Below are positions 1 to 64,000 of a DNA stretch of 64,000 bases, piece by piece; positions within the stretch are counted from its first letter, which is position 1; the number at the start of each line of letters is the position of its first letter. The position numbers were made by a program, and so were the translations under genes. The stretch is from the NCBI RefSeq assembly GCF_050320075.1, contig NZ_CP190018.1, one strand, 5' to 3'. The notes beneath the pieces are model-generated. The model saw only the letters and a program-made list of their open reading frames with translations. It was not told the origin of the DNA and searched no databases. The DNA is from Escherichia coli (GTDB lineage: Bacteria > Pseudomonadota > Gammaproteobacteria > Enterobacterales > Enterobacteriaceae).

Positions 1-414
1 AGAACAATGTTTATTGGCGGACTGCAAGGCGCAAAATGGGAAATTCCACATCAGGAAATCCAGAATGCGACGAAAGCCTGCCACGGGCTATTTCCCAAAC
101 GCCTTGTGATGGAAGCAGCCTGTCTGTTTGCCCAACGTTTGCAGGTAGAGCAGATTATTGCCGTCAGCAATGAAACGCATATTTACCGCAGCCTGCGTTA
201 TCGCGATAAAGAAGGCAAGATCCATGCCGATTACAACGCTTTCTGGGAGTCGGTTGGCGGCGTATGTGATGCTGAACGCCATTACCGCCTTCCGGCACAG
301 ATAGCACGAAAAGAGATTGCCGAAATCGCCAGTAAAAAACGGGCTGAATACCGTCGGCGCTATGAGATGCTCGACGCTATTCAGCCACAAATGGCCACGA
401 TGTTTCGCGGTTAA
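1..414 (+). CDS. ybjX: 3' portion of VirK/DUF535-family protein YbjX (5' end lies upstream of window)
   Basis: Frame-1 reading frame open from the window edge to the stop at 412-414; position next to ybjD matches K-12 synteny as remembered; product family assigned from memory, not from motifs. Confidence 0.6.
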   Translation, partial: RTMFIGGLQGAKWEIPHQEIQNATKACHGLFPKRLVMEAACLFAQRLQVEQIIAVSNETHIYRSLRYRDKEGKIHADYNAFWESVGGVCDAERHYRLPAQIARKEIAEIASKKRAEYRRRYEMLDAIQPQMATMFRG

Positions 415-2069
415 TCCGCGCGACCGCGCGCCAGCCACAGCACGCGTGAGAACATTTTTTTCAGCAGCGTCGGTACGGAATCCACACCACGACGTCCTGC
501 CTCCATTGCCACTTCAATGGCAAGATCGGGTTTGGAAGAGCGATGGATCGCTTTCGAGATAATTTTGCGCAGATTCATCGGTACATTTTCCGGGATTTGC
601 GCCACGCGGTGGAACACATCGGAAAATCCCTGGCGATACATAAAATGTTCCATATCCAGCGCCGGTAACGCCGTTAAATGTTCTCGTTCGGCTTCCCGAT
701 CGTTATTCAACAGGCTGCGTACCGTAGCGGCATATTTCTTCCCTGCTTCATCGCCATCGACCAGTACATGCCATTCAATCCCCATTCGCCGGGCAAATTT
801 AACCAGTGGCTTTAGCCCGGACTGGGCAAACTCAATGACCTTGATCCCTTCGGCATCAAAATGATGTCCGCACTGACGCGCCAGTTCATTGATAACCCAA
901 GTTTCCGTTTCCCCTTCCACCAGCAGCCAGCAGCGTGCAAACAGCGATGACGGACGGTTAAAACGAATGTGAAAGGATATGCGTCGGCTATCTTCGGTAC
1001 TCAAGCCACTCGGCCCCAGACGCCAGGCGGCAACGCGCGAGGACTCACGTACCAGTCGGCAAACATGCTCTACCGGCGTTAACGAAAGCAACTCACCCGA
1101 GTTGGTGGTGGCAATGCGCTGCAATGGCAGAAGATTCAACAGATGCCAGGCAACTGAAAGCATAATGGGGTGTAAACGGGTTTCTGGATCTTCGATCAGC
1201 AACAATGGACGGGCGTCTTTATCCAGTCGCAATGTGCCTTTTGCCTGCAATAAAGTAGCAAACAGGCCGAGCAAAATAACCCGATACGAGCGCCCACCAG
1301 GTCGGTCAATCATCCGGTTGATGATATCCAGATAGCGCCAGCTTCGTTGCTCATTGCTGGCCCGCCGCCGCATTAAACGATATCGCGCCTGTCCGGCCCC
1401 CTGCTCAGAGAAATAATGCTCAAGCAGTTGCACCATTGCGGAAAGTCCCTGACGAATCTGCCCATCAGAGAGATTTTGCGGATGTGAGGATAACTCACGG
1501 GCGAGGAAATCGAGCTGGCGCGCGGTGACTTCCACATTAGGGACATTTGGCACCGTGCCGTTACGAATACGGCGCATAAAACGGGCATCACGCAAGCGCA
1601 GCACCGGCATTAAACGCACCAGATGGCGTGCCTGGTCGTTAATATCCTCGACATCAATCGGATGTCCGTCTTTATCGAGAAAACTGCGCAGTGTCATCAC
1701 GCTGCCGTCTTCCGCACTCTCCCCTTCCAGACGATAAAAAATACGGTGATAGCCATCGGTGCATGGCGTCCAGCACGCTTCCAGCGGCCGATAGCGGCGA
1801 ACCCGATGTCGGCCTGGCAGCGATTCGCGGAAGGTCAAAATAATATGCAGATGATGTTCTCGCCCGTTGATATCTCCCGGCGGGAACCAGAAATCGTCGC
1901 GCTCAAAATGGTAGAGATCTGATTCTGGCGATAGCAGCAGGGTTAAGGCGTCCAGCAAGCTGGATTTACCCCACGCGTTCTCCCCAATCAGGACGTTGTT
2001 TTGTTCCAGCATCAACGACAAACGGTTGATACCGCGAAAACCCACAATTTCAACGCGCTCAAGAATCAT
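411..2069 (-). CDS. ybjD: OLD-family ATP-dependent endonuclease homologue (N-terminal ABC-type ATPase, C-terminal Toprim-like region)
   Basis: 552-aa ORF; Walker A-like GENAWGKSS near N-terminus, acidic Toprim-like segment LLVEGETE near C-terminus; length and synteny match YbjD. Confidence 0.9.
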   Translation of the reverse strand: MILERVEIVGFRGINRLSLMLEQNNVLIGENAWGKSSLLDALTLLLSPESDLYHFERDDFWFPPGDINGREHHLHIILTFRESLPGRHRVRRYRPLEACWTPCTDGYHRIFYRLEGESAEDGSVMTLRSFLDKDGHPIDVEDINDQARHLVRLMPVLRLRDARFMRRIRNGTVPNVPNVEVTARQLDFLARELSSHPQNLSDGQIRQGLSAMVQLLEHYFSEQGAGQARYRLMRRRASNEQRSWRYLDIINRMIDRPGGRSYRVILLGLFATLLQAKGTLRLDKDARPLLLIEDPETRLHPIMLSVAWHLLNLLPLQRIATTNSGELLSLTPVEHVCRLVRESSRVAAWRLGPSGLSTEDSRRISFHIRFNRPSSLFARCWLLVEGETETWVINELARQCGHHFDAEGIKVIEFAQSGLKPLVKFARRMGIEWHVLVDGDEAGKKYAATVRSLLNNDREAEREHLTALPALDMEHFMYRQGFSDVFHRVAQIPENVPMNLRKIISKAIHRSSKPDLAIEVAMEAGRRGVDSVPTLLKKMFSRVLWLARGRAD

Positions 2070-2494
2070 ATCCCCTCCAGAAATATGTGACTTATCCTTT
2101 ACGCTGGCAGTATAACGGGAAAGGCCATGCTAATACGTGATGACATCACATTTAAGCATGGCAAATGTCTGAAAAATGAGCGAATAATCGCGTTATACTC
2201 CCTCTTGCTGATAAGCCTGCAAAAACAACAAAATCAAATAATTAGCATGATAAATTATTTTTTATTACGCCTAAAGGATTAAATCTTTTGCTTGCACTAC
2301 ACTGTCAATCAGACAAATGACTATATGGGGCAACCCGCTGTTGCCCTAAATCAAATTTACTGGATTTATTTATCTGGTGAATGACTCGCCTTCGTTTTTA
2401 AAATAGCCGCGCATTATTTCCGTCGTCACTTTTTTACGACGACCCTATAAAACGACCATATTTTTCACAGGGTCAATTTTTAATTGAGGTGGAT

Positions 2495-3190
2495 ATGTTC
2501 AGAAAATTAGCAGCTGAATGTTTTGGTACTTTCTGGCTTGTTTTTGGTGGCTGTGGTAGTGCCGTACTGGCCGCAGGCTTCCCGGAATTAGGCATTGGTT
2601 TTGCCGGCGTGGCGCTGGCATTCGGTCTGACCGTTCTGACGATGGCCTTTGCTGTTGGTCATATTTCTGGTGGTCATTTTAACCCGGCGGTCACTATTGG
2701 TTTATGGGCTGGCGGACGTTTCCCGGCAAAAGAAGTCGTTGGCTACGTAATTGCCCAGGTTGTCGGCGGTATTGTTGCGGCGGCGCTGCTGTATTTAATT
2801 GCCAGTGGTAAAACGGGTTTTGACGCGGCAGCCAGCGGTTTTGCTTCTAACGGTTATGGCGAGCATTCGCCAGGCGATTATTCCATGCTTTCCGCGCTGG
2901 TAGTTGAACTGGTATTGAGTGCAGGTTTCCTGCTGGTGATCCACGGCGCAACCGACAAATTCGCTCCTGCTGGTTTTGCGCCGATCGCTATTGGTCTGGC
3001 CTTAACCCTGATTCACTTAATCAGTATTCCGGTGACTAACACTTCTGTTAACCCGGCGCGCAGCACCGCGGTTGCTATCTTCCAGGGCGGCTGGGCGTTA
3101 GAACAACTGTGGTTCTTCTGGGTGGTGCCAATTGTCGGCGGTATTATCGGTGGTCTGATTTACCGGACTCTACTGGAAAAGCGTAATTAA
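2495..3190 (+). CDS. aqpZ: Aquaporin Z water channel
   Basis: 231-aa product from ATG 2495 (track ORF starts at upstream GTG 2489); two NPA motifs ([14 protein letters not shown]); RBS GAGGTGG upstream. Confidence 0.95.
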
Positions 3191-3198
3191 TTAACGCA

Positions 3199-3229
3199 GA
3201 AGGCCTGGCGCAATGTCAGGCCTTTTTTA
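3199..3229 (+). terminator. Rho-independent terminator of aqpZ
   Basis: GC hairpin AGGCCTG-N8-CAGGCCT followed by TTTTTT directly after the aqpZ stop. Confidence 0.8.
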
Positions 3230-3289
3230 AATATATTGATTCATCTTCCTGTTGCGCTCCTTGATGTGTTAAGCCACATATAGTCACTG

Positions 3290-3500
3290 GCGCAGGGAGC
3301 GCGCAGGGGGCGGCCAATCGCCGCCGCCCCCTGCACCCCCGGGCTCTGGCGAACAAAATCGCCGCTGCGCGGTGCCCTCGACTTATCCCTTACGGCTACC
3401 GGGTCGGGCGCGAGGTAACATCCCTGTAAAACGCGCCCTCAGCCCACATCCATGTGGGCTGCCCCGGCCTTCAGGGAACGCCTCGGCGATTTTGACGCCA
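3290..3500. repeat. GC-rich palindromic intergenic element (possible REP/BIME-like or small MITE-like repeat)
   Basis: Perfect 12-bp stem GCAGGGGGCGGC/GCCGCCCCCTGC (3303-3331, 5-nt loop); perfect 10-bp palindrome CAGCCCACAT/ATGTGGGCTG (3440-3461); imperfect long-range inverted repeat GGCGAACAAAATCGCCG (3348-3364) vs CGGCGATTTTGACGCC (3484-3499); G+C far above the neighbouring intergenic DNA. Confidence 0.45.
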
Positions 3501-3673
3501 CCAACACCGGTGCGGTTTGTAATTAAAGCGCAAGAATATCTTTAAATGAAAATGAATACCCTACCGATCCTTATGCATAACATTTCCTTTTAATTGCAAC
3601 TTTACTCGTCCTTCCGCTTTCAGTAGTGTGTCATCGCGCATTTCGACTTCATCTTTGCAAGGACTGGGTTTTC

Positions 3674-4573
3674 ATGTTTTCTGGGCTGTTAATCATTCTG
3701 GTTCCCCTGATTGTGGGTTACCTCATTCCTCTTCGCCAAAAAGCTGCATTAAGAGTTATTAATCAGCTATTAAGCTGGATGGTTTACCTCATTCTCTTTT
3801 TTATGGGTATCAGTCTGGCGTTTCTCGATAACCTCGCCAGTAACCTGTTGGCGATTCTGCATTATTCCGCCGTCAGCATTACCATTATTTTACTCTGCAA
3901 TATTATTGCGTTGTTGTGGCTGGAGCGCGGTCTGCCGTGGCGCAACCACCACCAGCAAGAAAAACTCCCGTCGCGTATTGCGATGGCGCTGGAGTCGCTA
4001 AAACTGTGCGGCGTAGTAGTGATTGGTTTTGCCATTGGCCTGAGTGGACTGGCTTTCTTACAACATGCGACCGAAGCCAGTGAATACACCTTAATTCTGC
4101 TACTTTTCCTCGTCGGTATTCAGTTGCGCAATAATGGCATGACCTTAAAGCAGATTGTCCTTAATCGCCGGGGAATGATTGTCGCCGTGGTGGTGGTTGC
4201 CAGTTCATTAATTGGTGGTTTAATTAACGCCTTTATTCTTGATCTTCCCATCAATACCGCGCTGGCAATGGCCTCTGGTTTCGGCTGGTATTCTCTTTCC
4301 GGTATTTTATTGACTGAATCTTTTGGTCCGGTAATCGGGAGCGCGGCGTTTTTTAATGATCTGGCCCGTGAGCTGATTGCAATTATGTTGATCCCTGGGC
4401 TGATTCGCCGCAGCCGCTCTACCGCACTGGGCTTATGCGGTGCGACGTCGATGGATTTCACCCTGCCCGTTCTTCAACGTACTGGCGGGCTGGATATGGT
4501 CCCGGCGGCAATTGTTCACGGTTTTATTCTTAGCCTGTTAGTGCCGATCCTCATCGCCTTTTTCTCTGCGTAA
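3674..4573 (+). CDS. ybjE: Inner-membrane L-lysine exporter LysO (YbjE)
   Basis: 299-aa polytopic membrane protein from ATG 3674 (track ORF extended to 3626); synteny between aqpZ and hcp. Confidence 0.85.
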   Translation: MFSGLLIILVPLIVGYLIPLRQKAALRVINQLLSWMVYLILFFMGISLAFLDNLASNLLAILHYSAVSITIILLCNIIALLWLERGLPWRNHHQQEKLPSRIAMALESLKLCGVVVIGFAIGLSGLAFLQHATEASEYTLILLLFLVGIQLRNNGMTLKQIVLNRRGMIVAVVVVASSLIGGLINAFILDLPINTALAMASGFGWYSLSGILLTESFGPVIGSAAFFNDLARELIAIMLIPGLIRRSRSTALGLCGATSMDFTLPVLQRTGGLDMVPAAIVHGFILSLLVPILIAFFSA

Positions 4574-4716
4574 TACCTCTCTGGCGGTAGATCCCTGCCG
4601 CCAAAATTGCGCTAAATCAATCTCCCTTAAAGTTGCATGAAAAATCCCTTTTATCCCTGCGTTAAGCGTCTTAACCTTAAACATGTATATTAAATATAAC
4701 TTTAAAAGGTGTGATC

Positions 4717-6369
4717 ATGTTTTGTGTGCAATGTGAACAAACTATCCGTACTCCGGCAGGAAACGGCTGCTCATACGCGCAGGGGATGTGTGGTAAAACG
4801 GCGGAAACCTCTGACCTTCAGGATTTACTCATCGCGGCGCTGCAAGGGCTTTCGGCCTGGGCGGTAAAAGCGCGTGAATACGGCATCATCAACCACGATG
4901 TAGACAGCTTTGCGCCACGCGCATTTTTCTCAACCCTGACCAACGTTAACTTCGATTCTCCGCGTATAGTCGGCTACGCTCGTGAAGCGATTGCCCTGCG
5001 CGAGGCGCTGAAAGCACAATGCCTGGCTGTAGATGCCAACGCCCGCGTCGATAACCCGATGGCTGACCTGCAACTGGTGAGCGATGATCTCGGCGAGCTG
5101 CAACGTCAGGCAGCAGAATTTACCCCTAACAAAGATAAAGCGGCGATTGGCGAAAACATTCTCGGCCTGCGTCTGCTGTGCCTGTATGGCCTGAAAGGTG
5201 CGGCGGCCTATATGGAACACGCGCATGTTCTCGGTCAATACGACAACGATATTTACGCCCAGTACCATAAAATCATGGCGTGGCTGGGAACCTGGCCTGC
5301 CGATATGAACGCGCTTCTTGAGTGTTCAATGGAAATCGGCCAGATGAACTTCAAAGTGATGAGCATTCTGGACGCAGGCGAAACCGGTAAATACGGTCAC
5401 CCGACCCCAACCCAGGTCAACGTCAAAGCGACGGCAGGTAAATGCATTCTGATTTCCGGTCACGATCTCAAAGATCTCTACAACCTGCTGGAACAGACCG
5501 AAGGCACGGGCGTTAATGTCTACACCCACGGCGAAATGCTGCCTGCGCATGGCTACCCGGAGCTGCGTAAATTCAAGCATCTGGTCGGTAACTACGGCAG
5601 CGGCTGGCAGAATCAGCAAGTGGAGTTCGCTCGTTTCCCTGGCCCCATCGTGATGACCTCGAACTGCATCATCGACCCAACCGTAGGCGCTTATGACGAT
5701 CGTATCTGGACCCGCAGCATCGTTGGCTGGCCGGGTGTGCGTCATCTGGATGGCGAAGATTTCTCTGCGGTCATCGCCCAGGCGCAACAAATGGCGGGCT
5801 TCCCGTACAGCGAAATTCCGCACCTGATCACCGTGGGCTTTGGTCGCCAGACACTGCTTGGCGCAGCGGATACGCTGATTGATCTGGTAAGTCGTGAAAA
5901 ACTGCGTCATATCTTCCTGCTTGGCGGCTGTGACGGCGCACGCGGCGAGCGTCACTACTTCACCGATTTCGCCACCAGCGTGCCGGATGACTGTCTGATC
6001 CTGACTCTCGCCTGTGGTAAATATCGCTTTAACAAACTCGAGTTTGGCGATATCGAAGGTCTGCCGCGTCTGGTAGATGCTGGTCAGTGTAACGATGCTT
6101 ACTCAGCGATTATTCTGGCGGTAACGCTGGCAGAGAAACTGGGCTGCGGAGTCAACGATCTGCCGCTGTCGCTGGTGCTCTCGTGGTTTGAACAGAAAGC
6201 GATTGTCATTCTGCTGACACTGCTTTCTCTGGGTGTGAAAAATATCGTCACCGGCCCGACTGCACCTGGTTTCCTGACACCAGACCTGCTGGCGGTGCTG
6301 AACGAGAAATTCGGCCTGCGTTCTATCACCACTGTTGAAGAAGACATGAAGCAACTGTTGAGCGCGTAA
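4717..6369 (+). CDS. hcp: Hybrid-cluster protein (hydroxylamine reductase / NO-stress protein)
   Basis: 550-aa product from ATG 4717; N-terminal Cys cluster CVQCEQT...C...C; operon with hcr. Confidence 0.93.
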
Positions 6370-6380
6370 GGAGTTTGTCG

Positions 6381-7349
6381 ATGACGATGCCAACGAATCA
6401 ATGCCCGTGGCGGATGCAGGTTCATCACATTAAGCAAGAAACGCCGGATGTGTGGACGATTTCCCTGATTTGCCACGATTACTACCCATATCGCGCCGGG
6501 CAATATGCACTGGTCAGCGTGCGTAACTCAGCCGAAACGCTGCGTGCTTACACCATTTCCTCCACGCCAGGCGTGAGTGAATACATCACCCTGACTGTGC
6601 GGCGGATTGATGACGGTGTCGGCTCCCAGTGGCTGACGCGCGATGTAAAACGCGGTGATTATCTCTGGCTTTCGGACGCGATGGGGGAATTTACCTGCGA
6701 CGATAAAGCAGAAGATAAATTCCTGTTGCTGGCGGCAGGCTGCGGCGTCACGCCGATTATGTCGATGCGTCGCTGGCTGGCGAAGAACCGTCCGCAGGCC
6801 GATGTGCAGGTGATCTACAACGTGCGTTCGCCGCAGGATGTTATTTTCGCCGATGAGTGGCGTAACTATCCGGTGACGCTGGTGGCAGAAAATAACGTTA
6901 CCGAAGGCTTTATCGCTGGTCGTCTCACTCGCGAACTGCTGACTCGCGTTCCTGACTTAGCTTCACGTACCGTGATGACCTGCGGCCCGGCTCCGTATAT
7001 GGATTGGGTAGAGCAGGAAGTGAAAGCGCTCGGCGTGACGCGTTTCTTTAAAGAGAAATTCTTCACCCCAGTAGCGGAAGCGGCGACCAGCGGTCTGAAA
7101 TTCACCAAACTGCAACCGGCACGAGAATTTTACGCCCCGGTTGGCACCACGCTACTGGAGGCGCTGGAAAGCAATAACGTTCCGGTTGTCGCTGCCTGCC
7201 GTGCGGGTGTTTGCGGCTGCTGTAAGACGAAAGTGGTTTCCGGTGAATATACGGTGAGCAGCACAATGACGCTGACCGACGCCGAAATCGCTGAAGGTTA
7301 CGTGCTGGCCTGCTCCTGCCATCCGCAGGGAGATTTGGTTCTCGCATAA
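6381..7349 (+). CDS. hcr: NADH oxidoreductase for Hcp (FAD/NAD-binding domain plus C-terminal 2Fe-2S ferredoxin domain)
   Basis: 322 aa from ATG 6381 preceded by AAGGAG RBS; C-terminal CRAGVCGCC ferredoxin-type cysteine motif; 11 bp downstream of hcp. Confidence 0.92.
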   Translation: MTMPTNQCPWRMQVHHIKQETPDVWTISLICHDYYPYRAGQYALVSVRNSAETLRAYTISSTPGVSEYITLTVRRIDDGVGSQWLTRDVKRGDYLWLSDAMGEFTCDDKAEDKFLLLAAGCGVTPIMSMRRWLAKNRPQADVQVIYNVRSPQDVIFADEWRNYPVTLVAENNVTEGFIAGRLTRELLTRVPDLASRTVMTCGPAPYMDWVEQEVKALGVTRFFKEKFFTPVAEAATSGLKFTKLQPAREFYAPVGTTLLEALESNNVPVVAACRAGVCGCCKTKVVSGEYTVSSTMTLTDAEIAEGYVLACSCHPQGDLVLA

Positions 7350-7358
7350 TCGCCTTAT

Positions 7359-7390
7359 GCCCGATGATATTCCTTTCATCGGGCTATTTA
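7359..7390 (+). terminator. Probable terminator of the hcp-hcr operon
   Basis: Hairpin GCCCGATGA-N8-TCATCGGGC followed by TATTT just after the hcr stop. Confidence 0.5.
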
Positions 7391-7481
7391 ACCGTTAGTG
7401 CCTCCTTTTTCTCCCATCCCTTCCCCCTCCGTCAGATGAACTAAACTTGTAACCGTTATCACATTCAGGAGATGGAGAACC

Positions 7482-9200
7482 ATGAAACAAACGGTTGCAG
7501 CTTATATCGCCAAAACACTCGAATCGGCAGGCGTGAAACGCATCTGGGGAGTCACGGGCGACTCTCTGAACGGTCTTAGCGACAGTCTTAATCGCATGGG
7601 CACCATCGAGTGGATGTCCACCCGCCATGAAGAAGTGGCGGCCTTTGCCGCTGGTGCTGAAGCACAACTTTCAGGAGAACTGGCGGTCTGTGCCGGATCG
7701 TGCGGCCCCGGCAACCTGCACTTAATCAACGGCCTGTTCGATTGCCACCGCAATCACGTTCCGGTACTGGCGATTGCCGCTCATATTCCCTCCAGCGAAA
7801 TTGGCAGCGGCTATTTCCAGGAAACCCACCCACAAGAGTTATTCCGCGAATGTAGTCACTATTGCGAGCTGGTTTCCAGCCCGGAGCAAATCCCACAAGT
7901 GCTGGCGATTGCCATGCGCAAAGCGGTGCTAAACCGTGGCGTTTCCGTTGTCGTGTTACCGGGCGACGTGGCGTTAAAACCTGCGCCAGAAGGGGCAACC
8001 TCGCACTGGTATCATGCGCCACAGCCAGTCGTGACGCCGGAAGAAGAAGAGTTACGCAAACTGGCGCAACTGCTGCGTTATTCCAGCAATATCGCTCTGA
8101 TGTGTGGCAGCGGCTGCGCGGGGGCGCATAAAGAGTTAGTTGAGTTTGCCGGGAAAATTAAAGCGCCTATTGTTCATGCCCTGCGCGGTAAAGAACATGT
8201 CGAATACGATAATCCGTATGATGTCGGAATGACGGGATTAATTGGCTTCTCGTCAGGTTTCCATACCATGATGAACGCCGACACGTTAGTGCTACTCGGT
8301 ACTCAGTTCCCCTACCGCGCCTTCTACCCGACCGATGCCAAAATCATTCAGATTGATATCAACCCAGCCAGCATCGGCGCTCACAGCAAGGTGGATATGG
8401 CACTGGTCGGCGATATCAAGTCAACTCTGCGTGCATTGCTGCCATTGGTGGAAGAAAAAGCCGATCGCAAGTTTCTGGATAAAGCGCTGGAAGATTACCG
8501 CGACGCCCGCAAAGGGCTGGACGATTTAGCTAAACCGAGCGAGAAAGCCATTCACCCGCAATATCTGGCGCAGCAAATTAGTCATTTTGCCGCCGATGAC
8601 GCCATCTTTACCTGTGACGTTGGTACGCCAACGGTGTGGGCGGCACGTTATCTGAAAATGAACGGCAAGCGTCGTCTCTTAGGTTCGTTTAACCACGGTT
8701 CGATGGCTAACGCCATGCCGCAGGCGCTGGGTGCTCAGGCAACCGAGCCGGAACGTCAGGTGGTCGCCATGTGCGGCGATGGCGGTTTTAGCATGTTGAT
8801 GGGCGATTTCCTCTCAGTAGTGCAGATGAAACTGCCGGTGAAAATTATCGTCTTTAATAACAGCGTGCTGGGCTTTGTGGCGATGGAGATGAAAGCTGGT
8901 GGCTATTTGACTGACGGCACCGAACTACATGACACCAACTTTGCCCGCATTGCCGAAGCGTGCGGAATTACGGGTATTCGCGTGGAAAAAGCCTCTGAAG
9001 TCGATGAAGCCCTGCAACGCGCCTTTTCCATCGACGGTCCGGTGCTGGTGGATGTGGTGGTCGCCAAAGAAGAATTAGCCATTCCACCGCAGATCAAACT
9101 CGAACAGGCCAAAGGTTTTAGCCTGTATATGTTGCGCGCAATCATCAGCGGACGCGGTGATGAAGTGATCGAACTGGCGAAAACAAACTGGCTAAGGTAA
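7482..9200 (+). CDS. poxB: Pyruvate oxidase (ubiquinone-dependent pyruvate dehydrogenase, TPP/FAD enzyme)
   Basis: 572-aa ORF with thiamine-diphosphate binding motif GDGGF...N; full-length match to PoxB. Confidence 0.95.
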
Positions 9201-9236
9201 AAAGGGTGGCATTTCCCGTCATAATAAGGACATGCC

Positions 9237-10238
9237 ATGATTGATTTACGCAGTGATACCGTTACCCGACCGAGCCGCGCCATGCTCGAAGCGATGATGG
9301 CCGCCCCGGTTGGGGACGACGTTTACGGAGACGACCCTACCGTTAATGCTCTGCAGGACTATGCAGCAGAGCTTTCCGGTAAAGAAGCCGCCATTTTTCT
9401 GCCTACCGGCACTCAGGCCAACCTGGTCGCTCTGCTCAGTCACTGTGAACGCGGCGAAGAGTATATTGTCGGTCAGGCCGCGCATAACTATCTGTTTGAA
9501 GCCGGTGGCGCGGCGGTGCTGGGCAGTATTCAACCGCAACCCATCGACGCGGCTGCCGACGGCACGCTACCGCTGGATAAAGTGGCGATGAAAATCAAAC
9601 CCGACGATATCCATTTCGCCCGCACCAAATTACTCAGTCTGGAAAACACCCACAACGGCAAAGTGCTGCCGCGGGAATACCTGAAAGAAGCATGGGAATT
9701 TACTCGCGAGCGCAATCTGGCGCTGCATGTTGACGGTGCGCGCATCTTTAATGCCGTGGTGGCTTACGGCTGCGAACTGAAAGAGATCACGCAATATTGT
9801 GATTCGTTCACCATTTGCCTGTCGAAAGGACTTGGGACGCCAGTCGGCTCGTTACTGGTCGGTAATCGTGATTACATTAAACGTGCCATCCGCTGGCGGA
9901 AAATGACCGGTGGCGGGATGCGCCAGTCCGGCATTCTGGCTGCCGCCGGGATGTATGCCCTGAAAAATAACGTCGCGCGCTTACAGGAAGACCACGACAA
10001 CGCCGCCTGGATGGCGGAGCAGTTGCGTGAAGCAGGCGCGGATGTGATGCGTCAGGACACCAATATGCTGTTTGTTCGCGTCGGGGAAGAAAATGCTGCC
10101 GCGTTAGGCGAATACATGAAAGCGAGAAACGTGCTGATTAACGCCTCGCCGATTGTCCGCCTGGTGACGCATCTCGACGTCTCGCGCGAGCAACTGGCTG
10201 AAGTCGCCGCCCACTGGCGCGCATTCCTGGCGCGTTAA
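9237..10238 (+). CDS. ltaE: Low-specificity L-threonine aldolase (PLP-dependent)
   Basis: 333-aa [16 protein letters not shown]-terminus typical of threonine aldolases; immediately downstream of poxB. Confidence 0.92.
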
Positions 10239-10248
10239 GGAGGGAGAC

Positions 10249-11679
10249 GTGCCGCAACGCATTTTAGTTCTCGGTGCCAGTGGCTACATTGGTCAGCATC
10301 TGGTGCGAACACTCAGCCAGCAGGGGCATCAGATCCTGGCGGCGGCACGTCATGTCGACAGGCTTGCAAAGCTGCAACTGGCAAATGTCAGTTGCCATAA
10401 AGTCGATCTCAGCTGGCCGGATAACCTTCCGGCCCTGTTGCAGGATATCGATACGGTCTATTTTCTGGTGCACAGCATGGGCGAAGGCGGCGATTTTATC
10501 GCTCAGGAGCGCCAGGTGGCTCTCAACGTCCGCGATGCGCTACGTGAAGTCCCAGTTAAGCAATTAATCTTTCTCAGTTCGTTGCAGGCCCCGCCACATG
10601 AGCAATCGGACCATCTGCGTGCCCGTCAGGCTACGGCGGATATTCTTCGTGAAGCGGGTGTCCCGGTGACCGAATTGCGTGCCGGAATAATCGTTGGTGC
10701 AGGTTCAGCGGCGTTCGAAGTCATGCGCGATATGGTCTACAACCTGCCAGTCTTAACGCCGCCACGCTGGGTACGTTCACGCACCACGCCCATCGCGCTG
10801 GAAAACTTGCTGCACTATCTGGTGGCGCTGTTAGATCATCCGGCCTGCGAACATCGCATCTTCGAAGCCGCCGGACCAGAAGTGCTCAGTTATCAGCAAC
10901 AGTTTGAACATTTTATGGCGGTGAGCGGTAAGCGTCGCTGGTTGATCCCCATCCCTCTCCCCACCCGCTGGATTTCGGTGTGGTTTCTCAATGTGATTAC
11001 TTCCGTACCACCCACCACCGCCAGGGCGTTGATTCAGGGGCTGAAACACGATCTGCTGGCGGATGACACCGAGCTACGTGCGCTCATCCCACAACGGCTG
11101 ATCGCTTTCGATGACGCGGTACGTCGCACCCTGAAAGAGGAAGAAAAGCTGGTCAACTCCAGCGACTGGGGCTACGACGCTCAGGCCTTTGCCCGCTGGC
11201 GACCGGAGTACGGTTATTTCGCCAAACAGGCGGGGTTTACCGTTAAAACGTCCGCCAGCCTTGCGGCTTTATGGCAGGTGGTGAATCAAATCGGCGGTAA
11301 AGAGCGTTATTTCTTTGGCAATATTTTGTGGCAAACCCGGGCGTTGATGGACCGCGCGATCGGTCATAAGCTGGCGAAAGGCCGCCCGGAGCGTGAATAT
11401 TTGCAGACCGGCGATGCGGTGGATAGCTGGAAAGTGATTGTCGTTGAACCGGAAAAACAACTTACGCTGTTATTTGGCATGAAAGCGCCGGGGCTGGGAC
11501 GACTGTGTTTTACCCTGGAAGATAAAGGCGACTATCGTACTATCGATGTTCGCGCATTCTGGCATCCGCACGGTATGCCGGGGCTGTTTTACTGGTTATT
11601 GATGATCCCCGCGCATCTGTTTATTTTTCGCGGAATGGCAAAACGAATCGCCAGACTGGCAGAACAAAGCACAGATTAA
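10249..11679 (+). CDS. ybjT: Putative NAD(P)-binding protein YbjT (N-terminal Rossmann fold, C-terminal DUF2867-like domain)
   Basis: 476-aa ORF; N-terminal GASGYIG dinucleotide-binding motif; 10 bp after ltaE stop. Confidence 0.85.
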
Positions 11680-11777
11680 TCGACAAAACCTGCGTTATTC
11701 TTTCATGTTTCCCATTGCATCATGGGGGAAATCACGGAAGAATGCGCACGTCATTTTCTCAACAACAGTGGATTGAT

Positions 11778-22320: not shown

Positions 22321-22809
22321 TTATTGCAACTGGAAGAACCGCCGACTGGTCGAGGGAACGAACAGTAGCAACAGGATGAGCATATCCGGCAACTTCTGCA
22401 GCATCAGGCTATGGAAGATTTCACGTTTTGATTCACCGGGAATGCTGAACAGCTCCGGATAACCATACCCCAGCGAAGCTGCCCACAAGTAACTTGCGGC
22501 TGTGATTTGTGTCAACAGATACAGCCAGCGCGCCCAGCGACGCCCTTTAACCAGCGAAAACGCACACCAGATCTCAATGAAAACCAGCACCAGACTGCTC
22601 AAAAAGACCAGCGTTAAACTCCAGGTTTGTACGCTGCGATGAATGAACTCGCCAATACCGCGCACGCCCAGCGTATTGAAAATCATCAGCACGTCGAGGC
22701 CACGGATCATAATAATGGCGAGCGCCGCCACCTGCACCAGCGCAGGCACATTCAGGCGAGCATGAGATGAAGATGTTTTCTTAAAAAATCCCAACGTTTC
22801 GTCTTCCAT
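22321..22809 (-). CDS. ybjO: Inner membrane protein YbjO (DUF2593)
   Basis: 162-aa hydrophobic ORF; synteny between rlmC and potI. Confidence 0.85.
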   Translation of the reverse strand: MEDETLGFFKKTSSSHARLNVPALVQVAALAIIMIRGLDVLMIFNTLGVRGIGEFIHRSVQTWSLTLVFLSSLVLVFIEIWCAFSLVKGRRWARWLYLLTQITAASYLWAASLGYGYPELFSIPGESKREIFHSLMLQKLPDMLILLLLFVPSTSRRFFQLQ

Positions 22810-22868
22810 GAAAACAATGCCGCGACATGCGCGGCATTATGTAGCCAGGTTGGCAAATTTTAGTGTCT

Positions 22869-23714
22869 TCAGCCACGTCTTGCACGCTGGATGTCGCGTA
22901 TCCGCTGTTTTTCTGCGCGCGCCATCAGATACCAGGCGATAAATCCGACAATTCCGACCGCGCCGAGGATCAATGTTGCCAGGGCGTTGATTTCCGGATT
23001 CACCCCCATCCGCACGCTGGAAAAGACCAGCATCGGTAACGTGGTGGCTCCCGGCCCGGAAACAAAGCTGGCGATCACCAGATCATCAAGCGACAAAGTA
23101 AAAGCCAGTAACCAGCCAGAAATGATCGCGGGCATGATCATCGGTAGCGTAATGACGAAAAACACTTTCAACGGCGTCGCACCGAGATCCATCGCTGCTT
23201 CTTCTATCGAGCGATCCAGTTCCCGCAGACGCGACGAAATAACGACTGCCACATAAGCCGTACAGAAAGTGACATGCGCCAGCCAGATGGTGAGCATACC
23301 GCGGTCCGCAGGCCAGCCAATGGCATGAGCAAGCGCGACGAATAACAACAATAGCGACAAGCCCGTGATGACATCTGGCATCACCAGCGGCGCGGTGATC
23401 ATAAAGGCAAAACCATTTGATCCGCGAAACCTGCCAAAGCGCACCAGCACGACCGCCGCAATCGTCCCGAGGATCGCCGCCGCCGTCGCCGCACAGGCCG
23501 CAATTGTCAGGCTTAAACCAACCGCACTCATCATTGCGTCATCGCGCAATAACTCACCATACCAGCGTGTTGACCAGCCGGCCCACACCGTCACCAGCTT
23601 CGAGCTGTTGAATGAATAGATCACCAGCATCAGCATTGGCGCGTAGAGAAAGGTGAAGCCCAGCAGCAAAATCACAATCCGCCAGGGCGAACGAACTACC
23701 GGTAAATTATTCAT
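22869..23714 (-). CDS. potI: Putrescine ABC transporter permease
   Basis: 281 aa from ATG at 23714 (track ORF extended to 23756); start overlaps potH stop. Confidence 0.9.
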   Translation of the reverse strand: MNNLPVVRSPWRIVILLLGFTFLYAPMLMLVIYSFNSSKLVTVWAGWSTRWYGELLRDDAMMSAVGLSLTIAACAATAAAILGTIAAVVLVRFGRFRGSNGFAFMITAPLVMPDVITGLSLLLLFVALAHAIGWPADRGMLTIWLAHVTFCTAYVAVVISSRLRELDRSIEEAAMDLGATPLKVFFVITLPMIMPAIISGWLLAFTLSLDDLVIASFVSGPGATTLPMLVFSSVRMGVNPEINALATLILGAVGIVGFIAWYLMARAEKQRIRDIQRARRG

Positions 23715-24655
23715 CCGTGTTCTCCCACGCTTTTTTGCTGATGCTTGTGGAACCACATTATCGGCACAATTAGCAGCAGCAACATGATGATCGCTACCGC
23801 CGAGGCCACCGGCCAGTCGCGGTTGTTAAAGAACTCCTGCCACAGCACGCGCCCGATCATGATGCTGTCCGGGCCACCGAGCAGTTCAGGGATCACAAAC
23901 TCGCCCACAGCCGGGATAAACACCAGCATCGATCCGGCAATAATCCCGCCTTTGGTCAGCGGCACGATCACAGTAAAGAACGTTTTCAGCGGTCGTGCAC
24001 CGAGATCCAGTGCCGCTTCCACCAGCGAATAATCAATACGAATCAAGGCGGTGTAGATCGGCAGAACCATAAACGGCACGTAGGCATAAACAATGCCGAT
24101 ATAAACGGCCAGATTGGTATGCAGAATGGTCAGCGGCTGGTCGATAACCCCCAGCCACAGCAGAAAATTATTCAGCACGCCGTTATTTTTTAATATTCCC
24201 ATCCAGGCATAAACGCGAATCAGAAACGAGGTCCACGACGGCAGGATCACCAGTAGCAATAAGATATTACGGGTCGAAGGCTTACTGTGCGCCACCGCCC
24301 ACGCCAGCGGATAGCCGATCAGTAAACAGCAAATAGTCGAAATCGCCGCCACCTGTAGCGACTGGAGATAAGCATCGAAATAGAGCGGATCGTCGGTCAG
24401 TTGCAGGAAATTACCGAGATTAAGAGTGATGGAAAGTTGCCCGTCAGCCCACTCCATCAGTTCGGTATAAGGTGGAATGGCGCGCGCCATCTCCGCCAGG
24501 CTTATTTTAAAGACAATCAGAAATGGCAGCAGAAACAGCAGGATTAGCCAGATATACGGCAGCGCAATCACCAGTTTGCGCCCATGCTTCATTTGCAACT
24601 GCGACAGCCACAGCTTAAAGGGTTTTGGCTGGGCAGCAGGTTCAAGTGTACTCAT
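23711..24655 (-). CDS. potH: Putrescine ABC transporter permease
   Basis: 314-aa membrane ORF; GGAG RBS between potG stop and ATG. Confidence 0.9.
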   Translation of the reverse strand: MSTLEPAAQPKPFKLWLSQLQMKHGRKLVIALPYIWLILLFLLPFLIVFKISLAEMARAIPPYTELMEWADGQLSITLNLGNFLQLTDDPLYFDAYLQSLQVAAISTICCLLIGYPLAWAVAHSKPSTRNILLLLVILPSWTSFLIRVYAWMGILKNNGVLNNFLLWLGVIDQPLTILHTNLAVYIGIVYAYVPFMVLPIYTALIRIDYSLVEAALDLGARPLKTFFTVIVPLTKGGIIAGSMLVFIPAVGEFVIPELLGGPDSIMIGRVLWQEFFNNRDWPVASAVAIIMLLLLIVPIMWFHKHQQKSVGEHG

Positions 24656-24664
24656 CTTTGCTCC

Positions 24665-25798
24665 TTAAACCGTCAGCACCACACAGCTGTCCACTTCCCA
24701 GCACAAACGCACTTCATCGCCCCAGGTCGGTAACCCTTTACGATGACGATGGGCGTTTTGTAGCTGGGCGCTAATCATCTGCCCACTTTTCAGACGAACG
24801 TGATACACCGAAAGATCGCCGAGATAGGCAATGTGTATCACCTCCCCCACCGCGAAGTTACAACCATTGGCGGGCGGCTCTTCGCAAAGCATGATTTTTT
24901 CCGGACGCAGCGCTACGTGTACCGGCACGTTATCGACCACCGAAGCATCTACATCGACTTTCAGTGGATGCACCAGCCCCGGCGAATAAAGCACCAGACC
25001 ATCTTCCTGGCGCTTTTTGAGTACACATTCAAAGACATTAACCGAGCCAATAAATTCGGCGCTGTAGCGGGTGGTCGGATGCTCATAGATCTCTTCCGGT
25101 TCGCCAATCTGGACAAATTTCCCACGATTCATAATGGCGATGCGCCCCGCCATGGTCATCGCCTCTTCCTGATCGTGGGTGACCATCACACAAGTCACAC
25201 CGACACGCTCCAGAATATCCACCACTTCAAGCTGCATCCGGTCACGCAGCTTTTTATCCAGCGCGCCCATAGGCTCATCGAGCAGTAATAGTTTCGGGCG
25301 TTTGGCAAGGCTTCGGGCCAGGGCCACACGCTGTCGCTGACCACCGGAAAGCTGATGCGGTTTGCGTTTGGCGAACTCCTGCATATGCACCAGGCCGAGC
25401 ATCTCATTGACCCGGCTGGCAATTTCCGCTTTCGGCAATTTGTCCTGTTTCAGGCCAAAAGCGATATTCTGTTCCACGGTCATATGCGGAAACAGCGCGT
25501 AAGACTGAAACATCATATTGATGGGGCGCAGGTAAGGCGGAACCTGTGACAAATCGACGCCATCGAGCATAATCTGCCCGGCAGAAGGTTGTTCGAAACC
25601 TGCCAGCATACGCAGCAGCGTGGACTTGCCACAGCCGGATGCGCCCAGCAGCGCGAAGATTTCGCCTTTATAGATGGTCAGGCTGACATCATCGACCGCA
25701 TGCTGACCATCGTAGGATTTGGTGAGGTTGCGGATTTCTAATAGCGGCGTCAGCGCCTTACGGGTTTTCGCCTGCGGGCGAGGGATAGCGTCATTCAC
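24665..25798 (-). CDS. potG: Putrescine ABC transporter ATP-binding subunit
   Basis: 377-aa product if translation starts at GTG (plus-strand CAC 25796-25798, protein then begins MNDAIPRP); Walker A GASGCGKST, signature LSGGQRQR; track ORF extends 27 codons further upstream. Confidence 0.88.
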   Translation of the reverse strand: MNDAIPRPQAKTRKALTPLLEIRNLTKSYDGQHAVDDVSLTIYKGEIFALLGASGCGKSTLLRMLAGFEQPSAGQIMLDGVDLSQVPPYLRPINMMFQSYALFPHMTVEQNIAFGLKQDKLPKAEIASRVNEMLGLVHMQEFAKRKPHQLSGGQRQRVALARSLAKRPKLLLLDEPMGALDKKLRDRMQLEVVDILERVGVTCVMVTHDQEEAMTMAGRIAIMNRGKFVQIGEPEEIYEHPTTRYSAEFIGSVNVFECVLKKRQEDGLVLYSPGLVHPLKVDVDASVVDNVPVHVALRPEKIMLCEEPPANGCNFAVGEVIHIAYLGDLSVYHVRLKSGQMISAQLQNAHRHRKGLPTWGDEVRLCWEVDSCVVLTV

Positions 25799-25892
25799 GG
25801 CAGCTCTCCGGCATTGAATGTGTGCAAGCGCACCATAATGGTGCGAATTGCCGGCGGGTGTGGTGCGCCCGTCCGGCATCTACGACTGCGGA

Positions 25893-27005
25893 TTATTTTC
25901 CGCTCTTCACTTTGGTCCACGCGCGGGTGCGCACACGGTCGATTTTCGGATCCTGTACTTTCAGAGTGAACAGCTTCGCACGAACATCCGCAGGCGGGTA
26001 AATACCCGGGTTATCACGGACTTCCGCACTCACCAGCGGCGTAGCTGCTTTATTGGCGTTAGCATAGAACACATGGTCGGAAATATGCGCCACCACATCC
26101 GGGCGCAGCAGGTAATTCAGGAACTGATAGGCTTCGTCTTTATTTTTGGCATCCGCAGGCATGGCGAAGACATCAAAGAACGCCATCGCCCCTTCTTTCG
26201 GAATCGAGAACGAGACATTAACGCCATTCTTCGCTTCCTTCGCGCGGTTTGACGCCTGCCAGACATCGCCCGCCCAGCCAATAGCGACGCAGATATCGCC
26301 GTTTGCCAGGTCGTTAATGTATTGCGATGAATGGAAATAACGAATGTTCGGGCGCAGCTTTAACAGCAGATCGGTTGCCGGTCCGGTGTAATCATCTGCT
26401 TTAGTGCTGTTGGGATCTTTACCGAGATAATTCAGCACGGTAGCAAACACTTCTTCCGGTGCATCAAGGAAAGAGACGCCGCAGCTTTTCAGTTTTTCCA
26501 GATTTTCAGGCTTGAGGATCAAGTCCCAGCTATCGACGGGCGCGTTTTCGCCCAGCACCGCTTTAACTTTATCAACGTTATAGCCAATCCCGGTCGTCGC
26601 CCACATATAGGGCATAGCAAATTTATTATCCGGGTCGTGTTTGGCAACCAACTTCAGCAGTTCCGGGTCGAGATTCTTCCACTCCGGCAATTTACTTTTA
26701 TCCAGCGGCTGGAAAACTCCCGCAGTCAACTGGCGTTCAAGAAAGCTTGCTGACGGCACCACCAGGTCAAAGCCGGTGCTACCCGCCATTAATTTGCCTT
26801 CCAGTACTTCGTTAGAGTCGAAAACATCGTAGACGACTTTAATACCGGTTTCTTTTTCAAAATTGGCCACCGTGTCCGGGGCGATATAATCAGACCAGTT
26901 ATAAATGTGGAGTGTTTTTTGTTCAGCCGCGAGCGTGCCGACAGAGACGGCCATCAGAGCACCCGCAACCAGACCCGATAGCCATTTTTTATTTAAGGCG
27001 GTCAT
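25893..27005 (-). CDS. potF: Putrescine-binding periplasmic protein
   Basis: 370 aa from ATG at 27005 (MTALNKKWLSGLVAGALMAVSVGTLA signal peptide); track ORF is a 50-codon upstream extension. Confidence 0.92.
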   Translation of the reverse strand: MTALNKKWLSGLVAGALMAVSVGTLAAEQKTLHIYNWSDYIAPDTVANFEKETGIKVVYDVFDSNEVLEGKLMAGSTGFDLVVPSASFLERQLTAGVFQPLDKSKLPEWKNLDPELLKLVAKHDPDNKFAMPYMWATTGIGYNVDKVKAVLGENAPVDSWDLILKPENLEKLKSCGVSFLDAPEEVFATVLNYLGKDPNSTKADDYTGPATDLLLKLRPNIRYFHSSQYINDLANGDICVAIGWAGDVWQASNRAKEAKNGVNVSFSIPKEGAMAFFDVFAMPADAKNKDEAYQFLNYLLRPDVVAHISDHVFYANANKAATPLVSAEVRDNPGIYPPADVRAKLFTLKVQDPKIDRVRTRAWTKVKSGK

Positions 27006-27064
27006 ATCTCTTTCCTTCTGAAAGTTCGTTAACAAACGAACAAAAGTTGTCACACTGAAAGATA

Positions 27065-27080
27065 TGCAATAAACGTGCAT
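27065..27080 (-). promoter_or_regulatory. Candidate sigma-54 (-24/-12)-type promoter upstream of potF
   Basis: Minus-strand reading ATGCAC-GTTTA-TTGCA approximates GGCAC-N5-TTGC; nitrogen regulation of potFGHI is from memory. Confidence 0.25.
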
Positions 27081-27355
27081 ATTTTTTATCGGCGCGGTGT
27101 AAGAAAAGAGAACTCTCTCCCGGCCAGCACTGCTCGCTATATAAAAGCATCGCAAGAATAACTTTAGCCAGGGTTTGAGACTATAGCTCGGATTAAAAAA
27201 CGGTATTTAACAAATTTTTATGCGTATTTGCTCTATGTGATAAAGCCAAATCGGCACAAGAGAAGTGAAATAATCTTTAAGAAAAGGTTAAAAACAGCAG
27301 ATAATTTTGCAGCACGCAGTCACTGCGGCAGCGACTGCGTACTCGAAAGGAGTTA

Positions 27356-27832
27356 TCAGTGGAGGAAATAGTTTTCGGTAACGTTGTTTTGCCCTTCATC
27401 GTCAGTCGGTAACAGCAGTTGATGGGCATTAGCTTCAAGAATGACCATCGAAATCTGCTCTTCGCTCTGACGCACGAACCATGCAAACTGCTCATAGGTT
27501 ACGCCCTGCATAACGGATAAAGACTGGCAAACCACCAGCTTTGGCAGATTATCATCCTGCATATCAAGAAATGCTTTCACGGTCAGCGAACTGGCATTGA
27601 TGGCAGATAAATCTGCCGCCAGGGGCAATACGGCTGAAGGTCGGACTTCCGCCATGGCAGAAAACAGGATCGTGTTATCGATCAGATCGATTTTGGCATC
27701 AAAGACACCGTCGAAATTCTGCATATGGGGCAGATGCAGAGCCTGACAGTTATCACATTCAAAAAAACTCATCCCCAGGTCATCGAGCCATTGACGCAGC
27801 GTATCCAGACCAGGAACGACCAGCGATGTCAT
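27356..27832 (-). CDS. ybjN: Putative sensory-transduction regulator YbjN
   Basis: 158 aa from ATG at 27832; last gene of the ybjC-nfsA-rimK-ybjN cluster. Confidence 0.88.
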   Translation of the reverse strand: MTSLVVPGLDTLRQWLDDLGMSFFECDNCQALHLPHMQNFDGVFDAKIDLIDNTILFSAMAEVRPSAVLPLAADLSAINASSLTVKAFLDMQDDNLPKLVVCQSLSVMQGVTYEQFAWFVRQSEEQISMVILEANAHQLLLPTDDEGQNNVTENYFLH

Positions 27833-27919
27833 AATTTTGTACAACCTCTTTCGATAAAAAGACCGGCACAGCTTACGCAAAAAGCGCAGGCAAAACCATG
27901 ATCAGTAATGTGATTGCGA

Positions 27920-28822
27920 CTAACCACCCGTTTTCAGGCAATATTCTGTCGTAGCGTGGCGTTCGATCCAGCGGATCATTTTACCCGCGATGTCGATACC
28001 GGTGGTTTTTTCTATTCCTTCCAGCCCCGGCGACGCATTCACTTCCATCACCAACGGCCCGCGATTAGCACGCAGAATATCCACACCAGCAACGTCCAGC
28101 GCCATCGTTCGCGCGGCTTTTATCGCGATTTCACGCTCCTGTGGTGTGATACTGGCGACGCTTGCCGCGCCGCCACGATGCAAATTGGAACGAAAATCGC
28201 CCTCTTTCGCCCGCCGTTCAATCGCAGCGACCACTTCATCGCCAACAACCAGACAGCGGATATCGCACCCTTGCGCCTCTTTGATATATTCCTGCACCAG
28301 AATATGCGCGTTCAGACCGCGGAAAGCGTCAATCACGCTTTCGGCCGCCTGACGCGTCTCCGCCAGCACGACGCCAATTCCCTGCGTGCCTTCAACCAAC
28401 TTGACCACCAGCGGCGCACCACCGACCATGTCGATTAAATCGCTGGTATCATCCGGCGAATGCGCAATGCCCGTGACAGGCAGGTCGATGCCCTGACGCG
28501 CCAGCAGTTGCATGGAACGCAATTTGTCACGCGCCCGGGCAATGGCGACCGACTCATTGAGCGGATAGCTCCCCAGCATCTCGAACTGGCGCAGTGCCGC
28601 CGTCCCATAAAAGGTAATGGCGGTGCCAATACGCGGGATCACTGCGTCAAAATGGGGTAACTTGCGGCCTTTGTAGTGAATAGAAGACGCCGCAGGATTT
28701 ATGTTCATGTAGCAAGAAAGCGGATCAAGAATTTCAACCAGGTGACCGCGCTGTATAGCGGCTTCACGCAGCCGCTTACACGAATAGAGCGTTCCATCCC
28801 GGGACAATATGGCAATTTTCAC
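27920..28822 (-). CDS. rimK: Ribosomal protein S6 glutamate ligase RimK (ATP-grasp)
   Basis: 300-aa [21 protein letters not shown]... with ATP-grasp fold. Confidence 0.93.
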
Positions 28823-28882
28823 CCTGCACCTCTCTGTCAGACCTGGTCAAAAGCCCGCGTATCATACATCGGCGTGGCGGTT

Positions 28883-29605
28883 TTAGCGCGTAGCCCAACC
28901 CTGTTTGTGCAAATAATCCAGTATAAATGGGCGGCTTTCTTTAATGATTGTTCGGCGGATATGATCGCTCCAGGTATCCCGGCGATTATTGCTGCCACGG
29001 GTGAGGTTATATTCCGCCAGTTGTTCGTCATACTGCGCCAGTGCGTCTTTATCCAGCGGTTGATAGTTGTTTTCATGCACCAAAATGGAGGCCGGTAAAC
29101 GCGGCTTAAGATCCGGATTATCCGCAGGCCAGCCAAGGCACAGCCCAAACAGCGGCAGAACATGCTGCGGTAATTTCAGCAGTTCCGTCACCGCTTCAAT
29201 ATTATTGCGCAGGCCGCCGATATATACCCCGCCCAATCCCAGCGATTCCGCTGCGGTTAACGCATTCTGCGCCATCATTGCCGTATCAACGACACCGAGC
29301 AGCAATTGTTCCGCCAGGCCGAGCTGAGCATCCGGACAGATCTGTAAATGGCGGTTAAAGTCGGCACAGAACACCCAGAACTCCGCCGCTTGCGCTACGT
29401 GTTTTTGCCCGCCGGTCAGCGTCACCAGTTCATCACGTAACGCTTTGTCGGTAATGCGAATAATGCTACTGCACTGCAAAAAACTGGAACTGGACGTCGC
29501 ACGGGCGCTGTTAATAATCGCCTCACGCTGCGCTTCGGAAATGGGTTCATCAGTGAAATGGCGAATGGAGCGATGGCCACAAATAAGTTCAATGGTTGGC
29601 GTCAT
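28883..29605 (-). CDS. nfsA: Oxygen-insensitive NADPH nitroreductase NfsA
   Basis: 240-aa ORF MTPTIELICGHRSIRHFTDEPIS...; nitroreductase fold. Confidence 0.93.
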   Translation of the reverse strand: MTPTIELICGHRSIRHFTDEPISEAQREAIINSARATSSSSFLQCSSIIRITDKALRDELVTLTGGQKHVAQAAEFWVFCADFNRHLQICPDAQLGLAEQLLLGVVDTAMMAQNALTAAESLGLGGVYIGGLRNNIEAVTELLKLPQHVLPLFGLCLGWPADNPDLKPRLPASILVHENNYQPLDKDALAQYDEQLAEYNLTRGSNNRRDTWSDHIRRTIIKESRPFILDYLHKQGWATR

Positions 29606-29876
29606 TATCTTTTTCTCTTTCTGAACGTGAATATTGCGGTGGACGGTTCATCAGCTGTGGGGCAAGACGTTTTGCCACCTGAAGAATAACCACCACCGCT
29701 GTGGGAAGCATGAGCAAAACACCGAGAAAAATCATCAGAATCTGCACTTCTGGCCGAGAAAATGGCTCAGGCAGCGACAGGGAGCCGCTTACCGACAGCA
29801 GCGCCACCGCCAGCAACATCATTCCGATAAATTCCAGTATCAACACGCTTTTAGGCAATTTACCGATCGCGCGCAT
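29589..29876 (-). CDS. ybjC: Small membrane protein YbjC
   Basis: 95-aa hydrophobic ORF whose stop overlaps the nfsA start (17-bp overlap). Confidence 0.85.
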   Translation of the reverse strand: MRAIGKLPKSVLILEFIGMMLLAVALLSVSGSLSLPEPFSRPEVQILMIFLGVLLMLPTAVVVILQVAKRLAPQLMNRPPQYSRSEREKDNDANH

Positions 29877-30035
29877 ACGCTTCCCTCTGCAAAGTGAGCC
29901 TTCAGTCTAAAACTTTTCACTGTATTGTGTTTAACAGTTATAGCTTTTAGCAATTAATGCAACAGGTTAAACCTACTTTCAGCGAATACATTTTAGCGTG
30001 ATCATTACAGGCATAAATCTATGAGGAGAGAAATA

Positions 30036-30293
30036 ATGCAAACCGTTATTTTTGGTCGTCCGGGTTGCCCTTACTGTGTGCGTGCAAAAGATCTGGCTGA
30101 GAAATTGAGCAATGAACGCGATGATTTTCAGTATCAGTATGTTGATATTCGTGCGGAAGGGATCACTAAAGAAGATCTACAACAAAAGGCAGGTAAACCC
30201 GTAGAAACCGTGCCGCAGATTTTTGTCGATCAGCAACATATCGGCGGCTATACCGATTTTGCTGCATGGGTGAAAGAGAATCTGGACGCCTGA
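30036..30293 (+). CDS. grxA: Glutaredoxin 1
   Basis: 85 aa from ATG 30036 (GAGGAGAG RBS); CPYC active site. Confidence 0.95.
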   Translation: MQTVIFGRPGCPYCVRAKDLAEKLSNERDDFQYQYVDIRAEGITKEDLQQKAGKPVETVPQIFVDQQHIGGYTDFAAWVKENLDA

Positions 30294-30303
30294 TCGTCTG
30301 ACA

Positions 30304-30336
30304 AGCCCTCGCGTTGAGGGCTTTATTGATTTTTTC
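30304..30336 (+). terminator. Rho-independent terminator of grxA
   Basis: AGCCCTC-GCGTT-GAGGGCT hairpin followed by a T-rich run. Confidence 0.75.
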
Positions 30337-30700
30337 TGTGCTGTGGTTTAAACAAACTACTGATAAATAAGAAACACAGTGCCCCCAGCGCACACCAGAA
30401 CACCGCACTTAATAACCATGCCAGCTCTTGCCAGAATGAGCGCGTCGGTGAAAAAAACAGCCGCATAATAAGCATTGAACAGGGTGCCGCCAGCATTGCG
30501 CCAAACAGAGGTTTCAGGACTTCTCTACGCTGTGAAAAGAAGCTGGCAACTGCTCCAGGAAGAATGAAAAACAGCAAGCCGATTTCAGGATGCCCGGCAG
30601 CCCGAAAAGCGCCTTTCATATGCGTCGCCAGAAAAAGGCACACCACAATGAAGAGGACAAAACAGCAGATTGCCCCCGCCCAACGTTGTTTATGTTTCAC
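30323..30700 (-). CDS. ybjM: Inner membrane protein YbjM
   Basis: 125-aa ORF with four predicted TM segments; convergent with grxA. Confidence 0.85.
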   Translation of the reverse strand: MKHKQRWAGAICCFVLFIVVCLFLATHMKGAFRAAGHPEIGLLFFILPGAVASFFSQRREVLKPLFGAMLAAPCSMLIMRLFFSPTRSFWQELAWLLSAVFWCALGALCFLFISSLFKPQHRKNQ

Positions 30701-30969
30701 TCGTTCCTCCTGACACTGCGTCTATCGAACACATTTTTCGCCAGTGTGGCGTTCAGTAAGATAAAGCCGCTTCGCATTCCATGCTAATATAGGCCAACGC
30801 AATTCATATAGCCGTTGATACCTAATGTGATTACACTAGTAAAATATATTGTTACTTTACTATCGTTTAGGTGCGCTGAATGAATCTGCGCCCTGAATTC
30901 TGGTAAAAAACATTATCGTAAATTACCATTTCTTTCAACAGCTTACTAGTAAACAAGAAGTTAGCCTCC

Positions 30970-32655
30970 GTGAATATAAACGTCGCCGAATTGTTAAATG
31001 GGAATTACATTCTGTTATTATTTGTGGTCCTCGCGCTTGGGCTATGTCTCGGGAAATTACGACTTGGTTCGATCCAACTGGGTAATTCCATTGGCGTTTT
31101 AGTCGTATCGCTGTTATTAGGCCAACAACATTTCAGCATTAACACCGACGCGCTTAATCTTGGCTTTATGCTGTTTATTTTCTGCGTCGGGGTCGAAGCC
31201 GGACCGAACTTTTTTTCCATTTTTTTTCGCGATGGGAAAAATTACCTAATGTTAGCACTGGTGATGGTTGGCAGTGCGCTGGTGATCGCCTTAGGGTTAG
31301 GTAAGCTGTTTGGCTGGGATATTGGCCTGACGGCCGGTATGTTAGCAGGCTCTATGACGTCGACACCGGTTCTGGTCGGTGCTGGCGATACACTGCGTCA
31401 TTCCGGCATGGAAAGCAGGCAGCTCTCACTGGCACTGGATAATCTGAGCCTCGGGTATGCCTTAACCTATTTAATCGGTCTGGTGAGTTTGATTGTTGGT
31501 GCGCGTTACTTGCCGAAATTGCAGCATCAGGACTTACAGACCAGCGCCCAGCAAATCGCCCGCGAACGTGGCCTGGACACAGATGCCAACCGTAAGGTTT
31601 ATTTGCCGGTGATCCGCGCCTACCGCGTCGGCCCGGAGCTGGTAGCCTGGACCGACGGCAAAAATCTGCGTGAACTGGGTATTTATCGACAAACCGGCTG
31701 CTACATTGAACGTATTCGGCGTAACGGGATTCTGGCAAATCCAGACGGTGATGCCGTACTACAAATGGGCGATGAAATAGCGTTGGTAGGCTATCCTGAC
31801 GCCCACGCCCGACTCGATCCCAGTTTCCGTAATGGCAAAGAAGTTTTCGATCGTGACCTTCTCGACATGCGTATCGTCACTGAAGAAGTGGTCGTTAAAA
31901 ACCATAACGCTGTTGGCAAACGCCTGGCACAACTGAAGTTGACCGATCACGGTTGCTTCCTTAACCGCGTCATTCGTAGCCAGATTGAGATGCCGATTGA
32001 TGACAACGTCGTGCTTAACAAAGGTGACGTTTTACAAGTCAGCGGCGATGCCCGCCGGGTAAAAACCATCGCCGATCGCATCGGCTTTATCTCGATTCAC
32101 AGCCAGGTCACTGACTTGCTGGCATTCTGCGCCTTCTTTGTTATTGGGCTGATGATCGGGATGATCACCTTCCAGTTCAGCACATTCAGTTTCGGCATGG
32201 GGAACGCTGCCGGGTTGTTATTCGCCGGAATTATGCTGGGCTTTATGCGTGCTAACCACCCGACCTTCGGTTACATTCCGCAGGGTGCATTAAGCATGGT
32301 GAAGGAGTTCGGCTTGATGGTGTTTATGGCAGGCGTTGGTCTGAGCGCTGGTAGCGGTATTAATAACGGCCTGGGCGCGATTGGCGGTCAGATGTTGATT
32401 GCCGGATTGATTGTCAGTCTGGTGCCAGTGGTTATCTGCTTCTTGTTCGGTGCTTATGTATTGCGAATGAACCGCGCACTGTTGTTCGGCGCAATGATGG
32501 GCGCACGCACCTGCGCGCCGGCAATGGAGATCATCAGTGATACAGCTCGCAGTAATATCCCGGCGCTGGGCTATGCGGGCACTTACGCAATCGCCAACGT
32601 CCTGCTGACGCTGGCAGGGACAATCATCGTCATGGTATGGCCAGGATTAGGATAA
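30970..32655 (+). CDS. ybjL: Putative transporter YbjL (AAE family, two TrkA-C/RCK_C domains)
   Basis: 561-aa ORF starting at GTG 30970; N- and C-terminal membrane halves separated by a soluble regulatory region. Confidence 0.9.
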
Positions 32656-32697
32656 AACTGAAGTTGCCCTGAAAATGAAATTTTTTTGCACAACAGC

Positions 32698-32726
32698 AGA
32701 ACTTTTCCGCAGGGCATCAGTCTTAA
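32698..32726 (+). promoter_or_regulatory. Sigma-E-type promoter of rybB
   Basis: AGAACTT (-35) then 16-bp spacer then TCTTAA (-10), positioned to start transcription at about 32732. Confidence 0.55.
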
Positions 32727-32731
32727 TTAGT

Positions 32732-32810
32732 GCCACTGCTTTTCTTTGATGTCCCCATTTTGTGGAGCCCATCAACCCCGCCATTTTGGTTCAAGGTTGG
32801 TGGGTTTTTT
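32732..32810 (+). ncRNA. rybB: RybB small regulatory RNA (sigma-E-dependent, Hfq-binding)
   Basis: GCCACTGCTTTTCTTTGATGTCCCC... followed by terminator hairpin and TTTTTT; near-exact match to the RybB sequence as I remember it; sits between ybjL and rcdA. Confidence 0.85.
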
Positions 32811-32829
32811 GTTGCCTAAAATTTATCTA

Positions 32830-33366
32830 CTACCCTGCAACCCTCTCAACCATCCTCAAAATCTCCTCGCGCGATAGCGGCTTACGGTCGGTGACAAAAT
32901 GCAGCGTCATCCCCTCAATAAACGCATCAAGCGCGCGGGCGGTTCCGGGTTCAAACCATTGTTCGAGCGTTTGCTGACTGCGCTGCATCCAGTTTTGCAT
33001 TACCGTTTTTAATAGCGGTTTTCGGCTAGCCAGCGCGTAGAGCTGGTACATCAGCTCCATATTATCCGGCGTTGCAACCTGTGAGCTGTAGATCATATCG
33101 GTGATAGCCTGGCATGCGCCCGGAGCATCACTAACATCGCTAAAAAATGCCTGATATTGCCGGGACATGATCTCAGTAAAACTGCTGAACGCCTCCAGCA
33201 ACAACTCATCAATTCCTGAAAAATAGTAGGTCATCGACCCCAACGGTACCCCGGCAAGGGTAGCAATTTTGCGGTGCGTAACAGCATGTATTCCGTAAAG
33301 TTTCACCGCCTCCAGCGTGGCCTGGATAATTTTTTCTCGCCGTTGCGGATCGTTAGCGCGACGCAT
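32830..33366 (-). CDS. rcdA: TetR-family transcriptional regulator RcdA (YbjK)
   Basis: 178 aa from ATG at 33366; N-terminal TetR HTH ([16 protein letters not shown]). Confidence 0.9.
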
Positions 33367-33449
33367 GTCATTTCCTCTCTCTGCAATTGTGTACAAATGT
33401 ACACAACCTTGCTAATGTTGTCTTCCCTCTTCTTATTTTGACGTGATCT

Positions 33450-34658
33450 ATGACCGTAAATTCTTCACGTAATGCATTGAAACGCCGAACCTGGGCGCTG
33501 TTTATGTTCTTCTTTTTGCCGGGCCTGTTAATGGCGTCCTGGGCAACCCGTACGCCTGCTATCCGCGATATTCTTTCTGTTTCGATCGCTGAAATGGGCG
33601 GAGTCCTCTTTGGTCTGTCGATCGGTTCAATGAGCGGTATTCTCTGCTCGGCGTGGTTAGTGAAACGCTTTGGGACGCGTAATGTCATCTTGGTCACGAT
33701 GTCCTGCGCATTGATCGGGATGATGATACTAAGTCTGGCACTCTGGCTGACATCGCCCCTGCTCTTCGCGGTTGGTCTCGGCGTCTTTGGGGCAAGTTTT
33801 GGTTCTGCGGAAGTGGCGATAAACGTTGAAGGTGCTGCCGTTGAGCGAGAAATGAATAAGACGGTTTTGCCGATGATGCACGGTTTTTATAGCCTGGGCA
33901 CGCTGGCAGGCGCTGGTGTCGGGATGGCACTAACGGCCTTTGGCGTTCCGGCAACGGTGCACATTTTATTGGCGGCGCTGGTAGGCATCGCGCCTATTTA
34001 TATCGCCATTCAGGCAATCCCTGATGGTACGGGCAAAAATGCTGCCGATGGCACCCAGCATGGTGAAAAAGGCGTACCTTTTTATCGCGATATCCAGTTG
34101 CTACTGATTGGTGTTGTGGTGCTGGCGATGGCCTTTGCCGAAGGTTCTGCCAACGACTGGTTACCCTTATTAATGGTTGACGGTCACGGTTTTAGCCCTA
34201 CTTCCGGCTCGCTGATTTATGCCGGTTTTACCCTGGGGATGACCGTTGGACGCTTCACTGGCGGTTGGTTCATCGACCGTTACAGTCGCGTTGCCGTGGT
34301 TCGGGCCAGTGCACTAATGGGGGCGTTAGGTATTGGGCTGATTATTTTTGTCGATAGCGCCTGGGTCGCTGGGGTGTCTGTTGTACTCTGGGGACTGGGT
34401 GCCTCGCTGGGCTTCCCACTGACCATTTCTGCCGCCAGCGATACCGGCCCCGATGCACCAACCCGCGTCAGTGTGGTAGCAACGACCGGTTATCTGGCTT
34501 TCCTCGTCGGGCCGCCGCTGCTGGGCTATCTCGGCGAACATTATGGATTACGTAGTGCAATGCTGGTTGTACTGGCGCTGGTTATTCTCGCGGCTATTGT
34601 CGCGAAAGCCGTCGCCAAACCCGATACCAAAACGCAGACGGCGATGGAGAATAGTTGA
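33450..34658 (+). CDS. ybjJ: MFS-family inner-membrane transporter YbjJ
   Basis: 402-aa ORF with ~12 predicted TM helices. Confidence 0.88.
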
Positions 34659-35473
34659 TGAGCATTAAATTAATTGCGGTAGACATGGATGGTACTTTCT
34701 TAAGCGATCAAAAAACCTATAACCGTGAGCGGTTTATGGCTCAGTATCAGCAAATGAAAGCACAAGGCATTCGCTTTGTGGTCGCCAGCGGGAATCAATA
34801 TTATCAGTTGATCTCTTTCTTCCCTGAAATTGCTAATGAAATTGCCTTTGTGGCTGAAAACGGCGGCTGGGTAGTGAGCGAAGGCAAAGATGTTTTTAAT
34901 GGCGAGCTGTCGAAGGATGCGTTTGCTACTGTCGTGGAACATTTGCTGACGCGCCCGGAAGTGGAAATTATTGCCTGCGGAAAAAATAGCGCCTATACCC
35001 TCAAAAAATATGACGATGCCATGAAAACGGTGGCGGAAATGTATTATCACCGTCTGGAATACGTCGATAACTTTGACAACTTAGAAGATATCTTCTTTAA
35101 GTTTGGTCTGAATCTTTCCGATGAACTGATTCCACAAGTACAAAAAGCATTACATGAGGCCATCGGCGATATTATGGTGCCGGTCCACACCGGCAACGGC
35201 AGCATAGATCTGATTATCCCCGGCGTACATAAAGCCAATGGCCTTCGCCAACTGCAGAAATTATGGGGAATAGACGACAGCGAAGTAGTGGTCTTTGGCG
35301 ATGGCGGTAACGATATTGAGATGCTGCGTCAGGCAGGCTTTAGTTTTGCAATGGAAAATGCCGGCAGCGCGGTCGTCGCAGCGGCAAAATACCGGGCAGG
35401 CTCCAATAACCGTGAAGGCGTACTGGATGTGATCGATAAAGTGCTTAAACACGAAGCGCCATTTAACCAATAA
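34658..35473 (+). CDS. ybjI: HAD-superfamily (Cof-type) phosphatase YbjI
   Basis: 271 aa from ATG 34658 overlapping the ybjJ stop; DMDGT motif; paralogous to ybiV at 62501. Confidence 0.9.
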   Translation: MSIKLIAVDMDGTFLSDQKTYNRERFMAQYQQMKAQGIRFVVASGNQYYQLISFFPEIANEIAFVAENGGWVVSEGKDVFNGELSKDAFATVVEHLLTRPEVEIIACGKNSAYTLKKYDDAMKTVAEMYYHRLEYVDNFDNLEDIFFKFGLNLSDELIPQVQKALHEAIGDIMVPVHTGNGSIDLIIPGVHKANGLRQLQKLWGIDDSEVVVFGDGGNDIEMLRQAGFSFAMENAGSAVVAAAKYRAGSNNREGVLDVIDKVLKHEAPFNQ

Positions 35474-35557
35474 AACGGCAGCACGCCCGGCAACACAATG
35501 CCTGAATGAAGATTGCATAATTCGCGGAAATTAACCCGCTGCATTATTTCAGGCGAA

Positions 35558-35842
35558 ATGATTATGAAAAATTGTCTACTGTTGGGCGCGCTTTTAATGG
35601 GCTTTACTGGTGTGGCGATGGCGCAAAGTGTCACCGTCGATGTGCCGAGTGGATACAAAGTGGTTGTGGTTCCTGATTCAGTCAGCGTTCCACAAGCGGT
35701 CAGCGTCGCGACTGTGCCGTAAACCGTCTATGTGGCTCCTGCGCCAGCTCCGGCTTACCGCCCGCATCCTTATGTTCGCCATCTTGCCAGCGTAGGTGAA
35801 GGGATGGTTATCGAACACCAGATTGACGACCATCACCATTAA
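35558..35842 (+). pseudogene. ybjH: ybjH interrupted by an in-frame TAA at 35720-35722 (codon 55 of an expected ~94-codon frame)
   Basis: ATG 35558 opens a signal-peptide ORF (MIMKNCLLLGALLMGFTGVAMA...) that stops after 54 codons; the same frame continues for 39 more codons (TVYVAPAPAPAYRPHPYVRHLASVGEGMVIEHQIDDHHH) to a stop at 35840-35842; 54+1+39 = 94, the YbjH length I remember. Confidence 0.55.
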
Positions 35843-35849
35843 TTCGAGA

Positions 35850-35885
35850 ATGCCTGATCGCACAAAGCAATCAGGCATTTTTTTA
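35850..35885 (+). terminator. Rho-independent terminator after ybjH (abuts the mdfA stop)
   Basis: AATGCCTGAT-N10-ATCAGGCATT hairpin followed by TTTTTTT. Confidence 0.8.
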
Positions 35886-37115
35886 CCCTTCGTGCGAATT
35901 TCCCATCTGTTTATCTTTTAAAAAGATAACCATCAGCAACAGCCACAAAATTCCGTTGACAAGGTTGAAGAGATTAAACAGTCCGTTGCCCCCGTTCAGC
36001 CAGGCATGTTTGCTGATTTCAATACCGACGGTAAAGATCAGCATTTGCAGCATCCCCATCGCCGCAGAAACCGTACCTTTACTCATATCGCTGGCAAACA
36101 GAGTTAATCGCACCAGTCCCGCATTCGCCAGACCAATACCGAAAGCATAAATACTTAACCCGGCGGTCATCCATAAATACGCGTGCGATGAGATAACCGT
36201 TGCCGCAGCAGCGACAAACAGACCAATCATAATCGGCCAGCCGCCCATAATAATCAGCGAACGTACGGTGCGGCGCGAGGTCAGACGCGCTAGCAGCAAG
36301 TTACCCGCAATTAACGCCCCGAAAATAGGCACTTGCAGCAAGCCATATTCATAGCTGCTCAACTGCTCACCGGTAATGATGATAATCGGCGACTGGGCGA
36401 TCCACGCCAGCAACGGCAGGCTAACGAATCCCAGCGCCAGCGCCCCCGCCACAAAGCGACCGTTCTTCAGCACCAGCTTATAGTCACGACCGAGTTCTTT
36501 CAGCGACAGTTTCTCGCCTATACGCGTGGCGGTTTCAGGCATGGCTCGTTGCAGACCGAAAAAGGAGATCGCTGCCAATGCGGCAAACAAAACAAACATC
36601 CCCTCCCAGGGCAGCACATGGATCCACGCCGCGCCCACCAGCGGACCAAGTAGTGGAGCAATCAGCGCCACGTTCGCCATTAGCGCGGTGATCTTGATAC
36701 AAACCGCCTCTTCGAAGGATTCCTGAATTGCGGCATATCCCACAGCGCCAATGAAACAGAGGCTTATGCCCTGCAAGAAGCGCAACAGGGTGAATTGTTC
36801 AATGTTTTGCGCCAGTAATATTGCCAGACAGGTGACGATAAACCACACCACTCCCGCCAGCATCACCGGACGGCGGCCAATACGATCCGACAGTGGCCCC
36901 AGGAGCCATTGTAAAAACATCCCGCCCGCCAGATACGCAGTCATCGAAGTAGGAACCCAATCAATGCCCGCCTGATATTGTTCCACCACGGCCAACATAC
37001 CGGGTTGAATCATATCGTTGCCGATATAGGTTGAAAATTCGTAAAGCACCAGACAGAGAGGGAAAAGTAACGCCTGACGTCCAAGCCTGGCACCGGAAGC
37101 TAATTTATTTTGCAT
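35883..37115 (-). CDS. mdfA: Multidrug efflux MFS transporter MdfA (Cmr)
   Basis: 410 aa from ATG at 37115 ([40 protein letters not shown]...); track ORF is a 10-codon extension. Confidence 0.93.
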
Positions 37116-37399
37116 GCAATTTCTTCGCCAATAATAATCGCGCAAAGTTTAATAAAAGCGCAGCTAACGAGAAAGCGAATTTTGTAGCTGAAACCACGGT
37201 TAAGCACATTCTTACATTATCGCGAGTATAGCTACGCTTTCTTTAAGTTTTATTTAACCTATGCCCGTTACAATCACCCACCGTAAACAGGCCGCTTGAG
37301 GGAAATAAGACGATGCCGCTTTACCCAGTTTAACCTGCACTTTATTCTCAACGACTTGCCTGTATTGGCTCCCTTTTAATCACTTTGCGTCGGGAAGTT

Positions 37400-37996
37400 A
37401 TGCTGGAAAATTTGAATCTCTCTCTATTCTCTCTTATTAACGCGACGCCAGACTCTGCGCCGTGGATGATCTCGTTGGCGATTTTTATTGCTAAAGATTT
37501 GATTACCGTGGTGCCGTTGCTGGCCGCGGTACTTTGGCTGTGGGGGCTTACAGCACAACGGCAACTGGTGATAAAAATCGCTATCGCGCTGGCGGTCAGC
37601 CTGTTTGTGTCCTGGACGATGGGGCATCTTTTTCCGCACGACCGACCCTTTGTCGAAAATATCGGCTATAACTTCCTGCATCATGCGGCGGATGACTCAT
37701 TCCCGAGCGATCACGGTACGGTGATTTTCACCTTTGCACTGGCATTTTTATGCTGGCATCGCCTGTGGTCCGGCTCACTTTTAATGGTGCTGGCCGTCGT
37801 CATTGCCTGGTCGCGCGTTTATCTTGGCGTCCACTGGCCGCTGGATATGCTCGGTGGATTGCTGGCAGGTATGATTGGCTGCCTTAGCGCCCAGATTATC
37901 TGGCAAGCGATGGGGCATAAACTCTATCAACGTCTGCAATCGTGGTATCGCTTCTGTTTTGCATTACCGATCCGCAAAGGCTGGGTGCGTGACTGA
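37400..37996 (+). CDS. ybjG: Undecaprenyl-pyrophosphate phosphatase YbjG (PAP2 family)
   Basis: 198 aa from ATG 37400; PAP2 motifs (PSDH, SRVYLGVHWPLD). Confidence 0.9.
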   Translation: MLENLNLSLFSLINATPDSAPWMISLAIFIAKDLITVVPLLAAVLWLWGLTAQRQLVIKIAIALAVSLFVSWTMGHLFPHDRPFVENIGYNFLHHAADDSFPSDHGTVIFTFALAFLCWHRLWSGSLLMVLAVVIAWSRVYLGVHWPLDMLGGLLAGMIGCLSAQIIWQAMGHKLYQRLQSWYRFCFALPIRKGWVRD

Positions 37997-38053
37997 TCTC
38001 TGCTAAAAAGTGTAGTATTGAGCGGCTCGCTTCAATAACTATTCAGAGGGATT

Positions 38054-38812
38054 ATGGAAACACGTCGCGAAGAGCGTATCGGGCAGCTGCTGCAAGAATT
38101 AAAACGCAGCGATAAGTTACATCTTAAAGACGCCGCCGCCCTGCTTGGGGTTTCGGAGATGACGATTCGTCGCGATCTGAACAACCACAGTGCGCCCGTC
38201 GTTTTGCTCGGCGGCTATATTGTTCTGGAACCGCGCAGCGCCAGCCATTACCTGTTAAGCGATCAAAAATCCCGCCTGGTGGAAGAAAAACGCCGGGCGG
38301 CAAAACTGGCTGCGACGCTGGTAGAACCCGATCAGACCCTCTTTTTTGACTGTGGCACCACCACACCGTGGATTATTGAAGCGATTGATAATGAAATCCC
38401 TTTCACCGCCGTTTGTTATTCGCTAAATACCTTTCTGGCACTGAAAGAGAAACCCCATTGCCGCGCGTTTCTGTGTGGTGGTGAATTTCACGCCAGCAAC
38501 GCCATTTTCAAACCCATCGATTTTCAGCAAACGCTGAATAATTTTTGCCCGGATATCGCTTTTTATTCCGCGGCGGGGGTGCATGTCAGTAAAGGCGCTA
38601 CCTGCTTTAATCTTGAAGAGTTGCCGGTAAAACACTGGGCCATGTCGATGGCGCAAAAGCATGTGCTGGTTGTCGACCACAGTAAATTTGGCAAGGTGCG
38701 TCCGGCGCGCATGGGTGACCTGAAACGCTTTGATATTGTTGTGAGCGATTGTTGCCCGGAAGATGAGTATGTGAAGTACGCGCAGACGCAGCGTATTAAG
38801 TTGATGTATTAA
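38054..38812 (+). CDS. deoR: DeoR transcriptional repressor of the deo operon
   Basis: 252-aa ORF; N-terminal HTH (AALLGVSEMTIRRDLN), C-terminal DeoR sugar-phosphate-binding domain. Confidence 0.93.
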   Translation: METRREERIGQLLQELKRSDKLHLKDAAALLGVSEMTIRRDLNNHSAPVVLLGGYIVLEPRSASHYLLSDQKSRLVEEKRRAAKLAATLVEPDQTLFFDCGTTTPWIIEAIDNEIPFTAVCYSLNTFLALKEKPHCRAFLCGGEFHASNAIFKPIDFQQTLNNFCPDIAFYSAAGVHVSKGATCFNLEELPVKHWAMSMAQKHVLVVDHSKFGKVRPARMGDLKRFDIVVSDCCPEDEYVKYAQTQRIKLMY

Positions 38813-38819
38813 TGACGTA

Positions 38820-38850
38820 TAACCGGATGACGTTTCGCGCCATCCGGTTA
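38820..38850. terminator. Intergenic hairpin between convergent deoR and dacC (candidate bidirectional terminator)
   Basis: TAACCGGATG-N11-CATCCGGTTA perfect inverted repeat; no strong T-run on either side. Confidence 0.4.
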
Positions 38851-38858
38851 TCACAAAA

Positions 38859-40061
38859 TTAAGAGAACCAGCTGCCGAACCACTGATGGAATTTCATCAT
38901 CACGAAATCCCACATCCGACCAAAGAATCCGCCCTCTTCCACATTTTCCATCACGATCAGCGGACGCTGCTCAATGGATTTACCGTTAAGCTGGAAATCA
39001 ATGGTCCCGACAACCTGACCTTTTTTCAGCGGTGCGGTAAGCTGCGGTTCCGTTAACGTGTAGCTCGCTTTCAGGTTTTTCAGCTGCCCACGCGGTATGG
39101 TCACTGAGCCCGCTTCGCCTGCCCCGAGATTCACTTCGCTCTTATCTCCAAACCAGACGCGCTGAGTCACAAAGGTGGCATCAGGTTTAATTGGCGTCAC
39201 GGTTTCAAAGAAGCGGAAACCCCAGGTCAATAATTTCTCAGACTCATTAAAACGGATACGGTCAGTTTTCGCCCCCAGCACTACGGAGATCAAACGCATA
39301 TCGCCCTGGGTAGCCGAAGCAACCAGATTATATCCCGCGCCTGCCGTGGTTCCTGTCTTCATGCCATCAACATTCAGATTGCTGCTCCACAGCAGACGGT
39401 TACGGTTAGGCTGACGAATTTTGTTGAAGGTGAACTCTTTCTCTTTATGAATGGCGTACTCTTCCGGCACATCGTGGATCAATGCTTTACCCAGCAATGC
39501 CATATCGCGCGCGGTACTGAACTGCCCCGGCGCATCCAGGCCGTGCACCGTCTGGAAGGTAGTGTTGGTCAGACCCAGTTTTTTGGCATAACCATTCATC
39601 AGACCAATAAATGACTCCTGGCTCCCGGCAACGTAATCAGCCAGCGCAATACAGGCGTCATTACCGGACTGGATAATCACACCTTTGTTCAAGTCTGCCA
39701 CCGAAACCTGATCGCCCGGTTTGAGGAACATTACCGATGAACCACGCAGTGCCGGATTTCCCGTCGCCCAGGCATCTTTACCGACCGTCACCATATCGGT
39801 GAGTTTAATCTTATCGGCCTTAAGCGCCTGCCCAACCACATAGCTGGTCATGATTTTAGTCAGGCTCGCGGGGTCCAGTTTTTCATCCGCATTGCCTTCT
39901 GCCAGCACTTTACCGCTGGCGTAATCCATTAAAATCCATGCACGCGCATCCACGCTCGGCGCTTCAACGGTTTGTTCCGCCGCGAATGCCGTTGGGGCAA
40001 AAAGGAATAAAAATGCAGAACCCGCTGCAAGACCACGAAGGAGAGAGGAGTATTGCGTCAT
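38859..40061 (-). CDS. dacC: D-alanyl-D-alanine carboxypeptidase DacC (PBP6)
   Basis: 400 aa from ATG at 40061; signal peptide, SLTK active-site motif, SGN motif. Confidence 0.93.
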
Positions 40062-40307
40062 AAATGCCACCCGAGTATCCATTCAAAAAAAATACGTTAT
40101 ATCGCCGTATGATAAGTTCGGTGATTAATAACGCACACACAAACTTAAAGAAACCGTAAGTTGGTAAAGTTTTTAAAGTTTATGCAATATCCTGCCGCTT
40201 CGCTGCTTCTGGTGTCATTTTTTTGCCAGCTGTTGCTTAAAAGTTAACTTTACTTCACCATCGGAGTCCTGTTCAGCCTGTGGCTGCCTGTCGGAAAAGG
40301 GGTGAGT

Positions 40308-40934
40308 ATGATTACGCTGTGGGGTCGGAATAATTCAACCAACGTAAAAAAAGTATTGCTGACGCTCGAAGAACTGGAACTACCTTATGAGCAAATTCTC
40401 GCGGGCCGTGAGTTTGGGATAAATCACGATGCTGATTTTCTGGCGATGAACCCTAACGGGCTGGTGCCGTTGTTGCGTGACGACGAAAGTGATCTCATTC
40501 TTTGGGAATCAAACGCCATTGTCCGCTATCTGGCGGCACAGTACGGGCAAAAACGCCTGTGGATCGACTCACCGGCACGTCGTGCGGAAGCAGAAAAATG
40601 GATGGACTGGGCAAACCAGACGCTCAGTAATGCTCATCGCGGGATCCTGATGGGATTAGTCAGAACACCACCGGAAGATCGCGATCAGGCCGCCATTGAT
40701 GCCAGTTGTAAAGAGTGCGACGCCCTGTTTGCCCTGCTCGATGCGGAACTGGCAAAAGTAAAATGGTTCTCCGGCGACGAGTTTGGTGTGGGCGATATCG
40801 CTATCGCACCGTTTATCTACAATTTGTTTAACGTTGGCCTGACCTGGACACCGCGTCCAAATCTGCAACGCTGGTATCAGCAACTCACTGAACGCCCCGC
40901 AGTGCGCAAAGTGGTGATGATTCCCGTTAGCTAA
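40308..40934 (+). CDS. gstB: Glutathione S-transferase GstB (YliJ)
   Basis: 208 aa from ATG 40308; GST N- and C-terminal domains. Confidence 0.9.
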
Positions 40935-42046
40935 TTGCGTGGGCTAACTTTAAGTAATTCCCCACTGGACTCGTCGGTGAGAACGTATAAATAACCGTCG
41001 GGTCCAGTGCGAACATCACGAATTCGCTGCCCTCTGTCCGTTAAAATACGGCCATCTTCTGTCACTTTGTCGCCGTTGACGCTCATCACAATGACATCTT
41101 TATCTTTCAGCGCGCCAATAAATAATTTTTGCTGCCACTGGGGGAATTTATCGCTGTTATAGAAGGCCATGCCGCTCACGGCGGGCGAATCTTTCCAGTA
41201 AAAAACAGGTTGCTCGGTCCCGGCGACGATCTCCCCTTTCGCTTCCGGTATCTTAAAGCCTGAATAGTTGATTCCCCAGGTTGCCAGCGGCCAGCCGTAG
41301 TTTTTGCCTTTTTGCGGGATATTAATTTCATCGCCACCGCGCGGGCCATGTTCATTCAGCCATAGTGCATTACTCCACGGATTCATCGCCATTCCTTGCG
41401 GATTACGAATGCCATAAGACCAGATCTCGGCGCGCGCACCGGATTCCTTTATAAAAGGATTATCATCCGGGATTTCGCCCTGGTCGGTCAGACGCACCAG
41501 TTTGCCCTGTAATTTATCCAGATCCTGCGCCGTCGGGCGCTGATTGTTTTCGCCCAGAGCAATAAAAAGATAACCTTTACCGTCGAATACCAGCCGCCCG
41601 CCAAAATGGTTGCCGGTAGACAGTTTTGGCATCTGGCGAAAGACGGTGCGGAAGTCGGTCATCTTTGAGAGATCATCACTTAAGCGGCCATAACCCACAG
41701 CAGTTCCGGCTTTGCCATCATCGCCAACTTCGAAATAACTTAACCAGATGCGGCGAGACTGAGCAAAATCAGGCGCTAAAACCACGTCCAGCAGGCCGCC
41801 CTGCCCGTGCGCCCAAACGTCCGGAACTCCGGAAAGCGGCGCAGATAATCCTTTTCCTGCTTGCCAGTGACGCAACTCGCCGCCGCGCAGAGTGATTAAC
41901 ATACCGTGATTGTCGGGTAAAAAGGCCAGCGCCCAGGGATGGTCGAGTTTGTCTTGCAGTACTTCGACATTTACCGTTGCAGGAGCCGCCCAGAGAGCGG
42001 AAGAAAGACAAATAAGGGGCACAGAGAAAAAGAATTGTCGATGCAT
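40931..42046 (-). CDS. yliI: Soluble aldose sugar dehydrogenase YliI (PQQ-dependent beta-propeller)
   Basis: 371-aa ORF with signal peptide; convergent with gstB (4-bp overlap). Confidence 0.9.
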
Positions 42047-42156
42047 AACGCCTCCGGATTGACTCTGGCTTAAAGCGTAGTCAGTGGAGGAGATAACAAA
42101 ATCATTTTTACAAAAACTTAAACATGAAGGGGGAGACGCTTTCTCCCCCTTAGTTT

Positions 42157-42540
42157 TCAGGCCTTCTCAAGCATGGCGTGCTTCTGCAGGCTCTGGATAC
42201 TCAGCGTTAAGCTCATCAGACAATTTTCAAGCTTATCGGCGTTGACGGTAATAACAGTCGGGCAATCATGGTGCCCACTCATCAAACATACTGCGGCTGT
42301 CGCTAATGCTTCTTCAGCATGATGAAGAGCACTCCACTCTTCCTGATCCAGATGAAGATTCAACCGCAGCGATTTATCGTGCAGTTCGCGATTCAGTTTA
42401 AAAAAGTTATCTCGTAGATGATTGCTTTCGCTGACGGACATGTATCCTTTTGCCTTCCTCAGTTGCACGTATGCGGCGAGGTCAACGCGTGCGTCGATCA
42501 ACCGGTTCAGCAGATCGATTCGCTGTCTGTCAACGAACAT
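42157..42540 (-). CDS. bssR: Biofilm regulator BssR (YliH)
   Basis: 127 aa from ATG at 42540 (MFVDRQRIDLLNRLIDARVDLAAYVQL...). Confidence 0.88.
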   Translation of the reverse strand: MFVDRQRIDLLNRLIDARVDLAAYVQLRKAKGYMSVSESNHLRDNFFKLNRELHDKSLRLNLHLDQEEWSALHHAEEALATAAVCLMSGHHDCPTVITVNADKLENCLMSLTLSIQSLQKHAMLEKA

Positions 42541-42752
42541 ACTTCGATCCTCCTCTTTCCAGCCTTGTTGCAATTAAATAGTATGGCTATTTTTTGAGCA
42601 AAATGCTGTCCAGGATCAATTCTTCACGCCGAATTAACAAAATTTACATTTCCTTCGCCTCCGCCAGCGAATGAGATTGCGATACAAATTTTATCCAGAA
42701 CTCTGTAGAATCCCTGCCCTGACCTTTCCTGTAACTGAATATTTTTTAAGCT

Positions 42753-44078
42753 ATGAGCAAAGTAACTCCCCAGCCGAAAATCGGCTTTGTTTCCCTTGGC
42801 TGTCCGAAAAACCTTGTCGATTCAGAGCGTATTCTCACCGAACTACGCACTGAAGGTTATGACGTGGTACCGAGCTATGACGATGCGGACATGGTGATCG
42901 TCAACACCTGCGGCTTTATTGACAGCGCGGTACAAGAATCACTGGAAGCCATTGGTGAAGCGTTGAATGAAAACGGCAAGGTAATTGTGACCGGTTGTCT
43001 GGGGGCAAAAGAAGATCAGATCCTCGAAGTCCACCCGAAAGTGCTGGAAATCACCGGGCCTCATAGCTATGAGCAGGTTCTGGAGCACGTTCATCACTAC
43101 GTGCCAAAACCGAAACACAACCCATTCCTGAGCCTGGTGCCAGAACAAGGCGTGAAACTGACGCCGCGTCATTATGCCTATCTGAAAATTTCTGAAGGCT
43201 GTAATCACCGCTGCACCTTCTGCATTATTCCGTCTATGCGCGGCGACCTGGTGAGCCGTCCGATTGGCGAAGTGTTAAGTGAAGCGAAACGTCTGGTAGA
43301 TGCGGGCGTTAAAGAGATTCTGGTGATCTCGCAGGATACTTCCGCCTATGGCGTCGATGTTAAACATCGTACTGGCTTCCACAACGGCGAGCCGGTAAAA
43401 ACCAGCATGGTCAGCCTGTGCGAACAGTTATCGAAACTGGGGATCTGGACACGTCTGCACTACGTTTACCCTTATCCGCATGTGGACGACGTCATCCCAC
43501 TGATGGCAGAGGGCAAAATCCTGCCCTATCTGGACATTCCGTTGCAGCACGCCAGCCCGCGCATTCTCAAACTGATGAAACGTCCGGGTTCTGTAGATCG
43601 CCAACTGGCGCGCATCAAACAGTGGCGCAAAATCTGCCCGGAACTGACCCTACGCTCAACCTTTATTGTTGGCTTCCCTGGCGAGACGGAAGAAGATTTC
43701 CAGATGCTACTCGACTTCCTGAAAGAAGCACGTCTGGATCGCGTTGGCTGCTTTAAATACAGCCCGGTTGAAGGTGCAGACGCCAATGCCCTGCCTGACC
43801 AGGTTCCGGAAGAAGTGAAAGAAGAACGCTGGAACCGTTTCATGCAGCTGCAGCAGCAGATTTCCGCCGAGCGCCTGCAAGAGAAAGTGGGCCGTGAAAT
43901 TCTGGTGATTATCGACGAAGTGGACGAAGAAGGCGCGATTGGTCGCAGCATGGCAGATGCACCGGAAATCGACGGCGCGGTTTATCTCAATGGTGAAACC
44001 AACGTTAAGCCGGGTGATATCCTGCGTGTGAAAGTCGAGCACGCCGATGAGTACGATTTGTGGGGTAGCCGGGTTTAA
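42753..44078 (+). CDS. rimO: Ribosomal protein S12 methylthiotransferase RimO (radical SAM, MTTase family)
   Basis: 441-aa ORF; N-terminal MTTase Cys triad (SLGCPKN...C...C), radical-[11 protein letters not shown] motif, C-terminal TRAM domain. Confidence 0.95.
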
Positions 44079-44262
44079 TTAATCTTAAGGCAGATCTAAC
44101 AAGGATATTGTTCTTCGATCTGCCTCTGCTACCCTTCCCGATGTCCTACCCTTACGCACAAAATCCCCTGACGCATAAATCGAGAAAAATGAATCGTACT
44201 CGAGGCAACTCTCACTTTTTCACACCAAATTAAAGTTTTGATCGCAATTACTTGAAATAAGC

Positions 44263-44288
44263 GTAATGGTTACTATAGTAAACATTAC
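44263..44288 (+). promoter_or_regulatory. Near-perfect 26-bp palindrome, candidate operator/promoter of the toxin-antitoxin cassette
   Basis: GTAATGgTTACTATAGTAAaCATTAC (perfect 12-bp core TTACTATAGTAA) centred ~28 bp upstream of the toxin ATG; TATAGT could also be a -10 box. Confidence 0.5.
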
Positions 44289-44303
44289 CACAAGGATGGA
44301 TGT

Positions 44304-44690
44304 ATGGGTGTGTATAAGGCAAGACGATTCAGCCAAAGCACGAAAAAACTTGGTATTCACGATAAAGTTCTCATGGCTGCCGCTGAAGAAGTGATGCAGG
44401 GCATATGGGAGGCTGATTTAGGTAGCGGTGTCATCAAAAAACGTTTACCCCTCCAACAAGGAAAGAGTGGTGGAGCCAGAACAATTATCTTTTTTAAATC
44501 AGCAAATCATGTGTTTTTTTATGATGGTTGGTCCAAGAGTGGTCTAAGCAGTAAAGGAACCAAAGAAATCGAAGATGATGAACTGGCGGCCTACAAAAAA
44601 ATGGCAAATGCATTTCTGGCCTTTAGCAATAAGCAAATAGAGGATTTGATCGAAACTGGCTTTTTGATTGAGGTGAAAAATGAGCGATAA
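44304..44690 (+). CDS. Putative type II toxin, RelE/HigB-like (DUF1044-type)
   Basis: 128-aa ORF with AAGGA RBS; motif GKSGGARTIIFF resembles the KGKSGG(Y/V)R(V/I)IY core of RelE/HigB-family toxins; 11-bp overlap with a downstream HTH gene. Confidence 0.6.
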   Translation: MGVYKARRFSQSTKKLGIHDKVLMAAAEEVMQGIWEADLGSGVIKKRLPLQQGKSGGARTIIFFKSANHVFFYDGWSKSGLSSKGTKEIEDDELAAYKKMANAFLAFSNKQIEDLIETGFLIEVKNER

Positions 44691-45009
44691 ATTACAAATG
44701 ATGCTGGAAGATGCAAAGGAACTGAATGCACTGGGCCTGATGTCTGATAGTGAAGTTGATGCCATTGCCGTCATGGTCAAAGCTCGTGAAGTCAGCGCCC
44801 GTATAGCCAAAGTCAAATCAATGACGGGTGAAGAGATCAAAGCCATCCGCACCCGATACGGCATGTCACAATCCGTGCTGGCACATACAATGGGAATGTC
44901 AAAAGAAAGTGTCTCGAAATGGGAACGAAATGAAATAAAACCGAGCGGCCCGGCACTACGTATTTTGAATACATTGGCAATAAAAGGGCCGGAAGTTTTT
45001 GCAAAGTAA
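44680..45009 (+). CDS. Putative antitoxin, XRE-family HTH protein (YiaG/COG2944-like)
   Basis: 109-aa ORF; C-terminal HTH (IRTRYGMSQSVLAHTMGMSKESVSKWERNEIKPSGPALRIL) resembling YiaG-type regulators; GAGGTG RBS inside the toxin 3' end. Confidence 0.6.
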   Translation: MSDKLQMMLEDAKELNALGLMSDSEVDAIAVMVKAREVSARIAKVKSMTGEEIKAIRTRYGMSQSVLAHTMGMSKESVSKWERNEIKPSGPALRILNTLAIKGPEVFAK

Positions 45010-45038
45010 AATGTTTGCAAATGATTTACCACATTCAT

Positions 45039-45064
45039 TAGTACCCCTTGATTAAGGGGTACTA
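45039..45064. terminator. Hairpin between the TA cassette and the dgcI 3' end
   Basis: TAGTACCCCTT-GATT-AAGGGGTACTA perfect 11-bp stem; no T-run. Confidence 0.35.
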
Positions 45065-45078
45065 ACACTATTCTAATT

Positions 45079-46407
45079 CTACTGCCAGCTAATCTGTGCC
45101 CTGCCGTTTTTCTTACTCTTATACAGTCGCTCATCCGCCAGCATTTTCAAGCGTTCAACGGTAGGACATTCATTTGAATGCGCTACACCGATACTGGTGC
45201 TTAAATTAATGCTTCCCACCTGGAAATGAACAATTTCTTTTAGAATCGATAGCAACTCTTCCAGCGTTCCACCCGTATAAATCACCGCAAATTCGTCACC
45301 GCCGAAGCGGTAGACTTTACCTTTATCTACCGGGATCTGTGATTTAAGGATTTTCACCACTTTCATCAACACTTCATCGCCCAGCAAATGACCGAAAGTG
45401 TCGTTGATGTTTTTGAATTTATCGACGTCAAACAGGCACAAATATCCGCCTTTTTCCGGCAGGGCTTTTAAATCTTCGTCAAAGGATTTTCTGCCCATCG
45501 CTTTGGTCAGGTCATCCAGGAACGCCGAGTTATACAGACTGTAGAGTTTTTTGACATCGGCAGCTGAAAAGAAAAGCCCGCCATCCAGTACGCGTTCAAA
45601 ATGGTTATTAATGATGGCTTCTTTCTCCACAATACCACGATTAATCACTCTGCGTACCAGATAGAGGCAACTGACACCCGATATCACTGCCACCAATGCG
45701 GCAAAGAAAATAATCAATGTACAGACCCGCAAATAAACATCTTTTTTATACGCAAATACGTACAATCCGGTCGGCAAATAGGCGAAGTGCTCCATCGCTT
45801 CCGAAACGGTGAAGATGGCGTTTTTAGCATTAAATTCATCACCGGTCACCGGTTTACCGTTCTTAAACAGAGAGAACATCAGGTTCTCGCTATCCATCGC
45901 CAGCGATTTTGACAGTAAAGAAAAACGCTCCAGACCAAGCAAAAATATCAGACTACGATTATGAGTTACCGGATAGAGGTAATAGACGAAGGTTTTACCG
46001 TCAAAAGAGATAAACCCTGTATTTTTGACATGTCGATACTTCACAATCTGCATAATATCTGCACAATAATTTTTCTCGAACTCCTTTACCTGAATACATT
46101 CGTCACTGGAAATCAGATAAGGACCGACATCGTACAAATAAGAGGGTGAAACCGAGTCGGCGTAAGCTGTGCGCAAGCCAACCAACAGCTGTTCCTCCGT
46201 GGGATTTAGCGTGTTGATAAGATCAATTGCCACGCTACGCCGATATTCAGCAATATTTGCCACCGCAAAAGCAGTATCAATAACGGACTGTTTCAGGCCA
46301 TACACCCGTTCCTTTACCATTTGAGTGTAGATCCCGCAGGCAACTGCTGAAATCATGATAAAAATCAGCAGACTGACTGTAAGTACGAACTTATTGATTC
46401 TGGACAT
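45079..46407 (-). CDS. dgcI: Diguanylate cyclase DgcI (YliF), membrane-anchored GGDEF protein
   Basis: 442-aa ORF; N-terminal TM segment, C-terminal GGDEF domain (RFGGDEF). Confidence 0.92.
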
Positions 46408-48479
46408 ACGTAAACTACTCTTTTACTAATTTTCCACTTTTATCCCAGGCGGAGAACGGCATGGGTTTCTGGTACAGATACCCCTGAGCCTGAACACATC
46501 CTAATTTGATTAATTCGCGCGCAACGTCTTCGCTCTCTACGCCTTCCGCAATCACCGGGATCCGGTTATAGCGTGCCAGATCGAAAATAATGCGCACAAT
46601 TTTTCCCGCAGTACCGAAAATATCGCCGGTAAATTGTGAGTCCACCTTTATGCTATCTGGATTAATTTCATAAAAACGTTTCAGGTTTGACAAACCGGTG
46701 CCAAAGTCATCAATCGATATCCGTACCCCTTGTTTACGCAGTTGTTCAATATTGAGATAAAAATGTTCATTAATTCGCTCGATCACGGTTTCAGTGATCT
46801 CAACACATAGGCTGTTCGCCTTCAGGCCATTTTCTTTCATGATGGTGGTAAAACGCTCATGAAAGTGTGGTTCGTTTAACTGCCAGGGCGAAACATTAAT
46901 ATGCAGTAAGAAATCATCCTTCAGCGACGCACGCTGACTAAAATGTCTGAATTCACCCATTGCCGTTTTAATAATCTGATAACCCAGCTCATTGATAAAC
47001 CCGATATCTTCAGCAATGGTAATGAACTTTAGCGGTGAAATGATCCCCCGCTCCGCAGACACCCAACGGCACAACGCCTCCGCGCCCAGAATGGCGCGGG
47101 TGTTAATATCAACGATCGGTTGATAGACGAGGAATAGTTCGCCAATTTCCATTGCATGGCGAATATTACGCGCAATCCAGATATTCTCTTCTATTTCGTT
47201 GAGTTTCGCGTCATCACAGAAAATAAACTCTGAGAACATATGGTCACGGATACTGGAAATCGCCAGTTTCAGTTTTTCTGCGTAACTCCAGGCGTTTTCT
47301 CCCTGCAAAGGTTCACAAATGGCAGACTTATGGATGCGCAGATTGCGGTAGCCAAAGCTGCTGTCAAAATCGTTTATCATCGCTATTTTACGGGTAAATG
47401 TCTGTACATTTTCCCGGCACAGAAGTAAATAGAGATCGGCATTGAATGTCACGATATCGCAGCATTGCGCATATTTCTCGGCAATTCGCTGACACAATTT
47501 CCTGACGATTTTATTGCGTTCATCAACACCAAACACCGCTTCCACGGCTTCCAGACCACACAGTTTGATGATCCCCACAGCCAGATACTGATTATTGTTG
47601 GACTCAATAATCGCCATATTTTTAATAAAACCGCTTTCCTGATCGTAAGAGATCAGTGAGAGCAATTTATTTGACCGTTCAATTTCGGCATCTTTCATTT
47701 CCGCGATCGAATTTTTGATGCTGATAATCTCTTTCGCATCGCCTTCGCGAATTTTCAGAGCCTCGATCTGATCCGTTGAGTCGGGCAAAAACGCCAGCGT
47801 ATTAACCAGCTCGGTCATTTCAGAAAATTGCCGACGGAACACACGAGTGGTCATTAAATAAACCACCAGCAATACGATAATAATGAAAGCAAACGGCAGA
47901 TAAAAAAGTTTATCTGATGCGTTCAATAAATTACCGCCAGGATAATAAAAATAGATTTCGAATAATGCGTTGTTTGGCACCGCTGATGTTTTTTCGATAT
48001 ATTCAGTATCGACAGAATCAATAATATTATAATTACCTTCGCTATTATAAATAATCAGTTTTTCACGCGCGAGTTGATTCTTGGCAATGATCTCATGGCC
48101 TTGTTTCAAAAATAGAACTTCATCATTAGCGCTGATTTGATCAAGATACTCGTTCAGATATCGCCAGTTTAAATCGACATGTATTTTATCCACCGCTAAC
48201 AAATCGTGATCTTTGCCGTTGATGCGTAGCGTAAAAGAGATACATTTTTTACCCGGACGATCAAAGCAATTGTAGGCCGGATTCCAGCTGTTGTTAGAGT
48301 CATCTGAAGCCACCGACCATGGTCGTTTCGATGGATTAAAATCGGCAAAAATAACCCGCCCTGACTCGTCGACAAGCGGTCCATTTACTTCTTCCTGATG
48401 ATAAACAACGATTTTATCATTCGCCCTCCGCGAAAAGAGATAATATTTATTATCATCAAGTACCAGTCCCACCGAGTCT

Positions 48480-48487
48480 AAAAATGG
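48480..48487. repeat. IS1 target-site duplication, left copy (AAAAATGG)
   Basis: Identical 8 bp occur immediately outside both IS1 ends (48480-48487 and 49256-49263). Confidence 0.8.
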
Positions 48488-48502
48488 GGTAATGACTCCA
48501 AC

Positions 48503-49006
48503 TTATTGATAGTGTTTTATGTTCAGATAATGCCCGATGACTTTGTCATGCAGCTCCACCGATTTTGAGAACGACAGCGACTTCCGTCCCAGCCGTGCCA
48601 GGTGCTGCCTCAGATTCAGGTTATGCCGCTCAATTCGCTGCGTATATCGCTTGCTGATTACGTGCAGCTTTCCCTTCAGGCGGGATTCATACAGCGGCCA
48701 GCCATCCGTCATCCATATCACCACGTCAAAGGGTGACAGCAGGCTCATAAGACGCCCCAGCGTCGCCATAGTGCGTTCACCGAATACGTGCGCAACAACC
48801 GTCTTCCGGAGCCTGTCATACGCGTAAAACAGCCAGCGCTGGCGCGATTTAGCCCCGACGTATCCCCACTGTTCGTCCATTTCCGCGCAGACGATGACGT
48901 CACTGCCCGGCTGTATGCGCGAGGTTACCGACTGCGGCCTGAGTTTTTTAAATGGCGGAAAATCGTGTTGAGGCCAACGCCCATAATGCGGGCAGTTGCC
49001 CGGCAT
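48503..49006 (-). CDS. insB: IS1 InsB (C-terminal catalytic part of InsAB' transposase, made by -1 frameshift)
   Basis: 167-aa ORF overlapping insA in the -1 frame; sequence matches IS1 InsB. Confidence 0.93.
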
Positions 49007-49200
49007 CCAACGCCATTCATGGCCATATCAATGATTTTCTGGTGCGTACCGGGTTGAGAAGCGGTGTAAGTGAACTGCAGTTGCCATGTTTTACGGCAGT
49101 GAGAGCAGAGATAGCGCTGATGTCCGGCGGTGCTTTTGCCGTTACGCACCACCCCGTCAGTAGCTGAACAGGAGGGACAGCTGATAGAAACAGAAGCCAC
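48925..49200 (-). CDS. insA: IS1 InsA (transposition repressor / N-terminal part of InsAB' transposase)
   Basis: 91-aa [45 protein letters not shown]... (zinc finger plus HTH). Confidence 0.95.
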
Positions 49201-49255
49201 TGGAGCACCTCAAAAACACCATCATACACTAAATCAGTAAGTTGGCAGCATCACC

Positions 49256-49263
49256 AAAAATGG
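49256..49263. repeat. IS1 target-site duplication, right copy (AAAAATGG)
   Basis: See left copy. Confidence 0.8.
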
Positions 49264-49716
49264 CATCATTTCCATTTTAAGGATCACAGCGCGTTGAATC
49301 TCCTCTGTATTTTTTAATAAATACAGTGAGTCCTTTAATGTCAGGGCCGAACGTTCAATATCTTTAAAGAAATAGCCAACGTTTTTCTGAATAAGTTCAA
49401 AGCGGCTATCGGCACGTTTTACCGCGCGTTCCGAAACCAGTTGATAGTTAATGATGAAAAAAAGGCCAATAAATGACAGTGCTGCCAATAAAAATAAAAT
49501 TATCAGCCTTATCTTTATCTTTTCGTATAAACTCAGCATGTTAATACATTTAACAAAATAACTGTCTGAACGCTGTGCCGCTGCAAAAACAGTCCCTTGC
49601 TGCGGCTTTTTAACCAAATTACCCGATTCTACAAAATCAGCAGAAAGTTACAACACTTGCTTAGGGCAATAATTTCCTGTGAGGTGATTACCCTTTCAAG
49701 CAATATTCAAACGTAA

Positions 49717-50628
49717 CTATCCTTTAATTTTCGGATCCAGCGCATCGCGTAAACCATCACCCAACAAATTGAACGCCAGTACAGTCAGAAAAATAGCCAG
49801 GGCCGGAAAAATAGCGACATGCGGCGCGATAACCATATCCGCTCGGGCCTCATTGAGCATTGCACCCCACTCTGGTGTCGGCGGCTGCGCACCGAGGCCG
49901 AGAAATGACAGGCTGGCGGCAGAGATAATCGAGGTACCGATGCGCATGGTGAAAAACACCACGATAGAAGAGACAGTCCCGGGCAAGATATGGCGCAATA
50001 AGATGGTCATGTCGCTGGCACCAATACTGCGCGCCGATTCAATAAAAGTTTGCTGTTTCAACACCAGCGTGTTGCCACGCACCAGACGGGCAAAAGCCGG
50101 AATGGAAAAAATGGCGACTGCAATAATCACGTTAGCAATGCCGCTTCCCAACACCGCAACAACAGCGATCGCCAGTAAAATACCCGGGAAGGCAAACAGC
50201 ACATCGCAAATGCGCATGATCAGCCGATCCCACCAGCCTTCATAATATCCAGCCAGCAAACCCAGCAACGTCCCGATCGCCGCACCGATAAACACGGCAA
50301 ACACGCCCGCCGCCAGCGAGATTTGCGCACCAACCAGGACACGGCTGAAAATGTCACGCCCCAGTGAATCGACGCCAAACCAGTGCTGCAAAGAAGGTCC
50401 GTTATTCAGATTGTCATAATCAAAATAATTTTCGGCGTCATAGGGAACGATCCAACGTGCAAAAATGGCCACCACAATCAATAAAATAACGAATAATGCG
50501 GCGGTCATCGCCATATGCTGACGGCGAAATCGTCGCCAGAATTCATGCCACGGTGTACGTACCTGGTCAGGTTTGACCAGTGGCATGGCGTTTAACACCG
50601 CCTGACGTCGCCAGTTAAATAGTCGCAT
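49717..50628 (-). CDS. gsiD: Glutathione ABC transporter permease GsiD
   Basis: 303-aa membrane ORF, last gene of the iaaA-gsiABCD operon. Confidence 0.92.
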
Positions 50629-50630
50629 CC

Positions 50631-51551
50631 TTACTTGTACCTGATAGCCGGGTTAATGGCGGCGTAAAGCACATCCACCACTAAGTTGATAAGAATAAAT
50701 TCCAGCGAGAAAAGCAGAATTTCCGCCTGAATCACCGGGTAATCGCGCATTTCTACGGAGTCAACGAGTAAGCGTCCAAGTCCGGGCCAGTTGAAAACTT
50801 TCTCCACCACGATAGAACCACCGAGCAAAAAGCCAAACTGTAAGCCCATCATGGTCACAACCGGGATCATCGCGTTACGTAGCCCGTGTTTGAGGACAAC
50901 CCAGGTTTCGCTCACCCCTTTCGCCCTCGCGGTACGCATATAATCTTCGCTTAAAACATCGACAAACGACGCGCGGGTAAAGCGCGCCATCACGGCTGCC
51001 ACTGCCGCGCCGAGCGTCAGGGAGGGTAAAATGTAGTGCTGCCAACTGTCTGCTCCCACGGTAGGCAGCCAGCCCAGTTCAACGGAGAATACCTGAATTA
51101 AAAGCATCCCCAGAGCAAATGCCGGAAACGAGATCCCCGACACCGCAATGGTCATACTCAATCGATCCGGCCAACGATTACGCCAGACGGCGGCGATAAT
51201 TCCCGCCGCCATACCAAATATCACCGCCCAGACCATACTGGTTATGGTCAGCCACAGCGTTGGCATAAAGCGGCTGGCAATCTCATCGGCAACCGGACGA
51301 CGCGACACCATCGACAGGCCAAAATCCCCCTGCACAGCATTGCTGATATAGTGCCAGAACTGGTGATACAGCGGCTGATCCAACCCCAGCTGCTGACGCA
51401 CCAGTTCTATAACCTGCGCATCAGCTTCGGGCCCGGCAATCAATCGCGCCGGATCGCCGGGCAGCATATGCACAAATAAAAACACCAGCACCGAGACGAT
51501 AAACAGCGTTGGAATCAACCCCAGTAAGCGTTTGATAACGTAATTAAGCAT
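50631..51551 (-). CDS. gsiC: Glutathione ABC transporter permease GsiC
   Basis: 306-aa membrane ORF ([17 protein letters not shown]...). Confidence 0.92.
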
Positions 51552-51568
51552 TCCACTCCCTGCGTTGC

Positions 51569-53107
51569 TTATTGCAAATCCGCGTCTTCAAAGCTGAAAC
51601 CGGTGTCTGGCATGATCCAAAAACCGGTCAGGTTTTTACTGTGTGCCGACACCAGTTTTTCTACCACCAGCGGGATCCACGGCGACTCTTGCCAGATGAT
51701 ATCCTGCGCCGCCTTATATAAACGGGTCTTTTCTGCCGGATCATTAGTTTTCAGTGCCTGAGCCAGGAAGTCATCCACCTGTTTATTGCTGTAAAACGCG
51801 GTATTAAACAGCGTCGGTGGCCAGTTCTGCGAGGCAAACAGCGGCGATAGTGCCCAGTCCGCTTCGCCGGTTGAAGCCGACCAGCCAGTGTAGAACATCC
51901 GCACGCCGCTCTCTTTTTGCCCTTTACCTTCAACTTCTGCCGCCCGCTGTCCGGCATCCATCGCAGTCACCTGGGCTTTAATCCCGACCTGCGCTAACTG
52001 CTGCTGGGTAAATTGCAGCACTTTCTGCGCGGTGCTGTGGTTATGTGACGACCACAGCGTGGTATTGAAACCGTTGGGATATCCCGCCTCTTTCAGTAAT
52101 TCGCGCGCTTTCACTGGATCGTAAGGCCACGGTTTATAACTTTGCGCGTAGGCGATACTCGGCGGTACCACACCAGTAGCTGGCGTTGCATAGCCCGCGA
52201 AGGCCACTTTCACCAGCGCCGGGCGGTTAATGGCGTAATTCAGCGCCTCACGGACCTTCGGGTTATCGAACGGCTTTTGCGTCACGTTCATACTGATATA
52301 ACGCTGCATAATTGACGGACTGGCCATCAACTCGATATTTTTGTTTTTCTCCAGCAGTGCGGCCTGCTCGTAGGGAATGGGGAAAGCAAACTGCGCTTCA
52401 CCGGTTTGCAGCATTGCCGCGCGGGTGTTGTTATCCGCCACCGGACGCCAGGTTATGCTGTCCAGTTTGGGCAATCCTGGCTGCCAGTAACCCGCGAATT
52501 TTTTCACCTTCACAAAATCGGTCTGATTCCAGGTATCCAGTTCATACGGCCCGGTTCCCACCGGATGAAAACCAATCTCCTTGCCATATTTTTCCAGCGC
52601 TGCCGGCGAAATCATCGCGGTCGCCGGATGGGCAAGAATATTAATAAACGCTGAGAACGGCTGTTTGAGGGTAATCTTTACCGTTGTTGGATCGATCGCT
52701 TCCGTTTTGGCAATATTCTTATACAGGTTGTAGCGTTTAAGATGATTCGCCGGATCGCTGGCCCGGTCCAGATTCGCTTTTACCGCCGCTGCGTTGAAAT
52801 CGGTGCCATCCTGGAATTTAATTCCTTCCCGCAATTTCACGGTGTATGTAAGGCCGTCATCGGAAACGGTATAACTCTCCGCCAGCACGTTTTTCAGTTT
52901 CATCTCTTTATCCAGACCAAACAGCCCCTGGTAAAACGATTTCGCTACGGCCTGAGATAACGTGTCATTTGCGTCATACGGATCGAGCGTGGTGAAGTTC
53001 GATCCTACCGCCACCACCACATCTTTGGCAGCGAATGCACAAGATGCCATCAACGCTGTCGCAATGCCCAGCGCCACTAACCCACTACGGTGTACAGCTC
53101 TTGCCAT
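51569..53107 (-). CDS. gsiB: Glutathione-binding periplasmic protein GsiB
   Basis: 512 aa from ATG at 53107 ([26 protein letters not shown] signal peptide); track ORF carries an 89-codon upstream extension. Confidence 0.92.
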
Positions 53108-53126
53108 TTTATTCTCCGCCTGAATG

Positions 53127-54998
53127 TTATCTACGCATGAATGCGTATTCTGATTGTGGTTGTGCGACGTAATGCCCCGGCCCGACGCATTGCAACGAGA
53201 CGGCTGCCACCTCTTCGCCACGCAGATGAATATTGCTGGGAAGATCGTCCGACAGCAGTACACGCTGCGGTCGTTGTCGGGACGGTTCAGCGACCGGAAC
53301 TGCCGCCAGTAATTTACGCGTATAAGGATGCTGCGGGTTTTCGAAGACCGCGCGCCGTGGACCAATTTCAACAATTTGTCCGAGATACATCACCGCCACA
53401 CGATGACTAATCCGCTCTACCACGGCCATATCGTGGGAGATAAACAGATACGCAATGCCGAAATCACGCTGGAGATCGAGCAACAAGTTGATAATCTGCC
53501 CGCGAATAGAAACATCCAGCGCCGAGACGGCTTCGTCGGCAATGATCACTTTTGGATTCAATGCCAACGCGCGAGCAATGCAGATGCGCTGGCGCTGACC
53601 GCCGGAAAACTCATGCGGGTAACGCCAGGCATGTTCAGGTAACAGGCCCACGCGCTCCAGCAACCACGCAACGCGTGCAGCCGCTTCTTTACCTGTCAAT
53701 AAACCGTGTACGCGCAGCGGTTCGATAATCGAATCACCGATGGTCTGACGTGGGTCCAGCGAAGCGTAAGGGTCCTGAAAAATAAACTGAATATCCCGGC
53801 GCAATGCCTGAAGTTTGCCGGGTGACAAGGTATCGATTCGCTGACCGTTAAAGATAATTTCGCCGCCCTGCGATTCGACCAGGCGCAGCAACGCCCGCCC
53901 GGTAGTGGATTTACCGCTGCCAGACTCGCCCACCAGCGATAGCGTTTCGCCAGGCCAGAGATCAAAACTGACTTTCTCAACGGCATGCACTTCCCGCGTT
54001 ACGCGATTCAACAAACCGCTGCGCAAAGGGAAACGGGTGACCAGATTACGCACCCGTAAAACAGGTTCGCCATCCACCACCGTTTTCTGCTCGATGGGTG
54101 GTTCCTGTTTCGCTGGATGTTCAAGCGATATCAATGGGAAACGTCGGGGATAATCTAACCCTTTCATCGCACCAAGTTGCGGAACAGCAGCTAACAGCGC
54201 ACGGGTGTAAGGATGTTGCGGTGCATGAAAAATCTGTTCGACGCTACCCGTTTCCACCGCCTCGCCCTGATACATCACCAGTACCCGATCGGCAATCTCT
54301 GCCACCACGCCCATATCGTGAGTGATAAAGATAACGCCCATCGACATCTCTTTTTGCAATACTTTGATTAATTGCAGGATCTGCGCCTGAATAGTGACAT
54401 CCAGCGCGGTGGTTGGCTCATCGGCAATCAGCACCGCCGGGCGGCATGACAGCGCCATCGCAATCATCACTCGCTGGCGCATCCCGCCAGAGAGTTGATG
54501 CGGATAACGTGAAAGAATGGTTTGTGCCTCCGGAATGCGTACCTGATCCAGCATCCGCTTCGCCTCGACCATCGCTTCTTCACGACTGGCGTTCTGATGC
54601 AGACGAATTGATTCGGCAATCTGTTCACCCACAGTAAATACCGGGTTCAGCGATGTCATCGGTTCCTGAAATATCATCGCCATATCCGCACCGCGCACAT
54701 GGCGCATTTGTGCAGCGCTCTGCTCGCTAAGTTCAATCACTTCGCGACTGCGCCGCCGCAACAGCATTTGATCGCACTGCACTAAACCGCCCGCCTGTTC
54801 CAACAAGCGCATCAATGCCAGCGCAGTCACTGACTTACCAGAGCCGGATTCGCCAACAATTGCCAGCGTCTCACCGCGTTGCAGGCTAAAAGAGAGATTG
54901 CGGACCGCAGCTATTTTCTGCTGGTCCTGCATAAAGGCAATATTCAGATTTTCAACCGCCAGCACATCACCGGCATCAAGTTCATCACTGTGTGGCAA
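53127..54998 (-). CDS. gsiA: Glutathione ABC transporter ATP-binding protein GsiA (two fused ABC domains)
   Basis: 623 aa if started at TTG (plus-strand CAA 54996-54998, product begins [10 protein letters not shown]...); two Walker A motifs (GESGSGKS twice) and two signature motifs; start overlaps the iaaA 3' end. Confidence 0.85.
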
Positions 54999-55950
54999 CG
55001 GTGTCCCCTTTTTCACGGTAGATACCGGTGGTTGGCGTATCGCCTGCGTAGCCCCAGGCGCGATACATTCCTTCGGTGTTAAACGGTAGCGCGACATTGC
55101 CTTCATGGTCGATAGCGATTAAGCCACCGCTACCGCCAAGCGCAGGGAGTTTTTCCATTACTACCCGCTCGCAGGCTTCCGCGAGACTTAATCCGCCGTA
55201 ATCCATTAACGCGGCGATGTCATATGCCGCCAGCGCGCGGATGAAGACTTCGCCCGTGCCGGTACATGAAACCGCCACACTGGCGTTATTGGCGTAGCAT
55301 CCGGCACCCACTAAGGGACTATCGCCAACTCGTCCGGGTAATTTATTGGTCATTCCGCCCGTGGACGTGGCTGCCGCCAGATTGCCGTCTAAATCCAACG
55401 CCACGGCCCCCACGGTGCCCATTTTCTGTTTTTCATCCAGTGGCGCACCGCTATGGTCGAGGACTGTTGCCCCTTCCTCACGCGCTGCCATTAGTTGTTC
55501 ATAACGCAAAGGCGTGGAGAAAATCTCCGGTGAGACGCGCTCCATGCCATGAGCAAACGCAAAATTTTCTGCCCCTTCGCCAATCATCATCACATGCGGG
55601 CTTTGCTCCATCACCAGCCGGGCGGCAAGAACCGGATTACGCAGATGACTAACGCCCGCCACCGCACCGGCTTTCAGGGTGTTACCATCCATCACACAGG
55701 CGTCCAGTTCATGGGTTTCATCACGCGTAAAGACAGCGCCAATTCCGGCGTTAAACAGTGGACACTCTTCCAGCAGACGCACCGCTTCCGTCACCACATC
55801 CAGCGCACTTTCGCCCGCTTCCAGCATTTTCTGCCCGGTTTCAACAATGGCAGACAGCGCCTCGATGTAGCGTAATTCCTGTTGCAGACTCATCTGCGCG
55901 CGGCTAATTGCACCTGCGCCGCCATGAATTGCAATGACTGCTTTGCCCAT
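54985..55950 (-). CDS. iaaA: Isoaspartyl dipeptidase / L-asparaginase IaaA (Ntn hydrolase)
   Basis: 321 aa from ATG at 55950 ([15 protein letters not shown]...); autoproteolytic GT site. Confidence 0.92.
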
Positions 55951-56153
55951 AGTATTCATCCATTAAGGGTGGCTCGCCACTTTTGCTATAAATATCAGAA
56001 TTTTTATGAATTACTCATTCAATTTTTGAATATAGAAAGATGGATATGGCATGTAAAGGCAGGAGCCAGCGCTACGCCCGAGGTGGCATACAGTCTGTGG
56101 CGTTTTTCTGACATAATAGGCAAATTCGATTTTGCCTCCGCAGGAGTGTTTTC

Positions 56154-64000: not shown

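Follow-up and report, generated by a model that had tools for sequence, protein, structure and literature searches.

Within the window, the whole stretch of 64,000 nucleotides of Escherichia coli DNA that was analysed, the ybjD coding sequence occupies positions 411–2069 on the minus strand, a detail absent from the preliminary description of this DNA, and encodes a protein of 552 aa followed by a stop codon. The ATG is at 2069, preceded 6–7 nt on its 5' side by a GGAGG ribosome-binding site, and the stop is at 411–413; the gene is flanked, in the window as in E. coli chromosomes, by the convergent ybjX and the divergent aqpZ. The ybjD DNA is 100% identical to that of several E. coli chromosomes, in which RefSeq names it "ybjD: ATP-dependent endonuclease", and the protein is matched by the Pfam families DUF2813 (residues 1–375, E 2e-160) and OLD-like_TOPRIM (residues 376–440, E 4e-16), with further matches of the N-terminus to the P-loop families AAA_15, AAA_21 and SMC_N. 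Given its 1.66 kb length and these matches, the open reading frame is not a chance one.

YbjD is a stand-alone OLD-family ATPase-nuclease of the DUF2813 clade that is already described in the literature (2019, 2026). In particular, Schiltz et al. 2019 (PMC6755086) used YbjD as a query to define the family and assigned it to Class 1, and the micropublication of Atahualpa et al. 2026 (PMC13261556) described the same 552-aa protein as "OldB"; the cloning primers of the latter match the window at both ends of the reading frame, and K35 and the 377/378 domain boundary also agree. A search for ybjD literature beyond the 2026 paper gave only noise. New here are the constraint measured for each domain, a C-terminal architecture resembling Class 2, the replacement in the H-loop, the conserved promoter-like element and the gene overlap.

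Upstream of the gene, a conserved -10-like hexamer, TATACT (2109–2114, minus strand), is located 45 nt 5' of the start codon; the element reads CGTTATACT in E. coli and CGCTATACT in most relatives. It was recognised by cross-species conservation: 69 of the 77 Enterobacteriaceae species compared have TATACT 34–65 nt 5' of the start, versus 1.8% of shuffles. A generic sigma-70 scan of the upstream region did not find a full promoter, crude LexA, PhoP, CRP, Fur and extended -10 patterns had no match in 2070–2488, and Rfam gave no match in or near the locus. A perfect palindrome, GTGATGTCATCAC, lies about 80 nt 5' of ybjD and is restricted to Escherichia. At the other end, the ybjD and ybjX reading frames overlap tail to tail by 4 bp (411–414; TTAA, overlapping stops), an arrangement that is identical in 44 of the 56 species having both genes, and the ybjD-ybjX pair is listed among convergent excludons identified from RNA-seq (PMC12288877).

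Domain architecture and active-site residues

The combination of an ATPase and a Toprim region typical of OLD proteins, proposed for the 552-aa product in the preliminary description, is borne out by Pfam, the AF2 model (pLDDT 90, pTM 0.89), Foldseek, whose top matches are GajA, Ts OLD and the retron-Eco8 OLD, and a profile comparison against the PDB (Ts OLD 5.6e-22, GajA 1.1e-20). Alignment with Ts OLD, GajA and P2 Old places in YbjD the Walker A, the Walker B and the D-loop His of the family ATPase, and the C-terminus has the Toprim fold, in which the acidic metal ligands (E ... DxD and a second acidic pair) are conserved. P2 Old, the founding Class 1 member, has the same two-domain architecture; hhalign aligns it to YbjD with a probability of 98% over residues 259–454, a range in which the Walker B, the D-loop His and the Toprim E...E and DxD residues correspond, whereas the C-terminal regions of the two proteins do not align.

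The ABC-type ATPase region (residues 1–377; 939–2069, minus strand), which is reported to be essential for the over-expression phenotypes, includes the Walker A or P-loop motif GENAWGKSS already noticed in the preliminary description and located by translation and conservation at residues 29–37 (1959–1985, minus strand). The 78 Enterobacteriaceae compared show no variation at G29, E30, G34, K35, S36 or S37, and among 115 representatives of the DUF2813 family position 35 is occupied by Lys in 101 cases and by Arg in 10. The segment LLLIEDPETRLH (residues 289–300; 1170–1205, minus strand) comprises the Walker B, LLLIEDPE at residues 289–296, and the D-loop; its aligned counterparts are IEEPE..LHP in Ts OLD and GajA and IDEPELYLHP in P2 Old, and its residues E293, D294, E296 and H300 are invariant in the orthologues of the 78 Enterobacteriaceae. 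The H-loop position is represented by TTNS (residues 321–324; 1098–1109, minus strand), in which Asn323 takes the place of the His found in the equivalent STHS segments of Ts OLD and GajA and in that of P2 Old, where the residue is H332 and is essential. N323 is invariant in the 78 orthologues, and across the 115 family representatives the residue is Asn in 72, His in 18, Gln in 13 and Tyr in 9. The rate of ATP hydrolysis by YbjD is uncertain owing to this replacement; N323 alone predicts little, because GajA, which keeps the H-loop His, reportedly does not hydrolyse ATP.

The ATPase fold is interrupted by a helical insertion (residues ~161–285; 1215–1589, minus strand), modelled by AF2 as five helices (177–195, 202–220, 227–233, 242–255 and 260–277) joined by linkers with lower pLDDT. 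Its position is the same as in Ts OLD, in which the dimerisation domain sits between the ABC lobes (PMC7049728), and on the basis of the model the five-helix insert is a candidate equivalent of that domain.

The Toprim core (residues 378–470; 660–938, minus strand), supported by the Pfam OLD-like_TOPRIM match, carries E385, E387, E389 and D438-G-D440, and is followed by a C-terminal helical domain (residues 471–552; 414–659, minus strand) with D472-x-E474, candidate metal-B ligands, and an invariant S512-K513-P514. In the alignments, E385 is paired with Ts E377 and P2 E398, E389 with Ts D381 and P2 E402, and D438/D440 with Ts D431/D433 and P2 D453/D455. The Toprim acidic residues are invariant or nearly so across the DUF2813 family; the catalytic residues, matched to Ts, P2 and Bp residues that were validated by experiment, do not vary in 78 species or across 113 family representatives.

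Class assignment within the OLD family

The genomic context of ybjD is that of Class 1, in which the gene stands alone without a helicase, a retron or AriB: none of these neighbours was found in E. coli, in the 78 Enterobacteriaceae or at six distant DUF2813 loci. One distant homologue is directly followed by a family-B DNA polymerase gene, a single observation. The profile of DUF2813 lies equally far from Ts OLD (Class 1) and from GajA (Class 2), and the C-terminal 110 residues of YbjD have no sequence alignment to any solved OLD structure, so that only the comparison of folds is informative for the class.

The structural prototype of Class 1 is Ts OLD (PDB 6P74), whose type of C-terminus lacks a C-terminal helical domain and a Toprim insert helix and has a basic residue, R487 in Ts OLD, seven positions after the metal-B Glu (Schiltz 2020). 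YbjD does not match this type: its model has four C-terminal helices (473–547) and a helix at 458–464 between alpha3 and beta4, Gly481 is invariant at position +7 after the metal-B Glu, and it is K513 that is the invariant basic residue. The Class 2 architecture, consisting of a Toprim together with a helical domain at the C-terminus, corresponds to YbjD, with 164 of 175 residues of its C-terminal region (CTR) superposing on the CTR of the Class 2 Bp OLD and K513 as a candidate counterpart of Bp K562, the catalytic Lys contributed by that helical domain, at an identity of only 12–17% to GajA and Burkholderia pseudomallei OLD (PDB 8SM3, 8U7I, 6NK8). As modelled, the C-terminal region follows Class 2 (GajA/Bp OLD) in its architecture and carries Lys513 as an invariant residue; the helicase partner of Class 2 was not found in the E. 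coli flanks or in any of the related loci inspected.

This architecture, together with a GajA model as the best PADLOC match and GajA structures as the marginally best structural matches, could be read as the mark of a decayed Gabija orphan, that is a GajA without GajB that is functionless or residually active. Such a reading is very improbable and decayed GajA was rejected, since GajB, a UvrD-like helicase, is missing beside ybjD in E. coli and in the 78 Enterobacteriaceae as well as beside the DUF2813 homologues in the six distant contexts, and strong purifying selection on every part of the protein, with catalytic residues invariant in 78 species, is incompatible with decay. The equal distance of the profile from Ts OLD and GajA also speaks against it, as does the published phylogeny, in which Class 2 sits inside Class 1's diversity. 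The gene named "ybjD" in SGI1 islands is a different one, a Gabija-type gene adjoining uvrD.

Evolution and distribution of ybjD

The claim of a conserved core gene rather than an insertion, made in the preliminary description, is verified by a count over 5426 complete E. coli genomes, 5424 of which have ybjD in single copy (at least 95% identity), and it agrees with the synteny, fixed across Enterobacteriaceae at 78 loci, and with the native GC (53.4%) and GC3 of the gene. The overall dN/dS of ybjD is 0.085 and the lowest value within the protein, 0.045, belongs to the Toprim core; these absolute values are approximate, as dS is about 1 in the comparisons and near the saturation of NG86, while the ranking of the domains is safer, since dS differs little between them (0.93–1.10). 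Mean identity to the E. coli residue is likewise greatest in the Toprim (92%), and purifying selection is strong on every YbjD domain.

No DUF2813 orthologue was found in 50,697 phage records, save one 2-kb fragment, and true plasmids have no ybjD orthologue either, the "plasmid" matches being mislabelled chromosomes, chromids or chromosomal fragments; the OLD/GajA genes of true plasmids have at most 31% identity to YbjD over at most 53% of the protein. A horizontal acquisition or mobile element was considered and rejected on the native GC and GC3 and on this absence from phages and true plasmids. DUF2813/YbjD is thus a vertically inherited chromosomal clade, and ybjD evolves like a housekeeping gene and unlike a mobile anti-phage gene; Gabija, in contrast to this fixed core gene, is mobile and patchy.

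Anti-phage phenotypes and cellular role

That the function is not established, as stated in the preliminary description, agrees with the 2026 study, in which the plaque assays suggested there were carried out: over-expression gave a weak anti-phage phenotype and deletion none (PMC13261556). YbjD is expressed in the wild type; its induction reduces the plating of Bas18 and Bas20 and makes the plaques of Bas64-68 smaller, so that 7 of 68 phages are affected, while deletion leaves the susceptibility to all 68 BASEL phages unchanged (PMC13261556). Both the over-expression toxicity and the weak anti-phage effect require the ATPase region and not the Toprim: mutation of three Toprim acidic residues or deletion of the Toprim leaves the phenotypes unchanged, and K35A retains the phenotype with greater toxicity (PMC13261556).

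The effects on these phages, the defence function of every bacterial OLD relative characterised and the strength of the PADLOC matches, of which the strongest are GajA models (best 7e-80), favour YbjD as a true single-gene anti-phage defence of Class 1, like P2 Old or the Vibrio cholerae OLD, active at native expression, in which the infection would be sensed and the cell then killed or arrested, or the phage DNA nicked. This is rather unlikely, considering that the deletion has no effect and that the phenotypes need over-expression, touch few phages and do not involve the nuclease domain. The mechanism also differs from that of P2 Old, a phage-encoded protein that cuts tRNA and is lethal to recBC cells, whereas YbjD is encoded on the chromosome and is toxic independently of RecBC; in particular, the recBC(ts) strain SK129 is killed by P2 Old and not by YbjD expression (PMC13261556). 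Neither the distribution of the gene nor its composition and core-gene dN/dS are defence-like and, in general, the protection at native level and the accessory, mobile and patchy distribution that define a defence gene are not found for ybjD.

A housekeeping enzyme of nucleic-acid processing or genome maintenance, whose anti-phage phenotypes are side-effects of over-producing the ATPase/DNA-binding half, is a reasonable possibility, somewhat short of probable. It accords with the core-gene, vertical evolution of ybjD and with a Toprim on which constraint is strongest although the published phenotype does not depend on it, and has a precedent for OLD roles outside defence in Cran1, the "class 5" OLD of Sulfolobales, for which an antiviral defence role was not detected. 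Cran1, compared here by its description, is like YbjD chromosomal and vertically inherited, keeps both the ATPase and the Toprim motifs intact and has a helical insertion within its Toprim; it is, however, archaeal, essential and cell-cycle regulated, whereas ybjD is not an essential gene and for its Keio deletion PMC13261556 reports no growth phenotype, a point against the housekeeping role. The polymerase neighbour of the distant homologue would also fit such a role, although it is one case.

As for the mechanism, YbjD, a chromosomally fixed OLD enzyme, has with somewhat better than even confidence a nucleotide-gated ATPase and a two-metal Toprim nuclease. Its SMC/Rad50/RecF-like ABC ATPase, with a helical insert of putative dimerisation type, is fused to the Toprim, which the C-terminal helical domain would complete as a nuclease. 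The nucleotide state of the ATPase would gate the enzyme, the ATP-bound form being restrained and the nucleotide-free form, by analogy with GajA, active, toxic and probably engaged with nucleic acid; ATP would then be an off-switch and not a fuel. The K35A phenotype (PMC13261556) and the invariant Asn323 in place of the H-loop His are counted in favour of this gating. The intact Toprim site would nick or cleave nucleic acid, with E385, D438 and D440 as putative ligands of metal A and E389, D472 and E474 of metal B, and with K513 joining the site; cleavage itself, its two-metal chemistry and the part played by K513 are predictions. Since mutation or deletion of the Toprim leaves the only known phenotypes unchanged, it is conservation alone that points to an involvement of the nuclease.

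The most constrained domain being irrelevant to the only known phenotype also suggests that the physiological function of YbjD is still undiscovered; this function presumably needs the Toprim and would therefore differ from that in the published over-expression assay. It is tentatively proposed, as an idea that may well prove wrong, that DUF2813/YbjD is a domesticated branch of the OLD family, Class 1 by context and with a Class-2-type nuclease, which performs a Toprim-dependent housekeeping or stress task on nucleic acids in gamma-proteobacteria and not defence, possibly with stationary-phase or stress regulation by way of the conserved CTATACT -10 element and of the antisense overlap with ybjX. 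The value of ybjD, an uncharacterised "y-ome" gene found in practically all genomes of E. coli, Salmonella, Klebsiella and Enterobacter, is chiefly that of a pointer for experiments and not of a new discovery. OLD proteins are currently interpreted almost only as phage-defence effectors, an interpretation that a core, syntenic and strongly constrained ybjD does not fit; if the domesticated branch is real, the published anti-phage effects would be by-products of the over-produced, nucleotide-free ATPase half and YbjD would be the bacterial counterpart of the archaeal Cran1.

Gene, predicted fold and candidate active-site residues of YbjD

The ybjD gene is a 552-codon ORF on the minus strand of the window (411-2069; ATG at 2069, stop codon at 411-413). 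It is preceded by a GGAGG ribosome-binding site and lies between the convergent ybjX and the divergent aqpZ. Its DNA is 100% identical to that of several E. coli chromosomes, where it is annotated as ybjD, "ATP-dependent endonuclease". The GENAWGKSS motif corresponds to residues 29-37 (window 1959-1985), and Pfam assigns residues 1-375 to DUF2813 (E 2e-160) and residues 376-440 to OLD-like_TOPRIM (E 4e-16), with further matches to the P-loop N-termini of AAA_15, AAA_21 and SMC_N. ORF, motif and domains are as in the preliminary description, which had omitted the strand.

A confident AlphaFold2 prediction (mean pLDDT 90, pTM 0.89), based on 113 diverse members of the family, was compared with the PDB by Foldseek; GajA structures ranked first (E 1e-19, TM 0.58), followed by Thermus scotoductus OLD (Ts OLD, 5e-18), the retron-Eco8 OLD and PtuA-type ATPases, and the family profile matched the PDB sequences of Ts OLD (5.6e-22) and GajA (1.1e-20) about equally. 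Since the predicted fold, Toprim included, matches GajA and Ts OLD, the earlier reading of an ABC ATPase joined to a Toprim region as OLD architecture stands, on Pfam as well as on structure and profile matches. This interpretation is already known: E. coli YbjD (b0876) was the query defining 837 OLD homologues, with E. coli placed among the Class 1 (isolated-gene) members (Schiltz et al. 2019, PMC6755086), and phenotypes have been available since 2026.

Residue equivalences were taken from alignments to Ts OLD, GajA and P2 Old and from published mutational data (Schiltz 2020, PMC7049728). In the ATPase region, the Walker A lysine is K35 (K37 in P2 Old), the Walker B segment is E293-D294-P-E296, and the D-loop histidine is H300 (H283 in Ts OLD, H306 in P2 Old). 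In the Toprim core, the metal A residues are E385, D438 and D440 (E377, D431 and D433 in Ts OLD; E398, D453 and D455 in P2 Old); metal B has E389 as first ligand (D381 in Ts OLD, E402 in P2 Old) and, in the C-terminal helical domain, D472-x-E474 as candidate pair. All these residues are invariant in 78/78 Enterobacteriaceae orthologues and vary little or not at all among 113 representatives with 28-54% identity to YbjD. The H-loop is different: STHS in Ts OLD and GajA, and H332 in P2 Old, whose H332A substitution is inactivating (Schiltz 2020, PMC7049728), are replaced in YbjD by Asn323. This residue is invariant in the orthologues, and the position is occupied by N (72), H (18), Q (13) or Y (9) in 115 family representatives; GajA has the histidine and yet is reported not to hydrolyze ATP.

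OLD class by gene context and by C-terminal architecture

No helicase, retron or AriB gene adjoins ybjD in E. coli, in 78 Enterobacteriaceae or in six distant DUF2813 loci, which makes YbjD Class 1 as far as gene context goes. As regards structure, Ts OLD, unlike Class 2 proteins, has neither a C-terminal helical domain nor a helix between Toprim alpha3 and beta4 (Schiltz 2020, PMC7049728). In the YbjD model a helix occupies this point (458-464) and four C-terminal helices span 473-547; of the 175 residues in its C-terminal region, 164 can be superposed on that of Class 2. In Ts OLD and P2 Old a catalytic basic residue lies seven positions after the metal B glutamate, where YbjD has an invariant Gly481; R479 is not conserved family-wide. 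Lys513, part of an S-K-P motif, is present in 113/113 family sequences and is the obvious candidate counterpart of the Class 2 helical-domain lysine (K562 of B. pseudomallei OLD). Judged from the model, YbjD does not look like Ts OLD; its Class-2-like C-terminus fits the published nesting of Class 2 inside the diversity of Class 1, and also fits GajA models being its best PADLOC matches (7e-80). The best description, on the predicted structure, is that of a stand-alone OLD carrying a Class-2-type nuclease module.

Two naming problems were observed. The PADLOC model PDLC00094 ("GajA") scores up to 378 bits, over the full length, on the stand-alone DUF2813 proteins P0184, P0155 and P0126; it is evidently very close to, or built from, proteins without a GajB neighbour, and ybjD orthologues annotated by HMM alone could thus be mistaken for Gabija components. 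The "ybjD" of Salmonella Genomic Island 1 (SGI1; S024) adjoins the uvrD-like helicase gene S023 (PMC9035990) and is thus part of a Gabija-type pair, not the chromosomal gene.

Distribution, constraint and upstream region of ybjD

Of 5426 complete E. coli genomes, 5424 carry one copy of the gene (≥95% identity). When one genome per species was scanned, at least 585 related loci were recovered, and the best 80 of them belong to Enterobacteriaceae and related Enterobacterales (68-99% identity); among these the order lysO-aqpZ-ybjD-ybjX-macA is largely kept, with all five genes in 45/78 loci and subsets in most others. The median identity of YbjD to the E. coli protein (84%) matches the values for its core neighbours MacA (85%), LysO (85%) and AqpZ (88%); YbjX, at 50%, is much lower. 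Composition is native (GC 53.4%, GC3 0.56). By tblastn, 50,697 phage records contained no YbjD orthologue, the only matches being P2 old (28% identity) and a single record of a 2-kb fragment; in 72,556 plasmid records all full-length matches of at least 40% identity lay on Mb-scale replicons, chromids or chromosomal fragments (Enterobacterales, Aeromonas, Vibrio, Photobacterium and Salinivibrio), true plasmid OLD/GajA genes reaching no more than 31% identity and covering no more than 53% of the protein. The profile of ybjD is that of a vertically inherited core gene and not of a typical defence gene; its description as a conserved core gene rather than an insertion is borne out by prevalence, fixed context and composition.

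Pairwise Nei-Gojobori dN/dS (292 pairs, dS 0.15-1.2) was 0.085 for whole YbjD, 0.095 for the ATPase region, 0.052 for the ABC C-lobe, 0.045 for the Toprim core and 0.075 for the C-terminal helices. This purifying selection, with the catalytic residues invariant in 78 species, effectively excludes a decayed orphan GajA.

Some variants were noted besides. In some strains otherwise 100% identical to the window, as in E. coli SCU-109 (L094), an IS110-family transposase lies between aqpZ and lysO (equivalent to window ~3190-3626) with ybjD intact. Giant DUF2813 members of 1046-1867 aa (P0149, P0162, P0163, P0165, P0175 and P0196) share the YbjD-type N-terminus (MYLQSAEI.NF.GIRHL...GEN.WGKSS) and the Toprim domain, with ATPase-region insertions of several hundred residues and long C-terminal extensions without Pfam match. 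In a single case, on metagenomic contigs (L088-L090), the gene for the homologue P0184, which shows ~42% identity to YbjD across its C-terminal half, has a PhdYeFM/PIN toxin-antitoxin pair on one side and a family-B DNA polymerase gene on the other, all on the same strand and separated by short gaps.

A generic promoter scan upstream of ybjD found no sigma-70 consensus. In 69/77 species (L008-L087), against 1.8% of shuffles, a TATACT hexamer precedes the start codon by 34-65 nt; in E. coli this -10-like element (window 2109-2114, minus strand) is CGTTATACT, usually CGCTATACT across species, and the conserved form reads CG(C/T)TATACT with a non-conserved -35 region. CTATACT with C at -13 resembles the -10 element preferred by sigma-S, and aqpZ has been described as RpoS-dependent; sigma-S-type control of ybjD is no more than a lead. 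With 37% GC, the 419 bp of intergenic DNA upstream of the gene are AT-rich. A perfect 6-1-6 palindrome, GTGATG-T-CATCAC (window ~2137-2149, ~80 nt upstream of ybjD), recurs with at most one change in Escherichia loci but not in those of other genera, and may represent either an operator specific to this lineage or a chance occurrence. As to regulation, a cathelicidin peptide induces ybjD ~2.5-fold in UPEC (reported value 1.31, taken as log2) alongside marR, evgS and arnF, and the H-NS antagonist EnrR has one of its top binding sites at the promoter of the Edwardsiella homologue. Across all 64 kb, Rfam gave a single match at gathering threshold, the RybB sRNA (window 32735-32813, plus strand, 104.8 bits), ordinary for this E. 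coli region.

At the other end, the converging ybjD and ybjX frames share their last 4 bp (window 411-414), so that terminators have no space between them; 44/56 Enterobacteriaceae species (L008-L087) keep this overlap. On RNA-seq evidence the two genes have been listed as a convergent excludon (PMC12288877), suggestive of antisense coupling of this VirK/YbjX-family gene with the 3', nuclease-encoding end of ybjD.

Phenotypes, proposed mechanism and selected function

Experimental characterization is due to Atahualpa et al. (MicroPubl Biol, May 2026, PMC13261556), who proposed the name oldB and whose cloning primers match both ends of the window ORF, so that the gene is the same. The plaque assays suggested in the preliminary description are largely found there: the wild type expresses ybjD, the Keio deletion leaves susceptibility unchanged for 68/68 BASEL phages, and arabinose-induced YbjD has a weak effect, lowering the plating of Bas18 and Bas20 and reducing the plaques of Bas64-68. 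Toxicity and the anti-phage effect depend on the ATPase region, being lost upon its removal, and are independent of Toprim, being unchanged when three of its acidic residues are mutated or residues 378-552 deleted; K35A retains the effects with higher toxicity, and toxicity is independent of RecBC, P2 Old killing a recBC(ts) strain whereas YbjD does not (PMC13261556). Genuine phage defence at native level, to which the induced phenotypes would point, appears unlikely beside the silent deletion and the core-gene profile; a housekeeping or stress-related nucleic-acid process, with Cran1 as precedent, can be put forward tentatively.

YbjD is the product of a stand-alone core gene, with an OLD fold and intact, constrained ATPase and Toprim motifs. 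By analogy with GajA its general mechanism is, somewhat probably, that of a nucleotide-gated two-metal nuclease: the ATP-bound protein would be restrained and the nucleotide-free form would engage nucleic acid, K513 would complete the active site, and the selected function would require the nuclease. Asn323 and the K35A result are compatible with an ATPase domain acting mainly as a nucleotide-binding switch. The Toprim core is dispensable in the published assay yet under the tightest constraint, and the simplest reading is that over-expression phenotypes miss the selected function. The hybrid class features of YbjD are of secondary interest; the main remaining interest lies in this strong constraint on the nuclease domain as against its dispensability in the only known assay.

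Follow-up and report, generated by a model that had tools for sequence, protein, structure and literature searches.

A GC-rich palindromic element in the aqpZ–lysO spacer of Escherichia coli corresponds to the TRIP1a/RRS-lysO repeat and carries a conserved multi-hairpin fold

The aqpZ–lysO spacer and its GC-rich repeat

The DNA analysed in this work is a 64,000-nt stretch from Escherichia coli (contig NZ_CP190018.1), hereafter referred to as the window. Its spacer between the aquaporin gene aqpZ and the lysine exporter gene lysO (ybjE) contains a compact block of GC-rich, palindromic DNA, whose features are collected in Table 1. The G+C fraction, calculated over 100-nt intervals, reaches 0.62–0.72 across positions 3250–3500, compared with 0.35–0.46 on either side, in agreement with a sequence-only reading of the same DNA that had singled out 3290–3500 as very G+C-rich; this interval is 62–72% G+C. 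That reading had also located the aqpZ terminator upstream of the block, and a hairpin (3200–3224) followed by a T run is indeed present at this site; a consensus terminator scan missed it, its 9-nt loop exceeding the limit of the scan. The block common to the E. coli copies spans positions 3251 to 3516/3517, and the element reaches beyond the originally delimited 3290–3500, to about 3251–3515.

Table 1. Coordinates of the genes, the repeat and its structural elements within the window
Feature	Position	Strand	Description
aqpZ CDS	2495..3190	+	From the ORF list; the K-12 homologue is aquaporin Z, 696 bp
aqpZ terminator	3200..3230	+	Perfect 8-bp hairpin AAGGCCTG / CAGGCCTT (3200-3224), then a T run
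Whole TRIP1a repeat	3251..3515		265 bp here, 266 bp in K-12
Module A outer hairpin	3254..3302		Stem GCGCTCCTTG / CAGGGAGCGC; present in 4/4 minimum-free-energy folds
Counterpart of the published 222-bp RRS-lysO	3288..3510		Klebsiella and Raoultella copies align exactly there, 222-224 bp
Module B hairpin	3303-3314 / 3323-3334		Perfect 12 bp, GCAGGGGGCGGC / GCCGCCCCCTGC, loop of 8 nt CAATCGCC
RRS G-quadruplex-forming 20-mer GGGGGTGCAGGGGGCGGCGG	3321..3340	-	Exact match to the sequence of Pham 2024
Closing stem P1 of module C	left arm 3354..3369, right arm 3479..3494		16 nt, 88% complementary
Rfam TwoAYGGAY (RF01731) sub-threshold match	3356..3495	-	30.6 bits, E = 0.013, full model 1-168
Core hairpin 2	3406..3438	-	GGGCGCG/CGCGCCC outer stem, internal loop, inner stem, apex UUACAGGGAUGU; from folds and covariation
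Core hairpin 1	3440..3461	-	10-bp palindrome, apex CAUGGAUG
lysO (ybjE) promoter hexamers	TTGACG 3492-3497, TGTAAT 3518-3523	+	Shimada 2014; placed by reading the sequence
lysO (ybjE) CDS	3674..4573	+	From the ORF list; in K-12 the L-lysine exporter LysO, 900 bp

BLAST alignments revealed 97.6–100% identity, over the full query, between this block and the aqpZ–lysO spacer of K-12 and other strains; when tested specifically for TRIP1a, the full 251-nt query matched K-12 strains at 97.6% and other strains at 100%. The TRIP1 family was named by Rudd 1999 and re-surveyed by Li et al. 2024, who distinguished TRIP1a to TRIP1e and described TRIP1a as a 266-bp repeat located 70 bp after the aqpZ stop codon and 158 bp before the ybjE start codon. 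These three lengths add up to 494 bp, which is the length of the K-12 spacer, and the position therefore agrees with that of TRIP1a. In the window, 158 bp separate the right edge (3515) from the lysO ATG (3674), matching TRIP1a, and the left distance is 60 bp rather than 70 bp because the spacer here lacks a 10-bp stretch present in K-12. Pham 2024 equated TRIP1 with the “replication risk sequence” (RRS), and RRS-lysO was described as a 222-bp GC-rich repeat adjoining lysO (Pham 2023, 2024), one of a pair formed by RRS-lysO and RRS-dusC, of 222 bp each (Pham, Cox, Goodman; 2023–2026). The published TRIP1a/RRS-lysO sequence aligns to 3251–3515. Judged by its sequence, this palindromic block is TRIP1a, and hence RRS-lysO, a real element that had already been described and characterised experimentally, which the sequence-only reading had not recognised. 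We are confident that its best explanation is a folded DNA repeat acting through the lagging-strand gap mechanism published for RRS. As an annotation alone, this assignment matters little, the element having had a name since 1999 and a replication phenotype since 2023–2024. RefSeq records, however, annotate no feature under the element, so that scans will go on rediscovering it, and labelling it TRIP1a/RRS-lysO is advisable.

The position of the repeat between two genes raises the question of a cis-regulatory role, either as a terminator or insulator of aqpZ or as part of the promoter or leader of lysO. The repeat starts about 20 bp after the T run of the aqpZ terminator, the five E. coli loci all lie 38–96 bp after a stop codon (Li 2024), and the constitutive ybjE promoter reported by Shimada 2014 (TTGACG-19-TGTAAT) has its -35 hexamer inside the right end of the repeat. 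Nevertheless, aqpZ possesses its own terminator upstream of the element, the same sequence is found beside unrelated genes and in both orientations, no Rfam cis-regulatory family was matched at threshold, and strain Z1323HEC0475 carries an inverted, short (TRIP1b-like) form at aqpZ–lysO itself with both aqpZ and lysO intact. The natural short form lacks the core segment 3345–3461. We thus regard a cis-regulatory function as highly improbable. A lysine riboswitch or leader serving lysO was also considered and rejected, given the lack of an Rfam match and the occurrence of the same sequence beside unrelated genes.

Copies of the repeat in Escherichia coli and other enterobacterial genera

Of 5,426 complete E. 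coli genomes searched by BLAST, 5,425 contain the segment, at a median of 3 and a maximum of 10 places each; 5383 complete E. coli genomes have a match spanning 80% or more of the query at 90–100% identity, and a single Klebsiella pneumoniae chromosome contained 13 places. No second copy was found inside the 64-kb window. Other E. coli copies were recovered at putP–efeU, mdtQ–dusC (yohG–yohI) and alx–sstT, and the RRS partner at dusC is present in other E. coli records. The TRIP1 loci reported in addition to aqpZ–ybjE are putP–ycdN, yohG–yohI, alx–sstT and copA–ybaP, the first three of which were covered by the present survey, and each E. coli TRIP1 type occupies its own fixed locus (Li 2024).

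To cover the wider family, the degenerate pattern CCCT-N7-CATCCATG-N8-CCCGGCC was searched in one genome per bacterial species, which returned 113 stretches; 123 copies were extracted, including that of the window and the loci fetched earlier, and 120 of the 123 are true relatives. They are distributed over at least 11 genera, namely Escherichia, Citrobacter, Enterobacter, Klebsiella, Raoultella, Leclercia, Silvania, Atlantibacter, Kluyvera, Pseudescherichia and Pseudocitrobacter; matches on a small number of MAG or low-coverage contigs with non-enteric labels probably represent contamination. One suggestion of the sequence-only reading, that the block belongs to an extragenic repeat family, was therefore correct, the family being TRIP1, multi-copy by BLAST and spread over many enterobacterial genera. 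The block common to all copies extends from 3355 to 3493 and comprises both P1 arms together with the two hairpins that they enclose, not the G-quadruplex (G4) module. Furthermore, copies within a genome are 87–98% identical to each other, versus 72–79% to all other copies, a pattern that suggests lineage-specific amplification or homogenisation.

Among the 75 copies with a long ORF on both sides, 39 have convergent neighbours, 16 and 15 are co-directional with their flanking genes in one or the other orientation, and 5 lie between divergent genes. The excess of convergent neighbours (39/75) and the balance of the co-directional classes (16 versus 15) indicate that the element favours the 3′ ends of genes and has no strand preference with respect to the flanking genes.

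Several of these properties would suit a selfish or formerly mobile repeat, either MITE-like or moved as single-stranded DNA by a transposase acting in trans, whose effect on replication would be a by-product co-opted at two loci. Copy number varies (1–10 in E. coli, 13 in K. pneumoniae), unrelated loci are occupied in at least 11 genera, and the high similarity within genomes fits recent amplification or concerted evolution. The preference for gene 3′ ends is shared with REP, ERIC and MITE families; both orientations occur, including the inverted short form at aqpZ–lysO in one strain, and head-to-head and adjacent pairs of copies exist. Hairpins specific to one strand would, moreover, suit transposition through single-stranded DNA. 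The ends of the element tell a different story: a search for terminal inverted repeats joining the ends near 3251 and 3515 found none, all inverted repeats being internal. At the one locus compared, alx–sstT, the entire spacer is exchanged between the filled and empty alleles; this is no clean insertion, and neither a boundary nor a target duplication could be read. The proposal of the sequence-only reading that the block might be a small non-autonomous mobile element is thus not borne out by these comparisons, in which no terminal inverted repeats, target duplication or clean empty site were found. Searches of a phage collection gave no match, and the plasmid-labelled matches that were inspected appear, from the chromosomal genes on them, to be pieces of chromosome or chromosomes with a wrong label; neither source provided evidence of carriage on mobile DNA, and no copy on a phage or a true mobile plasmid was found. 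We know of no transposase associated with TRIP1. The fixed locus of each E. coli type (Li 2024) also speaks against mobility. Taken together, a mobile origin is unlikely. A retron or a CRISPR-like element was discarded, as neither a reverse transcriptase nor an array is present.

Folding, covariation and replication strand

Three inverted repeats had been pointed out in the sequence-only reading. The 10-bp palindrome CAGCCCACAT / ATGTGGGCTG lies at 3440–3449 / 3452–3461, exactly as claimed. The perfect 12-bp stem on the left also stands, with a loop of 8 nt instead of 5 nt and an end at 3334 instead of 3331. The long-range inverted repeat exists too, and its best pairing is 3354–3369 with 3479–3494 rather than 3348–3364 with 3484–3499. 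In 2000 dinucleotide-preserving shuffles of 3290–3500, perfect stems of 12 bp or longer arose with P = 0.0005, and those of 10 bp or longer with P = 0.0095. For the whole element (3251–3517), the z-scores of the fold range from -5.1 to -6.8, whichever strand is taken and whether it is treated as RNA or DNA; none of 200 shuffles folded as well. The RNA folding that the reading had proposed as a check thus yielded a structure far more stable than those of shuffled sequences, and a chance origin of the structures within 3290–3500 is excluded. The predicted folds agree on three modules: A (3254–3302), B (3303–3334) and C (3335–3516), the last consisting of two hairpins enclosed by a long stem. The G-rich strand folds better than its complement, both as RNA (-147.8 versus -136.3 kcal/mol) and as DNA (-83.1 versus -79.6 kcal/mol), although folding energy is a weak guide to the strand, both strands having similar z values, and the asymmetry of wobble pairs described below is more informative.

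Comparison of the copies revealed that the fold of the core is conserved through covariation. RNAalifold analysis of 109 distinct cores, taken on the minus strand, returned a consensus of 36 pairs, 22 of which show compensatory double changes. Standard pairs are formed in 97.4% of the cells of the alignment, versus 36–46% when the 3′ partners were slid by 1–3 columns; the covariation score is 0.382 versus 0.04–0.09 with slid partners, and the pairs with compensatory changes number 22 versus 7–12. Moreover, 500 column shuffles all fell short of the observed values, both for pairing and for covariation. Consensus helices 1–2 (P1) are paired in 96.6–98.7% of cells with 9 of 12 pairs compensatory, helix 5 (hairpin 1) is paired in 97.1% of cells with 6 of 8 pairs compensatory, and helices 6–8 (hairpin 2) show covariation as well. 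The apex CATCCATG and its two flanking blocks were fixed by the search pattern, so that their invariance is not evidence, and the stems were free to vary.

The alignment also bears on the strand whose fold is preserved. Read on the G-rich strand, G·U combinations occupy 75 cells in 19 pairs, compared with 11 cells in 5 pairs for A·C. The large excess of G·U over A·C on this strand indicates that the fold is preserved on the G-rich strand, which is also the G4 strand and the one that has to fold in the published RRS model. This wobble asymmetry fits folded lagging-template DNA as well as RNA.

In the case of module B, the stem is kept across 112 copies through many compensatory variants, such as TGTAAAGGGCGT/ACGCCCTTTACA and TGCAAGGGAGGC/GCCTCCCTTGCA, around a conserved, GGCG-rich loop. 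In 78 of the 112 copies, module B retains a perfect stem of 10 bp or more, and its two arms covary, whereas an exact or one-mismatch version of the G4 20-mer was found in only 33 of them, and the two-hairpin core was kept in all copies. Covariation of the C-rich arm of module B would be unexpected if the quadruplex alone were selected. This pattern of substitutions argues that selection would act on the hairpins rather than on the quadruplex.

The G4 20-mer GGGGGTGCAGGGGGCGGCGG matches the window once only, even when up to 2 mismatches are allowed. Each of the eight 8-kb bins of the 64-kb window shows negative GC skew on the plus strand, which identifies the minus (G4) strand as the lagging-strand template, as judged from skew and not from mapped oriC and dif sites. 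The local skew at the dusC copy has the same sign (-0.047) and that at the putP copy the opposite one (+0.10). The RRS literature places the element about 650 kb from dif and pairs it with an inverted copy on the other replichore, so that the two RRS copies flank the terminus domain.

Previous studies have described what takes place at these sites during replication. RecA and SSB gather on lagging-template single-stranded DNA beside each RRS, and the peak disappears upon deletion of the RRS (Pham 2023); on the G-rich strand, the G4 site arrests DNA polymerases Pol I, II and IV (Pham 2024). Conditional essentiality was reported as well; the double deletion requires a compensating amplification and alters global supercoiling. 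In a single-molecule preprint (Kusi-Appauh et al. 2026), a gap was formed at almost every passage of the replisome when the G4 strand was the lagging template, and gaps were less frequent in the reverse orientation. In the mechanism that emerges from these studies, the fork would unwind the element, with the G-rich strand as the lagging-strand template, and this strand would fold stably, in the view of the RRS authors through a G-quadruplex at GGGGGTGCAGGGGGCGGCGG. The fold would then be skipped in lagging-strand synthesis, and a single-stranded gap, up to about 2 kb long, would remain after replication and become loaded with SSB and RecA. According to the hypothesis of the RRS authors, such gaps might provide topological relief at termination or mark the boundary of the Ter macrodomain. 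Polymerase blockage, gap formation in vivo and in vitro, RecA/SSB loading and its loss upon deletion, conditional essentiality and supercoiling effects are all taken from experiments in the literature only. The window itself displays the identity and position of the element, the G4 20-mer, its lagging-template orientation and the conserved multi-hairpin fold on the G-rich strand.

The arrangement of additional copies departs from that of the Ter-flanking pair. On one scaffold of K. pneumoniae ATCC 13883, six copies at 0.83, 1.07, 1.14, 1.38, 2.18 and 4.24 Mb are oriented + - - + + +, and a strict replichore rule therefore cannot hold for these copies. Local GC skew around 71 copies, calculated from 8-kb flanks, was negative for 29 and positive for 42, with no orientation bias; this measure is noisy, the window's own value being +0.011 compared with an average of about -0.03 over its 64 kb. 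The Ter-flanking pair may represent a co-opted subset of a broader repeat family.

Likeness to TwoAYGGAY RNAs and comparison with known systems

Another suggestion of the sequence-only reading was that the block could encode a structured RNA. The fold itself is strongly supported by covariation, as described above; no promoter was found, the orientation with respect to genes is random, and the function described in the literature operates on DNA. The Rfam scan that it had put forward produced a match to TwoAYGGAY, at 30.6 bits and thus below the gathering score of 43. Other copies of the family scored 33.1, 30.9, 37.8 and 42.5 bits against the same cut-off, the best of them being that of Citrobacter freundii L122. 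With 30.6 bits here and 42.5 bits at best against a cut-off of 43, the repeat was not assigned to RF01731, and the likeness was kept as a lead.

TwoAYGGAY was defined by two AYGGAY terminal loops and an often very long P1 (Weinberg et al. 2010). Its 216 reported members come from gut metagenomes, Clostridiales and gamma-proteobacteria. The P1 of the repeat, 16 nt long and supported by covariation, agrees with the closing-stem feature. The apex of hairpin 1 reads AUGGAU, and that of hairpin 2 reads AGGGAU in the window, which deviates from the Y of AYGGAY. Hairpin 2 has the apex AUGGAU in Silvania, Leclercia and some Citrobacter copies, and ACAUGGAUGU or ACA-GGAUGU in other genera; the TwoAYGGAY seeds of Psychromonas also carry AGGGAC. 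The SELEX consensus of CsrA is RUACARGGAUGU, and the apex UUACAGGGAUGU fits 11 of 12 positions of this consensus. The two GGA sites lie 28 nt apart, a spacing compatible with one CsrA dimer. TwoAYGGAY RNAs have been proposed to bind CsrA (Gardner and Eldai 2015).

On this basis, the core (3355–3493) or the whole element could be a structured RNA read from the minus strand, related to TwoAYGGAY and binding a CsrA dimer, either as a decoy or sponge or as a 3′-UTR element. The TwoAYGGAY matches recur on the same strand and at the same position, although none of them reaches the Rfam threshold; the layout coincides with that of the Psychromonas seeds, and the proposal of Gardner and Eldai (2015) and the fit of the apex to the CsrA SELEX consensus point the same way. 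Li 2024 also suggested a non-coding RNA, and the dusC transcript itself would read the element on the motif strand. Here, by contrast, the motif strand is antisense to both neighbours, and the balance of co-directional flanks (16 versus 15) leaves no consistent 3′-UTR strand. A consensus scan of 3100–3720 found no sigma-70-like promoter on either strand, a weak negative considering that neither the aqpZ terminator nor the lysO promoter of Shimada 2014 was picked up. The CsrA CLIP tables of Potts 2017 list ybjE and dusC as not bound, in gene-level rows only, and gave no informative peak coordinates near 914.2–914.5 kb. As for the strong covariation and the far higher frequency of G·U than of A·C on the minus strand, G·T wobbles are tolerated in folded single-stranded DNA too, so that the asymmetry is no proof of RNA, and the effect observed with purified replisomes needs no RNA. 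We consider a CsrA-binding RNA to be quite unlikely, and a folded DNA repeat remains our preferred reading of the element.

A separate proposal concerns which part of the repeat is its conserved heart. This could be, rather than the G-quadruplex, a three-way junction of TwoAYGGAY type that presents two CsrA-like GGA apices on the G-rich strand, a proposal that we put forward as doubtful. Compensatory changes would maintain such a junction in over 100 distinct copies, which represent at least 11 genera of enterobacteria. The conserved block 3355–3493, the TwoAYGGAY layout, the covariation and the wobble asymmetry go unmentioned in the RRS and TRIP1 text consulted.

With respect to the known systems, the element of the window does not differ from TRIP1a, sharing its sequence, locus, length and G+C content (Rudd 1999; Li 2024). 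Li 2024 counted 0–5 places per genome, whereas the lower-stringency BLAST used here finds up to 10, and the family extends well outside E. coli. The correspondence with RRS is equally close, as it involves the same 222-bp block (3288–3510), the same G4 20-mer and the lagging-template strand (Pham 2023, 2024; Kusi-Appauh et al. 2026 preprint). The text of Pham 2024 mentions neither hairpins nor CsrA, and the other RRS text consulted stresses the G4 and the Ter-flanking pair. In contrast to this picture, the part conserved throughout the family consists of the two-hairpin core and hairpin B, many copies are devoid of a strong G4, and the extra copies are inconsistently oriented with respect to replication. 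The visible selection on hairpins, on conserved loop motifs and on the fold of one strand, the absence of a strong G4 from many copies and the exceptions in orientation bear on which structure stalls lagging-strand synthesis, and also on the possible co-option of the Ter-flanking pair from a broader repeat family.

REP/BIME and ERIC (IRU) elements resemble TRIP1 in being GC-rich or palindromic extragenic repeats, capable of forming cruciforms and located at gene 3′ ends, and they have been implicated in chromosome topology (BIME-2 and gyrase). TRIP1 differs from them by its greater length, its far fewer copies and its multi-domain fold with conserved loops, and membership in either group was rejected, since no resemblance in sequence was apparent by eye. 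The CsrA-sequestering RNAs CsrB, CsrC and RsmX/Y/Z similarly expose GGA motifs at hairpin apices. CsrB and CsrC contain about 9–22 GGA sites, whereas TRIP1 has two sites only, no promoter that could be found and no known BarA/UvrY control.

The closest parallel in layout is provided by TwoAYGGAY. Both families occur in gamma-proteobacteria and contain two adjacent A-Y/G-GGA-Y hairpins, and in Psychromonas TwoAYGGAY is likewise a dispersed, multi-copy intergenic repeat. The Psychromonas seeds share with TRIP1 the closing stem, a hairpin 1 with apex CAUGGAUG, a short linker, and a hairpin 2 made of an outer stem, an internal loop, an inner stem and an apex CAGGGAYG or CAUGGAUG. TRIP1 differs in being GC-rich and in having the extra hairpin modules A and B; in both families the RNA is putative. 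If the likeness reflected a shared function, either the RRS elements would also act as CsrA-binding RNAs, or the orphan TwoAYGGAY motif would really correspond to DNA-level structural or replication-gap repeats. Such a link would give this orphan motif its first experimentally tractable relatives.

The reported lysO promoter and the aqpZ-lysO and alx-sstT spacers

The reported constitutive promoter hexamers of lysO (ybjE) lie at the junction of the TRIP1a repeat and the adjoining spacer (see table). They are separated by 20 nt by our count in the window, versus 19 nt in the published assignment (Shimada 2014). Since the -35 hexamer falls within the repeat, the repeat may contribute part of the lysO promoter.

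The aqpZ-lysO spacer of E. coli Z1323HEC0475 (NZ_CP148327.1) holds the repeat inverted with respect to both genes. It is a short form without the core, in which the equivalents of window positions 3522 to 3462 are fused to those of 3344 to 3250, and the spacer sequence around it is unrelated. This record is labelled as a 42-kb plasmid, yet it carries the chromosomal genes hcr, hcp, lysO, aqpZ and ybjD.

The alx-sstT spacer occurs as alternative alleles, as revealed by alignment A4 of locus L003 with loci L123 and L124. The allele bearing the TRIP1d copy spans approximately 430 bp and is found in about 1,668 of 5,426 genomes; the other alleles are unrelated, measure 135 or 210 bp, and contain a palindromic, G-rich repeat of another kind (GGGGAGAGGGTTAGGGTGAGGGGAAC ... 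CCTCACCCCGACCCTCTCCC).

Coordinates of the features discussed
Feature	Record	Position	Remark
lysO/ybjE promoter hexamers TTGACG...TGTAAT	window	3492-3523	straddle right edge of repeat (Shimada 2014)
Inverted short form, aqpZ-lysO	L002	~2822-3142	
alx-sstT spacer with TRIP1d	L003	2430-2860	
naRNA4 match	L004	2887-2923	just past putP-efeU copy
First torD-yeiP copy	L008	1990-2150	head-to-head with second
Second torD-yeiP copy	L008	2240-2440	

Copy number and neighbouring elements

The E. coli maximum that we saw, 10 BLAST places for the element, was in NZ_CP134663.1 (strain 64A:C, a gull isolate), well above the 0-5 copies reported previously (Li 2024). This 4.9-Mb record is labelled as a plasmid.

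Beside the putP-efeU copy, a weak match to naRNA4, a REP-derived nucleoid-associated RNA, was detected (28.5 bits versus a gathering score of 59.5), and therefore a REP-like element adjoins that TRIP1 copy.

Family copies also occur in pairs. The torD-yeiP spacer of Citrobacter freundii p6_C contains two diverged copies whose hairpin stems are distinguished by compensatory changes, the second displaying AGGGAU at both apices. Locus L024 carries a pair of inverted copies with about 400 bp between them, and in L094 a second copy lies approximately 260 bp from the first.

Copies on non-enteric contigs and the Psychromonas motif

Members of the family sharing 84-89% identity with the E. coli element were located on contigs labelled as a Desulfacinum MAG (L015), a Sporobacter termitidis MAG (L096) and a 583-bp low-coverage Bacillus contig (L111); they most likely represent enterobacterial contamination of those assemblies.

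The TwoAYGGAY seed members of Psychromonas ingrahamii (NC_008709.1) are near-identical dispersed copies with long flanks in common (Weinberg 2010, supplementary file 99). Judged from these sequences, the TwoAYGGAY "RNA motif" behaves in that genome as a repeat family, and TRIP1 in enterics resembles it in this behaviour.

Follow-up and report, generated by a model that had tools for sequence, protein, structure and literature searches.

The motif ATGCAC-GTTTA-TTGCA, which lies upstream of potF in a 64,000-nucleotide (64-kb) stretch of Escherichia coli DNA, referred to here as the window, is the already documented, off-consensus sigma-54 promoter of the potFGHI operon, and is already known as such. 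We put the probability at about 75% that it works as the known sigma-54 promoter of this putrescine ABC-transporter operon, that it is opened by NtrC and that transcription starts about 49 nt before the potF ATG. The motif had been proposed in a sequence-only reading of the DNA as a weak sigma-54 element for potF that would fit nitrogen control, and the proposal is supported by the literature, in the form of a sigma-54 ChIP-seq site (OS08) and of the nitrogen induction of potG and potI. As given, the finding matters little, a catalogued promoter of a nitrogen-scavenging transporter having been re-identified. Two side results could interest specialists. One is the conservation, described below, of a sigma-54 site without the first G of GG; the other is that the operon has a single recognisable NtrC site, which is located between potF and potG, downstream of the promoter, and which appears and disappears along with it.

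The genes concerned are encoded on the minus strand of the window in the order ybjN, a 350-bp spacer (27355..27006), potF, potG, potH and potI. The coding sequences that bound the regions analyzed here are as follows.

27356..27832, minus strand: ybjN coding sequence, the upstream neighbour on the same strand (open reading frame list and RefSeq annotation of matching E. coli genomes)
25893..27005, minus strand: potF coding sequence, periplasmic putrescine-binding protein, ATG at 27005 (open reading frame list and RefSeq annotation)
24665..25798, minus strand: potG coding sequence, the next gene of the operon, GTG start at 25798 (open reading frame list)

Between the ybjN stop (27356) and the potF ATG (27005) there are exactly 350 bp, and the potF-potG spacer measures 94 bp. 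The region upstream of potF had been called a 350-bp leader; the length is right, but the term is loose, since the predicted 5' UTR comprises only 49 nt. A 471-bp query over the region matched 5419 of 5426 complete E. coli genomes, the matches being annotated as ybjN and potF; identity was 100% to strain CFSAN061763 and about 98% to K-12. Eight positions of the 350-bp spacer differ between the window and K-12, all of them more than about 40 nt from the motif, and the motif and its flanks are identical in the two.

The motif, ATGCACGTTTATTGCA, was confirmed at 27080..27065 on the minus strand, which is the potF strand, exactly where the sequence-only reading had placed it. The two features that follow from it are listed below.

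27065..27081, minus strand: sigma-54 binding motif TATGCACGTTTATTGCA of the potF promoter, site OS08 of Bonocora et al. (sequence, K-12 identity, ChIP-seq, position weight matrix, conservation)
27054, minus strand: predicted sigma-54 transcription start, giving a 49-nt 5' UTR (19 nt downstream of the motif centre)

The start was predicted by the rule used in Table 1 of PMC4591121, where the potF distance is likewise 49. The -24 block, TATGCAC (27081-27075), has T (27079) and G (27078) where the consensus has GG, so that the second G of the doublet is present, the first is replaced by T, and the base preceding that T is A where the consensus has T. The -12 block, TTGCA (27069-27065), is perfect; its GC doublet (-13/-12; 27067/27066) lies inside TTGCW exactly 10 nt after the GG position, at which the doublet expected at -25/-24 reads TG. 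The spacing between the blocks equals that of the sigma-54 consensus, and the motif is oriented toward potF at a plausible distance from the gene start. The description of the motif as an approximation to the -24/-12 consensus therefore holds, with the spacing right, TTGCA perfect and the second G in place, and the caution that an imperfect GG would make it weak agrees with a ChIP score of FAT 2 and a motif score among the lowest of the bound sites.

Judged by sequence alone, the potF motif is at chance level. Matches to TGGCAC-N5-TTGCW with up to two mismatches numbered 42 in the 64-kb window, against 44.9 +/- 5.6 in shuffled sequences. The position weight matrix (PWM) scan for RpoN sites that had been suggested as a check was performed with a matrix built from the 134 other ChIP-bound sigma-54 sites of Bonocora et al., potF being left out. 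The potF 17-mer scored 8.9 bits and ranked 48 of 127,968 positions in the window, and sites scoring this well are expected about 0.13 times per 350-nt strand. On its own, the scan did not lift the potF site above background, and the score was the fourth lowest of the 135 bound sites. Of the 134 other bound sites, 130 have G at the first position of the GG doublet, three have A and one has T. That the motif stands above chance is concluded instead because the identical K-12 sequence is occupied by sigma-54 in vivo and because both blocks are conserved family-wide at fixed spacing, so that a reader of sequence only had found a real sigma-54 site which a consensus or PWM scan ranks at noise level.

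Two other sites were observed in the same scan. The best sigma-54 PWM score of the window, 15.2 bits, belonged to TTGGCGAAGAAATTGCA (37115-37131, minus strand), which by coordinate arithmetic is the Bonocora ChIP-seq site OS07 (FAT 10) on the mdfA/rcdA side. A second sequence, CTGGCGGAACAATTGCT (29301-29317, minus strand), lies inside nfsA about 480 nt before rimK and scored 13.1 bits; it is not among the high-stringency ChIP sites of Bonocora et al., and an RpoN gSELEX peak named 'nfsA>rimK' has been reported at 891170 with 44% (Shimada 2021, PMC8743547).

In K-12, TATGCACGTTTATTGCA is the high-stringency sigma-54 ChIP-seq site OS08 (Bonocora 2015, PMC4591121, Table 1), with its peak centre at 892944 and its motif centre at 892939, 5 bp apart. 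The site faces potF, has a predicted start 49 nt before the gene, a FAT of 2 and a motif score of 6.8, and is flagged as a predicted promoter in EcoCyc (PMC4591121). All 15 described NtrC-regulated operons had a sigma-54 ChIP peak in that study, whose authors stressed that binding sites are not necessarily promoters (PMC4591121). Upon nitrogen depletion, potG mRNA rose 6.0-fold and potI mRNA 3.2-fold, and the activation of both was concluded by the authors to need RpoN together with NtrC (Shimada 2021, PMC8743547), which accords with the earlier remark that potFGHI is reported to respond to nitrogen limitation; the RT-qPCR of PMC8743547 measured potG and potI, not potF. The highest RpoN-holoenzyme gSELEX peak was assigned to the ybjN-potF spacer (PMC8743547). 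Its coordinate, 892632, precedes the potF motif by about 300 bp, and the supplement of PMC8743547 gives it another sequence, inside ybjN, so the peak supports the region and not the exact site. Repressive RpoN sites were also described by Shimada et al., as were gel shifts in which the 'potG promoter' was bound by NtrC and by RpoN holoenzyme (PMC8743547). Elsewhere, potF is taken to be a known target of sigma-54 and to be bound constitutively by Lrp as well (Kroner et al., bioRxiv 276808). NtrC gSELEX in vitro gave a peak at 894130 with 95% of the maximum (PMC8743547), and NtrC ChIP-seq of nitrogen-starved cells gave no peak from 847 kb to 1073 kb, and so none at potF or potG (Brown 2014), a result that conflicts with the gSELEX peak and counts against direct action of NtrC. 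In the literature searched, no mapped transcription start or mutational test of this exact site was found. The classical sources for control of potFGHI by NtrC and sigma-54 are said to be Zimmer 2000 (PNAS) and Reitzer and Schneider 2001 (MMBR).

Statistics from the consensus and PWM searches, together with the lack of an NtrC ChIP-seq peak (Brown 2014), would suit a motif that is a functionless chance match, with potF transcribed under sigma-70 or sigma-S only and its nitrogen control indirect. Against this stand the ChIP-seq peak centred on the motif (PMC4591121), the conservation of position and spacing described below, and the outcome of a simple scan for sigma-70 promoters, in which no -35/-10 pair was found on the potF strand of the spacer, the sole match in the spacer being on the opposite strand and at chance level. 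We regard a chance match as barely credible.

To follow the motif across species, potF loci were collected from 80 species genomes and the upstream regions of 81 loci were aligned. A single occurrence of ATGCAY-N5-YTGCA, identically placed and on the potF strand, was found in 53 of the 81 loci, whereas about 0.008 occurrences per locus are expected by chance. The motif-bearing loci represent nearly all Enterobacteriaceae genera sampled, about 20 in number, including Escherichia, Citrobacter, Enterobacter, Klebsiella, Raoultella, Kosakonia, Phytobacter, Lelliottia, Kluyvera, Trabulsiella, Superficieibacter, Pluralibacter, Mangrovibacter, Siccibacter, Buttiauxella and Cedecea, among others. The N5 between the blocks took 18 different sequences in these loci while its length remained fixed, and in most of the Enterobacteriaceae loci with the motif the predicted start fell 48-50 nt from the potF ATG. 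Averaged over the remaining Enterobacteriaceae rows, identity to the window was 0.93 in the 11 core positions, 0.58 in the N5 and 0.63 in the leader as a whole. The variable positions 7 (C/T), 8 (G/A) and 13 (T/C) carry bases that are common in bound sigma-54 sites. Two blocks held at strict spacing around a drifting spacer are the footprint expected of a two-block promoter. Within the species, at least 5344 of the 5426 genomes (98.5%) carried the exact motif, as counted with a 36-bp query in which every 28-bp word spans the whole motif.

The motif was absent from Yersinia, Rahnella, Pectobacterium, Dickeya, Brenneria and other loci outside the Enterobacteriaceae, and within the family from two genera, represented by Salmonella diarizonae and Yokenella. 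At 60-80 nt before potF, the -12 block of Salmonella diarizonae reads AGGCA and not TTGCA, and Yokenella has kept both promoter blocks with a spacer that is 2 nt shorter (ATATGCATTTATTGCAT). The S5 table of Bonocora et al. scores the potF site at 6.7-8.1 in Citrobacter, Enterobacter, Klebsiella, Cedecea, Raoultella and Cronobacter, at 2.6 in Salmonella and at -1.1 in Yokenella, with low values farther out (PMC4591121), a species pattern that agrees independently with the present comparison of loci. As a separate observation, four loci (Kluyvera, Pseudocitrobacter and MGYG-HGUT-00110) carry an extra canonical sigma-54 motif, TTGGCGAG-N3-TTGCA, of 16-17 bits, which precedes the conserved TATGCA site by about 80 nt in three of them and by more, within an inserted segment, in the fourth.

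All 53 motif-bearing loci have T for the first G of the GG doublet, so that this T is no quirk of E. coli. This is a natural sigma-54 site without the first G, one of very few, which has stayed unchanged in about 20 genera, and the apparent defect looks selected. Equally invariant in the 53 rows were the off-consensus bases at positions 2-3 (A and T) and the T that follows TTGCA, only the last of which was left free by the search pattern. Selection for a weak promoter alone would not fix such specific off-consensus bases; either this variant is acceptable to sigma-54 in no other sequence context, or the same DNA is read by a further factor.

The second of these alternatives touches on a further reading, in which ATATGCA-N7-TGCATAT is mainly the operator of another dimeric regulator and the likeness to a sigma-54 site is secondary. 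The arms of the motif do form a perfect 7-bp inverted repeat of this form, the odd bases are invariant as described, the ygfT site, which is unrelated, agrees with that of potF at 20 of 22 nt, the odd bases included, and several regulators are reported in the literature at the potF promoter. Part of the symmetry is nevertheless free, TGCA being self-complementary. NtrC sites are spaced by N9 and PurR sites by N6, and TGCA-N7-TGCA could be matched to no known regulator among those compared; as a site for NtrC, PurR, Nac, ArgR or a LysR-type regulator, ATATGCA-N7-TGCATAT was rejected on spacing. Sigma-54 was cross-linked in vivo with the signal centred on the motif (PMC4591121), and the 2-nt shorter spacer of Yokenella goes with the loss of the NtrC box, both of which speak for the sigma-54 promoter and make a primary operator quite improbable.

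The 350-bp spacer upstream of potF was found to lack an NtrC box when searched for TGCACC-N5-GGTGCA with up to three mismatches and inspected by eye. The sole match to this pattern with up to two mismatches in the 64-kb window was a dyad in the potF-potG spacer, some 40 nt short of the GTG of potG. This is an atypical location for an NtrC box, about 1.2 kb from the sigma-54 site on its downstream side. The features of the potF-potG spacer are listed below.

25829..25845, no strand assigned: NtrC-type dyad CGCACCATTATGGTGCG (pattern match, conservation)
25810..25826, minus strand: possible second, weak NtrC site TGCACACATTCAATGCC adjoining the strong dyad (loose GCA-N9-TGC match)
25849..25878, minus strand: GC-rich hairpin just 3' of the potF stop (RNA fold)

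The NtrC gSELEX peak at 894130 (PMC8743547) falls on CGCACCATTATGGTGCG, and in the literature searched only this 2021 peak points to the dyad. The loose match of TGCACACATTCAATGCC hints, weakly, at a possible second NtrC site, and a TTGCAC block after the dyad is kept in many genera. The hairpin could be an intercistronic stabiliser or a partial terminator; the fold of the whole 105-nt stretch (z = -1.6) is not significant alone.

Across the aligned loci, GCAC-N7-GTGC occurred once per locus and always in the potF-potG spacer, in 44 of 81. All 44 also carried the promoter motif; nine loci had the motif without the dyad, several of them with near-dyads, none had the dyad without the motif, and 28 had neither. 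Salmonella diarizonae and Yokenella, which lack the promoter geometry, lack the dyad too. This co-occurrence suggests a functional pair, though it is confounded by phylogeny, most of the loci lacking both elements being one outgroup. The dyad is more readily understood as a protein-binding site than as an RNA hairpin because its half-sites are fixed while the N5 at its centre differs from genus to genus and from one E. coli strain to another (ATTAT, ATCAT, AACAT), and because no compensatory changes were found across the loci. Poor conservation of the dyad within E. coli, as might be read from a 46-bp megablast that matched only 1662 genomes, was considered and rejected, since a common SNP lies in the central N5 and the half-sites are intact. 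We infer from these patterns that the dyad is a candidate NtrC enhancer of the potF sigma-54 promoter, and the downstream dyad with its co-occurrence is the one lead that may be new.

No sigma-54-like site of more than 5 bits was found near the dyad in the E. coli potF-potG spacer, where 3 nt are missing between the blocks. A canonical sigma-54 motif facing potG (e.g., CTGGTGCGTTATTTGCA; 12-17 bits) is made up in Citrobacter by the right half of the dyad and 2-3 extra bases, and in Enterobacter, as in E. coli, the same two blocks stand 3 nt too close for such a motif.

Two further features were identified in the ybjN-potF spacer.

27311..27343, minus strand: 15-bp hairpin directly 3' of the ybjN stop, terminator-like, without an adjoining U run (RNA fold)
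27150..27225, minus strand: best-conserved block of the spacer, AT-rich, GCATAAAAATTTGTTAAATACCGTTTTTTAATCC..GCTATAGTC..CTGGCTAAAGTTATTCTTGCG (conservation profile)

The hairpin stands between ybjN and potF, folds at -29 kcal/mol (z = -5.1; none of 200 shuffles folded as well) and is kept across the Enterobacteriaceae. Its region varies between strains, with CTGGTGCAGTGGCTGCG in K-12 and CTGCCGCAGTGACTGCG in the window; the K-12 form is a sigma-54-like, GG/GC-spaced 17-mer of 6.9 bits that is absent from the window strain and lies about 57 bp from the coordinate of the top RpoN gSELEX peak. The block at 27150-27225 is kept even in Yersinia and Pectobacterium and is more conserved than the sigma-54 motif. 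It contains an ARG-box-like CGCATAAAAATTTG (K-12: TGCATAAAAATTTG) and the invariant GTTATNCT. Sites for Lrp, ArgR and ArcA are described close together at the potF promoter in the literature, and the block is probably the Lrp/ArgR (ArcA) binding region; perhaps it also holds a second promoter, of the sigma-70 type. An Rfam scan of the spacer at a permissive threshold yielded no family, with two nonsense matches far under their gathering scores.

Under the preferred reading, sigma-54 RNA polymerase would bind the -24 (TATGCAC) and -12 (TTGCA) blocks at 27081..27065 and rest there as a closed complex, and this binding would be weak because the first G of GG is T. Upon nitrogen limitation, phosphorylated NtrC would open the complex by ATP hydrolysis, and transcription would proceed from about 27054, 49 nt before the potF ATG, on into potGHI. 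NtrC would most likely reach the promoter by DNA looping from the dyad 1.2 kb downstream, which is proposed because the leader has no NtrC box and the only good one is there, and Lrp, bound at the promoter region according to the literature, may help. The start site, the direct action of NtrC and the site from which it acts are the parts of this scheme that we infer. A bolder version is put forward only tentatively, and we hold it to be possible but doubtful: potFGHI would be switched on from inside, the potF-potG dyad looping over about 1.2 kb, with the weakness caused by T for G making the promoter dependent on a tethered activator, and in Citrobacter the dyad would also form part of a second, canonical sigma-54 promoter for potG. 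Such long-range activation has mostly been shown with engineered constructs. Should the dyad be a working enhancer, it would be a natural bacterial case of long-range activation from within an operon.

The same observations may be read in another way, namely that sigma-54 binds the motif in a poised, non-productive or braking manner and that the nitrogen induction comes from elsewhere, either from a start near the potG NtrC box or from the distal Lrp/ArgR/ArcA block. Occupancy is weak (FAT 2), Bonocora et al. caution that binding sites are not necessarily promoters (PMC4591121), and Shimada et al. described repressive RpoN sites, worked with the 'potG promoter' in gel shifts and measured only potG and potI mRNA (PMC8743547). 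The canonical sigma-54 motif of Citrobacter overlaps the NtrC box and faces potG, and the block at 27150-27225 exceeds the motif in conservation. On the other hand, the E. coli potF-potG spacer holds no sigma-54-like site above 5 bits, the spacing of the potF motif is exact in about 20 genera while the spacer sequence drifts, which is hard to explain for a useless site, and motif and NtrC box are lost together in Yokenella and Salmonella. We consider this reading unlikely, and retain that of a productive, NtrC-opened potF promoter.

The closest known counterpart of the element is the potF promoter of E. coli K-12 itself (predicted in EcoCyc; OS08), with which it agrees in the 17-mer, the orientation and the 49-nt distance to the ATG, the window strain differing from it only at the eight other spacer positions. 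The classical E. coli promoters glnAp2, glnHp2 and glnK share the -24/-12 geometry, the control by nitrogen limitation and the activator NtrC that are proposed for potF, and the half-sites of the potF-potG dyad, GCACC/GGTGC, match the published NtrC consensus TGCACCAnnnTGGTGCA. These promoters differ from potF in having a proper GG and a FAT of 6-21, whereas at potF the first G is T and the FAT is 2. Their NtrC sites lie about 100-150 bp upstream; potF has no box in its leader, and its only box is 1.2 kb downstream inside the operon. Weak sigma-54 promoters of the Klebsiella pneumoniae nifH type form a poor closed complex and require a DNA-bound activator, and sigma-54 binding is reported to benefit from a run of T in the spacer near -15 to -17. 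Like them, potF has TTT in the -15 to -17 region. The nifH promoter keeps its GG, however, and has NifA bound upstream with IHF, and neither arrangement was seen at potF.

Only one other of the 135 ChIP-bound sites, that of ygfT (Bonocora OS32, TATGCCCGTTTATTGCA), has T at the first G. The ygfT and potF sites share 20 of 22 nt (AAAATATGCACGTTTATTGCAT at potF, 27060-27085; AATATATGCCCGTTTATTGCAT at ygfT) with no similarity outside the 22 nt, and like potF the ygfT site has a low motif score, as well as a low FAT of 3. It belongs to a different operon, in a purine-catabolism neighbourhood, and is poorly conserved in other genera according to the S5 table of Bonocora et al. (PMC4591121). Finally, potF may be compared with the intragenic sigma-54 promoter of relA, which lies inside rlmD (Brown 2014; Bonocora IS32). 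Binding of NtrC was detected by ChIP-seq at relA and not at potF/potG (Brown 2014), but the relA promoter also has a FAT of 2 and yet gives rise to a functional, NtrC-dependent transcript.

Follow-up and report, generated by a model that had tools for sequence, protein, structure and literature searches.

The 79-nt segment at positions 32732-32810 on the plus strand is, we are nearly certain, the Escherichia coli gene rybB, encoding an Hfq-dependent small RNA that would be transcribed from a sigma-E promoter, end at an intrinsic terminator, repress omp mRNAs and feed back on sigma-E. The gene lies within a 64-kb stretch of DNA, all of which was analysed and which we call the window. Family membership, boundaries, synteny, the promoter sequence with its phylogenetic footprint and the covariation of the terminator were established by our analysis, and none of the results spoke against this reading. 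An earlier note on this DNA had named the segment RybB, preceded by a sigma-E-type promoter and intact between ybjL and rcdA, and both its observation and its interpretation are correct. The locus is already known and belongs to textbook, ordinary annotation. The value of the call is limited to annotation, since it supplies a non-coding gene missed by tracks based on open reading frames (ORFs); in addition, it anchors the window to the ybjL-rcdA region of E. coli and indicates that an envelope-stress sRNA and its promoter are intact in this strain. It raises no new biological question.

Features of the locus, with the evidence for each in brackets:

30970-32655, plus strand: ybjL, aspartate:alanine antiporter family, 561 aa (Pfam Asp-Al_Ex and TrkA_C; RefSeq annotation of near-identical E. 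coli matches)
32678-32687, plus strand: A-tract/T-tract AAATTTTTTT in the UP-element position, -54 to -45 (read from the sequence; conserved in 116 loci)
32699-32705, plus strand: -35 element GAACTTT, -33 to -27 (exact pattern match; same in K-12; 98-100% conserved per position in 116 loci)
32719-32726, plus strand: -10 element AGTCTTAA, -13 to -6 (conservation in 116 loci)
32732-32810, plus strand: RybB sRNA, 79 nt (RF00110; 77/79 identity to K-12 rybB, b4417)
32732-32747, plus strand: 5' target-recognition (seed) region GCCACUGCUUUUCUUU, containing CACUGCUUUU (identical to K-12)
32766-32806, plus strand: terminator stem-loop of 12 pairs, A35-U75 to C46-G64, with a small inner hairpin (minimum-free-energy fold; same pairs in the Rfam consensus structure)
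32805-32810, plus strand: U-tail UUUUUU (read from the sequence)
32800-32826, no strand assigned: unoccupied attachment-site core GTGGGTTTTTTGTTGCCTAAAATTTAT of P2-like (Felsduovirus) prophages, 27 nt (duplicated around the prophage in strain EC556)
32830-33366, minus strand: rcdA, TetR-family regulator, convergent (ORF ending at 32830; Pfam TetR_N and TetR_C_31; RefSeq annotation of near-identical E. coli matches)

Identity, boundaries and genomic position

The whole 64-kb window was scanned against all 4227 Rfam families at the gathering threshold. The RybB model, RF00110, gave a strong match at 32735-32813 on the plus strand, with 104.8 bits against a gathering score of 40 (E 1.7e-20), and the match is full-length, covering model positions 1-79 of 79; the outcome that would have refuted the earlier note, a lack of any Rfam hit to RybB, was thus not observed. 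No other Rfam family reached its gathering score within the window, and no tRNA gene was found in the same 64 kb. Alignment with the K-12 gene leads to the same identification: positions 32732-32810 are the base-for-base counterpart of the 79-nt rybB (b4417) annotated in E. coli K-12 MG1655, the RNA being identical at 77 of 79 positions and the promoter at every position from -36 to +1. As read from the sequence, the RNA starts with GCCACTGCTTTTC at 32732 and ends with GGGTTTTTT at 32810. The Rfam model is offset with respect to the mature RNA, starting 3 nt inside its 5' end and extending 3 nt beyond the U-tail; therefore, 32732-32810 is a better boundary for the RNA than 32735-32813. The locus is nearly universal in the species, and a 116-nt segment comprising promoter and gene is present in 5418 of 5426 complete E. 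coli genomes at 90% identity or more.

The flanking genes named in the earlier note, ybjL and rcdA, are confirmed by the RefSeq annotation of near-identical E. coli matches, by the K-12 record and by their Pfam domains. The start of rcdA at 33366 was taken from the length of the K-12 gene, 537 nt. The K-12 record annotates rybB between rcdA and ybjL, in the same gene order as the window, and this position between ybjL and rcdA (ybjK) has also been described in the literature (PMC1804206). Both intergenic distances, 76 nt from the ybjL stop to the +1 of rybB and 19 nt from the end of the RNA to the rcdA stop, equal those of K-12. In a megablast comparison with K-12 852-926 kb, the window was collinear with K-12 858,529-918,541 in inverted orientation at 96-98.5% identity, which identifies it as a chromosomal segment of a non-K-12 E. 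coli strain. Locally, it resembles strain CFSAN061763 and its relatives most closely.

Three small ORFs of 43-71 aa overlap rybB, two on the plus strand (32746-32877 and 32762-32977) and one on the minus strand (32647-32784). We treated them as chance ORFs because the RNA gene fully accounts for the region.

Promoter

The sequence upstream of the RNA contains GAACTT at 32699-32704, a 16-nt spacer at 32705-32720 and TCTTAA at 32721-32726, followed by 5 nt to +1; the GAACTT-N16-TCTTAA arrangement of the earlier note was thus found where it had been placed. According to the published sigma-E consensus, the -35 element is GGAACTTTT and the -10 element is GTCAAA (PMC1804206). The -35 region of the window, AGAACTTTT, agrees with this consensus at 8 of 9 positions, and position 32698, directly before GAACTT, is an A where the consensus has a G. 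The -10 region is a poorer match, since GTCTTA shares only 4 of the 6 positions of GTCAAA, among them the invariant GTC. The spacer of 16 nt and the distance of 5 nt between the -10 element and +1 fit the lengths used for sigma-E promoters (approximately 16 nt and 5-6 nt, respectively).

The motif does not stand as statistical evidence in its own right. When the promoter pattern was searched for throughout the 64 kb with at most one mismatch, one match was found where 0.32 were expected, and 27 of 100 shuffled sequences contained at least one; hence, we rejected the motif as stand-alone evidence. It becomes convincing only because of its fixed distance to +1 and its conservation across species.

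For this comparison, contigs from one genome per species were searched for exact copies of the first 20 nt of RybB, so that the loci compared are those in which this 5' end is unchanged. The scan returned at least 120 stretches, and the 116 distinct loci among the stretches listed were stacked, anchored at +1. They represent Escherichia, Salmonella, Citrobacter, Klebsiella, Enterobacter, Serratia, Yersinia, Hafnia, Proteus, Providencia, Xenorhabdus and other genera. Among these 116 loci, G-33, A-32, A-31, C-30, T-29, T-28 and T-27 are each 98-100% conserved. In the -10 element, G-12, T-11, C-10 and A-7 are invariant, and A-13 and A-6 are conserved at 93% and 95%, respectively. Conservation continues towards the start site, with T-1 invariant, T-4 at 99% and A-3 at 93%. 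The spacer between the two elements drifts, its positions carrying 0.07-0.65 bits each. Judged by sequence, a conserved -35/-10 pair held at a fixed distance across a variable spacer is what one would expect to see at a functional promoter of the sigma-E consensus type. As sequence and as conservation, then, with an 8/9 match at -35 and a footprint in 116 loci, the putative sigma-E-type promoter is borne out.

Further upstream, the same loci carry a region rich in A and T. Positions -53 and -52 are A in 74-78% and positions -48 to -45 are T in 79-90% of the 116 loci listed, and mean A+T content is 76% over -62 to -40 versus 49% in the spacer. From the sigma-E promoter model of PMC3326320, we infer that this A/T-tract may act as an UP-element.

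The evidence that rybB promoters depend on RpoE comes from published work on Salmonella and E. coli (PMC1804206, PMC3326320). Fusions of the rybB and micA promoters drop to near background in an rpoE deletion strain (PMC1804206), and rybB is among the active promoters of a library of 60 sigma-E promoters (PMC3326320). Our consensus scan for sigma-70 promoters and terminators, a method that recognises neither sigma-E promoters nor hairpins with loops of more than 8 nt, returned nothing relevant around rybB.

A different origin for the RNA deserves consideration at this point. Most RybB could arise by processing from the 3' end of the ybjL mRNA, as a 3'-UTR-derived sRNA, rather than from a promoter of its own, with the RybB terminator being the first one that ybjL transcripts meet. 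The two genes are on the same strand, only 76 nt apart, and a crude scan, which weak terminators could escape, found no terminator-like site in the stretch from the ybjL stop (32655) to the RybB hairpin. Some transcripts could therefore plausibly come from read-through into rybB as well. However, the near-invariant -35/-10 pair keeps its fixed distance from the mature 5' end in the 116 loci listed while the spacer drifts, as is typical of a working promoter, and the published rybB promoter fusions are strictly dependent on rpoE (PMC1804206). We consider such an origin extremely unlikely. Transcripts of ybjL may also end at the RybB terminator, but this would not displace the dedicated rybB promoter, which we retain as the source of the RNA.

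Seed, fold and terminator

The seed at the 5' end, the terminator hairpin and the U-tail are all present in 32732-32810, as described in the earlier note. The conserved seed has been published as CRCUGCUUUU (PMC6694218), and the CACUGCUUUU of the window matches it. The invariance of the first 20 nt among the 116 loci is not independent evidence for the seed, because these nucleotides were fixed by the search pattern.

Support for the terminator comes from an alignment of 44 distinct RybB sequences, in which 7 of the 12 pairs of the terminator stem have changes on both sides and 95.9% of the cells are paired. When the whole 20-pair structure was considered, the covariation score was higher than in any of 500 shuffles, and a shift of the 3' partner by 1-3 columns reduced pairing from 93.0% to 22-48%. 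The z-score of the predicted fold against shuffled sequences is only -2.17, and the structural support therefore rests on covariation. In the U-tail, T75-T77 are invariant and T78-T79 are conserved at 90% or more in the RybB alignment. The RybB hairpin, with its loop of 17 nt, was missed by a simple terminator scan that allows loops of up to 8 nt.

The minimum-free-energy fold also pairs CCAC at nt 2-5 (32733-32736) with GUGG at nt 31-34 (32762-32765), which would cover part of the seed. We rejected this seed-sequestering 5' helix as a conserved feature: no compensatory changes were observed in it, and the pair A4-U32 is broken in 18 of the 44 sequences. The CCAC/GUGG helix is probably not a conserved structure, and its absence would fit a seed that is single-stranded and accessible.

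Proposed mode of action

Taken together with the literature, the arrangement of these elements suggests the following course of events. Transcription would start at G32732 from a promoter recognised by sigma-E (RpoE), the parts of which would be GAACTTT at 32699-32705, the 16-nt spacer, GTCTTAA at 32720-32726 and the A/T-tract at 32678-32687 in the UP-element position, and it would stop at the intrinsic terminator at 32766-32810. According to the literature, misfolded outer-membrane proteins cause the release of sigma-E from RseA, upon which RybB would accumulate. With Hfq, its single-stranded 5' seed would pair with many omp mRNAs, including those of ompC and ompA; translation of these mRNAs would be repressed and their decay accelerated, and the resulting lower envelope load would act as negative feedback on sigma-E. 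The sRNAs encoded by rybB and micA have been found to accelerate the decay of omp mRNAs (PMC1804206), and OmpA and OmpC are repressed (PMC6694218). The sigma-E dependence, the Hfq binding, the targets and the feedback loop are all taken from the literature. So far as the letters of the DNA can tell, the elements needed for Hfq-dependent omp repression are intact.

The allele of the window

The RNA differs from K-12 RybB at two positions, both outside the seed, C56U and A69G (K-12 to window). U56 sits in the hairpin loop, and G69 turns the stem pair U41-A69 into U-G. One further difference, a C-to-A change at -37 (32695), lies three bases upstream of the -35 element.

These differences raise the question of whether rybB is present in the window but functionally impaired, with U56, G69 and A-37 weakening termination, Hfq binding or promoter strength. 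Besides the two changes in the RNA and the one at -37, this idea could draw on the rarity of the sequence. A 301-nt region around the gene has no 100% match among 5,426 complete E. coli genomes, the best match being 99.7%; A at -37 together with the rest of this segment occurs in none of these genomes; and in the RybB alignment no representative of another species carried G69. However, the predicted folding energies are essentially the same, -25.0 kcal/mol for the window and -25.2 kcal/mol for K-12, a change of 0.2 kcal/mol, and the U-G at 41/69 keeps the pair. The 116-nt promoter-plus-gene segment is found at 99% identity or more in 883 E. coli records, which makes U56/G69 a common minority allele. 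Position -37 is unconserved across species, with C in 51, G in 35, A in 21 and T in 9 of the 116 loci listed, and none of the changes falls in the seed, the U-tail or a core promoter element. We regard the probability that the gene is impaired as negligible. As read from the alignments, the differences from K-12 touch no conserved functional element, and the gene, its promoter and its terminator are complete, so that the earlier note was right to call rybB intact; in addition, no prophage occupies the attachment site at its 3' end. A subtler effect, in which the allele (U-G at 41/69, U56 and A-37) might measurably alter RybB output and shift the set-point of the sigma-E feedback in this lineage, appears very unlikely.

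An empty prophage attachment site at the 3' end of rybB

The 27-nt attachment-site core consists of the last 11 nt of rybB and the next 16 nt. Integration within rybB has been published as hotspot #29 for Felsduovirus, a defence-island hotspot (PMC10121019). When the 301-nt rybB region was used as a query, it was split at approximately 32826 in roughly 1,196 of 5,422 E. coli genomes (about 22%). In strain EC556, a P2-like prophage remnant of 16.5 kb lies between rybB and rcdA, with ogr, tail genes, CI/CII and then the integrase in order, and on either side of it lies a copy of a 27-nt direct repeat, GTGGGTTTTTTGTTGCCT(A/G)AAATTTAT, the two copies differing by one A/G. The sequence proximal to the integrase has relatives in Escherichia phage vB_EcoM-813R9 and in Klebsiella P2-like phages, and the attP side of the P2-like phage reads AAGTGGGTTTTTT. 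Because the phage carries a copy of the attachment core, integration regenerates the 3' end of rybB. In the window, rybB runs straight into the intergenic region before rcdA, as in K-12.

Around rybB, the window differs from K-12 at few positions, and four of these cluster in or beside the attachment core, at 32800 (G vs A), 32814-15 (GC vs AT) and 32823 (T vs C). We considered whether G69 could be the scar of a prophage that had integrated and been excised. A 62-nt query spanning the junction of rybB and prophage was used in a G69 and an A69 version, and BLAST matches with at least 80% coverage were counted. The G69 junction was found in 105 genomes versus 960 for the A69 junction; most lysogens therefore have A69, and an origin of G69 as a scar is unsupported.

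Relation to known systems

The closest known system is K-12 RybB itself (b4417; RF00110), which has the same length of 79 nt, the same 5' end, seed and terminator architecture, the same promoter from -36 to +1, and the same neighbours and intergenic distances. The window differs from it by C56U and A69G in the RNA and by one substitution at -37, together with further ones just downstream of the gene, at 32814-15 and 32823. The other sigma-E-dependent sRNAs of enterobacteria, MicA and MicL, and the Vibrio sRNAs MicV and VrrA follow a common logic, in which transcription from a sigma-E promoter yields an Hfq-dependent sRNA, and this sRNA represses the mRNAs of abundant envelope proteins (PMC1804206, PMC6694218). 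The CRCUGCUUUU seed is common to RybB, MicV and VrrA (PMC6694218). However, MicA, MicL, MicV and VrrA are other genes at other loci and in other Rfam families, and the sequence of the window scores only as RybB.

The genes of sRNAs and tRNAs are known as prophage attachment sites, as with ssrA and tRNA genes, and rybB is likewise one of these, its 3' end overlapping the 27-nt core. Compared with genomes in which the Felsduovirus hotspot #29 is occupied, the site in the window is empty.

Other features of the window

The window contains several features at a distance from rybB. An IS1 element of 768 bp at 48488-49255, the InsA and InsB of which were confirmed by Pfam, interrupts pdeI (yliE), a gene for a c-di-GMP phosphodiesterase, and splits it into ORFs of 127 aa and 685 aa. 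It is flanked by a target duplication of 8 bp at 48480-48487 and 49256-49263.

Two segments are absent from K-12. The first is an insert of approximately 1 kb at 44084-45079, between rimO and dgcI, in which the overlapping plus-strand ORFs 44304-44690 and 44680-45009 encode a RelE-family protein (PF06296, E 7e-33) and an HTH_3 protein. The HTH_3 protein of this pair is probably an antitoxin. The same RelE-family/HTH pair is also annotated in strain EC556. The second is an islet of 2.5 kb at 14000-16547, between ybjQ and ybjP, with 30-37% GC versus about 50-56% in its flanks. Its minus-strand ORF at 14149-15951 encodes a protein of 600 aa that has only sub-threshold matches to pentapeptide repeats. 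The islet is found at 80% coverage or more in 1,122 of 5,426 E. coli genomes and with any match in 1,696 of the 5,426.

Conversely, the window is without approximately 65 bp of the artJ-artM intergenic region of K-12 (at approximately 20177) and approximately 150 bp of its rlmC-artJ intergenic region (21133-21150). The missing K-12 segments may be REP-type intergenic repeats.

Follow-up and report, generated by a model that had tools for sequence, protein, structure and literature searches.

A rare, clone-specific nonsense allele of ybjH in Escherichia coli

In the 64,000-nucleotide stretch of Escherichia coli DNA analysed here (hereafter, the window), the gene ybjH, which encodes an uncharacterised secreted small protein, is interrupted by a premature ochre codon. 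We hold with high confidence that the interruption is a genuine lineage-specific nonsense mutation, in which a C-to-T change at position 35720 turned the codon for Gln55 into a stop that has been inherited by one clone. The allele is an ordinary, rare, clone-specific nonsense pseudogene, and it has already been annotated.

The interrupted frame and its locus

Translation of the plus strand from the ATG at position 35558 gives 54 codons up to the internal TAA at 35720–35722, followed in the same frame by 39 sense codons that end in ...VIEHQIDDHHH and by a second TAA at 35840–35842. The conceptual product of this region (35558–35842) reads MIMKNCLLLGALLMGFTGVAMAQSVTVDVPSGYKVVVVPDSVSVPQAVSVATVP before the internal stop and TVYVAPAPAPAYRPHPYVRHLASVGEGMVIEHQIDDHHH between the two stops. 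The initial annotation had described the same layout, and the 94 codons it expected of the intact gene (54 + 1 + 39) agree with the annotated length of K-12 YbjH (b0843, 94 aa). An open run of 39 codons has a probability of approximately 15 per cent of occurring by chance and is not significant alone; the truncation is nevertheless a solid observation, because it rests on a base-for-base match to intact ybjH and not on the length of the open run.

Both gene order and sequence identity mark the frame as the ybjH orthologue. A 501-base query from this region has matches in 5,422 of the 5,426 complete E. coli genomes, in which the feature is annotated as ybjH and is flanked by ybjI and mdfA, and the order ybjJ–ybjI–ybjH–mdfA–ybjG is common to K-12 and the relatives of the window. 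The full 285-base frame, which is also the length of the CDS in K-12 MG1655 (b0843), aligns to its K-12 counterpart with one difference, at 35720. Five matches to the ybjI–ybjH–mdfA region in the complete-genome collection sit on plasmid-classed records; these could be chromosomal segments carried on plasmids or mis-assigned replicons.

The same substitution, CAA (Gln55) to TAA, is the only difference in the CDS when the window is aligned with either K-12 or the closely related strain CFSAN061763. Specifically, in an alignment of 401 bases the window matches strain Ec-U3 throughout, differs from CFSAN061763 solely at 35720, and differs from K-12 at 35720 and at four non-coding flanking bases. 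K-12 ybjH (b0843, NP_415364.1) occupies the same ybjI–mdfA locus, has the same frame length and converges in the same way with mdfA, and its other 93 codons specify the same amino acids as those of the window. The proteins of K-12 and CFSAN061763 are intact (94 aa) and are otherwise identical to the window's conceptual protein. The stop is thus located where relatives have a sense codon (CAA in K-12 and CFSAN061763, with Gln in at least 90 per cent of 30 homologues), as is expected of a pseudogene. The proposal in the initial annotation that a 94-codon ybjH had become a nonsense allele through a single-base change is therefore upheld: K-12 does not share the TAA or an annotated protein of approximately 54 aa, but has CAA and 94 aa. 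The ancestral codons that had been suggested (GTA, TCA or TAC) were wrong, because the codon in K-12 and the nearest relatives is CAA. There is no Dam or Dcm motif at the mutated C, which rules out a methylation-linked error or hotspot at 35720.

Table 1. Positions of ybjH features, private substitutions and other features in the window
Feature	Position	Strand	Description	Basis
ybjH frame	35558–35842	+	94 codons and stop when intact; interrupted here by an internal stop (pseudogene)	
54 translatable codons	35558–35719	+	Probable signal peptide (residues ~1–22) and 32 mature residues	Translation
Premature ochre stop	35720–35722	+	TAA at codon 55	Alignment with CFSAN061763 and K-12
39 untranslated codons	35723–35839	+	TVYVAP...RHLASVGEGMVIEHQIDDHHH; most conserved segment of the family	
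Intrinsic terminator	35846–35889	+	Hairpin and U-tract between convergent ybjH and mdfA	Folding
Private SNP	25015		potG Glu262Lys (GAG to AAG)	
Private SNP	32695		Intergenic C to A between ybjL and rcdA	
Private SNP	43024		rimO Arg91Leu (CGC to CTC)	
Pentapeptide-repeat gene	~14710–15950 (Ec-U3 record 3129167–3130405)		Incomplete pseudogene, C-terminus missing in all three related genomes	
RelE/ParE-family toxin gene and overlapping helix-turn-helix antitoxin-like gene	~44300–45010 (L005 28615–29320)		Between rimO and dgcI	
IS1B	~48500–49540 (L005 32814–33850)		Inserted in the sensor phosphodiesterase gene pdeI	

Directly 3' of the ybjH stop, direct folding gives a hairpin at 35846–35882 (−19.8 kcal/mol; z = −7.0), and none of 200 shuffled sequences was as stable. 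Its stem has 13 bp, extended on the inside by 2 bp, and a run of seven U residues comes after it, in agreement with the strong terminator noticed at this place in the initial annotation. The hairpin is absent from the output of a consensus terminator scan, probably because its outer loop is larger than the scan's 8-nt limit; we set this negative result aside, since the scan is limited in loop length and direct folding yields a strong hairpin. The minus-strand ORF of mdfA ends at 35883, which places the hairpin between two convergent genes, and the convergent transcript overlaps of K-12 include that of mdfA and ybjH (PMC12288877). With ybjH being the last gene before a terminator that it shares with convergent mdfA, no downstream gene on the same strand would be expected to suffer a polar effect. 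Any effect of the premature end of translation on the mdfA–ybjH overlap is speculation. Beside the shared terminator, at position 35896 (mdfA codon 407), strain YZLc1-3 has a Ser407Leu substitution relative to the window and Ec-U3, near the C-terminus of this multidrug efflux pump.

Elsewhere in the window, the interrupted pdeI leaves a CHASE9-domain fragment that is annotated as a pseudogene; in CFSAN061763, an IS1 element is located instead in the neighbouring diguanylate cyclase gene dgcI. We know of no counterpart on the K-12 map of the RelE/ParE-family toxin and antitoxin-like pair that lies between rimO and dgcI.

The lost segment of YbjH and its likely effect

Homologues of YbjH are confined to Enterobacteriaceae (Escherichia species, Citrobacter, Buttiauxella, Lelliottia and Enterobacter) and are 83–97 aa in length. 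When 30 homologues are aligned, the Gln55 column is at least 90 per cent conserved, and 12 of the 19 invariant columns fall after codon 55 (S78, V79, E81, M83, I85, E86, H87, Q88, D90, D91, H92 and H93). The best-conserved part of the protein, which includes the C-terminal ...SVGEGMVIEHQIDDHHH, is therefore lost to the TAA. On the retained side, the N-terminus looks like a signal peptide when judged by eye, with cleavage placed between MIMKNCLLLGALLMGFTGVAMA and QS, and the mature N-terminal motif QSVTVDVPSGYKVV, which is conserved among homologues, is still present in the truncated product.

YbjH falls into no Pfam or NCBIfam family (its Pfam matches are sub-threshold, and NCBIfam returned none), and its AlphaFold model is of low confidence (pLDDT 60, pTM 0.19). 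For the mature protein it predicts only one element of secondary structure, a beta-hairpin of low confidence at residues 73–88, within the lost part. We dropped a fold search because the model is too poor.

Because the best-conserved part of the protein lies beyond the stop, the TAA allele most likely abolishes YbjH function, as judged from the conservation of the lost C-terminus; some residual activity may persist, given that the conserved N-terminal motif is retained. We infer the following history. A spontaneous C-to-T change at 35720 would have occurred in the recent ancestry of one E. coli clone and would have been inherited since. Translation would end after 54 codons, cleavage of the signal peptide would leave a peptide of approximately 32 residues without the conserved His-rich C-terminal module, and the function of YbjH would be lost. 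Re-initiation at the GTG at 35732 is unlikely, as this codon has no Shine-Dalgarno sequence and the resulting product would be without a signal peptide.

Distribution of the allele and alternative readings

The allele is very rare. A 61-mer centred on the site and carrying TAA occurs in two complete E. coli genomes, as compared to 4,999 of 5,420 for the corresponding CAA 61-mer. A survey with a TAA 31-mer, designed so that every 28-base seed word spans the stop site, recovered the same two carriers among 5,426 complete E. coli genomes. The carriers are Ec-U3, from human urine in Burkina Faso, and YZLc1-3 (assembly version.2), from chicken faeces in China; our search for literature on either strain found none. 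In both carriers the standard annotation pipeline has already flagged the allele as a pseudogene, and the RefSeq entries (ACVUFI_RS15010 in Ec-U3 and N4725_RS16010 in YZLc1-3) read "protein YbjH, internal stop". Both pseudogenes have their TAA at the same position as the window, and the 501-base region of Ec-U3 is 100 per cent identical to that of the window.

The window and the two carriers are members of one clone, because they are nearly identical and pdeI is interrupted by IS1 at the same place in all three. Four SNPs separate the window from YZLc1-3 across 40 kb and five separate it from Ec-U3, with no indels; across the full 64 kb, the comparison with Ec-U3 gives seven SNPs and again no indels. 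The nearest genome with CAA has nine SNPs in 29.6 kb, and its IS1 is at another site. Within the clone, the window has three SNPs of its own that are absent from Ec-U3, YZLc1-3 and CFSAN061763 (Table 1), and consequently no complete genome in the collection is byte-identical to it. On account of these private SNPs, we regard the window as a third isolate or as another assembly version of a carrier. Of the three explanations that the initial annotation had left side by side (a strain polymorphism, a suppressible ochre codon and a sequencing error), the first is the correct one, with the TAA inherited in one rare clone represented by Ec-U3 and YZLc1-3.

An exact-product look-up for the 54-aa peptide returned two further contigs, L007 and L008. 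The first (GCA_029579355.1) is an artefact, with a run of 10 N at the stop site. The second (ENA ERZ28616188, scaffold_197570) is a metagenome scaffold of 556 bases with CAA changed to TAA at its position 297. Of its 556 positions, 8 differ from the window, and its ybjH haplotype is a different, K-12-like one; relative to the nearest CAA contigs of its own haplotype group, it differs at three positions, the stop site included. This pattern suggests that the TAA of L008 is an independent C-to-T change at the same base, as far as the haplotypes can tell; the alternatives are that it may derive from a very short recombination tract or that a scaffold of low coverage may carry an error here.

E. 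coli also has rare natural alleles of ybjH with in-frame deletions, which encode 62–88 aa (P0106, P0117, P0077, P0078 and P0013). The calls of 64 aa (P0106) and 62 aa represent one allele, which is present on approximately 176 contigs of a large protein collection. Like the TAA allele, these are rare length variants of E. coli ybjH. They drop the central Val/Pro-rich segment PSGYKVVVVPDSVSVPQAVSVATVPQTVYV, which lies between similar VDV/VYV codon runs, and they keep the frame and the conserved C-terminus that the TAA allele loses.

These observations bear on whether the truncation is adaptive, that is, whether loss of the C-terminus has been positively selected and is recurrent, as opposed to being a neutral or slightly harmful passenger in one clone. 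The same C-to-T change on the clearly different flanking haplotype of L008, the circulation of the other length-changing alleles and the spread of the carrier clone over continents and hosts are what this explanation would predict. However, carriers of the stop are extremely rare, the natural deletion alleles retain the C-terminus, and L008 is a single 556-base scaffold with private variants and unstated coverage, in which the T could be an error. Moreover, no spontaneous change is commoner than C to T, and a single step leads from CAA to TAA, so among the very large number of E. coli sequenced some recurrence is expected by chance. We therefore consider an adaptive truncation to be improbable. 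In its most specific form, the change from CAA to TAA would have arisen at least twice on unrelated haplotypes (those of the window clone and L008), and removal of the His-rich C-terminus would be selected under some condition; we regard this as a long shot. Such selection might act, for example, under metal or envelope stress, or by way of the convergent mdfA transcript that overlaps ybjH, and we think these possibilities similarly doubtful. If true, a recurrent, selected truncation would mean that ybjH undergoes adaptive gene loss.

The rarity of the allele might instead indicate that the TAA arose as an error of sequencing or assembly and that the real genome has CAA. Besides the count of 2 in 5,426 genomes, a TAA 29-mer has no match in JGI metagenome contigs, versus 41 matches for its CAA counterpart, and the apparent 54-aa gene call on L007 did prove to be an assembly artefact caused by its N-run. 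Yet the window shares this base with two near-identical clonal genomes, Ec-U3 and YZLc1-3, which were produced independently by different groups from different hosts on different continents. The change is also a substitution and not a homopolymer indel, and it is outside any Dam or Dcm motif. Furthermore, the three pseudogenes in the 64-kb region of Ec-U3 include none of the frameshift type, so nothing points to an error-prone assembly. An error at this position is, in our judgement, extremely unlikely.

A final question is whether cells with the allele still make full-length YbjH, with an ochre-suppressor tRNA decoding the stop or programmed readthrough passing it. All 39 codons after the stop are indeed intact and in frame, which is equally expected if the mutation is recent. 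In E. coli both release factors act at UAA, and no stop codon is less leaky. We searched the complete genomes with full-length K-12 genes for tRNA-Gln(UUG), tRNA-Lys(UUU) and tRNA-Tyr(GUA) edited to a UUA anticodon, a search that covers single anticodon changes in K-12 tRNAs within the complete-genome collection. No edited query had a 100 per cent match in any of the 5,426 genomes, both carriers included; as a positive control, the wild-type tRNA genes were detected with one mismatch to the edited queries in more than 5,400 genomes. The window itself has no tRNA gene in its 64 kb, and an Rfam search of positions 35000–36500 gave no match, nor is there another recoding signal at the locus. Close relatives have CAA, homologues from other species all have a sense codon, and the stop is confined to 2 of the 5,426 genomes, all of which argue against a conserved recoding site. 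Continued synthesis of full-length YbjH by suppression or readthrough is thus exceedingly improbable, and the explanation that we retain is a genuine nonsense mutation inherited within one clone.

Known ybjH biology and significance of the allele

The searchable literature on E. coli ybjH consists of expression data only. The gene is transcribed, and its transcript rises together with those of fepC, fhuB, fecA and suf in cells that lack TorR or mislocalise it (PMC5294996). The genes that rise alongside it serve iron uptake and Fe-S assembly, and the rise of ybjH with these Fur-type iron genes was reported in torR mutants (PMC5294996). The surroundings of the ybjH start codon (35540–35575, GAAATGATTATGAAAAATT) have a loose likeness to half of a Fur box, at approximately 10 of 16 positions when compared by eye. 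The "YbjH" of Staphylococcus aureus papers is the unrelated adaptor YjbH and was left aside.

The TAA allele matters little in itself and points to no new mechanism. As a marker, it is useful for one E. coli lineage, which has been recovered both from human urine (Burkina Faso) and from chicken faeces (China). The allele could also help studies of YbjH, since it amounts to a naturally occurring knock-out of the conserved C-terminus in this uncharacterised secreted small protein.

Follow-up and report, generated by a model that had tools for sequence, protein, structure and literature searches.

A toxin-first gene pair in a strain-variable segment

In a stretch of Escherichia coli DNA of 64 kb, which is referred to here as the window, two short overlapping genes stand on the plus strand between rimO and dgcI, and a palindrome lies immediately upstream of the first of them. 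The genes and the segment that carries them are the following.

42753-44078, plus strand: rimO
44084-45079, no strand assigned: strain-variable segment of 996 bp, delimited by comparison with K-12, with the cassette and its own predicted promoter and operator
44304-44690, plus strand: toxin gene, 128 aa, PF06296 (HigB2-type RelE-fold; Pfam E 6.9e-33)
44680-45009, plus strand: antitoxin gene, 109 aa, with a C-terminal XRE helix-turn-helix (HTH_3 E 1.9e-9)
45079-46407, minus strand: dgcI

The open reading frames are those described in the first-pass annotation, a 128-aa toxin and a 109-aa helix-turn-helix protein, and its contention that the cassette is not a gene remnant holds, the pair being an intact toxin-antitoxin operon by its two domain matches and its overlap of 11 nt. 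A PDB search with the single toxin sequence gave no match and a family profile was required, for which V. cholerae HigB-2 was the only PDB family matched (E 3e-4). The AlphaFold model of the toxin (pLDDT 85) had a HigB2 chain, 5jaa_D, as its top structural match in Foldseek. For the antitoxin the family profile matched HigA-2 in the PDB with an E-value of 3e-12, followed by the P22 C2 repressor, C.Kpn2I (3e-7) and MqsA (7e-6). In the antitoxin model (pLDDT 89.5) N-terminal helices at residues 2-17 and 23-43 are followed by a five-helix XRE domain (residues 50-107), which superposes on the C-terminal domain of HigA2 (PDB 5j9i) at 1.1 A over 62 residues, and the N-terminal part is by analogy a putative toxin-binding region. 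In a review of the RelE/ParE superfamily HigB2 is among the names given to PF06296 toxins, and the gene order is toxin-first (PMC11980606). On the strength of the Pfam, PDB-profile and model matches of both proteins, together with this review, the gene pair is thus a type II module of the HigBA2 type with the toxin first.

Where 996 bp stand in the window, K-12 has 42 bp, containing a hairpin, between rimO and dgcI. Homology to K-12 ends 5 bp past the rimO stop codon and resumes within the dgcI stop codon, with the cassette junctions at 44083/44084 and 45079/45080; the dgcI stop codon in which the right junction falls is TAG here and TAA in K-12. No direct repeats flanking the cassette were seen in this comparison. 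Of 5426 complete E. coli genomes, 1138 (~21%) carry the cassette, O157:H7 strains among them; it is almost always chromosomal, with one copy on a plasmid. Relative to the O157:H7 copy the two genes carry 8 synonymous differences and 1 non-synonymous difference, and in this small sample both appear to be intact and under purifying selection. The 80 bp around the palindrome have one and the same sequence in 1119 of the 1135 E. coli copies, but the whole cassette is 98.7–100% identical within the species, so the invariance of the site adds little; likewise, the 12 differences from the O157:H7 copy all lie outside 44129-44323, a stretch in which only about 2 would be expected. A literature search for this E. 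coli cassette by protein accession and by higBA2/rimO, the latter query being poorly targeted, gave no match.

Two of the database copies are peculiar in themselves. The cassette of E. coli BS-01 (NZ_CP172816.1) has many homopolymer runs and no annotated antitoxin, which looks like uncorrected long-read sequencing error and not true divergence. A contig of 1198 bp assigned to a 'Collinsella sp.' MAG (JAIJJM010000872.1) matches the E. coli cassette at 100% identity and takes in the end of dgcI; this is almost certainly E. coli DNA that was mis-binned into the metagenome-assembled genome of an actinobacterium.

Inverted repeats are also found at both edges of the variable segment and elsewhere in the window. 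At the far end of the cassette, between the convergent antitoxin and dgcI genes, a hairpin at 45038-45065 (TTAGTACCCCTT-GATT-AAGGGGTACTAA) has a perfect 12-bp stem and a 4-nt loop and stands where K-12 has the hairpin CAGGCCGGGCAAA...TTTGTCCGGCCTG. The ends of the window hairpin, TAGTAC/GTACTA, resemble the operator half-site; it has no T-run, is not conserved in homologous loci and is probably a terminator or insulator. In the palindrome scan this hairpin, as 45039-45064, was the only 26-bp near-palindrome of the window other than the one upstream of the toxin gene. At the left edge of the segment, 10 bp past the rimO stop codon, the inverted repeat AGGCAGATC...GATCTGCCT at 44088-44125 (15-nt arms, 87% complementary) may be the rimO terminator in cassette-carrying strains. 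Five gapped inverted repeats at 27314-27340, 20242-20272, 35849-35879, 38820-38850 and 3303-3334, which are GC-rich and have 13-nt arms and loops of 1–8 nt, look like terminators or REP elements.

A palindrome within the predicted promoter

The features upstream of the toxin gene, all of them read from the DNA sequence, are listed in order of position.

44252-44257, plus strand: -35-like hexamer TTGAAA (sigma-70 consensus match)
44263-44288, no strand assigned: candidate composite operator palindrome, GTAA-TGG-TTAC-TATA-GTAA-ACA-TTAC (present, above chance, and with its tetramers kept in 28 homologous loci)
44263-44273, no strand assigned: O-left, GTAATGGTTAC, a perfect 4-N3-4 inverted repeat of 11 bp (exact match of GTAANNNTTAC)
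44274-44279, plus strand: -10-like hexamer TATAGT, within the palindrome core (sigma-70 consensus match)
44278-44288, no strand assigned: O-right, GTAAACATTAC, a perfect 4-N3-4 inverted repeat of 11 bp (exact match of GTAANNNTTAC)
44292-44296, plus strand: Shine-Dalgarno-like AAGGA, 7 nt 5' of the toxin ATG

The sequence at 44263-44288, GTAATGGTTACTATAGTAAACATTAC, pairs at 12 of 13 positions, the only asymmetric pair being G44269/A44282, and was returned by the repeat finder as two arms of 13 nt (44263-44275 and 44276-44288) with no gap and 92% complementarity. The core, TTACTATAGTAA (44270-44281, 12 bp), is a perfect palindrome. The dyad falls between 44275 and 44276, 28.5 bp upstream of the toxin ATG (44304), and the palindrome ends 16 bp before that codon. 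The first-pass annotation had claimed a 26-bp palindrome with a single asymmetric pair and a perfect 12-bp core, centred ~28 bp 5' of the toxin ATG and overlapping a -10-like TATAGT; each of these points is borne out, and the hexamer was found to lie within the core and to be part of the best promoter match of the region. The window has two ungapped 26-bp palindromes in which no more than one pair is mismatched, at 44263-44288 and 45039-45064, while first-order Markov randomisations give an expectation of 0.07 per 64 kb. When the 225-bp intergenic region was randomised with its own composition, such a palindrome arose in 0.015% (1.5e-4) of the randomisations. The 26-bp palindrome is therefore real and non-random.

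With 10 of 12 matches, TTGAAA-16 bp-TATAGT is the best sigma-70-like site in 43900-45300, as judged by consensus match. Transcription is predicted to start at about 44286, ~7 nt past the -10 hexamer from which this position is derived, and the palindrome would then reach from 44263, in the promoter spacer, across the -10 hexamer and past the predicted +1 to 44288. O-left fills the spacer and abuts TATAGT, the layout being TTGAAA, TAAGC, GTAATGGTTAC, TATAGT, and O-right shares 2 nt with the end of the -10 hexamer and extends over the predicted transcription start. The centres of the two units are 15 bp apart, and the units are separated by TATA, with which the -10 hexamer begins. Elsewhere in the 64-kb window an exact GTAAnnnTTAC occurs a single time, as GTAATCTTTAC at 52671-52681 within a minus-strand ORF of 601 aa; exact matches of GTAANNNTTAC are expected 0.57 times by chance in the window, and this third match is probably meaningless.

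The symmetry might be thought a by-product of the promoter itself, that is, a TATA -10 with chance symmetric flanks and no dedicated repressor. The region is indeed AT-rich (39% GC) and TATAGT/TATAAT is the most conserved part of the site, and promoter function alone would lead one to expect the TATA/-10 part to be conserved. This explanation is nevertheless very unlikely. The outer GTAA and TTAC tetramers lie 10–13 bp from the dyad, in the spacer and at about +1, where sigma-70 needs no specific sequence, the chance rate per intergenic region is the low one given above, and the complementarity of the outer tetramers among homologous loci with toxins of 44–74% identity, described below, would be left unexplained.

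We also give very little credence to the palindrome acting as a nucleic-acid structure or a recombination site, whether as a hairpin, as a cruciform, as a terminator or an insulator placed after rimO, or as the site of insertion or attachment of the cassette. As single-stranded DNA it does fold better than 200 of 200 shuffles (-5.9 kcal/mol, z -3.7), and the cassette is an insertion polymorphism. However, the stem is weak, AT-rich and loopless and has no T-run, no terminator is predicted there, and a separate inverted repeat, at 44088-44125, is found where the rimO terminator would be. A stem would moreover require more complementarity in the N3 spacers than is seen in relatives, and on these grounds a hairpin, terminator or cruciform was rejected. 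A cassette junction or attachment site was likewise rejected, as both junctions are far from the palindrome, which lies 180 bp inside the variable segment. No Rfam match was found in 44000-45150 at E-values up to 1.

Conservation of the two units among relatives

A scan of one genome per species gave 47 loci with relatives of the toxin, and in 44 of these a homologous antitoxin lies directly 3' of the toxin. The footprint was derived from 28 enterobacterial loci, whose toxins are 44–74% identical to that of the E. coli window and whose genera include Kluyvera, Siccibacter, Photorhabdus, Xenorhabdus, Proteus, Morganella, Providencia, Pantoea, Enterobacter, Pectobacterium, Pluralibacter and Phytobacter. 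In these 28 loci GTAA-N3-TTAC-TATA-GTAA-N3-TTAC recurs with its centre 26–37 bp before the toxin start. Scored against GTAAnnnTTACTATAGTAAnnnTTAC, the promoter site reached 14–20 of 20, while the best match elsewhere in each locus of ~3.3 kb reached 11–14. Within the palindrome core the homologous loci have TATAGT, TATAAT or TACTAT; the -35 hexamer, on the other hand, is poorly conserved among relatives, which counts against an operator built into the promoter.

Only the mis-binned E. coli copy (L001) and one other locus (L002, with rimO nearby) have rimO or dgcI as neighbours. As the 28 loci thus lie nearly all in other genomic contexts and yet keep the same pattern, the palindrome, by this comparison, moves with the cassette and not with the genomic neighbourhood. 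Such mobility through many genera and contexts argues against a site for a different regulator whose gene lies outside the cassette, a reading to which we assign a very slim probability. In addition, the site changes together with the recognition helix of the antitoxin (see below), and the window holds no convincing further copy of the motif, the single one being that within the 601-aa ORF.

Across the 28 loci the tetramers and the TATA core are columns of high information, and the N3 spacers and flanks columns of low information. Among the 22 distinct two-unit sites, complementarity about the dyad reaches 95% at the central TA, 88% in the inner and 82% in the outer tetramers, but only 36% in the N3 spacers. 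Symmetric tetramers that are conserved around variable N3 spacers fit sequence-specific protein contacts and not a base-paired stem. Because the N3 spacers are asymmetric in relatives, the near-perfect overall symmetry of the 26 bp in this window is partly accidental. The 26-bp palindrome of the first-pass annotation is accordingly present as it was stated, but is better described as two adjacent 11-bp sites.

The individuality of the units is apparent also in loci with variant arrangements. Three of the relatives (L015, L022 and L029) have a single unit only, a perfect 15-bp palindrome, TAGTAAnnnTTACTA, just 5' of the -10. In distant clades (Omnitrophota, Betaproteobacteria, Geomonas and others) CAC/TAC-N3-GTG/GTA units are found in the same geometry, and in five loci (L037, L039, L041, L042 and L044) a perfect unit abuts the -10-like hexamer in the order -35, unit, -10 that is seen for O-left. 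TTGACA (AAGACA in L042) stands 17–18 bp upstream of the -10-like hexamer in these five loci. The distant loci combine a different palindrome at the equivalent promoter position with a different recognition helix, which is an invariant S-V-S-K-W-E-R in the enterobacterial clade and T-V-R/Q-K-W-E in the distant clades. The covariation is suggestive of an operator sequence that changes along with the helix that would read it, and is drawn from essentially two clades.

An operator model and its relation to known systems

Since the footprint is conserved in relatives, the palindrome overlaps the promoter and a toxin-antitoxin operon lies downstream, the earlier proposal of a candidate autoregulatory operator is supported, and all its sequence-level predictions hold. 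Whichever the stoichiometry of binding, the palindrome is very probably the operator of the cassette itself. More specifically, and with rather less assurance, we lean towards a two-dimer, C-box-like autoregulatory operator of a HigBA2-type operon that is built into a sigma-70 promoter.

On such an operator, a dimer of the 109-aa antitoxin, joined via the C-terminal XRE domain, would bind each 11-bp unit, and the two dimers would sit on roughly opposite faces of the helix, a placement suggested by the 15-bp spacing only. With the spacer of the promoter, the -10 and the start site all covered by the pair, RNA polymerase would be excluded. The toxin would be held by the N-terminal part of the antitoxin and would probably ride on the DNA-bound complex and modulate repression, by analogy with HigBA2 (PDB 8a0x). 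Because both units are located within the core promoter, from the spacer to +1, only repression would be expected and no activate-then-repress switch.

The antitoxin might instead occupy the palindrome as one site for one dimer, centred on the TA/TA dyad in the manner of HigA2, with the inner TTAC/GTAA read by the helix-turn-helix and the conserved outer tetramers touched by the N-terminal segment that adjoins the folded domain. HigA2 is the best PDB relative of the antitoxin by both profile and superposition, and a HigA2 dimer protects about the length of the palindrome, so that one dimer with N-terminal tail contacts could explain the whole site, and in the window the whole 26 bp are nearly symmetric around one dyad. 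Even so, we consider this arrangement rather unlikely. The single-unit loci and the distant clades have their dyad in the N3 spacer and not in TATA, and in relatives it is in N3 that the overall symmetry fails, while each 11-bp unit is symmetric in itself (70 of 88 tetramer pairs per unit). Furthermore, the centres of the inner tetramers are 8 bp apart, as compared with 12 bp between the half-site centres of HigA2.

The two-dimer operator provides a concrete model for an uncharacterised toxin-antitoxin cassette of about one fifth of complete E. coli genomes, O157:H7 included, with four tetramers in two units whose positions are given exactly with respect to the -35, the -10 and the start site. 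A rule for the whole family comes with it, namely that a 4-N3-4 unit of 11 bp directly adjoins the -10 hexamer. If two dimers do bind, HigA2-type antitoxins and the controller proteins of restriction-modification systems would have one operator geometry in common, and the cassette would be a useful comparison for threshold-setting by small XRE repressors in addiction modules. That enterobacterial HigBA2-type antitoxins use a C-box-type dual operator, with two XRE dimers bound cooperatively on opposite faces in an arrangement described to date for restriction-modification controller proteins, is a tentative proposal whose chances we put slightly below even. If true, a dual operator would imply a switch-like autoregulation, unlike the single-site, tail-assisted mode of V. 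cholerae HigA2, and would point to a shared regulatory design or a shared ancestry of the two kinds of addiction module. Otherwise, the palindrome would be of an ordinary kind, the sort of regulatory element that a type II toxin-antitoxin operon is expected to have.

The HigBA2 module of V. cholerae was compared through its HigA2/HigB2 structures (PDB 5j9i, 5jaa, 8a0w and 8a0x). HigA2 represses its operon from a single 7-N5-7 repeat, TGTACGC-N5-GCGTACA, which begins past the -35, extends across the -10 and lies in a protected stretch of 24 bp. Neither the helix-turn-helix dimer nor the disordered N-terminal region is dispensable for repression, and residues 24–32 of this region insert into the major groove and are themselves essential to it (PMC11006873). 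The cassette resembles higBA2 in having the toxin first, a PF06296 toxin, an antitoxin with a C-terminal XRE dimer domain and an inverted repeat that reaches from after the -35 over the -10 for ~24–26 bp. It differs in that two GTAA-N3-TTAC units with centres 15 bp apart are present and the single 7-N5-7 repeat is absent. The base-reading residues R68/E71/N72/R77 of HigA2 align with E76/S79/K80/E85 here; all four differ, and a different operator sequence is therefore expected. Identity to the V. cholerae pair is low, 22–28% for the antitoxin and 10–14% for the toxin.

A second likeness is to MqsRA, for which the MqsA structures PDB 3gn5 and 3o9x were used. MqsA binds AACCT-N3-AGGTT, and the mqsRA promoter has two such palindromes about 32 bp apart (PMC4894380). 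Both systems are toxin-first type II modules in which a C-terminal XRE domain goes with a short N3-spaced palindrome, two of which are found in the promoter, but the spacing of the palindromes is 15 bp in the cassette. The C-terminal domain of the antitoxin gives sub-cut-off matches to TIGR03830 (E 1.8e-12) and to PF15731 (E 5e-4), at profile positions 51–125 only. Membership of the MqsA family was rejected, as the 109-aa antitoxin has no cysteine and lacks a zinc domain such as MqsA has, with its CxxC motifs, at the N-terminus, the scores fall below the cut-offs and the toxin belongs to PF06296 and not to the MqsR family.

A third likeness, one of geometry, is to the C-boxes of restriction-modification systems, represented here by C.PvuII, C.AhdI and C.Esp1396I. 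C-boxes have the form GACTnnnAGTC-TGTA-GACTnnnAGTC, 26 bp in all with centres 15 bp apart (PMC2647307), and they are bound cooperatively by two dimers on opposite faces (PMC2647307; PMC2504287). The tetramers of the cassette are GTAA/TTAC and not GACT/AGTC, and its spacer is TATA and not TGTA or CGTG. Unlike C-protein loci, the cassette has no restriction-modification genes, its neighbours being rimO, the toxin gene and dgcI. C proteins furthermore operate an activate-then-repress switch, whereas repression only would be expected of the cassette, and its antitoxin has a putative toxin-binding N-terminal extension. The antitoxin is like a C protein in its XRE domain only. Within that domain the likeness extends to the proteins: C-boxes are bound by small XRE helix-turn-helix dimers, and the helix-turn-helix of the cassette antitoxin resembles that of C.Kpn2I, with a modelled rmsd of 1.2 A over 52 residues at 35% identity. 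The geometry of the sites is identical, with two 4-N3-4 repeats, a conserved 4-bp spacer, a total of 26 bp and centres 15 bp apart in both.

Follow-up and report, generated by a model that had tools for sequence, protein, structure and literature searches.

The window analysed here is a 64-kb stretch of Escherichia coli DNA that retains the gene order gsiD-pdeI-dgcI-rimO of K-12, and in which pdeI (yliE; 46415-49539, minus strand) is interrupted after codon 95 by a complete IS1 element. The two share the same orientation, both being encoded on the minus strand, as had been noted in a preliminary description of this DNA. The adjacent dgcI gene, described there as intact, does have an intact open reading frame, with a GGDEF motif. 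Compared with K-12, the DNA flanking the insertion is about 98.7% identical, and the window differs from K-12 in having a toxin-antitoxin pair between dgcI and rimO. No Rfam match to an RNA element was found in the region 44000-50000. The features of the locus are collected in Table 1.

Table 1. Features of the IS1-interrupted pdeI-dgcI locus. Positions are those of the window.
Feature	Position	Strand	Remarks
dgcI	45079-46407	minus	442 aa; GGDEF motif at residue 369; starts 7 nt after the pdeI stop
pdeI 3' fragment	46415-48487	minus	native codons 93-782; first candidate start GTG at 48472
Target-site duplication, copy 1	48480-48487		AAAAATGG; in gene direction CCATTTTT
IS1, complete	48488-49255	minus	768 bp; IRL end at 49255, IRR end at 48488
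IRR of IS1	48488-48510	minus	23 nt; 18/23 complementary to IRL
insAB' transposase	48503-49200	minus	by -1 frameshift; ORFs and PGAP
insA	48925-49200	minus	ORFs and PGAP
A6C programmed -1 frameshift motif	48943-48952	minus	TTTAAAAAAC; position 304 of the IS1 sense strand
IRL of IS1	49233-49255	minus	23 nt; GGTGATGCTGCCAACTTACTGAT
pdeI 5' fragment (101-aa hybrid ORF)	49234-49539	minus	95 native codons, 6 IS1 codons (VMLPTY), stop
Target-site duplication, copy 2	49256-49263		AAAAATGG
Promoter-like site upstream of the pdeI ATG	49626-49653	minus	TTGTAA, 16-nt spacer, TAGAAT; consensus match only

The inserted element

By every defining feature the inserted element is IS1. Its terminal inverted repeats are placed exactly at both ends, and its sense strand, which corresponds to the minus strand of the window, runs from the left end GGTGATGCTGCC... 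at 49255 to the right end ...GGAGTCATTACC at 48488. The window contains the IRL sequence a single time, shuffled sequence gives no match to it, and a search with it revealed no second IS1 copy within the 64 kb. The frames of insA (91 aa) and insB' are both open. The PGAP annotation of a genome that is identical here has an intact transposase, named [quoted passage not shown], at the position of the insAB' frame, and the transposase encoded on an identical contig contains the Pfam domains Zn_ribbon_InsA, HTH_Tnp_IS1 and DDE_Tnp_IS1. The duplicated octamer abuts both ends of the element and does not extend to 9 bp; target duplications of either 8 or 9 bp are normal for IS1 (PMC12428005), and relatives with an empty site exist (see below). 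The preliminary description had reported the 768-bp element with its inverted repeats, insA, insB and A6C motif, as well as the 8-bp direct repeat, at these same positions, and re-inspection for missing inverted repeats or a missing target duplication found both in place. In terms of structure, the element does not differ from the IS1A/IS1B-type IS1 of E. coli K-12 and Shigella, with which it shares its length of 768 bp, inverted repeats of about 23 bp, the insA/insB' arrangement with the A6C motif, and the 8-bp duplication. The insertion site alone is different, K-12 having no IS1 in pdeI.

The interrupted gene and what the cut leaves

Removing IS1 together with one copy of the repeat in silico restores an uninterrupted pdeI reading frame of 782 aa, which, with the empty site found in relatives, bears out the earlier proposal of a genuine transposition into pdeI. 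In the reconstructed protein, Pfam detects a CHASE9 domain at residues 35-150 (E = 5e-62) and an EAL domain at residues 532-767 (E = 2e-69), and hydropathy places transmembrane (TM) helices at about residues 10-34 (TM1) and 287-309 (TM2). The region from TM2 to the EAL domain aligns with the GGDEF-EAL part of GepA-type phosphodiesterases, and the region ahead of EAL has been described as a divergent GGDEF domain (PMC11651652). Based on its length, its domains (CHASE9 between the two TM helices and a C-terminal EAL) and its position between gsiD and dgcI, the target is the orthologue of K-12 PdeI (YliE), with which the reconstructed protein shares the 782 aa and the CHASE9 plus EAL architecture. 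Unlike the K-12 gene, however, it is no longer an intact gene for the full-length protein, being split by IS1 after codon 95, with a 3' part that has neither an ATG nor a Shine-Dalgarno sequence.

The insertion point, at residue 95, lies inside the periplasmic CHASE9 sensor domain. The 5' fragment consists of TM1 and the first ~60 CHASE9 residues, and is annotated by PGAP as an incomplete CHASE9 pseudogene; the 3' fragment comprises the remainder of CHASE9 and the periplasmic region, TM2, the divergent GGDEF-like region and the EAL domain. The division into about 95 and about 685 codons that had been proposed agrees with the 95 native codons and the 685-codon ORF counted from the GTG. A "truncated soluble protein", as the 3' product had been called, does not fit this fragment, which keeps TM2 and two thirds of the periplasmic region.

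Reading in frame from the end of IS1, the insB stop codon TAA is followed by VGVITPFLDS and then by a GTG (codon 98). No Shine-Dalgarno sequence precedes GTG-98, and the "first ATG just after the IS1 end" that had been assumed does not exist: there is no in-frame ATG before codon 304, which is the next in-frame Met. From the GTG onwards this clone has all 685 codons open. For the 3' remnant PGAP gives an intact CDS of 692 aa that starts from an ATT at 48493, 6 nt inside IS1, where a GGAG is located only 2 nt upstream. A consensus scan of the IRR end showed no outward or hybrid promoter-like site.

According to the same type of scan, the site upstream of the pdeI ATG is the only visible promoter candidate for pdeI-dgcI, and no comparable promoter-like site was seen between IS1 and the start of dgcI, including the interior of pdeI and the pdeI-dgcI gap. 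IS1 is located between this sole visible promoter candidate and dgcI. The two genes are co-induced at 37 °C in strain CFT073 (PMC12890032).

Distribution of the allele

A probe spanning the IRR junction gave a one-piece match of 100% in 2 of 5,426 complete E. coli genomes, those of strains YZLc1-3 (chicken faeces, China) and Ec-U3 (human urine, Burkina Faso). Both have the same gene order and PGAP annotation as the window, and the IS1 at the site is 100% identical. Over 50 kb, the window differs from these two genomes at 4 and 6 positions, respectively. At three of the differing positions both carriers depart from the window, and the window therefore represents a third member of the same clone. 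The exact 101-aa hybrid ORF, which is specific to the insertion, was found in 114 public contigs (NCBI, ENA, Logan), most of them short-read contigs that end inside IS1.

Of the 5,426 genomes, 5,373 contain the reconstructed empty site as one unbroken match, including that of an MG1655 derivative in which site and gene are intact; K-12 thus has no IS1 here, as the preliminary description had supposed. An empty site that is 100% identical is found in the sister strain CFSAN061763, which is 99.97% identical over 34 kb. Taken together, the allele goes back to a single transposition event and has been inherited clonally. It is already present in RefSeq/GenBank, annotated as a CHASE9 pseudogene fragment, IS1 and a 3' CDS. 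Our searches found no literature on YZLc1-3, Ec-U3 or CFSAN061763, and no paper discussing this pdeI::IS1 allele.

Repeated IS1 insertions in pdeI-dgcI

IS1 has entered this operon in other strains as well. Insertion points were mapped at pdeI nt 83, 142 (twice), 165, 268, 284 (the present clone) and 298, and one IS1-associated deletion was also found in pdeI. The IS1 knockouts in ES3, W409, Ecol_AZ146, EC-16-35, PK8566, BY63, CFSAN061763 and others involve the same element family and the same operon as the present one; several share its orientation, and those of ES3 and W409 lie within 16 bp of the present site. They differ from it in position, in their target duplications, which are mostly 9 bp, and in the IS1 variant, the elements being 93-99% identical (99% and 93% to the IS1 of the window for the two at nt 142). 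These differences in position, duplication and IS1 variant imply that the insertions are independent events. In CFSAN061763, the closest relative with an empty site, pdeI is intact and it is dgcI that contains an IS1.

The frequency of such insertions was compared with that in nearby dispensable genes, which served as controls. The probe for the 5' end of pdeI (GC 0.39) identified 10 genomes with IS1 in the orientation of pdeI and 4-5 with IS1 in the opposite orientation; the mid-pdeI probe (GC 0.38) identified 12, of which 9 were new, and that for the 5' half of dgcI (GC 0.43) identified 10. Among the controls, no genome with IS1 was found with the probes for poxB (GC 0.53), yliI (GC 0.53) and artJ (GC 0.47), and 3 genomes, corresponding to 2 sites, were found with that for ybjI (GC 0.45). 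The totals, in which distinct sites were judged from match spans, are about 34 genomes and at least 26 distinct sites for the four operon probes versus 3 genomes and 2 sites for the four control probes. Assuming equal rates, the calculated probability of so uneven a split between sites is about 1.5e-6. By this comparison pdeI-dgcI has been struck by IS1 about ten times as often as neighbouring genes, the controls being only partly matched in composition since no other core gene in the window is as AT-rich as pdeI. The GC contents of pdeI and dgcI are 0.42 and 0.43, against 0.51 for the window, which makes them its most AT-rich core genes.

Two simple patterns were considered and rejected. A fixed orientation of IS1 along pdeI, which would have hinted at selected read-out, is contradicted by the 4-5 genomes found with the opposite-orientation probe. 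A hot spot at one single site does not agree with the spread of the insertion points, which are found throughout pdeI nt 83-298 and also in mid-pdeI and in dgcI.

Discussion

We propose that the ancestor of one E. coli clone acquired an active-type IS1 at codons 93-95 of pdeI, in a transposition that duplicated 8 bp of the target and converted the gene into a split pseudogene, since inherited clonally, with the likely loss of the whole PdeI-DgcI module; we estimate the probability of this reading to be about 85%. The 5' piece would encode TM1, 60 CHASE9 residues and six IS1-derived residues. Because the 3' piece is devoid of an ATG, a ribosome-binding site and the first membrane anchor, it is expected to yield little or no functional protein, and the most probable outcome, judged from the sequence, is a null allele of pdeI with the corresponding phenotype. 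The consequences may extend to dgcI. IS1 insertions are classically polar. Since insB' would be translated only after a rare frameshift, IS1 would contain a long, mostly untranslated stretch, and transcription into dgcI should consequently drop by polarity. The preliminary description had suggested that loss of the phosphodiesterase would leave the cyclase free to raise c-di-GMP. However, dgcI starts 7 nt downstream of pdeI in the same operon, with no promoter-like site in between; hence, its expression should fall rather than stay unchanged, and dgcI is more likely to be silenced by polarity than left unopposed. The likely net effect would be the loss of the module as a whole and not an unopposed cyclase.

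It should be noted that the 3' fragment and dgcI could still be transcribed to some extent by read-through from the pdeI promoter or an IS1 promoter; entry of upstream transcription into IS1 is documented (PMC12428005).

Copies of insertion sequences are a classic source of misassembly, and the preliminary description had named an assembly artefact among the alternatives. Apart from this general consideration nothing in the data supports a misplacement of IS1 in pdeI by the assembler, and its probability is negligible: the perfect 8-bp duplication is located directly against both IS1 ends, two further complete assemblies, which are independent and come from different continents, have the identical junction, and more than 100 short-read contigs run from pdeI into the IS1 end. 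An assembly artefact is thereby excluded. Another view, which is that of the preliminary description recast for a protein with TM2, is that the 3' fragment is expressed, by read-through or IS1-derived transcription, as an N-terminally truncated, sensorless and deregulated EAL phosphodiesterase that retains TM2. The fragment is open for 685 codons, its EAL domain scores 2e-69, the EAL, DDFGTG and EGVE motifs can be seen in its sequence, it has the same orientation as IS1, and transcription coming from upstream can run through the element (PMC12428005). Moreover, insB shares its reading frame with the fragment and terminates only five codons short of the end of IS1, which would bring terminating ribosomes close to GTG-98. 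Few ribosomes would translate insB', however, as the rare frameshift is required, GTG-98 has no Shine-Dalgarno sequence or preceding ATG, and the ATT chosen by PGAP has its GGAG just 2 nt away; there is also no outward promoter-like site at the IRR end. In any product, about 190 residues of broken periplasmic domain would precede TM2 and a signal anchor would be lacking, making misfolding or mislocalisation likely. The open state of the 685-codon ORF is uninformative about function, given the youth of the clone, whose members differ by a few SNPs per 50 kb. Equivalent 3' fragments left by older IS1 insertions in the pdeI of other strains have decayed through frameshifts or stop codons, which is the behaviour expected of a dead gene. 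We therefore regard expression of a functional fragment as highly improbable.

The excess of IS1 insertions raises a different issue, namely whether the present insertion and the others in pdeI-dgcI became fixed since losing the module is advantageous in some niche, beyond target preference and drift. The contrast between the operon and control probes would be in agreement with such selection, as would the IS1 in dgcI of the closest empty-site relative and the spread of the present clone across continents and hosts. Against this, IS1 favours AT-rich targets, and no core genes of the window are more AT-rich than pdeI and dgcI. The control probes were not composition-matched. The many positions and both orientations that are hit have the look of non-selective knockouts, and this part of pdeI has remained uninterrupted in at least 99% of the genomes. 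In addition, the loss may be neutral, given the very low expression of the genes in the laboratory (PMC5635695). AT-richness combined with dispensability probably explains the excess. We thus consider selection an unlikely driver, and regard as equally doubtful the wider reading in which repeated, independent IS1 knockouts of pdeI-dgcI across the species reflect selection against the module, with the allele described here as one globally spread example.

With respect to c-di-GMP, the direction in which PdeI acts is contested in publications. Overexpressed PdeI behaves like a phosphodiesterase, conferring resistance to phage N4 as other phosphodiesterases do (PMC7553319, PMC8669469); in contrast, another study reported that overexpression raises c-di-GMP about 11-fold, an effect that depended on residue G412 of the divergent GGDEF domain (PMC11651652). 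In K-12 kept under standard conditions, DgcI protein escapes detection (PMC5635695), and deletion of yliE in K-12 produced only a mild phenotype in mixed biofilms and no effect in mice (PMC3646849). For these reasons, neither the sign nor the size of a change in c-di-GMP can be predicted from the sequence, and we infer that any effect would be small or condition-specific.

Based on this reading, the allele makes pdeI an ordinary pseudogene by insertion, in a clone that has been widely sampled; E. coli routinely loses dispensable AT-rich genes to IS1 in this way. The allele has some use as a marker, in that it identifies a clone that has been recovered from poultry in China and from human urine in Burkina Faso. 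The PGAP call of an "intact" 692-aa CDS, starting from an ATT inside IS1, could mislead pangenome counts of c-di-GMP enzymes. Finally, the excess of IS1 in pdeI-dgcI suggests a modest question, which is whether a poorly understood module is being shed in nature.

Annotation and reading frame of the pdeI 3' remnant

The part of pdeI downstream of IS1 is annotated by PGAP as an intact CDS of 692 aa (WP_106475076.1), whose start codon, according to the same annotation, is an ATT located within the IS1 inverted repeat. In protein-based surveys, the pdeI pseudogene is masked by this intact CDS call. The pdeI 3' fragment and insB share one reading frame, and the only element separating the two is the TAA stop codon of insB itself, which is located 5 codons before the end of IS1.

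Other IS1 copies in the pdeI-dgcI operon

Strain Ecol_AZ146 and isolate 30345_1#247 both contain an IS1 at pdeI nt 142, where the insertions have a 9-bp duplication in common (GCCGCTTTG); the Ecol_AZ146 copy is 99% identical to the IS1 of the window, and that of 30345_1#247 is 93% identical. This arrangement reflects either that one site was struck twice, or that IS1 copies recombined after insertion. In BY63/BY68, the IS1 is truncated at its 5' end, with only nt 218-768 being present, and is located at pdeI nt ~518-1131 in place of ~600 bp of pdeI that are missing, a structure resembling the product of an adjacent deletion associated with IS1. In CFSAN061763, the closest relative having an empty site, pdeI is intact and dgcI carries a different IS1 (96.7% identity, 9-bp duplication).

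Accessory and damaged loci

Genes encoding a RelE/ParE-family toxin and an HTH antitoxin adjoin the pdeI-dgcI operon. Since the rimO-dgcI interval in the K-12 derivative compared with the window is only 46 bp, this pair is an accessory insertion. Elsewhere in the window, the ybjQ-ybjP interval contains a very AT-rich island of 2.6 kb (GC 0.29-0.35), which includes a truncated pentapeptide-repeat gene labeled as a pseudogene by PGAP. In addition, ybjH has an internal stop in the clone sharing the pdeI insertion, whereas CFSAN061763, the sister strain, retains an uninterrupted copy.

Coordinates of the features discussed
Feature	Window position	Strand or orientation	Location
ybjQ-ybjP island	~13939-16565
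ybjH with internal stop	35558-35842	+
Toxin and antitoxin genes	44304-45009	+	Between rimO and dgcI
IS1 of CFSAN061763 (L012 16208-16975)	Corresponds to ~45313-45321	Opposite	dgcI
Shared insB-pdeI frame	48472-48520	-
WP_106475076.1	48488-48493 (start of the CDS, within IS1)		pdeI 3' remnant

Follow-up and report, generated by a model that had tools for sequence, protein, structure and literature searches.

The window, that is, the whole stretch of 64,000 nucleotides analyzed here, is Escherichia coli chromosome. Its nearest complete genome is that of CFSAN061763, from which it is set apart by 16 SNPs and a differently placed IS1 copy; before about 45.3 kb, annotation coordinates of CFSAN061763 equal those of the window minus 1. 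Across the iaaA-gsiA locus the window is about 98.6% identical to K-12, and most of the locus is present in 5,422 of the 5,426 complete E. coli genomes. The 56 annotated CDS in the window start with ATG (50), GTG (5) or TTG (1), which is the usual E. coli mix.

The locus is read here, with a probability of about 0.9, as an ordinary operon that annotation already covers, iaaA-gsiABCD (ybiK-yliABCD), with gsiA starting at TTG 54998 and, elsewhere in the window, potG starting at GTG 25798 and ybjL at GTG 30970. All three starts are already found in RefSeq and UniProt-style annotation, and that of gsiA was confirmed in 2016 by ribosome profiling. These non-ATG starts are correct but ordinary, being on record both in reference annotation and in a published start-site map. 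The RefSeq/PGAP starts of gsiA, iaaA, potG and ybjL in CFSAN061763 are those proposed here, and RefSeq for K-12 MG1655 gives gsiA and iaaA the same starts as in the window. The features of the iaaA-gsiA region are as follows, with the basis of each in parentheses (TetRP, tetracycline ribosome profiling).

56029..56057, minus strand: candidate operon promoter, TTTACA-17-TATATT, the best sigma-70-like match 5' of iaaA (consensus scan, 10/12)
54985..55950, minus strand: iaaA CDS, isoaspartyl/beta-aspartyl peptidase, 321 aa, start ATG 55950 (RefSeq, NF007589, N-terminal peptide)
55014..55106, minus strand: rejected upstream gsiA starts (+1.9 to -3.0 kcal/mol; not conserved; stops in relatives)
55009..55011, minus strand: AAA, Lys314 of IaaA, at the position of the iaaA TAA stop of other Enterobacteriaceae (junction alignment)
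55005..55010, minus strand: gsiA Shine-Dalgarno sequence AAGGGG, 6 nt 5' of the TTG, within iaaA (duplex energy, relatives)
54996..54998, minus strand: gsiA TTG initiation codon, CAA on the plus strand (sequence, TetRP, conservation)
54985..54998, minus strand: overlap of 14 nt between the end of iaaA and the beginning of gsiA (sequence)
54963..54965, minus strand: rejected GTG, codon 12 of gsiA, used as start by the K-12 annotation of 2006, 612 aa (TetRP, relatives)
53127..54998, minus strand: gsiA CDS, glutathione ABC importer ATPase, 623 aa, TTG start and TAA stop (ORF/translation, RefSeq, NF007613)

From the TTG to the stop at 53127, the gsiA frame spans 1872 nt, or 623 codons, and reads TTG CCA CAC AGT GAT GAA at the minus-strand junction. 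The first-pass annotation had obtained the expected 623-aa protein only from this codon, with a 14-bp overlap with iaaA, and here the coordinates, RefSeq, TetRP and conservation all agree. The K-12 gene (b0829, formerly yliA; U00096.3/RefSeq) has the same TTG, the same length and the same 14-nt overlap, and its product differs from that of the window by a few residue changes, such as D11 in the window and N11 in K-12, none of them substantive. In an exact look-up, the 623-aa GsiA was present on at least 1000 contigs, whereas the forms of 659, 629 and 612 aa gave no exact match.

The ribosome would be set on TTG 54998 by the AAGGGG sequence, with both elements lying within the last 26 nt of iaaA. 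This Shine-Dalgarno sequence pairs with the 16S 3' end at -7.8 kcal/mol, the best value among the in-frame candidates, and relatives carry AAGGAG or AAGGGGG at the same site (-7 to -11 kcal/mol). Among 26 related loci of Enterobacteriaceae, 21 have a start-type codon at the homologous position (TTG in 7, GTG in 9 and ATG in 5), and in 15 of the 26 the frame is closed by a stop no more than 141 nt upstream. Of the 34 variable columns that precede the TTG, 28 fall on third codon positions of iaaA, a pattern replaced by that of the gsiA frame downstream, and amino acid identity over the upstream stretch is 95% in the iaaA frame versus 63% in the gsiA frame. A homologue of iaaA lies directly upstream of gsiA in about 66 of 80 related loci, and the gsiB, gsiC and gsiD context is annotated by RefSeq. 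The NCBIfam equivalog NF007613 exceeds its cut-off (1077) with 1377.7 bits; its positions 1-623 match the maximal ORF over residues 37-659, which places the first aligned residue of GsiA at the TTG, although such equivalog profiles are built from curated E. coli-like sequences and are thus not independent of annotation.

Ribosome profiling had been suggested as a check of the gsiA start, and such data are already published for K-12. Tetracycline ribosome profiling found a new yliA/gsiA initiation site at the TTG (Table S2, row 8), 33 nt upstream of the 2006 start and in agreement with the 2014 annotation, with signals of 46/140/71 at the TTG versus 0/0/3 at the old GTG start (Nakahigashi et al. 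2016, PMC4909307). The peak falls within the iaaA CDS, 8-9 nt from the expected position of a terminating ribosome, and may therefore include some iaaA ribosomes, a caveat stated by the authors for other overlapping genes (PMC4909307). In the published data reached, N-terminal peptides were found neither for GsiA, for which the TetRP table has none under yliA, nor for PotG. Likewise, Giess 2017 and a 2024 Salmonella riboproteogenomics paper contain no entries for gsiA, potG or ybjL, and the readable supplements of start-mapping studies, TetRP included, hold no start-site entries for potG or ybjL. In the accessible part of TRAINSPOTTER, iaaA is the only one of these genes among the matches listed. 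A literature search found nothing specific on the gsiA or potG start codon or on coupling. Among solved structures there is none of E. coli GsiA; the nearest, mycobacterial Rv1281c and DppD, show homology from residue 12 and say nothing about the N-terminus.

The remaining two non-ATG starts lie in the potFGHI operon and in ybjL, with the following features.

25799..25892, minus strand: potF-potG spacer, 94 nt, with two predicted hairpins and the rejected ATG 25879 at its 5' edge (folding, comparison)
25804..25809, minus strand: potG Shine-Dalgarno sequence GGAGAG, part of the near-invariant CCGGAGAG motif (duplex energy, orthologues)
25796..25798, minus strand: potG GTG initiation codon, CAC on the plus strand (113 junctions, upstream stops)
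24665..25798, minus strand: potG CDS, putrescine ABC importer ATPase, 377 aa (RefSeq, NF008621, orthologues)
30970..32655, plus strand: ybjL CDS, 561 aa, GTG start (first start after stop; RefSeq; NF003440)

The earlier assignment of a 377-aa PotG to the GTG is upheld by RefSeq, by the equivalog NF008621 and by 113 orthologous junctions. The profile scores 845.9 bits against a cut-off of 613, and since its position 1 falls on residue 28 of the maximal ORF (1-377 on 28-404), the PotG alignment begins at the GTG. The Shine-Dalgarno sequence of this codon, at -6.6 kcal/mol, is the best candidate in frame, and the CCGGAGAG or CCGGAGA(G) motif recurs in essentially all orthologous potG junctions. 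The start codon is GTG or TTG in 113 of 113 junctions and ATG in none; these represent 82 unique sequences and about 35 lineages at 10% nucleotide divergence, and were retrieved with a search pattern that left that base free. At least six independent switches between G and T have taken place at the codon.

The ybjL frame has a stop at 30919-30921, and the first codon beyond it that could serve as a start is GTG 30970, the start also given by RefSeq, in line with the first-pass annotation. Its Shine-Dalgarno sequence is weak (-1.1), and NF003440, of the aspartate:alanine antiporter family, aligns over its full length (1-561 on 1-561) with a score of 1178.1 against a cut-off of 645.

The alternatives to these starts are other in-frame codons. 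No stop interrupts the gsiA frame as far back as 55119, and this extension includes ATG 55106, ATG 55097 and GTG 55016, which would give proteins of 659, 656 and 629 aa starting inside iaaA. The longest of them is the maximal ORF, to which the ORF track supplied with the sequence over-extends the gene, and the 629-aa form was used in one old public annotation (ESD39780.1). However, none of the three codons has a Shine-Dalgarno sequence (+1.9, +0.2 and -3.0 kcal/mol, respectively) or is conserved, GTG 55016 being missing even from other Escherichia loci. The substitutions in this stretch track the iaaA frame, the longer ORFs probably being merely iaaA sequence in another frame, and both the TetRP initiation and the start of the equivalog profile are at the TTG. 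A longer GsiA is thus extremely improbable, and the in-frame stops found there in other genera, in 15 of the 26 relatives, rule such forms out. A start at the GTG of codon 12 (54965), either as the sole start of a 612-aa protein or as that of a second isoform, fares little better and is judged very unlikely. The window and many relatives do have this GTG, and the homology of the ABC domain with solved structures begins at residue 12. Nevertheless, TetRP detected almost nothing at it, its Shine-Dalgarno sequence is weak (-2.3), several relatives have GTA, GTT or GTC at that codon, and the 11 residues preceding it (PHSDELD...) are conserved as protein.

A comparable extension is found in the potG frame, whose maximal ORF opens at ATG 25879, 13 nt past the potF stop, and would yield a 404-aa PotG coupled to potF; extended forms of 385 and 400 aa are carried by public databases in other species. 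Against this start, which is rejected here and retains a negligible likelihood, stand the lack of a Shine-Dalgarno sequence (+0.8), the position of the ATG, which directly adjoins the first predicted hairpin on its 5' side, and the 27 extra residues, which are unconserved, protein conservation starting exactly at NDAIPRPQ. In addition, relatives have in-frame stops upstream of the GTG, at -3 in Rahnella, -27 in Salmonella, -45 in Buttiauxella and -57 in a Cedecea-like genome, and the equivalog profile begins at the GTG. The first-pass annotation had also warned that ORF callers err at these genes. This holds for the maximal-ORF listing and for a few public entries (the 629-aa GsiA and, in other species, the 385- and 400-aa PotG), but not for the NCBI pipeline, which is correct.

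The overlap between iaaA and gsiA appears to stem from a stop-codon loss. For the IaaA protein itself, the equivalog NF007589 scores 713.7 against a cut-off of 567, all its positions (1-321) matching residues 4-324 of the ORF that opens at ATG 55959, and a published 16-residue N-terminal peptide favors ATG 55950 over ATG 55959. At its 3' end, the iaaA frame reads ...GAA AAA GGG GAC ACC GTT GCC ACA CAG TGA on the minus strand, with the TGA stop at 54987-54985. Within the loci sampled, the 14-nt overlap is restricted to Escherichia and Citrobacter; the other Enterobacterales mostly have an overlap of 1-8 nt or a gap of 9-19 nt, and the Burkholderiales a gap of 30-110 nt. In the alignment, the junction carries CGTGAATAAGG in Leclercia, Lelliottia, Enterobacter, Phytobacter and a soil MAG, and junctions of the xGAATAAGG type are found in Superficieibacter, Pseudocitrobacter and Siccibacter. 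The corresponding sequence in Escherichia and Citrobacter is xGAAAAAGG, with one Citrobacter carrying GAGAAAGG.

In the other Enterobacteriaceae, iaaA terminates at a TAA that belongs to the ribosome-binding site of gsiA (TAAGGAG), 9-13 nt upstream of the gsiA start. Along the lineage of Escherichia and Citrobacter this TAA would have changed to AAA, as a consequence of which IaaA reads eight codons further, with the tail KGDTVATQ, into gsiA. The comparison of junctions therefore suggests that the 14-nt overlap arose by a lineage-specific loss of the iaaA stop codon, which ran IaaA through the ribosome-binding site of gsiA.

Translational coupling had been proposed for both operons on account of these starts. 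A non-ATG start codon does not imply coupling. The 14-nt overlap of iaaA and gsiA, the 9-nt gap between potG and potH (TAAGGAG) and the 4-nt ATGA overlap of potH and potI are, judged from sequence, compatible with coupling. The proposal finds no sequence basis at the potF-potG junction, a 94-nt gap with two predicted hairpins, and this distance indicates that potG is initiated independently of potF. The spacer folds at -38 kcal/mol (z = -1.8), only marginally better than shuffled sequences; in other genera it measures 87-203 nt and cannot be aligned between genera, and it has no match in Rfam. Other ABC operons, such as those with malE-malF and hisJ-hisQ, are known to carry hairpins or REP elements in the interval that separates the gene of the binding protein from the membrane or ATPase genes. 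The potF-potG spacer resembles them in having two predicted hairpins right after the binding-protein gene, but differs in its marginal fold, its lack of conservation between genera and the absence of an Rfam match.

For iaaA and gsiA, coupling is plausible. Ribosomes finishing iaaA would cross and unfold the gsiA start region, a passage that would probably link the synthesis of GsiA to that of IaaA, while the weak TTG would probably lower GsiA synthesis. Coupled overlapping pairs of E. coli include trpE-trpD and trpB-trpA, with ATGA or TGATG junctions. As in these pairs, both genes share a strand and an operon, and the gsiA start and its Shine-Dalgarno sequence fall in the final part of the upstream gene; unlike them, the overlap is of 14 nt rather than 1 or 4, the start is TTG, and the pair is only a candidate for coupling. 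Overlaps of the classic type are also found in the window at potH-potI (ATGA) and, with 1 nt, at moeA-moeB, artQ-artM and ybjJ-ybjI.

The main alternative is that translation of gsiA begins de novo with free 30S subunits and that the overlap is a neutral by-product of the iaaA stop loss, with no role in coupling. This explanation, somewhat doubtful but of real weight, is favored by the strong and conserved Shine-Dalgarno sequence of gsiA, by a junction geometry that varies freely among relatives (in Enterobacterales anything between the 14-nt overlap and a gap of 19 nt, in Burkholderiales 30-110 nt), and by secondary structure around the start that is not conserved. On the other hand, almost all of the Enterobacterales sampled keep the stop of iaaA no more than about 20 nt away from the start of gsiA, and close gene junctions usually show at least partial coupling. 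The E. coli start region is, moreover, covered by a predicted stable hairpin (-44 kcal/mol, z = -3.2) whose 5' arm lies within iaaA. As a conserved coupling device this hairpin was rejected, because the E. coli fold has no cross-genus consensus: an alignment of 16 Enterobacteriaceae junctions yielded no consensus structure at the gsiA start (energy of about 0, one compensatory pair). Explanations based on an internal promoter or terminator were also set aside, with consensus-scan counts at chance level; the scan found no promoter-like site from the iaaA start to gsiA.

The fact that ATG is found at the homologous codon in 5 of 21 relatives means that gsiA lacks the pattern of a kept weak codon. 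For potG, the comparison of the 113 junctions raises the tentative but quite real possibility that the start is actively kept non-ATG, under selection for a deliberately weak start. A maintained non-AUG start that limits or regulates initiation is known from the AUU of infC. The potG pattern, never ATG over about 35 lineages, is as expected of such a kept weak codon, although potG differs in having no known regulatory mechanism. If the possibility is true, the retention of non-ATG codons at potG would run counter to the general trend in prokaryotes, where selection favors AUG starts (Belinky et al. 2017, PMC5622118).

The significance of these starts goes little beyond annotation hygiene. They do provide a clean worked example of how a start site can be settled without experiment by combined sequence evidence, namely the interchange of TTG, GTG and ATG behind a fixed Shine-Dalgarno sequence, the in-frame stops of relatives, and the switch in codon-position variation at the start. 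Beyond this, the overlap born of stop-codon loss and a potG start that is apparently never ATG may be of interest for operon stoichiometry: a weak, possibly IF3-sensitive potG start would, if selection does maintain it, keep the level of the ATPase subunit lower than that of PotF, the binding protein.

The gene gsiA, which encodes the ATPase of the glutathione ABC importer, begins at a TTG located inside the 3' end of iaaA, the isoaspartyl/beta-aspartyl peptidase gene upstream. This start is supported by several lines of evidence that all agree: the Shine-Dalgarno site, conservation among relatives, the reading-frame signal, the protein family profile, and published ribosome profiling. At the junction, the minus strand reads GAA AAA GGG GAC ACC GTT GCC ACA CAG TGA in the iaaA frame, with the gsiA frame TTG CCA CAC AGT GAT GAA embedded in it, which places the two signals as follows:

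54998-54996, minus strand: TTG start of gsiA, read from the sequence; 623 codons to the stop at 53127
54987-54985, minus strand: TGA stop of iaaA, read from the sequence; overlap with gsiA of 14 nt

On re-reading the sequence, all the coordinates of the first-pass annotation (the gsiA, potG and ybjL starts and the overlap) proved correct. A purely mechanical ORF list extends gsiA to an ATG at 55106 (659 aa) and potG to an ATG at 25879 (404 aa), the latter without a Shine-Dalgarno site; these must be the upstream extensions that the first-pass annotation had pointed out in the track it was given. RefSeq/PGAP annotates identical gsiA, potG and ybjL starts in strain CFSAN061763, and identical gsiA and iaaA starts in K-12. 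The sequence AAGGGG, 6 nt upstream of the TTG, has a predicted duplex energy of -7.8 kcal/mol with the 16S rRNA 3' end, the best among the in-frame candidates; the values are +1.9 and +0.2 for the upstream ATGs, -3.0 for an upstream GTG and -2.3 kcal/mol for the codon-12 GTG.

The comparison covered 80 loci from species genomes, with iaaA directly upstream in about 66. Of 26 related Enterobacteriaceae loci, 21 have a start codon at the position homologous to the TTG (TTG in 7, GTG in 9, ATG in 5), where chance would give a start-type codon at about 5% per codon, and across these 26 loci the homologous codon always follows a sequence of the AAGGAG or AAGGGG type (-5.5 to -11.3 kcal/mol). In 15 of the 26 loci an in-frame stop at most 141 nt upstream excludes counterparts of the 659- and 656-aa forms, and in 8 a stop at most 51 nt upstream excludes the 629-aa form. 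The exact 623-aa protein occurs on at least 1000 contigs in public protein collections, in which no exact extended form was found; the 629-aa variant persists in one old annotation.

The reading-frame signal was followed in six Escherichia and Citrobacter sequences, over the 108 nt leading up to the TTG and downstream of the iaaA stop. Upstream, 28 of 34 variable columns are iaaA third codon positions, and the translations share 95% of their amino acids in the iaaA frame versus 63% in the gsiA frame. Past the iaaA stop it is the gsiA frame that carries the signal: third positions of gsiA account for 30 of the 58 variable columns, and identity stands at 76% versus about 49%. All 623 positions of the NCBIfam GsiA equivalog are covered by an alignment that begins exactly at the TTG, although this profile is not fully independent of annotation.

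The ribosome-profiling check proposed for gsiA has in effect been published for K-12. Using tetracycline-inhibited ribosome profiling (TetRP), Nakahigashi et al. 2016 (PMC4909307, Table S2, row 8) place initiation of yliA, as gsiA was formerly called, newly at a TTG that precedes the start annotated in 2006 by 33 nt and agrees with the 2014 annotation. In three samples the TTG gave signals of 46, 140 and 71, and the 2006 start, which is the codon-12 GTG at window position 54965, gave 0, 0 and 3, so initiation lies at the TTG with almost none at the old start. The peak falls inside iaaA, a placement that the authors call difficult for some other genes (PMC4909307), and no N-terminal peptide of GsiA is on record. 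The window thus carries K-12 gene b0829 (yliA/gsiA), starting where the annotation has it. This start is already known: the annotation was revised to it at some point from 2006 to 2014, and TetRP confirmed it in 2016.

The iaaA-gsiABCD operon lies on the minus strand and adjoins the divergent moeAB genes. Window positions 53000-56100 are matched in 5,425 of 5,426 complete E. coli genomes, with most of the stretch present in 5,422, and are 100% identical to CFSAN061763 and 98.6% identical to K-12 MG1655. Over the full 64 kb, CFSAN061763 differs by 16 SNPs and one IS1 copy at a different position, which indicates a closely related strain. This IS1 copy (768 bp, 48488-49255) lies a short way downstream of gsiD, where it is inserted in the 5' part of pdeI (yliE); in the near-identical CFSAN061763 an IS1 sits in the neighbouring diguanylate cyclase gene instead. 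Just 2 of the 5,426 genomes have this exact pdeI-IS1 junction; in others IS1 is found at different places in pdeI. Two further features of the window are listed below; RybB is its only Rfam match.

about 14713-15951, minus strand: pentapeptide-repeat protein gene, a RefSeq pseudogene with the C-terminus missing
32735-32813, plus strand: RybB small RNA (Rfam RF00110, 104.8 bits), just downstream of ybjL

With the start position of gsiA, its Shine-Dalgarno site and the K-12 initiation footprints established, translational coupling to iaaA is plausible from the layout of the junction. Both the Shine-Dalgarno site and the TTG lie inside iaaA, so that they are traversed by each ribosome that completes iaaA; such ribosomes should keep the gsiA start site unfolded, and re-initiation at gsiA after termination 14 nt downstream may occur. 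For the 111 nt surrounding the E. coli start (54950-55060, minus strand), the predicted fold has an energy of -44.2 kcal/mol (z = -3.2); in it, iaaA codons (ACCACCGGUAUC) pair with gsiA codons 7-11 (GAUGCCGGUGAU). The 5' arm of this predicted hairpin is iaaA coding sequence, and the hairpin encloses the gsiA Shine-Dalgarno site and TTG, a layout hinting at what coupling by unfolding would look like. The hairpin is not kept in Citrobacter or more distant genera, and an alignment fold of 16 genera, with an energy of about zero, reveals no conserved structure around the start. Because of this lack of conservation, the alternative that iaaA and gsiA are not functionally coupled is given an appreciable, if minority, chance. 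A sequence scan found no promoter-like sites between the iaaA start and gsiA; its best site lies further upstream:

56057-56029, upstream of iaaA: best promoter-like site, in a scan whose counts are at chance level

Another non-ATG start is that of potG, the gene for the putrescine ABC importer ATPase, located at:

25796-25798, minus strand: GTG start of potG (377 aa), preceded by CCGGAGAG (-6.6 kcal/mol)

Besides this Shine-Dalgarno site, the GTG is borne out by the homologous codon, which is GTG or TTG in eight genera, and by in-frame stops upstream at -3 in Rahnella, -27 in Salmonella, -45 in Buttiauxella and -57 in a Cedecea-like genome. Protein conservation starts exactly at NDAIPRPQ, and the PotG equivalog profile begins at the GTG. 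PotG in the window departs from the common E. coli sequence by G258C, E262K, D271Y and A283V, all within 26 residues (codons 258-283, 24950-25030), and the exact protein is found on one contig only in the public collection.

The coupling that had been claimed within potFGHI has no sequence basis between potF, the binding-protein gene, and potG, since the spacer is long (94 nt, 25799-25892, minus strand) and not conserved between genera, varying in sequence and in length (87-203 nt elsewhere). Two hairpins are predicted in it (GCCGGACGGGCG...CCCGCCGGC and GCACCAUUAUGGUGC), with a fold marginally better than shuffles (z = -1.8). The potG-potH (9-nt gap, TAAGGAG) and potH-potI (ATGA) junctions would be compatible with coupling.

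The GTG proposed for ybjL at 30970 likewise stands: it is the first possible start past the in-frame stop at 30919-30921, the sole route to 561 aa, and the YbjL equivalog aligns 1-561. The shorter starts TTG 30991 and GTG 31024 have no Shine-Dalgarno site. For iaaA, a second in-frame ATG (55959, MNTMGKAV...) lies three codons upstream of the annotated ATG at 55950 (minus strand); a published N-terminal peptide (TRAINSPOTTER, PMC13245402) favours 55950, as does the IaaA equivalog alignment. The 56 annotated CDS of the window start with ATG in 50 cases, GTG in 5 (ybjT, ybjL, potG, rimK and ybjM) and TTG in 1 (gsiA), a mix that is usual for E. coli.

Unlike gsiA, for which ATG is present in 5 of 21 relatives, potG seems never to start with ATG. 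In metagenome contigs, scanned with a pattern fixing only the last two start-codon bases and the first eight codons, the 104 junctions among the matches listed comprise 96 GTG, 8 TTG and no ATG; with genome loci added, all 113 (82 unique sequences) are GTG or TTG, behind a near-invariant CCGGAGAG. At 10% divergence they form about 35 lineages (27 GTG, 8 TTG), and a UPGMA tree implies, by parsimony, six or more G/T switches. Were changes of G to A and of G to T equally acceptable, the chance of six switches without a single one to A would be about 0.016 or less, by a rough calculation. Prokaryotes in general show selection for AUG (Belinky 2017, PMC5622118). Selective maintenance of a weak potG start is thus a tentative reading, put slightly below even odds because the metagenome draw is uneven and the tree crude. 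The never-ATG start is a minor addition to the known picture.

The 14-nt overlap itself goes back to the loss of an iaaA stop codon. In Leclercia, Lelliottia, Enterobacter, Phytobacter, Superficieibacter, Pseudocitrobacter, Siccibacter and a soil MAG, iaaA ends in ...GIY(R/Q)E-TAA, and this TAA opens the gsiA ribosome-binding site (TAAGGAG or TAAGGGGG), with the gsiA start codon 9-13 nt after it. AAA takes its place in three Escherichia sequences, one of them the window, and in three Citrobacter species:

55009-55011, minus strand: AAA codon (Lys314 of IaaA), at the position of the iaaA stop TAA in other Enterobacteriaceae

With TAA replaced by AAA, IaaA runs eight residues further (KGDTVATQ) to the TGA inside gsiA. 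More distant Enterobacterales mostly have overlaps of 1, 4 or 8 nt or gaps of 9-19 nt, and Burkholderiales mostly gaps of 30-110 nt. By this comparison the overlap is derived and specific to one lineage, the outcome of one T-to-A substitution, in a sample drawn without Salmonella and Klebsiella that does not fix the branch of the stop loss. Locally the overlap is not exceptional, given the same-strand overlaps of ybjC-nfsA (17 nt, about 29589-29605) and of a RelE/ParE-like toxin gene with its helix-turn-helix partner (11 nt, about 44680-44690). The origin of the iaaA-gsiA overlap by stop loss is, likewise, a minor addition to what is known of this operon.
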